Shown: one piece after another, positions 1 through 12,865 of the stretch | How positions within the stretch are numbered: position 1 is the stretch's first letter | Layout of the letters: each line of letters starts with the position of its first letter | From: Promethearchaeota archaeon | Lineage (GTDB): Archaea > Asgardarchaeota > Lokiarchaeia > Sigyniarchaeales > SOKP01 | Assembly: GCA_016930515.1 (NCBI GenBank) | Contig: JAFGGO010000018.1 | Coordinates: 1 to 12,865, forward strand | Direction of reading: 5' to 3' | DNA: 12,865 nucleotides | Position numbers and translations under genes: made by a program | Notes under the pieces: generated by a model | What the model was told of the DNA's origin: nothing | The model's input: the letters and a program-made list of their open reading frames with translations, nothing else | The model's database searches: none

Positions 1-3000
1 CTTTTTTTGTATAATATCGCTTTTTAATGGAAAAAAACGAAACGATAGATATCACACTAATGCCAGCACAAAGAATAATAATATCGAAACTAAATATTAC
101 TTCTTCATCTTTAGATGCATCTGGTTTTACAAAAACATCTATCCAATTTGAAGATCGATTACCGTACTGGTTAAATGCTATAACTTGAAAGAAATACATG
201 CCGTATGTGAGATTAGTAACTTCTTGTTCTTGTACGATCATGCCCCCTTGAATTTCTTTAATTTTCCACGATTCATTAACATAATATCGCATGTAAATTG
301 AATAATTATTAGCTCTTAAAGAATTACTCCAATAAATATTTATATTTCCATTAAGATCAGGATTATCCGCATCGCTATAAAGCCAAAATGTTCCTGGATA
401 AACATCATTTATCGTTACCAAAATTGTATCTGGAATTCCACTTATCATATATCCATTTTGATATTCGATAGTATACGCAAAGATTCCAGGAATCGTTCGA
501 TTGATGGGGACATTAAGGATCGTTCCGTTCGTCCAAGCGGTCCAATCTATCCAGGTATATATCTTCCCGTTCGTGTCGTTGGCGAGCACCCGATATTCTC
601 CAGCCATAAGGGTATCCATGAGAACCCAATCGAGCGTTTCCGTACCAATATTATATGTAGTTACATCCCCAGAACTCAATACCATTGGAACGTTACATAC
701 AGTTATTAAAACGGTATTTGGAATCCCATTTATCATGTTTCCATCTCTATATTCGATGGTATACGAAAAAACGCCTATGGCCGTTCGATTGATGGGAACA
801 TTGAGGATCGTTCCGTTTGTCCAAGCAGTCCAATCTATCCAGGTATAGATAGCTCCAGATGTGTTATTTGCGAGCACACGATACTCTCCTGGTATGTGAT
901 TATCCATGAGCACCCACCCGATGGTTTCCGTGCCAATGTTTGATGTGATCACATCTCCAGGACTTAATACCGTTGGGACATCGTTTACCGTTACCACGAT
1001 AGTATCAGGAATACCACTTACCATGTATCCATCTCGATATTCGATTGTATAGGTAAAAACACCTAGAGCCGTTCGATTTATGGGGACATTAAGGTTTATT
1101 CCGCTTGTCCAAGGAGTCCAATCAATCCAAGTATAGATAGCTCCAGATGTGTCGTTTGCGAGCACGCGATATTCTCCAGGAAAAAGATCGTCTGTAAGAA
1201 ACCATCCGATGGTTTCCGTGCCAATGTTTGATGTGATCAAGTCACCAGGACTTACTGCCGTTGGGGCATCGTTTACCGTTATCACGACTGTGTCTGGAGT
1301 CCCGCTTATCGAGTATCCATCTCGATGTTCGATGGTATACTCAAACACTCCAGAAGTTATTCGATTTATAGGGACATTTAGGTTCGTTCCGCTTGTCCAA
1401 GGAGTCCAATCAATCCAAGTATAGATAGCTCCAGAAGTGTCATTTGCGAGCACGCGATATTCTCCGGGAAAAAGATCGTCTGTAAGAATCCATCCAATGG
1501 TTTCTGTTCCCGTGGTTGTCGTGAAGATGTCATCTGGGTGATTTACTATCGGAGGATCGTTTACTGTAACCACGACCGTGTCTGAAGTTCCGTTTATCAA
1601 ACAACCGTCTCGATATTCAATGGTATACGCAAACACTCCAGGGACTATACGATTTATGGGGACATTGAGATTCATCCCGCTTGTCCAAGGAGTCCAATCA
1701 ATCCAAGTATAGATAGCTCCAGATGTGTCGTTAGCAAGCACGCGATATTGCCCGGGAATAAGATCATCCGTAAGAATCCATCCAATGGTTTCTGTTCCCG
1801 TGGTCGTCGTGAGAAAATCACTTGGGTGATTTACTGTCGGAATCTCGTGAGTTATAATCTTTTGGGCGTAAATGTTGTAAAGACCTCCATCAAGATGTGC
1901 ATCAAGCCATGTAACGATCGCACCACCGTGATCGTCAGATAATAATTGAACCGACATTTGAGCTCTTGAAGAGTCATTGGCAAGGAGTCTTCCATTAGTA
2001 GTCCATTGAGTAGTTCCCGAAGCGCTTATCTGCTGTGCATACACTTCCGATTCTCCATTTCTCTTATCTGTCCACGCAACAAACGCCCCTCCATTCCCGT
2101 CATTGATAATCGATGGGTAATTTTGATAGCTCGTTTCCGTGCAAACTGCCAATCCATTGGAAGTCCATTGTGAAACACCATTTGAATTTACTTTTTGTAC
2201 ATATATATCAAGATTATCTGTTATAGGGCTCCTATAATCATGCCACGCAAGTAAGGCACCTCCAGAGCCATCGCTCACCATTGAACTAAGCCATTGTGCC
2301 CTCGTTGCCGTGGTAATGGCAACACCGTTTGTAGTCCATCGAATTGTTCCACTCGTATCGACTCTTTGGGCATAAATGTCGTAATAAGAATCTGGTGATA
2401 AAAATCTATTGTCGTACCAAGCGATAATGGCACCTCCTCCTCCATCTGAGACAACAGAAACATCAAATTGAGCATCTGCGGCATTACTAATGGCAAGACC
2501 ATTAGAATTCCACAGAGTCGTTCCGTTAGAATCTATTTTCTGCGCGTAAATGTCCCACTCGTAGGAAGCTGATCTATCGTCTTGCCACGCTATGATCGCT
2601 CCTCCCGCTCCGTCGCTAATCAAGTCGGGATATCTTTGACTGTTTGATGCGGTACAGATCGCTGTTCCGTTAACATTCCATAGAATCATACCATTTGAGT
2701 CTATTTTTTGGGCATAAACATCGTAATTCGTGCTTTCATACCATGTCAAGATAGCTCCTCCCGTTCCATCAGAAACTATTTTTTCACCTATATATTGGTT
2801 TCCAGCAACAGTACAAACAGGCACACCATTCGGAGTCCATTGGATATCCCCGTTGGCGTTTATTCTTTGAGCGTAAATATCGTAATTATAATTTCTATAG
2901 TCCCCCCAAGCAATAATTGCTCCTCCCTCACCATCGCTAACGATAGACGGGGCGTATTGCTTCTCTATTGCCGTGCAGATCGGAATTCCGTCTATCGTCC

Positions 3001-3346
3001 ATTGAACAACTCCATCTGAGCTTACTCGTTGAGCATAGATGTCCTCGTCAGAATTCCGTTCATCCACCCATGCAAAAATGACTCCTCCAGTCCCATCACT
3101 CACTAAAGCGACTGAATATTGATCACGCCATTGAGTACAGATTGCTAATCCTTTGGATTCTCCCCATAATAAAGTTTCAGATGTTGATAAAATGTTATTT
3201 TCGGATTGATTTGTAATATCCGTGATCATTGATTCGTTTTCAAGCGTAGAAATCATTGTCAAGAAAAAAACTGCAAAAAATAAATAAAGTAGGCGCTTTT
3301 TTGAATGATTTTTTCTACTTGTTTTGTTTTGATATTTTTTAAACAT
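1..3346 (-). CDS. Large cell-surface (adhesin/S-layer-like) protein, >=1115 aa, 3' end outside the window: signal peptide + 8 beta-propeller-type repeats + 5 Ig-like repeats + FN3-like domain + C-terminal TM anchor (Loki-CTERM-like)
   Basis: Hand translation of the minus strand from ATG at 3346 (MFKKYQNKTSRKNHSKKRLLYLFFAVFFLTM...) stays open to position 2 (...DEEVIFSFDIIILCAGISVISIVSFFSIKKRYYTKK). Absent from the ORF track because no stop codon lies in the window. The frame is also open upstream of 3346, so the start is inferred from the basic+hydrophobic signal peptide. Confidence 0.92.
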   Translation of the reverse strand, partial: MFKKYQNKTSRKNHSKKRLLYLFFAVFFLTMISTLENESMITDITNQSENNILSTSETLLWGESKGLAICTQWRDQYSVALVSDGTGGVIFAWVDERNSDEDIYAQRVSSDGVVQWTIDGIPICTAIEKQYAPSIVSDGEGGAIIAWGDYRNYNYDIYAQRINANGDIQWTPNGVPVCTVAGNQYIGEKIVSDGTGGAILTWYESTNYDVYAQKIDSNGMILWNVNGTAICTASNSQRYPDLISDGAGGAIIAWQDDRSASYEWDIYAQKIDSNGTTLWNSNGLAISNAADAQFDVSVVSDGGGGAIIAWYDNRFLSPDSYYDIYAQRVDTSGTIRWTTNGVAITTATRAQWLSSMVSDGSGGALLAWHDYRSPITDNLDIYVQKVNSNGVSQWTSNGLAVCTETSYQNYPSIINDGNGGAFVAWTDKRNGESEVYAQQISASGTTQWTTNGRLLANDSSRAQMSVQLLSDDHGGAIVTWLDAHLDGGLYNIYAQKIITHEIPTVNHPSDFLTTTTGTETIGWILTDDLIPGQYRVLANDTSGAIYTWIDWTPWTSGMNLNVPINRIVPGVFAYTIEYRDGCLINGTSDTVVVTVNDPPIVNHPDDIFTTTTGTETIGWILTDDLFPGEYRVLANDTSGAIYTWIDWTPWTSGTNLNVPINRITSGVFEYTIEHRDGYSISGTPDTVVITVNDAPTAVSPGDLITSNIGTETIGWFLTDDLFPGEYRVLANDTSGAIYTWIDWTPWTSGINLNVPINRTALGVFTYTIEYRDGYMVSGIPDTIVVTVNDVPTVLSPGDVITSNIGTETIGWVLMDNHIPGEYRVLANNTSGAIYTWIDWTAWTNGTILNVPINRTAIGVFSYTIEYRDGNMINGIPNTVLITVCNVPMVLSSGDVTTYNIGTETLDWVLMDTLMAGEYRVLANDTNGKIYTWIDWTAWTNGTILNVPINRTIPGIFAYTIEYQNGYMISGIPDTILVTINDVYPGTFWLYSDADNPDLNGNINIYWSNSLRANNYSIYMRYYVNESWKIKEIQGGMIVQEQEVTNLTYGMYFFQVIAFNQYGNRSSNWIDVFVKPDASKDEEVIFSFDIIILCAGISVISIVSFFSIKKRYYTKK
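401..1840 (-). repeat. Five tandem 288-bp (96-aa) Ig-like domain repeats
   Basis: Marker gtccaag recurs at 531, 819, 1107, 1395 and 1683 (exact 288-bp period). Units are 1553-1840, 1265-1552, 977-1264, 689-976 and 401-688. Shared protein core: GTET(I/L)xW...G(E/Q)YRVLANxTxGxIYTWIDWTxWTxG..LNVPINR...GxFxYTIE. Confidence 0.95.
1853..3151 (-). repeat. Eight ~52-58-aa intragenic protein repeats, probable 8-bladed beta-propeller
   Basis: Consensus NGxx(I/V)CT-x4-Q-x5-(I/V)SDGxGGAI(I/L)AWxDxR-x(3-8)-DIYAQ(R/K)(I/V)xxxG-x3-W occurs 8 times (SDGTGG, SDGEGG, SDGTGG, SDGAGG, SDGGGG, SDGSGG, NDGNGG, SDDHGG). The fold is inferred. Confidence 0.85.
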
Positions 3347-3531
3347 TTTTGTTCTACTTTTATCTTCGTTCAAAAATCTATTTTGTAACGAGTATTTAAT
3401 GTTCAATTTAAATCCGTTTGGCAGAAATGTGGAATATTTTTTATAAAGGAAAAAAAGTTCAGTTTCGTGCCAGATCATTTTTTATAATAAGAATCTTTCA
3501 AAAAATTAATGAACTAAAAGTGTAAATCTAA

Positions 3532-4545
3532 ATGAAACTTAAAACCCTAAAATTAATCGCAACAATTCTTCTTGTTATTCTTGTTTTGAATGCAATTAAC
3601 GGTTTTTTAATTATAAATAACGATCCTAATCTTAAGGAATTACGAACATCTGCTGATGACGATGGAGATGGATTCGAAAACGAAGTAGAAATTAACTTAG
3701 GAACAGATCCTCTCAATCAATGGAGTTATCCAAAACCCGAATTGAATTTTTCCCATATAAATTTCTCAAATAATCTCTTGTCCATAAAAATTATCAACCA
3801 AGGCACTTGGAGGGCTCAAAACATCATTGTTTTAATAGAAATACCTTCATTGATTCTCATATTATATAATAATTCAGATCATCCTCATAATTTAGATGTT
3901 GACGAAGAATTTCAAGTAAATGTTGATCTAATTGATTACGATTTTTATTTATTACCAGGAATTAACTATAATATCAATATTGATATAGATCCCGATAATA
4001 CTATAAATGAAACAATAGAAGACAATAATTTAATCATTCTAACAGATATTAGATACAACTTTATTCAAAACCAACCAGCCAATTATTCTATTATAATAAT
4101 AATTTCAATTATAATAGCATTCGCCACATCTTTATCTATTGGTATGGTTTATGCAATAAAAAAGAAAAAAAAGGCTCGAACTTTATTAAATTACCAACTT
4201 GGTGATAATAGAAATCTGGAATCTCCGTTTCAAGGTATTAATTTTCAGAATGCAGATTTAAATGAAAAAAAACATAAATCCTCTGCTGATAATAACACAA
4301 ATATAACAGACTTCGATCTAACAAGGGAACAAAATTTCATAAACAATACTGAACAAGAAACCGAAGAAACAGAAAAGGAAATCTCCGTGGAAAAACCACA
4401 ATTTGTTTGCGTGGTTCACCGTGGAGAGATTTTTGGGAGTGTATACATCTGTCCTAATTGTCAAACCATTTACTGTGAAAAATGCGTATCAACTTTAAAA
4501 GTAAAAGGAGAAAAGTGCTGGTCCTGTAAAAAAGATTTTCAATGA
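3532..4545 (+). CDS. Single-pass membrane protein: signal anchor, TSP3-like Ca-binding repeat, CARDB/Ig-like ectodomain, TM helix, cytoplasmic RING-like Zn finger
   Basis: Hydrophobic N-terminus; DDDGDGFENEVEINLGTDP; CARDB-like PEL...IINQG...IDPDNTINETIEDNN; TM YSIIIIISIIIAFATSLSIGMVYAI followed by KKKKK; C-terminal CxxH-x10-CxxC-x4-CxxC-x10-CxxC. Confidence 0.85.
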   Translation: MKLKTLKLIATILLVILVLNAINGFLIINNDPNLKELRTSADDDGDGFENEVEINLGTDPLNQWSYPKPELNFSHINFSNNLLSIKIINQGTWRAQNIIVLIEIPSLILILYNNSDHPHNLDVDEEFQVNVDLIDYDFYLLPGINYNINIDIDPDNTINETIEDNNLIILTDIRYNFIQNQPANYSIIIIISIIIAFATSLSIGMVYAIKKKKKARTLLNYQLGDNRNLESPFQGINFQNADLNEKKHKSSADNNTNITDFDLTREQNFINNTEQETEETEKEISVEKPQFVCVVHRGEIFGSVYICPNCQTIYCEKCVSTLKVKGEKCWSCKKDFQ

Positions 4546-4736
4546 TTAATGCTCTAAATATAAGATGAATACCAAGAAAGTCTTTATAATATAAAAAAAC
4601 CTTTATTGCGATAAATTAATTTTCTCTAGAATCTTCTCGAGGAAATAATTTTTGATTATATTATTTTGGGCTTATTTTTTACTTAAAATTAATTAAAAAA
4701 ATATAAATTAAATCGTTCTTCCTTTTTTTTTCGAAG

Positions 4737-5069
4737 TTAATCGATTATTGCCGCGTTTAAAAGTTGTTTCAGGTCTTTAAGGATCTCGTTTGGGTTTACT
4801 CCTTTTTCTTCCATCGTTAGAGCGTCTTCTGCGAGCATAAACGCAAGATCGAGAGTATTTTTTGATGCTTTTTCTAAGAATTCTCCCATGATAAACTCAG
4901 GAGCATATTTTAACATACCACAGCCCTTTCTTGTTAATTTCCATCTATGGTCGTTAACTTGGTCGATTAGCCCCATTTGTTTGAGGAGGTCCAAGACATC
5001 TTCTAAATTATATTTATTCTTTGCTTTAGACCTTAGATTAATAATAGTTCTATCTAAAAATTTTACCAC
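4737..5069 (-). CDS. Hypothetical protein with a winged-helix-like N-terminal half
   Basis: 110-aa ORF with GTG start. LDLLKQMGLI...WKLTRKG resembles the recognition helix and wing of archaeal wHTH proteins. Confidence 0.6.
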   Translation of the reverse strand: MVKFLDRTIINLRSKAKNKYNLEDVLDLLKQMGLIDQVNDHRWKLTRKGCGMLKYAPEFIMGEFLEKASKNTLDLAFMLAEDALTMEEKGVNPNEILKDLKQLLNAAIID

Positions 5070-5188
5070 CTCGATTTTGTTCTTATATTATATTCTCAAG
5101 ATATTATTTAAGTCGGAGGTCAGGGCAAATTTAATAAATTAAAAAAATTTTCTCAAGATGAAAAATAATTGATAATATTATTAAAATT

Positions 5189-5731
5189 TCACAATATCGA
5201 TGCAAAATTTTCAGAAAATTTTTGTATTTGATTTACATCACGAAGATCGTATGATATATCTTCGATTTTCTCCCATCCATCGTCAATTAAACCTTCTTTC
5301 ATCATTTTTTTAGCCATATTACTCAGTAAAGAAGTCTCTGAAAAATCGTAAATTGCGCCAAAAGCATCACACAAGTCATAAGTTACTCCGATTTTTGACA
5401 TTTTTGATTTTATGTATTTTTCTATTGCTTCGTTCACGTCTTCTTTCTTGCAGGCGGTACCACAACTGATAAAAAACCCAAATTTGAAATTCCGATTATT
5501 AAATATTCGTTTGTGTTTCTTAACGAATTTTTTAATTCTTTTCGTCCACATCGAAATTTTTATTCCCGTTCCGATAAGAACACCGTCATATCCTTCAACA
5601 GATGGTTCCATGTCTTTGATGTTGACTAAATTTACTTCTAGATTTTTCGAGGATAACGCATCCGAAATCATTTTAGAAGTGTTTTCTGTCGTTCCATAAC
5701 GGCTCCCAAATACGATAAGCACTTTTTTCAT
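5189..5731 (-). CDS. Flavodoxin-domain protein (HemG / Flavodoxin_5-like)
   Basis: N-terminal KVLIVFGSRYGTTE (FMN phosphate-binding loop), YDGVLIGTGI, FFISCG, and C-terminal DLRDVNQIQKFS typical of HemG-like flavodoxins. Confidence 0.85.
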   Translation of the reverse strand: MKKVLIVFGSRYGTTENTSKMISDALSSKNLEVNLVNIKDMEPSVEGYDGVLIGTGIKISMWTKRIKKFVKKHKRIFNNRNFKFGFFISCGTACKKEDVNEAIEKYIKSKMSKIGVTYDLCDAFGAIYDFSETSLLSNMAKKMMKEGLIDDGWEKIEDISYDLRDVNQIQKFSENFASIL

Positions 5732-5970
5732 GATTTTTTTTTAAACAACTATCATTTAAATAATTATTCTAATTTAAATTTTAAATTAATTATTTAGAAA
5801 TCATTGTAATAATAAGCAATGAAATTAATTTTTGATTATTTATTCTTCTAACAAGGAGAAAACGATAAAAAATAATATTATAAGCGAAGAAACTTTTAAT
5901 TAGATTGATTAAATGGAATTTAAGCCCTAAGGTGTGCGTTTTAAATAAATTATCATCTTATTATTAGCTA

Positions 5971-7119
5971 ATGTTAAAAATGACCAATTATCAAAAAATT
6001 CTCGAAGAAAAAACAGAATTATTATGCAGGGGACTTTTTCTTGATGATAGTTTGATGGATCATTATAAATTGCAAGGAATCGAGATAGATTTTGGCCGCA
6101 AGGGAGGCGCAGGACCATCAGGTGGACGCTATTTTATTTTAGAAGACGACGAAACCGTTGTAAATGTGGCCTTATGGAAAGATAAAAACCGTTCTGCTCT
6201 TCTATTGGGCGAATGTGAAGAAGGCTATTTTTCCGTTTTCGATGAAAAATCGAAAAAAGAATATAATAAGATCAAACTTGTCAAGAATCCTTTATATTAC
6301 GATGCACGATATAAAACTTCTGACGGGATTGAAATGAAAAAAATAGCTTTAGTACACGGAGTCGATTGCCTTGCAACTACAATATATCAGAAATGTGCTC
6401 ATTGGGCTTGTGGTGAAGCCTGCAAGTTTTGTGGGATACAAATCTCTCTAGCTTCAGGAGCTACAACTCCTGAAAAAAATCCAGAACAATTATGTGAAGT
6501 GATATCTATTGCTAAAAGAGAAAATCGATGTTCTCACGTAACACTCACTTCTGGAACCGAAGGTTCTCCCGATAAAGGTGCTAATAGATATATTTCAATG
6601 TTAAAGGGAATTCGAAAAAGATTTAAGGATTTACCGCTCCATGTTCAAATAGAACCCATTAGTCGCACATTACTTCAAGATTTGAAAGATTCTGGTGCAG
6701 ATACCATTGGAATTCACATCGAAATAATTGACGAACTTATCAGGAAAATAGTTACTCCTGGAAAATCAAAAATTCCCTTAAAGAAGTTTAAGGAAAGCTG
6801 GAGCGAAGCTGTTGAAATATTTGGAAAAAATCAAGTGGAAACATTCTTACTTACGGGTTTTGGGGAATCAAGGTTTGATTTTCTTAAAAATGTTGAAGAT
6901 ATCATTATTACAGGAGTCATTCCCTTTATTTTACCTGTTAGATCTGTACCAGGAAGTAAAGATTTGATGCCAACTACTAATTATCTCGCTTTACTTGAAA
7001 TTTATACTAAAGTTGCTCAATTAATGAAAGATTATGGAATTAATCCCTTAGAAAACAAGGCGGGTTGTGTCAAATGTGGTGGGTGTAGTGCAATAAAAGA
7101 AGCTTATAAAGCCATATAA
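5971..7119 (+). CDS. Radical SAM protein, MSMEG_0568-like family
   Basis: GRKGGAGPS, TSDGI..KIALVHGVDCLATTIYQKC...CKFC, TLTSGT, HVQIEP, TPGK, GFGE and C-terminal KAGCVKCGGCS match recalled motifs of this family. The start could be the ATG at 5980. Confidence 0.8.
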   Translation: MLKMTNYQKILEEKTELLCRGLFLDDSLMDHYKLQGIEIDFGRKGGAGPSGGRYFILEDDETVVNVALWKDKNRSALLLGECEEGYFSVFDEKSKKEYNKIKLVKNPLYYDARYKTSDGIEMKKIALVHGVDCLATTIYQKCAHWACGEACKFCGIQISLASGATTPEKNPEQLCEVISIAKRENRCSHVTLTSGTEGSPDKGANRYISMLKGIRKRFKDLPLHVQIEPISRTLLQDLKDSGADTIGIHIEIIDELIRKIVTPGKSKIPLKKFKESWSEAVEIFGKNQVETFLLTGFGESRFDFLKNVEDIIITGVIPFILPVRSVPGSKDLMPTTNYLALLEIYTKVAQLMKDYGINPLENKAGCVKCGGCSAIKEAYKAI

Positions 7120-7187
7120 AGCTATTATAACAAATTTTTAAAAAGATGTTCCTTTCCCCTAATTACACTGATTTAAAATGATATGGA

Positions 7188-7754
7188 ATGGGAAATTATT
7201 TAATGCGTTTAGAACGGGGATTAATTCATTATTATTACGGGAAAGGGAAAGGTAAGACTTCCACTCTTATAGGAACGCTTATCCGAGCACATGGACACGG
7301 GTTAAAGACGCTTTTAATTCAATTTTTAAAACTTCATTCCGAATCTGAAAAAAAAAATTTAGGATATTTTATGGGAGAGATTCATTTTTTAAGAAAAATC
7401 ATTCCTGTTAAACAATTTGGGTCTGGAGCTTTTGTAATGCCAAATCAACCCCTTTCAGAAAATGATCTAAAAATTGCACAAAAAGGATTTAAATTCGTTC
7501 AAGAAGCATTTACTTCTCAAAAATATGATGTAATCGCCATTGACGAAATCGTAGATGCAATAGCATTGAATTTAGTAGATTTAAAAGAATTTATTAACTT
7601 ATTAAATTATAAACCTGAAAATCTTGAAGTAATTTTCAGCGGTTATAATTATATCCCTCAGCTTGCAGAAATAGCTGATTATATTTCGAATATTGATATG
7701 AAAAAGCATCCTTATTATTCTGGAATTGATGCCCGAAAAGGAATAGAATATTAA
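7188..7754 (+). CDS. cobA: ATP:cob(I)alamin / cob(I)yrinic acid a,c-diamide adenosyltransferase (CobA/BtuR/CobO family)
   Basis: GLIHYYYGKGKGKTS (family P-loop), RAHGHG..IQFLK, YDVIAIDE, EVIFSG, ADYIS and KHPYYSGIDARKGIEY. The start may be the ATG at 7203. Confidence 0.92.
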   Translation: MGNYLMRLERGLIHYYYGKGKGKTSTLIGTLIRAHGHGLKTLLIQFLKLHSESEKKNLGYFMGEIHFLRKIIPVKQFGSGAFVMPNQPLSENDLKIAQKGFKFVQEAFTSQKYDVIAIDEIVDAIALNLVDLKEFINLLNYKPENLEVIFSGYNYIPQLAEIADYISNIDMKKHPYYSGIDARKGIEY

Positions 7755-7815
7755 ACACATTATTAATTCAATTTTATTCTTATAATAAATGAATACATCT
7801 CTCTTTAAGCTAATC

Positions 7816-7854
7816 CGAAAATTTTTAATATTATTGGTATTTAGGTTATATAAC
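7816..7854 (+). promoter_or_regulatory. Candidate archaeal promoter(s) for the leader/mutase operon
   Basis: BRE+TATA-like cgaaaaTTTTTAAT at 7816-7829, and a second TATA-like TTATATAA within the palindrome gttatataac (7845-7854). The AT-rich background lowers specificity. Confidence 0.4.
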
Positions 7855-7870
7855 GAATATTTTAATATTT

Positions 7871-7996
7871 ATGAATAACATTAAGATGGAAAATATGGTC
7901 GACAAGACAAAACTTTTTAGCACCATCACGGTTCCAAGCTTAGTGTTATTATTACCCGTACTTTTATTATTAGTACGCGTAGTATTATTATTATAA
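7871..7996 (+). CDS. Putative Leu/Val-rich leader peptide (uORF), 33-41 aa
   Basis: MNNIKMENMVDKTKLFSTITVPSLVLLLPVLLLLVRVVLLL*. In-frame ATGs at 7871, 7886 and 7895; TAA at 7994-7996. The last 18 codons are 11 Leu (10 TTA), 5 Val, 1 Pro and 1 Arg. Confidence 0.7.
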   Translation: MNNIKMENMVDKTKLFSTITVPSLVLLLPVLLLLVRVVLLL

Positions 7997-8043
7997 AATA
8001 CTACCAATAGACTTCTGCTTCTCGGGGGTTTCATTGGTGGTAT
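7957..8043 (+). promoter_or_regulatory. Attenuator-like alternative RNA hairpins in the 5' leader of the mutase operon
   Basis: H1: CGTACT 7957-7962 / AGTACG 7972-7977. H2: GTAGTATT 7979-7986 / AATACTAC 7997-8004. H3: ATACTACCAAT-AGACTTCTG 7998-8017 / CGGGGGTTT-C-ATTGGTGGTAT 8023-8043 (20 bp, 5 G-U pairs, one bulge). H2 and H3 share 7998-8004. Confidence 0.65.
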
Positions 8044-8107
8044 GAAAGTAAACACGTTAAATCAAAAAAGATAAGGAAAAGAAAAAAAAGGAAAAAAACT
8101 GAGTAAC

Positions 8108-9742
8108 ATGACCATAAGCCAAGAAAATAAATCAAGAGATTCGATAATTCTCCAAAAAAACTCACAAAGAAGAAATTTATCGAATATCGAAATTAAAGAA
8201 TTATATACTCCCGAAGACATTAAAGATTTCGATTATAATAGAGATTTGGGTGCCCCAGGAGAGTTTCCTTTTACTAGGGGCGTATATCCTTCAATGTATC
8301 GTGGAAGACTTTGGACAATGCGTCAATTTGCAGGGTTGGGAACAGCGGAACAAACTAACGAGAGATATAAGTTTTTAATTGAACATGGACAAACGGGATT
8401 GAGCGTGGCTTTCAGCTTACATACGATATATGGTTACGAAGCTGAAGATCCTCATTCTCTAGGCGAAATAGGAAAAGAAGGTGTCGCTATTGACACGCTA
8501 AAGGATATGGAAATTTTATTCGATGGAATAGACCTGTCAAAAATTAGCACGAGCATGACCATAAACGCTCCTGCAGCGATCCTTTTAGCGATGTATATTG
8601 TAGTAGCAGAAAAGCAAGGGCATTCTCCAGATCAAATACGTGGAACTATTCAGAATGATATTCTTAAGGAATATATTGCTCAAAAATCGTGGATATTCCC
8701 TCCTGAACCCTCTATGCGCTTAATTATTGATACTATAGAATATTGCACGAAATTCGTTCCTCAATGGTATACGATAAGTATTAGTGGATACCACATTAGA
8801 GAAGCAGGATCGACGGCCGTACAAGAACTTGCCTTTACTCTTGCTGATGGGTTTGCTTACATCGAGGAAGCAATGAAAAGAGGTTTGGATGTTGACGATT
8901 TTGCTCCAAGATTATCCTTCTTTTTCAATTCACATAATAATTTTTTCGAAGAAATATGCAAATATAGGGCTGCTCGGCGTATTTGGGCAAAAAGATTGAA
9001 AAATCAATATGGTGCTACTAAGCCTGAATCAATGAGGATGAGATTCCATACCCAAACCGCAGGTGTTTCCTTGACTGCTCAAGAACCAGAAAATAATATA
9101 ATAAGAGTTGCCTTGCAAGGAATGGCTGCCGTATTGGGAGGAACGCAATCCTTACATACGAATTCATTCGACGAAGCGCTCTGTCTGCCTACCGAAAAAG
9201 CCGCTAAAATTGCGTTAAGAACCCAACAGATCATTGCTCACGAGACGGGTGTTACTGATACAATCGATCCTTTAGCGGGGTCCTATTATGTTGAATGGTT
9301 GACAAAAAAAATGGAAGAAGAAGCCGAAAAATATTTTGAAAAAATCGAAGCTTTAGGAGGAGTTATTCCAGCGATTCGAGAGAATTTCTTTCAAAAAGAA
9401 ATCGCTAACGCGTCCTATCAGTTCCAACAGGAAGTGGAAAATAAAGATTATACTATCGTAGGAGTTAACCAATTCCAACAAAAAGAGACTTGCAAGACAG
9501 AAATTCTAAAAATCGATGAGGATGTGGCAAAAATCCAAATACAAAAAGTAAAAGAAATTAAAAAAGTCCGAGATAACGATAAAATGGCACAAAAACTGAA
9601 CGCCTTGAAAAAAGCAGCGGAGAGTACTGAAAATTTAATGCCTTATATCATTGATGCAGTAAGCGAATATGCATCGGTGGGAGAAATAATAGCCACGCTA
9701 AAAGAAGTGTTTGGCATTTACAAGGAGGATTCGATCTTTTAA
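8108..9742 (+). CDS. B12-dependent acyl-CoA mutase, large (TIM-barrel) subunit; isobutyryl-CoA-mutase-type specificity residues
   Basis: PGEFPFTRG.YP.MY, WTMRQFAG, GQTGLSVAF, STSMTINA, GTIQNDILKE, ISISGYH, HTQT, GGTQSLHTN, ALRTQQII, DPLAGSYY. F74 and Q192 occupy the positions of MCM Tyr89 and Arg207. There is no fused B12 domain. Confidence 0.95.
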   Translation: MTISQENKSRDSIILQKNSQRRNLSNIEIKELYTPEDIKDFDYNRDLGAPGEFPFTRGVYPSMYRGRLWTMRQFAGLGTAEQTNERYKFLIEHGQTGLSVAFSLHTIYGYEAEDPHSLGEIGKEGVAIDTLKDMEILFDGIDLSKISTSMTINAPAAILLAMYIVVAEKQGHSPDQIRGTIQNDILKEYIAQKSWIFPPEPSMRLIIDTIEYCTKFVPQWYTISISGYHIREAGSTAVQELAFTLADGFAYIEEAMKRGLDVDDFAPRLSFFFNSHNNFFEEICKYRAARRIWAKRLKNQYGATKPESMRMRFHTQTAGVSLTAQEPENNIIRVALQGMAAVLGGTQSLHTNSFDEALCLPTEKAAKIALRTQQIIAHETGVTDTIDPLAGSYYVEWLTKKMEEEAEKYFEKIEALGGVIPAIRENFFQKEIANASYQFQQEVENKDYTIVGVNQFQQKETCKTEILKIDEDVAKIQIQKVKEIKKVRDNDKMAQKLNALKKAAESTENLMPYIIDAVSEYASVGEIIATLKEVFGIYKEDSIF

Positions 9743-9746
9743 GCAT

Positions 9747-9752
9747 AGGAGG
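9747..9752 (+). promoter_or_regulatory. Shine-Dalgarno site for the small subunit gene
   Basis: AGGAGG 8 nt upstream of the ATG at 9761. Confidence 0.65.
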
Positions 9753-9760
9753 AATTTAAC

Positions 9761-10162
9761 ATGACAGAACAAAGAATAATAAAAGTATTGGTTTGCAAGC
9801 CAGGATTGGATGGTCATGATAGGGGAGCAAAAGTAATTGCACGAGCACTTCGAGACGCGGGTATGGAAGTTATTTACACTGGATTGCATCAAACACCTGA
9901 TGACATAGTTAATACGGTAATTCAAGAAGATCCTGACGCAGTAATGTTAAGTCTTTTAAGCGGTTCTCACAATGCTCTCTGTCCCGTCATTATGGAAAAA
10001 TTAAAAGCTCAAGGCATCGATGATGTGCTAGTATCCGTAGGAGGCATCATTCCGGAAGAAGACAAGATATCATTAGAAGAATTGGGCTTCAAGGGTTTTC
10101 ACGGACCAGGAACAGAATTAAAAGAAATTGTTGAGTTTGTAAAAAAAAATTTAAAGAGATAG
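9761..10162 (+). CDS. Acyl-CoA mutase small, cobalamin-binding subunit (IcmB / MCM C-terminal domain family)
   Basis: KPGLDGHDRGAKVIARALRDAGMEVIYTG (DxHxxG base-off/His-on motif), SLLSGSH, VGGIIP, GPGT. Confidence 0.96.
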   Translation: MTEQRIIKVLVCKPGLDGHDRGAKVIARALRDAGMEVIYTGLHQTPDDIVNTVIQEDPDAVMLSLLSGSHNALCPVIMEKLKAQGIDDVLVSVGGIIPEEDKISLEELGFKGFHGPGTELKEIVEFVKKNLKR

Positions 10163-10168
10163 AACAAA

Positions 10169-11170
10169 ATGGATACCACCACTCTAATAACGCTTCTTAA
10201 AGAAGGAAACACGCGCGCAGCTGCCCGTTTGATAACGATTGTTGAGAATAATATCAAGGATTCAGAGATGATCATTAAATCCATTTACAAAGATACGGGA
10301 AAAGCTTATATTTTAGGAATTACGGGTGCTCCAGGGGCGGGAAAAAGTACTTTTATCTCAACTTTAACCAAAAAATTTGTTAATCAGGGTAAAAAAGTAG
10401 GGATTATATGCGTTGATCCCACCTCTCCGTTGACGGGAGGCGCGTTATTGGGAGATAGGATACGAATGAAAGATAATTTCTCCCTTGAAAATGTATTCAT
10501 TCGAAGCATGGCAAACAGGGGTCAATTAGGTGGATTAGCTCGAGCAACCGAAGATGTGATAAAAATCCTTGATGTCTACGGGTGTGATATCATTATTGTT
10601 GAAACTGTAGGAGTTGGGCAATCTGAAATCGATATTTTTCGGTCAGCACATACCGTTATTGTTTTATTAGTACCAGGAACGGGTGACGATATCCAAGCTA
10701 TTAAGGCAGGATTAATGGAAATTACGGATATATTTGCTGTCAATAAGATGGATCTACCTGGTGCGGATCGTAAGGTAGCGGATATAATCCAAATGCTTGA
10801 ATTAAATACTAATTTTCGCTATGAATCAGACAATCCGAATGCCCGGAACTTTAAATTGCAAGAGTGGGTTCCAGAAATTATAAAGGTTAATTCTATTACT
10901 GGAAAAAACTTTGTTGAACTTTCTAATATAATCCAGAAACACGAGCATTTTCTCAGAAAAAATGGTGTTTTCCATAGTTACATGATAAATAGGATAAAAG
11001 CGGAAACGATGCAAATACTCAAACACAAAATTGTGAAAAAAATAGAAGGGCTTCTCAATTCAAACAAATTTATCGAAGACCACGAATCACAAGTTTTAGA
11101 TAAATCCTTGGATCCCTATTCAATGGCAGATCTCATCATTAAGATGGTAGGGTTGGATCAAAAAAAATAA
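10169..11170 (+). CDS. meaB: Mutase-associated G-protein chaperone MeaB (MMAA/ArgK family)
   Basis: GITGAPGAGKST, VDPTSP..GGALLGDRIRM, FIRS...RG.LGGL, VETVGVGQSE, GDDIQAIKAG, NKMD. Confidence 0.96.
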   Translation: MDTTTLITLLKEGNTRAAARLITIVENNIKDSEMIIKSIYKDTGKAYILGITGAPGAGKSTFISTLTKKFVNQGKKVGIICVDPTSPLTGGALLGDRIRMKDNFSLENVFIRSMANRGQLGGLARATEDVIKILDVYGCDIIIVETVGVGQSEIDIFRSAHTVIVLLVPGTGDDIQAIKAGLMEITDIFAVNKMDLPGADRKVADIIQMLELNTNFRYESDNPNARNFKLQEWVPEIIKVNSITGKNFVELSNIIQKHEHFLRKNGVFHSYMINRIKAETMQILKHKIVKKIEGLLNSNKFIEDHESQVLDKSLDPYSMADLIIKMVGLDQKK

Positions 11171-11259
11171 TACATTTTCTTATTTTTTTATTACTCTTTT
11201 AATGTATTATATTATTATTCAAATTATGAGAATCAAATTAATACGAAAAGATTAATTTA

Positions 11260-12030
11260 ATGAGACTAATTGTCATAGGTGGAGGAAAATTTGGAAAAAA
11301 GGCTTTAGAATTTGGAAGAAAGAAAAATGCTCAATCGATTCTAATAGACATTGATCCTAGCTGTATCGCTAGTAAAATGATTAATAGGCAATTTATCTCT
11401 CAAGAAGAACTTCTTTCGAGCCTTAATGAGATTAATCCAGGAGAAATATATTTCTTAATTCACGAAAAACCAAATTTAGAAAAATTATTATACGCTTTTC
11501 ATCCAGAATACATTATTCCAGTAATCCCTATTCACTTGATTGCTTCCATGATTGTTAGAAAATTGGATTTATATGGAATCAATTTGTTTTTCGATGATAA
11601 ATCCTCGCAAAGATTTGTAAGTAAAGCAAATCAAAATTTGATCTTGAATAGCGATTTTAAAAATGGTGTTGTGCTCTTATCATACGCAAAAAATGGAGAA
11701 ATTTGTCCTGATGATTGTGCCGGGCCTTTACATTATTGTCCTAATTTCAAGCGCGAAAAACCCATTACCATCACGCAACACATAAAAGAGATAATATTAG
11801 ATTTTAAAGACAATGAGCGCGAAAATAAAAATTCTTATTTCTTTCCCTTTATCGTTGAGAGCCAGCAGCTTAGATCCGGATTAGGTGGAATAAAGGGAAC
11901 TGATCTTAAATGCTTATTTGATGAAATTGATATGAACCTTGAAAAAATAAAATACAATAAATGCGAAATTATCGTTGCAACTACATGTAATTGCCACGGA
12001 ATAATAAATTTCTTTTATAAAAAGAATTAA
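11260..12030 (+). CDS. Uncharacterised NAD(P)-binding (Rossmann N-terminus) protein with Cys/His clusters
   Basis: LIVIGGGKFG...LIDID dinucleotide-binding fingerprint; CPDDC-x4-HYC and ATTCNCHG. Confidence 0.75.
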   Translation: MRLIVIGGGKFGKKALEFGRKKNAQSILIDIDPSCIASKMINRQFISQEELLSSLNEINPGEIYFLIHEKPNLEKLLYAFHPEYIIPVIPIHLIASMIVRKLDLYGINLFFDDKSSQRFVSKANQNLILNSDFKNGVVLLSYAKNGEICPDDCAGPLHYCPNFKREKPITITQHIKEIILDFKDNERENKNSYFFPFIVESQQLRSGLGGIKGTDLKCLFDEIDMNLEKIKYNKCEIIVATTCNCHGIINFFYKKN

Positions 12031-12053
12031 AATAGGAAAAGATTCTTTATATT

Positions 12054-12497
12054 TTACGATTCAAACAATTTTATCCGAAGATCGTATTGCTTGGGGCTGT
12101 TTGGACAATTTAATTCGCAGCAGGTTGGAAGGTACGAATATACTTCAAATTTTCCAATAGGAACTAGTAAATACATTAACGAGTGAATTAAAGAGCAAGT
12201 ACTATTAATTTCTTCTAATGGGCCATCACAAAGAGTGTTTTTGTGTATTTCTTTGTCGACAAATAAACATACACCCTCGTTGGGATCAAATCCAAATAAA
12301 TATTGAAATTGAGGGATAATAGGATATTTGTTCGTTTCTACCTTTCGTTCGTATTTTATATGTATTTTATTGAAAGATAGGGTGAATTTAAGAGCCTTAT
12401 ATGAATCATTCGATAAATCTTGATCTGTTATCTCGTGGATCGTGAAATCTTGTGATACTGCTTTATCAATCAAATGAATTAGTTTATTTTCTAACAT
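12054..12497 (-). CDS. Hypothetical protein
   Basis: 147-aa ATG-started ORF filling the space between neighbours; C-terminal PTCCELNCP. No family recognised. Confidence 0.65.
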   Translation of the reverse strand: MLENKLIHLIDKAVSQDFTIHEITDQDLSNDSYKALKFTLSFNKIHIKYERKVETNKYPIIPQFQYLFGFDPNEGVCLFVDKEIHKNTLCDGPLEEINSTCSLIHSLMYLLVPIGKFEVYSYLPTCCELNCPNSPKQYDLRIKLFES

Positions 12498-12598
12498 GGG
12501 TTCTAATTTATAATTCTCAAGTCAATTATTTAATTTTTATCACATTAAAAAGATGGTTTGACAAAAAAATTACCCTTCTCATATAATTGAGCCCAAAA

Positions 12599-12853
12599 TT
12601 ATTTGATTTTATTGGGATCAATCCATTCACAATAAATCTCAGTTATATTTAAAGTTCCTATTTTCGAACATTTTGAACATTTTTCATCGTAAAGGTTTTT
12701 AAATGTATAATCTCCAGGAGTAAATAGGCGCTCGTATTTAGCCCTGCAAGAATTACATTTGAGAACCGTTGTAACACGCTCAACGAGTTTTTTTTTCCGT
12801 TCTAATACTTCTCCAATATCTGGTAATGGAGGAAATTGCGGCTCTTCGCTCAT
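12599..12853 (-). CDS. Small archaeal Zn-ribbon protein
   Basis: TVLKCNSC...RLFTPGDYTFK....CSKC...ITEIY: two CxxC pairs flanking an RxFxxGDY motif recalled from small archaeal Zn-ribbon hypotheticals. Confidence 0.75.
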   Translation of the reverse strand: MSEEPQFPPLPDIGEVLERKKKLVERVTTVLKCNSCRAKYERLFTPGDYTFKNLYDEKCSKCSKIGTLNITEIYCEWIDPNKIK

Positions 12854-12865
12854 AAAATTTCTCGA

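Follow-up and report, generated by a model that had tools for sequence, protein, structure and literature searches.

We examined a 12,865-nt window from a Promethearchaeota archaeon (assembly GCA_016930515.1, contig JAFGGO010000018.1, positions 1 to 12,865), in which a short upstream open reading frame (uORF) lies in a 353-nt intergenic region between a gene for a corrinoid adenosyltransferase and an operon for a B12-dependent acyl-CoA mutase (Table 1). The uORF encodes 41 amino acids (MNNIKMENMVDKTKLFSTITVPSLVLLLPVLLLLVRVVLLL) and its last 18 codons comprise 16 Leu or Val codons, one Pro and one Arg, including three TTA-TTA-TTA runs, with the stop ending 111 nt before the mutase ATG. Of the other two plus-strand frames, the one that was translated is closed by stops across the tract. 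The observation made in the sequence-only reading is therefore confirmed.

Table 1 Features of the leader region and the mutase operon, with the main support for each.
Positions	Strand	Feature	Support
7188..7754	+	ATP:corrinoid adenosyltransferase (CobA/BtuR type), bordering the intergenic region	Pfam PF02572, E 5e-46; not kept next to the leader in all relatives (relatives G004 and G005 have other genes upstream)
7814..7833	+	Conserved BRE/TATA-like box (CCGAAAATTTTTAATATTAT); inferred promoter of the leader transcript, with an inferred transcription start near 7850	Block nearly invariant in 5 of 6 aligned relatives; an AAANTTTTWA box lies 166-194 nt before the uORF stop in 25 of 30 loci
7871..7996	+	Leader ORF; 41 codons from the first ATG, or 33 from the ATG at 7895 that is conserved in the genus; variable polar N-part and Leu/Val tail running up to the stop	ORF listing; all four mutase-type leaders of the genus are 33 aa from the conserved ATG; frame kept in all 37 copies examined
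7874..7891	+	Conserved box (AATAAYATWAAGNTGGRA) just before the conserved start codon; probably the ribosome-binding region of the uORF (inferred)	Conserved in nearly all copies; a similar AAGTTGGAA box precedes the start of the oxidoreductase gene, and GAGATGGAA precedes the mutase start in G005
7940..7993	+	Candidate control-codon tract LVLLLPVLLLLVRVVLLL (16 of 18 Leu/Val: TTA x9, GTA x4, GTG, CTT); can fold into a local hairpin (H1)	H1 appears in the minimum free energy fold
7998..8043	+	Hairpin H2 (about 20 bp, -21.9 kcal/mol), starting 1 nt after the stop codon; outer stem UACUACCAAU/AUUGGUGGUA, corresponding to the family consensus GCAACCAAUAAAA...UUUUUAUUGGUUGC	RNA folding; covariation (see text)
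8057..8070	+	Conserved A-rich box (TTAAATCAAAAAAG) between hairpin and gene; possibly a proximal promoter element, a ribosome standby site or a regulator site	Conserved in mutase-type and oxidoreductase-type copies
8108..9742	+	Acyl-CoA mutase large subunit (MM_CoA_mutase), isobutyryl-CoA-mutase-like	PF01642, E 1.5e-225; active-site motifs (see text)
9761..10162	+	B12-binding small subunit of the mutase	PF02310 and TIGR00640
10169..11170	+	MeaB-type G-protein chaperone of the mutase	PF03308; TIGR00750 at 337 bits, above its cut-off

We next asked whether the Leu/Val tract could be a chance open frame. In a scan of all six frames of the 4.0-Mb genome, it was the single best 18-residue window for Leu plus Val, with only four windows reaching 14 or more. 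One of these, containing LLLVVRVVVL on contig C31, lies in an alternative frame inside a 362-aa gene that looks like ftsZ by eye and is attributed to chance. The intergenic region is AT-rich (26-28% G+C) and TTA is not a rare codon in this genome, being the commonest Leu codon (35%), while GTA makes up 26% of Val codons. However, Tandem Repeats Finder reported a 21-nt (7-codon) internal repeat at 7946-7994 and no period-3 microsatellite.

The sequence-only reading had named conservation of a Leu/Val-rich uORF in relatives as a test of its proposal, and this came out positive. Among same-genus genomes the intergenic DNA is 70-80% identical, with synonymous changes in the leader (CGC/CGT, GTA/GTT/GTG and TTA/TTG/CTT) and indels that are in frame. 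Two covariance models of the tail plus hairpin found the element in 27-30 of 135-151 genomes (about 30 of 135), all within one Promethearchaeota family and spanning at least eight genera, with no hits in 19 genomes of other families of the order. Every copy keeps a 28-34-codon frame with a variable N-part, a Leu/Val/Ile tail and a covarying hairpin at the stop, and every copy precedes either the mutase or the gamma subunit of a POR/VOR-type 2-oxoacid:ferredoxin oxidoreductase, except that one copy runs off its contig. Six genomes, including this one, have both, and here the oxidoreductase operon is unlinked to the mutase operon and lies on another contig (C126).

The tails show signatures of selection on the encoded residues or codons, not just on RNA. 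Across 36 distinct tails, Leu, Val and Ile account for 78% of the last 20 codons and 89% of the last 12, and differences between copies in the last 12 codons comprise 777 synonymous changes, 3021 Leu/Val/Ile interchanges and 1509 others. Codon position 2 is T in 81% of positions (entropy 0.78, against 1.54 and 1.22 at positions 1 and 3). Tail composition is L 39%, V 22%, I 17%, F 3%, A 0.6% and G 0.7%, compared with I 26%, L 21%, V 14%, F 12%, A 6% and G 5% in membrane-like segments of this genome. Ile substitutions are common, but Ile is itself a branched-chain amino acid, whereas the Phe and Ala expected if only hydrophobicity were conserved are depleted. Codon usage is extreme, with GTA representing 92% and GTT 2% of Val codons and TTA 75% of Leu codons, against 26%, 38% and 35% genome-wide. 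Only 12 tRNAs were found in the assembly by aragorn, too few to judge the isoacceptor set for TTA and GTA.

Hairpin H2 is the best-supported conserved structure. In an alignment of 30 sequences, which was fitted to the covariance model, 92.6% of cells are paired (27-53% when partners are slid), the covariation score is 0.314 (against about 0.06) and six pairs changed on both sides. Many U-G pairs work only on the plus-strand RNA which, together with variable loop length and covariation in the inner helix, rules out a DNA palindrome acting as an operator. The hairpin is an RNA-level feature, which implies that transcription passes through it. H2 starts between -3 and +6 nt from the stop in all but a few copies. 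In contrast, H1 is only weakly better than codon-shuffled controls across the family (mean z -0.74; 4 of 35 below -2), and we place no weight on it. An exact-pattern scan of genome contigs for the H2 consensus was unspecific, returning mostly unrelated bacterial palindromes and at least one Promethearchaeota hit.

We then looked for the anatomy of a classical leader-peptide attenuator of the ilvL, ivbL, leuL or trpL type. The enrichment in cognate codons and its conservation alongside a variable N-part both fit this class, but an intrinsic terminator and a conserved antiterminator pairing were not found. A bacterial promoter and terminator scan, which is not designed for archaea, found nothing, with no terminator-like site in 7700-8200. 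The hairpin of the window is followed by AUGAAAG and contains only a T3 run, whereas 28 of 37 family copies have T5-T8 inside the 3' arm, not after the stem. An 8-bp competing pairing (7978-7985 with 7997-8004) exists in the window and in one relative, G003 (z -2.1 and -1.4), but across 37 copies the duplex energy is no better than shuffled (mean z 0.0), which argues against a three-hairpin model. Sequestration of the downstream ribosome-binding site (ermCL type) is also not supported, because the mutase SD-like AAGGA lies about 50 nt beyond the end of the hairpin at 8043, and in the oxidoreductase copies the AAGTTGG box lies 25-40 nt after the hairpin. An Rfam scan of 7600-8300 at E up to 10 gave only chance-level hits (no family at E below 1), and a Pfam scan of six leader peptides at E up to 10 gave no leader family, only weak hits to membrane-protein segments.

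Supporting the idea of ribosome-based sensing, the same genome contains other amino-acid-matched uORFs. Trp-rich uORFs precede trpD and trpE, a Leu-run uORF precedes 2-isopropylmalate synthase (leuA), an Ile-run uORF precedes citramalate synthase (cimA) and a Val-run uORF precedes an acyl-CoA dehydrogenase. The Leu and Val leaders also have a strong hairpin (-24 and -18 kcal/mol) 2-3 nt after the stop, while that of the Ile leader is weak (-6.5 kcal/mol) and the Trp leaders are built differently.

The downstream enzymes were typed from sequence alone. The mutase carries RQFAG and YIAQK where solved methylmalonyl-CoA mutases have RQYAG and FMVRN, placing Phe and Gln at the two substrate-carboxylate positions where methylmalonyl-CoA mutase has Tyr and Arg, a pair equated with isobutyryl-CoA mutase on the basis of published work, and it lacks the Ile/Asp of 2-hydroxyisobutyryl-CoA mutase (the solved HCM has RQIAG, plus Asp where the window has Ala). 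For the oxidoreductase, the beta subunit scored 391 bits against the VOR-beta model and 387 against PorB, the delta subunit 109 against 104, and the alpha subunit 404 against PorA and 377 against VOR-alpha, with no subunit reaching a POR- or VOR-specific cut-off. In this 94%-complete genome ilvB, ilvC and ilvD were not found, while leuA, a leuB-like gene and two ilvE-like genes are present. Within the family, 7 of 32 genomes with the leader have ilvC, compared with 69 of 103 without it, and mutase loci without the leader lie in ilvC-positive genomes in 7 of 9 cases, compared with 1 of 6 for those with it. This association is confounded by shared ancestry, and a branched-chain auxotroph that gates catabolism would show the same link.

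Overall, we consider it likely that the uORF is a leader peptide that senses the charging of Leu-, Val- and Ile-tRNAs. In this model, the leader transcript starts at the conserved BRE/TATA box, and the time a ribosome needs to cross the last roughly 20 codons, nearly all of which use a single codon per residue (TTA, GTA or ATT), reports the charging of a few branched-chain tRNAs. Whether the ribosome is held back in the tract or sits at the end of the ORF would decide whether the hairpin can form and, in turn, whether transcription or expression continues into the mutase operon, with the sister copy on C126 doing the same for the oxidoreductase. More tentatively, we favor expression rising when charging falls, such that the two operons would work in the reverse direction, from butyryl-CoA to isobutyryl-CoA to 2-oxoisovalerate, feeding Val and Leu synthesis where the acetolactate route was not found. 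The analysis establishes conservation of the frame, the composition and codon bias of the tail, covariation of the hairpin, the link to two operons and the other matched leaders, whereas translation of the uORF, a transcript shared by leader and operon, the molecular switch, its sign and the enzyme activities are inferred. A survey of public sequencing runs listed no RNA run containing the locus and one DNA run, probably the source sample, and an AT-rich, TATA-like stretch between hairpin and gene could be a separate proximal promoter.

The interpretation in the sequence-only reading, that ribosome speed over Leu/Val codons gates a catabolic operon with inverted logic, is thus partly supported: sensing is credible, but Leu/Val should be Leu/Val/Ile, and neither the catabolic role nor the inverted logic is shown, a biosynthetic role with classical logic fitting at least as well. 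The Pfam and Rfam scans showed no homology to bacterial leader families.

The strongest alternative, which we regard as possible but rather doubtful, is the same sensor with this inverted sign. When Leu, Val and Ile are plentiful, a ribosome keeping pace with RNA polymerase would cover the 5' arm of the hairpin at the end of the ORF, so that the hairpin, with its U-tract in most copies, could not stop transcription and the catabolic operons would be on; when charging is low the ribosome would lag, the hairpin would form and scarce amino acids would be spared. The abutment of stop codon and hairpin is the geometry needed for such masking, and the tract is unusually long (18-20 codons, against 4-9 in the leuA, cimA, trp and acyl-CoA dehydrogenase leaders), as would suit a timer. 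A lineage without ilvBCD may be auxotrophic and need to protect its pool, lokiarchaeial relatives are known as amino-acid fermenters, and mutase, 2-oxoacid oxidoreductase and acyl-CoA dehydrogenase together form a known anaerobic valine/isobutyrate degradation route. However, the leuA leader and, less clearly, the cimA leader share the layout of control codons up to the stop followed by a hairpin and must switch on at starvation, making one mechanism with two signs less parsimonious. In addition, leuA and the leuB-like and ilvE-like genes need a source of 2-oxoisovalerate, and the hairpin of the window has no U-tract.

It is unlikely that the ORF encodes a small tail-anchored membrane peptide acting in trans, for example as a subunit or membrane tether, with its Leu/Val/Ile richness reflecting only the need for a hydrophobic helix and the hairpin as the 3' end or stabilizer of its transcript. 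The conserved length, the polar, often Lys/Arg-rich N-part, the C-part of about 20 hydrophobic residues, the promoter and RBS-like boxes, and a U-tract that could end a short transcript in most copies are all consistent with this view. However, Phe, Ala, Gly and Met are 4- to 10-fold rarer than in membrane-like segments of this genome, a polar Arg, Gln or His sits at a fixed place inside the supposed helix, and the extreme codon usage has no reason under this model. Moreover, the hydrophobic run always ends exactly at the stop next to a covarying hairpin, such a peptide has no evident business with two soluble enzyme systems, the genome carries matched uORFs before biosynthetic genes, and no Pfam family was found. 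Slightly less likely still, the functional element may be the RNA or a protein that binds it, with the hairpin and A-rich box forming a protein- or metabolite-responsive leader or a separate small RNA, and the frame maintained for another reason, such as keeping the leader RNA covered or unfolded, without sensing amino acids. The hairpin as the best-supported conserved structure, the conserved boxes at 7874-7891 and 8057-8070 that coding does not explain, and the possible proximal promoter favor this reading, but the absence of an Rfam match, the three-base periodicity, the restriction of substitutions to Leu/Val/Ile and the in-frame indels oppose it, and loop length variation and G-U pairs exclude a DNA palindrome bound by a dimer. 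A chance frame or TTA microsatellite is refuted by the conservation data.

Among known systems, the enterobacterial leaders ilvL of ilvGMEDA, ivbL of ilvBN and leuL of leuABCD likewise pack a short ORF with Leu/Val/Ile codons biased to particular codons, place an RNA hairpin close to its end and precede genes that handle the same amino acids, with several amino acids sensed at once in ilvL. Here, however, the host is an archaeon with a BRE/TATA promoter, the control codons run right up to a stop that touches the hairpin, and the operons encode a mutase and a ferredoxin oxidoreductase rather than ilv or leu genes. In pyrBI attenuation in E. coli, the position of the leading ribosome relative to one hairpin decides read-through without an antiterminator, which is the geometry needed for the inverted sign, but the signal is the UTP-dependent speed of the polymerase and the leader ORF runs through the terminator instead of stopping at its foot. 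Archaeal termination can depend on U-tracts and aCPSF1 (FttA) (Li et al. 2021, eLife, PMC8716108, cited in PMC10450193). The U5-U8 tract found 24-33 nt after the leader stop in most family copies is the sort of signal archaeal polymerases and aCPSF1 use, although it is base-paired within the 3' arm, where the hairpin could hide it as easily as help it, and no link between translation and this pathway at a leader was described in the library searched. Small single-pass membrane peptides of prokaryotes share the length and polar-hydrophobic layout but not the restricted composition, the near-single codon usage or the fixed position before two metabolic operons with a hairpin at the stop.

Leader-peptide sensing of tRNA charging is a textbook bacterial mechanism, and searches of open-access and preprint literature on archaeal or Asgard leader-peptide attenuation, the mutase in Lokiarchaeota and reductive carboxylation to valine found no relevant report, which does not prove that none exists. 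The comparative evidence for an archaeal example is strong and comes from the lineage closest to eukaryotes, with an anatomy that cannot work exactly as in bacteria, making possible a direct test of transcription-translation coupling as a regulatory device in archaea. The element also ties two poorly typed enzyme systems to Leu/Val/Ile status. In a more far-reaching scenario, which is possible but doubtful, members of this clade lacking a detectable IlvB/C/D pathway would make Val and Leu skeletons by running degradation backwards, from crotonyl-CoA to butyryl-CoA (acyl-CoA dehydrogenase/ETF), to isobutyryl-CoA (B12 mutase) and to 2-oxoisovalerate (ferredoxin oxidoreductase, by reductive carboxylation), with each step switched on by its own leader peptide when the cognate tRNAs run uncharged. 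This would be both the first archaeal ribosome-mediated attenuation system and a new regulated biosynthetic route. The set of matched Trp, Leu, Ile and Val leaders could be used to annotate amino-acid regulons in uncultured archaea.

The window is a whole contig (C61, 12.9 kb) and belongs to a 4.0-Mb genome of 35% G+C in 190 contigs that is 94% complete, and its closest mutase relatives are Promethearchaeota (Lokiarchaeia-like) MAGs. A 353-nt gap between a corrinoid adenosyltransferase gene and an acyl-CoA mutase operon holds a 41-aa ORF, and in this respect the sequence-only reading was confirmed exactly as it stood: the last 18 codons are 16 Leu/Val, with three runs of three TTA codons and four GTA codons, and the stop lies 111 nt before the mutase ATG. 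Two details need correcting, as TTA is not rare here but is the commonest Leu codon, and the tract contains a 21-nt, seven-codon internal repeat rather than a period-3 microsatellite. As a check against chance, we scanned all six frames of the genome, revealing this to be the single richest 18-residue window for Leu plus Val, with only four windows reaching 14. Coordinates of these and other features are collected below.

Coordinates of the leader region, its neighbours and related loci in the same genome (window coordinates unless a contig is named)
Feature	Location	Strand	Remarks
Very long ORF	2-3478	-	Over 1159 aa; runs off the contig end
Protein with bacterial TSP3 repeat	3532-4545	+	337 aa; neighbours the very long ORF
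Flavodoxin-domain gene	5189-5731	-	Divergent; next to the radical SAM gene
Radical SAM protein, MSMEG_0568 family	5971-7119	+	Below the family cut-off; upstream of the adenosyltransferase
Corrinoid adenosyltransferase gene	7188-7754		Upstream border of the gap
BRE/TATA-like box	7814-7833		Nearly invariant
Leader ORF (uORF)	7871-7996		41 aa
Conserved box, probable RBS	7874-7891
ATG shared by the genus	7895		Gives 33 codons
Pairing that competes with H2	7978-7985 with 7997-8004		Not conserved
Hairpin H2	7998-8043		Starts 1 nt after the stop; -21.9 kcal/mol
Mini-ORF at the 3' foot of H2	8042-8074	+	MKVNTLNQKR
Conserved A-rich box	8057-8070
Acyl-CoA mutase operon	8108-11170
Two ORFs after MeaB	11260-12030; 12054-12497	+; -	256 and 147 aa; no Pfam or NCBIfam match
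Second leader copy	C126:41855-41956		33 aa, ending FLVLLVVLIL
Second leader copy with oxidoreductase operon	C126:41855-45166 (locus L132:3356-6667)		Gamma-delta-alpha-beta gene order
Mini-ORF of the second copy	C126, about 42019-42054		MKNQKGKSWKN
Trp-run uORFs before trpD and trpE	C24:10732-10815; C34:18054-18134	-; +	Ending GWQWPWRWQ and TWFWVWRWHA
Leu-run, Ile-run and Val-run leaders	C134:20609-20740; C47:28117-28191; C122:19911-20009	-; +; -	Ending MLPELLLLL, GKIIIGIIII and SLVDVVVVVLL

We next examined conservation of the element. The intergenic DNA is 70-80% identical in three same-genus genomes and recognisable in another genus, and in all four same-genus loci the ORF is open, starts at a shared ATG and is 33 codons long, with differing N-parts and with tails that vary by synonymous and L/V/I-interchanging changes. 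A covariance model of the tail plus the following hairpin (R1, followed by R2, which was built from 30 hits) found the element in 27-30 of 135-151 genomes, with all hits in one family and in at least eight genera, and with none in the 19 genomes sampled from other families of the order. In all 37 copies examined, a 28-34-codon frame ends at the foot of the hairpin. Over the last 20 codons, position 2 is T in 81% of cases and its entropy is half that of positions 1 and 3, which is the signature of selection on encoded hydrophobic residues.

Every copy but one, which runs off its contig (locus L140), lies upstream of one of two genes: the mutase large subunit (the window and the relatives' genomes G003, G004, G005, G010 and G063/L003) or the gamma subunit of a four-subunit 2-oxoacid:ferredoxin oxidoreductase (all other copies). 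Six genomes have both, including this one, where the second copy lies on contig C126 and is followed by a hairpin (GCAACCAATAAAA...TTTTTATTGGTTGC) that contains U7. The mutase carries Phe and Gln at the two positions where solved methylmalonyl-CoA mutases have Tyr and Arg, and lacks the Ile/Asp of 2-hydroxyisobutyryl-CoA mutase, which in published work is the isobutyryl-CoA-mutase signature. The oxidoreductase scores equally as POR and as VOR, with tied NCBIfam scores. In several relatives, the radical SAM gene lies directly upstream of the mutase.

Within the leader region, the BRE/TATA-like box is found 166-194 nt before the uORF stop in 25 of 30 loci, and a second conserved box resembles the box before the oxidoreductase and mutase starts, so it is probably an RBS. 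Across 30 sequences, 92.6% of cells in hairpin H2 are paired, against 27-53% for slid partners, and the covariation score is 0.314 against about 0.06, although the alignment was fitted to the model. Six pairs changed on both sides, many U-G pairs work only in the + strand RNA and loop length varies. H2 is therefore an RNA structure and not a DNA operator, which means that transcription from upstream passes through it, although an AT-rich, TATA-like stretch after the hairpin could be a second promoter. In 28 of 37 copies the 3' arm contains a U5-U8 tract paired to an A-tract in the 5' arm, while the copy in the window has only U3, and a scan of 7700-8200 found no bacterial-type terminator. The mini-ORF that starts at the 3' foot of the hairpin, in the window and on C126, covers the conserved AAATCAAAAA box. 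In several relatives the equivalent frame runs on into the oxidoreductase gene, so the true start of that gene, or a second uORF, is uncertain; the difference on C126 is one A in a homopolymer.

To place the element in context, we scanned the same genome for intergenic uORFs whose C-termini are dominated by one amino acid. The only Trp-run uORFs with a gene behind them precede trpD and trpE, both exactly 143 nt upstream, and the trpE leader is followed by a T8 run about 50 nt after its stop. Ranking L/V/I-rich uORFs by the hairpin after their stop gave, in order, a Leu-run leader before 2-isopropylmalate synthase, the present leader, a Val-run leader before an AcrC/Bcd-like acyl-CoA dehydrogenase, the C126 copy and, after one further candidate before an unidentified gene, an Ile-run leader before citramalate synthase. 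The Leu and Val leaders also have a strong hairpin 2-3 nt after the stop, whereas that of the Ile leader is weak.

What the comparison shows to be conserved is a two-part device, consisting of a long control tract and one hairpin whose 5' arm lies within reach of a ribosome at the last codons or at the stop. No public RNA sequencing run contains the locus, and translation of the uORF, a transcript shared with the operon, the switch itself and its sign are all inferred from sequence. Two readings fit this device. In the first, expression would be on at starvation: a ribosome held early in the tract would leave the 5' arm free, so that H2 forms and buries the U-tract that would otherwise trigger archaeal termination, while a ribosome reaching the end of the ORF would block H2 and expose the U-tract. 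We lean towards this reading for three reasons. First, at least the leuA leader, and less clearly the cimA leader, share the layout of control codons up to the stop followed by a hairpin, and must be on at starvation. Second, ilvC, ilvD and ilvB (the acetolactate synthase large subunit) were not found in this 94%-complete genome, while leuA, a leuB-like gene and two ilvE-like genes are present, and 2-oxoisovalerate therefore needs a source. Third, within the family, 7 of 32 leader-bearing genomes have ilvC, against 69 of 103 others, and mutase loci without the leader lie in ilvC-positive genomes in 7 of 9 cases, against 1 of 6 for those with it; ilvC presence and the leader are largely mutually exclusive by genus. 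However, relatives are not independent, an auxotroph that gates catabolism would show the same pattern, and the hairpin in the window lacks the U-tract.

The strongest alternative is the opposite sign, as proposed in the sequence-only reading, with expression on when Leu and Val are plentiful; in this case a ribosome that keeps pace with the polymerase would prevent an inhibitory hairpin. The interpretation offered in the sequence-only reading is partly supported, in that sensing of amino acids by a leader peptide is credible but the inverted sign is not the one we favor. A small membrane peptide fits less well. The tails are 39% L, 22% V and 17% I, with 3% F, 0.6% A and 0.7% G, whereas the 530 most hydrophobic 20-residue segments of this genome's long ORFs have 12% F, 6% A and 5% G. 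Val is encoded by GTA in 92% of tail codons and by GTT in 2%, compared with 26% and 38% genome-wide, so this is not AT bias, and Leu is TTA in 75% of tail codons, compared with 35% genome-wide. A polar Arg/Gln/His sits at a fixed place inside the run, and the run always reaches the stop codon. These features fit a device read by the ribosome through a few tRNA species and fit a membrane helix poorly, although the polar N-part followed by a hydrophobic C-part keeps that alternative alive. The classical three-hairpin scheme is not supported, because the pairing that competes with H2 in the window is not conserved (mean z 0.0 over 37 copies) and the hairpin inside the tail is only weakly supported.

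In our interpretation, the element would work like the enterobacterial multivalent ilv/leu leaders but is not a member of those families, as there is no homology in Pfam and Rfam scans, no bacterial-type terminator and no conserved antiterminator, the promoter type is different and different genes would be controlled. Full-text searches of open-access and preprint literature found no archaeal leader-peptide attenuation. Because the two predicted enzymes are adjacent steps between 2-oxoisovalerate and butyryl-CoA, a shared Leu/Val/Ile-rich leader makes metabolic sense, and the amino-acid-matched leaders found elsewhere in the genome make ribosome-based amino-acid sensing in this organism credible.

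What the first reader, a model, noticed from the sequence alone, without database searches (positions are those of the whole stretch)
7940..8107. Mutually exclusive, strand-specific RNA hairpins straddling the leader stop codon, without a U-tract
Seen: H2 (7979-8004, 8 bp) carries the last Leu codons and the TAA in its loop. It competes for 7998-8004 with the 20-bp H3 (7998-8043). H3 contains five G-U pairs that work only on the + strand transcript, which argues for selection on RNA structure. TAGTGTT (7941-7947) is a further possible partner of 7997-8003, and H1 (7957-7977) lies inside the control codons. H3 is followed by an A/G-rich spacer rather than oligo-U, and it does not cover the mutase start. 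Inference: the output is not a bacterial intrinsic terminator. It may act through factor-dependent termination (aCPSF1/FttA access to the U-rich leader), mRNA processing or stability, or re-initiation.
Basis: partly seen in the sequence, partly recalled or inferred. Interest (0 to 1): 0.8.

Follow-up and report, generated by a model that had tools for sequence, protein, structure and literature searches.

The report
Asgard Leu/Val leader-peptide RNA hairpins
The hairpins are real and belong to a conserved, translated Leu/Val-rich mini-gene plus stem-loop in front of branched-chain acyl-CoA genes in one family of Asgard archaea; it is most likely a ribosome-read amino-acid sensor, a control known in bacteria that I found no report of in archaea.

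Summary
Observation confirmed. H1, H2 and H3 exist as described. H3 (7998-8043) folds at -20.8 kcal/mol (z -6.05, against -7.2 on the other strand) and has five G-U pairs.

The window comes from a Promethearchaeota (Asgard) genome. A covariance model found about 35 homologous leaders in at least 9 genera of one family. Each has:
- a conserved BRE/TATA promoter;
- an open 27-41-codon uORF whose last 19 codons are 81% Leu/Val/Ile;
- a stop codon -3 to +6 nt from H3 (one case +12);
- an A-rich conserved block.

The next gene is either an isobutyryl-CoA-mutase-type mutase or a POR/VOR-type 2-oxoacid:ferredoxin oxidoreductase.

H3 and a new long-range helix, P0 (7875-7891 with 7932-7949), covary.

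Mutase-linked leaders carry almost no Ile codons. VOR-linked leaders carry 1-7. The same genome has the same design before leuA and before an acyl-CoA dehydrogenase-ETF operon.

Best reading: a ribosome-dependent branched-chain amino-acid sensor with H3 as its output hairpin. The sign and the output step are unproven. No oligo-U follows H3 and no RNA data were found. First-stage notes of this scan describe similar archaeal leaders on other DNA.

The parts
7815..7834 (+). Archaeal BRE/TATA promoter of the leader. The transcript start is predicted near 7850 (inference).
   Evidence: An 18-nt block is invariant in five genomes and recognisable in nearly all of the 26 leaders inspected. The own genome holds 18 TFIIB-domain matches, about 9 TFB-type genes, so it is an archaeon.
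7875..7891 (+). P0 5' arm, directly upstream of the conserved uORF start codon.
   Evidence: The fold of 7875-7957 gives -18.7 kcal/mol, z -3.57. Family-wide 90.9% of cells are paired and 8 of 15 pairs have compensatory changes. The A:B duplex has mean z -3.1.
7895..7996 (+). Leader mini-gene (uORF): 33 codons plus TAA. The last 19 codons are 11 Leu, 5 Val and 0 Ile. In-frame ATGs at 7872 and 7886 are not conserved.
   Evidence: The ATG-GTY start is conserved in the genus. The frame is open in 32 of 32 homologues, with a chance of 0.02-0.08 each, while the other two frames together carry 4-12 stops.
7932..7949 (+). P0 3' arm: the codons just before and at the start of the Leu/Val run. It overlaps the 5' arm of P1.
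7941..7993 (+). P1, an in-ORF hairpin that pairs UUA (Leu) codons with GUA (Val) codons. In the full-leader fold only its inner part (7950-7984) forms.
   Evidence: -14.5 kcal/mol, z -3.24. 82% of cells are paired on the fitted alignment, but it is no better than codon-shuffled controls (mean z -0.67). GTA makes up 93% of the Val codons in the tails against 27% genome-wide.
7979..8004 (+). H2, a weak 8-bp hairpin with the stop codon in its loop. It competes with both P1 and H3.
   Evidence: -5.1 kcal/mol, z -2.35. It is not conserved outside the genus.
7998..8043 (+). H3, the conserved output stem-loop. It starts 1 nt after the stop codon.
   Evidence: -20.8 kcal/mol, z -6.05. It is present in all 32 leaders examined, -3 to +6 nt from the stop in 31 of them. 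It covaries.
8057..8071 (+). F block, a conserved A-rich motif about 15-20 nt after H3. Its function is unknown.
   Evidence: It is conserved in position relative to H3 across genera and both operon types. A similar motif follows the hairpin of the leuA leader in this genome.
8108..11170 (+). Controlled operon: acyl-CoA mutase large subunit (8108-9742), B12-binding subunit (9761-10162) and the MeaB GTPase (10169-11170).
   Evidence: Pfam and NCBIfam matches. Alignments to solved structures show Phe in place of the MCM Tyr and Gln in place of the MCM Arg.

Best explanation
The hairpins are parts of a leader of about 260 nt on the mRNA of an isobutyryl-CoA-mutase-type operon in an Asgard archaeon.

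The leader encodes a translated 33-codon mini-gene (7895-7996) that ends in a run of Leu/Val codons. Its stop codon abuts the base of a stable, conserved stem-loop, H3. A second conserved helix, P0, ties the mini-gene's initiation region to the first Leu/Val codons. This probably limits translation to an early, polymerase-coupled ribosome.

I read the whole as a ribosome-dependent sensor of charged Leu/Val(/Ile)-tRNA. Where the ribosome sits on the run decides whether the U-rich tail of the mini-gene and the lower stem of H3 are covered or free.

Most likely sign and output:
- When tRNA charging is short, the ribosome parks on the last codons, masks the tail and pries open the base of H3, and the operon is read through.
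- When supply is good, the ribosome terminates and leaves, and P0, H1 and H3 fold. The transcript is then ended or cut before the mutase by a route that needs no oligo-U, that is, factor-dependent termination or processing.
- H2 is a weak, genus-specific extra, not the core switch.

Shown: the ORF, the structures, their conservation and the gene association. Inferred: the sensing, the sign and the output step.

My odds: about 0.75 that this is an amino-acid-sensing leader at all, and 0.45 for the full statement including the sign.
For: 1. Family. Covariance models found the element in 23 of 135 and 27 of 151 genomes. All hits lie in one family, with 0 of 19 and 0 of 24 in the other families searched. 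About 35 leaders were examined.
2. Translation. The uORF is open in 32 of 32, with a chance of 0.02-0.08 each. The N-terminal part is variable but stays in frame.
3. Composition. 81% of the last 19 residues are L/V/I.
4. Geometry. The stop lies -3 to +6 nt from H3 in 31 of 32, often inside its base.
5. Structure. P0 and H3 reach 89.5% paired cells against 84.1% in shuffles (0 of 500) and 41-49% when the partners are slid. Fourteen pairs carry compensatory changes.
6. Gene link. Every leader whose downstream gene was checked precedes one of two gene types. One is the mutase, with the Phe/Gln signature. The other is a POR/VOR-type gamma-delta-alpha-beta oxidoreductase. The window's genus carries one copy of each per genome.
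7. Codon content tracks the enzyme. Ile count in the tail is 0,0,0,0,1,1 for mutase leaders and 1-7 (mean 3.8) for VOR leaders. The difference has the same direction in six within-genome pairs.
8. Same design elsewhere in this genome. A Leu-run uORF, a hairpin 3-6 nt after the stop and an A-rich spacer of about 37 nt precede leuA. This is conserved with a varying hairpin in 5 genera. A Val/Leu uORF plus hairpin precedes an acyl-CoA dehydrogenase-EtfBA operon.
9. For the sign. leuA is biosynthetic and shares the design. The mutase leader is Leu-richest although only the anabolic direction links this mutase to Leu. The own genome lacks ilvD, the acetolactate synthase small subunit and a clear KARI, but has two LeuA-type synthases and two Iso_dh-family (LeuB-type) dehydrogenases.
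Against: - There are no RNA data at all, so transcript ends, read-through and uORF translation are unobserved.
- The classical antiterminator is missing: H2 is not conserved.
- No oligo-U follows H3. Archaeal termination, as described, relies on U-rich tracts rather than hairpins (PMC7515710).
- The start region of the main gene stays mostly unpaired in every modelled ribosome state, so a simple translational block is not seen either.
- A ribosome stalled more than about four codons before the stop would not touch H3, yet 19 codons are L/V/I.
- The sign is open. VOR and the mutase are usually read as catabolic in amino-acid-fermenting Asgard archaea, and genus g6 has both the leader and ilvD.
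- The oxidoreductase's substrate is not resolved by the family models. The leader-linked paralogue only leans towards VOR relative to the second paralogue.
- P1 pairing is no better than codon-shuffled controls.
- The two mutase-leader lineages may share one origin, so the Ile contrast amounts to few independent events.
Confidence: 0.45

Rival explanations
1. Same ribosome-read sensor with the opposite sign, giving catabolic induction. Only a ribosome that finishes the Leu/Val/Ile run reaches the stop codon at or inside the base of H3 and unwinds the lower stem, which allows read-through or downstream expression. A ribosome stalled upstream leaves H3 folded and the operon stays off. The cell would then oxidise branched-chain amino acids only when they are plentiful.
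For: The stop codon lies -3 to +6 nt from H3, often inside its base, so a terminating ribosome must open about 9-14 bp. Under this sign all 19 L/V/I codons would count. VOR, the mutase and acyl-CoA dehydrogenase-ETF form a plausible Val-to-crotonyl-CoA degradation route. Genus g6 keeps ilvD and still has the leader. The top of H3 looks like an A-tract, small hairpin and U-tract in most members.
Against: The same geometry precedes the biosynthetic leuA, where this sign would be wrong. The mutase leader is dominated by Leu codons, and Leu breakdown does not pass through isobutyryl-CoA. The opening by a terminating ribosome is transient.
Confidence: 0.25
2. The mini-gene encodes an independent small hydrophobic (membrane) peptide. 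H3, with its U-rich 3' arm, is the 3'-end hairpin or terminator of that gene. The A-rich F block is the promoter of the next gene. The hairpins would then have nothing to do with sensing.
For: The peptide has a polar, basic N-terminus and a hydrophobic stretch of about 19 residues, as in many small membrane proteins. Most VOR-type members have U5-U8 in the 3' arm. In VOR-type leaders a TATA-like run lies about 26-35 nt before the start codon (by eye). One relative (G003) has a clear TATA-like box of its own before the mutase. P0 resembles the translation locks of type I toxin mRNAs (own knowledge).
Against: All leaders examined lie closely upstream of, and in the same direction as, only two gene types, 30-160 nt away. 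The Ile content follows the enzyme. Non-homologous leaders of the same design precede leuA (with a non-hydrophobic peptide ending in a Leu run) and the acyl-CoA dehydrogenase operon. The lower stem of H3 lies beyond the U-run, so it can only form in longer transcripts. The F block keeps its distance to H3, not to the main start.
Confidence: 0.1
3. Shunt or re-initiation device. A ribosome that terminates at the stop next to the base of H3 is handed across the stem to the A-rich landing site (F block) and re-initiates at the main gene.
For: The arrangement of a short ORF, a stop 1-6 nt before a stable stem and an unstructured conserved A-rich stretch matches the geometry of the cauliflower mosaic virus shunt (own knowledge). 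The main start region is unpaired.
Against: This predicts leuA to be on when Leu is plentiful. No such mechanism is known in archaea. The spacer varies from 14 to 157 nt in the mutase leaders.
Confidence: 0.07
4. H3 is a DNA palindrome (an operator for a dimeric regulator) or a protein-binding RNA hairpin unrelated to the ribosome.
For: The lower-stem sequence (ACCAAU/AUUGGU core) is conserved beyond what pairing alone needs.
Against: G-U cells outnumber A-C cells 18 to 7. Compensatory arm changes occur. The window's - strand folds poorly. The site lies about 150 nt downstream of the promoter. The juxtaposition with the stop codon is conserved.
Confidence: 0.05

Closest known systems
Enterobacterial leader-peptide transcription attenuators of branched-chain operons (ilvL-ilvGMEDA, ivbL-ilvBN, leuL-leuABCD) (own knowledge)
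   Same: A short translated leader ORF ends in a run of Leu/Val/Ile codons. RNA structures overlap the ORF. The leader sits directly upstream of an operon tied to the same amino acids. The codon mix matches the pathway.
   Different: The organism is an archaeon. There is no conserved antiterminator/terminator pair, and no GC hairpin followed by oligo-U. The stop codon abuts the output hairpin. The controlled genes are a B12 mutase and a 2-oxoacid:ferredoxin oxidoreductase, not ilv/leu genes.
Corynebacterium glutamicum ilvBNC attenuator and its conserved uORF (PMC11857589, PMC10272879; abstracts only read)
   Same: An Ile/Leu/Val leader peptide with several hairpins, whose roles are still debated.
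   Different: It is bacterial, it controls a biosynthetic operon, and it is studied as a terminator-based attenuator.
tnaC-tnaAB control in E. coli: a ribosome held at the end of the leader ORF masks the Rho entry site next to the stop codon (own knowledge)
   Same: The regulatory event takes place at the leader stop codon. The output is factor-dependent, not intrinsic, termination, as proposed here for FttA/aCPSF1 and the U-rich tail.
   Different: TnaC senses free Trp through the nascent peptide, not through codon supply. No hairpin is involved. Archaea have no Rho.
Mycobacterial polycysteine leaderless short-ORF attenuators (bioRxiv 10.1101/834739; abstract only read)
   Same: Short ORFs rich in one amino acid act as ribosome-read attenuators of the operon downstream.
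   Different: They are bacterial, leaderless and Cys-specific.
Archaeal transcription termination by U-rich tracts and aCPSF1/FttA (PMC7515710)
   Same: Most family members carry U5-U8 in the 3' arm of H3, and the uORF tail is U-rich. These are possible recognition sites.
   Different: The window's H3 has at most U3, and no oligo-U follows it. Known archaeal terminators do not require hairpins. No conditional use has been described.

Membership tests
Classical leader-peptide transcription attenuator (trpL/leuL/ilvL type) | Short translated leader ORF enriched in codons of the regulating amino acid(s) | tested here: met
   The uORF has 33 codons, with 16 of the last 19 Leu/Val. Family tails are 81% L/V/I. 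The frame is open in 32 of 32. Translation itself is inferred from conservation.
Classical leader-peptide transcription attenuator (trpL/leuL/ilvL type) | Mutually exclusive antiterminator (2:3) and terminator (3:4) hairpins | tested here: not met
   H2 and H3 overlap in the window, but H2 is not conserved and is no better than shuffles. The conserved exclusive pair is P0 against P1.
Classical leader-peptide transcription attenuator (trpL/leuL/ilvL type) | Terminator made of a GC-rich hairpin followed by an oligo-U run | tested here: not met
   No terminator-like site lies in 7700-8200. The longest U run in the 40 nt after H3 is at most 4 across the family.
Classical leader-peptide transcription attenuator (trpL/leuL/ilvL type) | Controls genes for synthesis of the sensed amino acid | tested here: inconclusive
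   The targets are an ICM-type mutase and a POR/VOR-type oxidoreductase. These are reversible steps between butyryl-CoA and 2-oxoisovalerate, and the direction in vivo is unknown.
Classical leader-peptide transcription attenuator (trpL/leuL/ilvL type) | Condition-dependent premature transcript ends | not testable with these tools
   No RNA run holds the locus.
Any curated RNA family (Rfam 15) | Match to a covariance model | tested here: not met
   There are no matches at E up to 1 in the window. Only chance-level snoRNA/miRNA hits appear on the second copy.
Archaeal intrinsic (oligo-U) terminator | Run of at least 5 U at the transcript end | tested here: not met
   In the window, the longest U run is 3 in the 3' arm and 2 downstream. 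Most VOR-type relatives have U5-U8, but inside the stem.
Small hydrophobic peptide / type I toxin-like gene | Stand-alone locus, not tied to one downstream gene type | tested here: not met
   All leaders examined lie co-directionally upstream of a mutase or a POR/VOR gamma gene.
Isobutyryl-CoA mutase type (for the controlled enzyme) | Phe and Gln in place of the MCM carboxylate ligands Tyr89 and Arg207 | tested here: met
   The query has RQF where MCM has RQY and HcmA has RQI. It has IAQK where MCM has MVRN. The HcmA Asp117 position is Ser. Activity was not tested.

The most novel reading that the evidence does not exclude
This family of Asgard archaea uses one generic module (an amino-acid-run uORF, a stop codon, a stable hairpin next to it and an A-rich spacer) as a starvation-induced attenuator that works without an oligo-U terminator. 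Here the module is wired to three consecutive enzymes: Bcd/Etf-type acyl-CoA dehydrogenase, ICM-type mutase and VOR. That wiring would reveal a non-canonical route from butyryl-CoA through isobutyryl-CoA to 2-oxoisovalerate, supplying Val and Leu in lineages that have lost ilvBCD.
Probability: 0.3. Interest if true: 0.9.

Novelty: new variant of a known kind. Interest (0 to 1): 0.78.

Why it matters
Transcription and translation are coupled in archaea, yet I found no report of leader-peptide (ribosome-read) gene control there. This case gives a family-wide, covariation-backed candidate in the closest prokaryotic relatives of eukaryotes, with clear parts to mutate.

It asks how an RNA polymerase of the eukaryotic type, which terminates at U-tracts or through a CPSF73-like factor, can be steered by a hairpin that abuts a stop codon.

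It also links the mutase, VOR and an acyl-CoA dehydrogenase into one Leu/Val-controlled set. That bears on whether these fermenters make or burn branched-chain amino acids by this route.

Tried and rejected
- Rfam: no family matched.
- RNA evidence: no RNA holder is listed for the locus. Two metatranscriptome runs from the source study laid no contigs on it.
- Other Asgard mutase loci: 25 loci from named MAGs outside the leader-bearing genera were scanned. They showed no leader except one (L023), a match that duplicates a family member.
- 3' arm of H3 pairing with the A-rich F block: no better than shuffles (mean z +0.06).
- H2 across the family: mean z 0.0.
- TAGTGTT-type pairing with the 5' arm of H3: mean z +0.2.
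- Sequestration of the main start region under three ribosome positions: unpaired fraction 0.61, 0.60 and 0.50, so no clear switch. Some start codons in this scan were mis-called.
- Shine-Dalgarno check: no 16S 3' end is present in the assembly. The GTTGG motif shared by the uORF and VOR start regions is only slightly enriched before genes.
- Promoter-position profile to decide whether the F block is a TATA box: too flat to decide.
- Link between leader presence and loss of ilvD: none. g1 has ilvD in 1 of 5 genomes and g4 in 0 of 4, but g6 has it in 10 of 10 and also has the leader.
- POR versus VOR assignment by curated models: all scores fall below the equivalog cut-offs. There is only a relative lean.
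- One weak model hit (L123) was left out as doubtful.
- Literature searches for archaeal leader-peptide attenuation or for this Asgard pathway returned nothing relevant.
Full report
**What is at the site**

An ORF ends in a Leu/Val run with TAA at 7994-7996. Around the stop lie H1 (7957-7977), H2 (7979-8004) and H3 (7998-8043).

| Structure | Energy (kcal/mol) | z against dinucleotide shuffles |
|---|---|---|
| H1 | -4.7 | -3.2 |
| H2 | -5.1 | -2.35 |
| H3 | -20.8 | -6.05 (0 of 200 shuffles as good) |
| H3, opposite strand | -7.2 | -2.43 |

The whole 7940-8107 stretch has z -3.22 on the + strand and -0.46 on the - strand. H3 has 20 pairs, one bulge and five G-U pairs. The terminator scan finds nothing, and the longest U run in the 40 nt after H3 is 2.

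**Context**

- The genome is archaeal: 18 TFIIB-domain matches, about 9 TFB-type genes.
- The closest named relatives of the mutase are Promethearchaeota (Asgard) MAGs.
- Upstream lies an ATP:corrinoid adenosyltransferase gene.
- Downstream lie an acyl-CoA mutase large subunit, a B12-binding subunit and MeaB.
- Alignments to solved structures show Phe where methylmalonyl-CoA mutase has the carboxylate-binding Tyr, and Gln where it has Arg. The position of the hydroxyl-binding Asp of 2-hydroxyisobutyryl-CoA mutase is Ser.

**A family of leaders**

BLAST against relatives found the leader in three genomes of the same genus and one of another genus, where a different gene follows it. I built a covariance model on these and a second one on 25 hits.

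| Search | Genomes with the element | Other families searched |
|---|---|---|
| Family | 23 of 135 | - |
| Order | 27 of 151 | 0 of 19 |
| Class | 24 of 151 | 0 of 24 |

By genus the distribution is patchy: g1 5/5, g6 8/8, g4 3/4, g3 5/7, but g2 0/42 and g11 1/53. I examined about 35 leaders.

All leaders share the following, with rare lapses:
- a BRE/TATA block (7815-7834 in the window);
- a conserved motif just before the start codon;
- a small ORF;
- H3;
- an A-rich block, F (8057-8071), about 15-20 nt after H3.

**The mini-gene is under selection to stay open**

- In 32 of 32 leaders the frame is open for 27-41 codons. The chance expectation is 0.02-0.08 each, and the other two frames together hold 4-12 stops.
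- The N-terminal half varies freely in sequence and length but stays in frame.
- The last 19 residues are 81% L/V/I.
- The genus-conserved start in the window is the ATG at 7895. The in-frame ATGs at 7872 and 7886 are not conserved.
- Codon use is extreme. GTA supplies 93% of the Val codons against 27% genome-wide, and TTA supplies 75% of the Leu codons against 36%.
- UUA repeats and GUA repeats are complementary in a shifted register. This explains the P1 pairing (7941-7993, -14.5 kcal/mol).
- That pairing is no better than the same codons in shuffled order (mean z -0.67). P1 and H1 may therefore be a property of codon choice rather than of a fixed helix.

**Which structures are conserved**

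- On a MAFFT alignment not fitted to any structure, RNAalifold returns two helices.
  - One is H3.
It pairs the 17 nt before the start codon (7875-7891) with the codons at the start of the hydrophobic run (7932-7949).
- Counting pairs gives 89.5% paired cells against 84.1% in column shuffles (0 of 500 as high) and 41-49% with slid partners. Compensatory changes occur in 8 of 15 P0 pairs and 5 of 14 H3 pairs.
- The model-fitted alignment gives 7 of 11 compensatory pairs for the lower stem of H3.
- P0 duplexes average -12.4 kcal/mol with mean z -3.1.
- G-U cells outnumber A-C cells 31 to 14 in P0 and 18 to 7 in H3, which fits an RNA read from the + strand.
- H2 loses its central pair outside the genus and has mean z 0.0.
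- The TAGTGTT-type pairing has mean z +0.2.
- The fold of the full window leader contains P0, an extended H1 and H3 together.

The conserved competition is P0 against P1, for 7939-7949.

**Geometry**

- The stop codon lies -3 to +6 nt from the first paired base of H3 in 31 of 32 leaders, and often pairs as part of the stem.
- A ribosome with the stop or one of the last three sense codons in its A site must therefore open much of the conserved lower stem. This rests on the usual footprint of about 12-15 nt ahead of the A site (established knowledge).
- In most VOR-type members the 3' arm holds U5-U8 paired to an A-tract. In the window's genus the run is only U2-U4.

**Gene association**

- Six leaders (two genera) precede the mutase.
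- The others are followed within 30-50 nt by an ORF of 190-197 residues. Eight of these ORFs, seven from other genomes and the own-genome copy, were checked and match the gamma subunit of the pyruvate/2-ketoisovalerate oxidoreductase subfamily. For the own-genome copy the delta, alpha and beta subunits follow.
- The window's own genome has this second copy at contig C126, 41902-42001. Its genus carries one leader of each type per genome.
- The curated models cannot tell POR from VOR. The leader-linked paralogue scores slightly better on the VOR alpha, beta and delta models. The other paralogue (contig C186, no such leader) leans towards POR by 27-38 bits.

**Evidence for sensing**

- The Ile count in the last 19 residues is 0,0,0,0,1,1 for mutase leaders and 1-7 (mean 3.8) for oxidoreductase leaders. 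The direction is the same in all six genomes that carry both.
  - This fits the chemistry. Isobutyryl-CoA relates to Val and, through 2-oxoisovalerate, to Leu. VOR also handles the Ile keto acid.
  - The caveat is that the mutase leaders form only two lineages.
- Prompted by first-stage notes, I checked two more sites in the same genome.
  - Before a LeuA-type gene (contig C134) lies a 35-codon ORF ending in a Leu run. A -23.9 kcal/mol hairpin starts 3 nt after the stop, and an A-rich spacer of 37 nt follows.
  - This layout recurs in five genera, with Leu runs and hairpins of differing sequence.
  - Before an acyl-CoA dehydrogenase-EtfB-EtfA operon (contig C122) lies a 25-codon ORF ending in a Val/Leu run, followed 2 nt later by a -18.3 kcal/mol hairpin.

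So the module of uORF run, stop, hairpin and A-rich spacer is generic here, and its codon content follows the gene behind it.

**Mechanism**

Shown are the parts and their conservation. Inferred is that ribosome position on the run sets the state of H3. Two signs are possible.

*For 'on when Leu/Val-tRNA is short':*
- leuA shares the design.
- The mutase leader is Leu-richest, although only the anabolic direction ties this mutase to Leu.
- The own genome (94% complete) lacks ilvD, the acetolactate synthase small subunit and a convincing KARI. It keeps two LeuA-type synthases, two Iso_dh-family (LeuB-type) dehydrogenases and two branched-chain aminotransferases. 2-Oxoisovalerate must therefore come from Val or from VOR running backwards.
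- ilvD is also missing from 4 of 5 g1 genomes and 4 of 4 g4 genomes.

*For 'on when supply is good':*
- The usual catabolic reading of these enzymes.
- The stop codon inside H3.
- g6 has ilvD in 10 of 10 genomes and still has the leader.

*The output step is open.*
- The main start region is about 60% unpaired in all modelled states.
- No oligo-U follows H3.
- Described archaeal termination uses U-rich tracts and aCPSF1/FttA rather than hairpins (PMC7515710).

I favour conditional, factor-dependent termination or cleavage between H3 and the main gene. A parked ribosome would mask the U-rich uORF tail and the base of H3, much as a stalled ribosome masks the Rho site in tnaC (own knowledge). P0 would restrict uORF translation to an early ribosome. 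This is a hypothesis, not a result.

**Rivals**

An independent small membrane peptide with its own terminator and a promoter in the F block is hard to square with three findings:
- the exclusive synteny;
- the Ile contrast;
- the non-hydrophobic leuA leader.

A DNA operator is unlikely given the G-U excess and the link to the stop codon. A shunt-like hand-over across H3 fits the geometry but predicts the wrong sign for leuA.

**Novelty**

- Rfam has nothing.
- Full-text searches found leader-peptide attenuators only in bacteria.
- Earlier notes of this scan (AI notes, mostly unchecked) describe Leu/Val/Ile leader ORFs followed by a hairpin before ilv/leu genes in other archaeal lineages, and another Val/Leu leader family in an Asgard genome.
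- So the scan has seen the kind before on other DNA.
- New here are the VOR, mutase and acyl-CoA dehydrogenase targets, the P0 helix and the family-wide covariation.

Noticed in passing
G000:C126:41902-42001 (L127:1003-1102); operon L127:1133-4267: The window's own genome holds a second copy of the same leader (33-codon L/V/I uORF plus H3). It lies 31 nt before a POR/VOR-type gamma-delta-alpha-beta oxidoreductase operon.
   Followed up: yes
G000:C134, about 20520-20720, minus strand (L143): A Leu-run leader ORF (35 codons, ending in five Leu codons) lies before a LeuA-type gene, with a -23.9 kcal/mol hairpin 3 nt after the stop and a 37-nt A-rich spacer. It is conserved in five genera, with hairpins that differ in sequence.
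   Followed up: partly
G000:C122, stop at 19913, minus strand (L142): A 25-codon ORF ends in a Val/Leu run and is followed 2 nt later by a -18.3 kcal/mol hairpin. It lies upstream of an acyl-CoA dehydrogenase-EtfB-EtfA operon. This is a third acyl-CoA operon with a Val/Leu leader of unrelated sequence.
   Followed up: partly
whole genome G000: No ilvD, no acetolactate synthase small subunit and only weak KARI_N matches were found. Two LeuA_dimer synthases, two Iso_dh genes and two class-IV aminotransferases are present. ilvD is also missing from 4 of 5 genomes of this genus and 4 of 4 of genus g4, but is present in most of the family.
   Followed up: partly
window 8057-8071 and the same place in about 30 relatives: A conserved A-rich block (consensus close to AAAUCAAAAAG) lies 15-20 nt after H3. 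It keeps its distance to H3, not to the main start codon. A similar motif follows the leuA hairpin. Its function is unknown: a promoter, a standby site or a factor site are all possible.
   Followed up: partly
uORF tails of all leaders: Val codons are GTA in 93% of cases against 27% genome-wide, and Leu codons are TTA in 75% against 36%. UUA and GUA repeats pair with each other in a shifted register.
   Followed up: yes
L002:1745-1888 (genome G003): An insertion of about 100 nt lies between the F block and the mutase start. It holds a short palindrome and a TATA-like box about 45 nt before the ATG, so this relative may have an extra promoter for the mutase.
   Followed up: no
window 7879-7895 and the start regions of VOR genes in relatives: A motif of the form AAGTTGGRAAAA precedes both the uORF start and the oxidoreductase start by 5-8 nt. 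It is not the common GGAGG-type ribosome-binding motif of this genome.
   Followed up: partly
window 8041-8073: An ATG inside the 3' arm of H3 opens a 10-codon frame, preceded by GGTGG. It is not conserved in relatives and is probably chance.
   Followed up: no
window 11260-12030: A 256-residue ORF right after MeaB, possibly in the same operon, has no Pfam or NCBIfam match.
   Followed up: no
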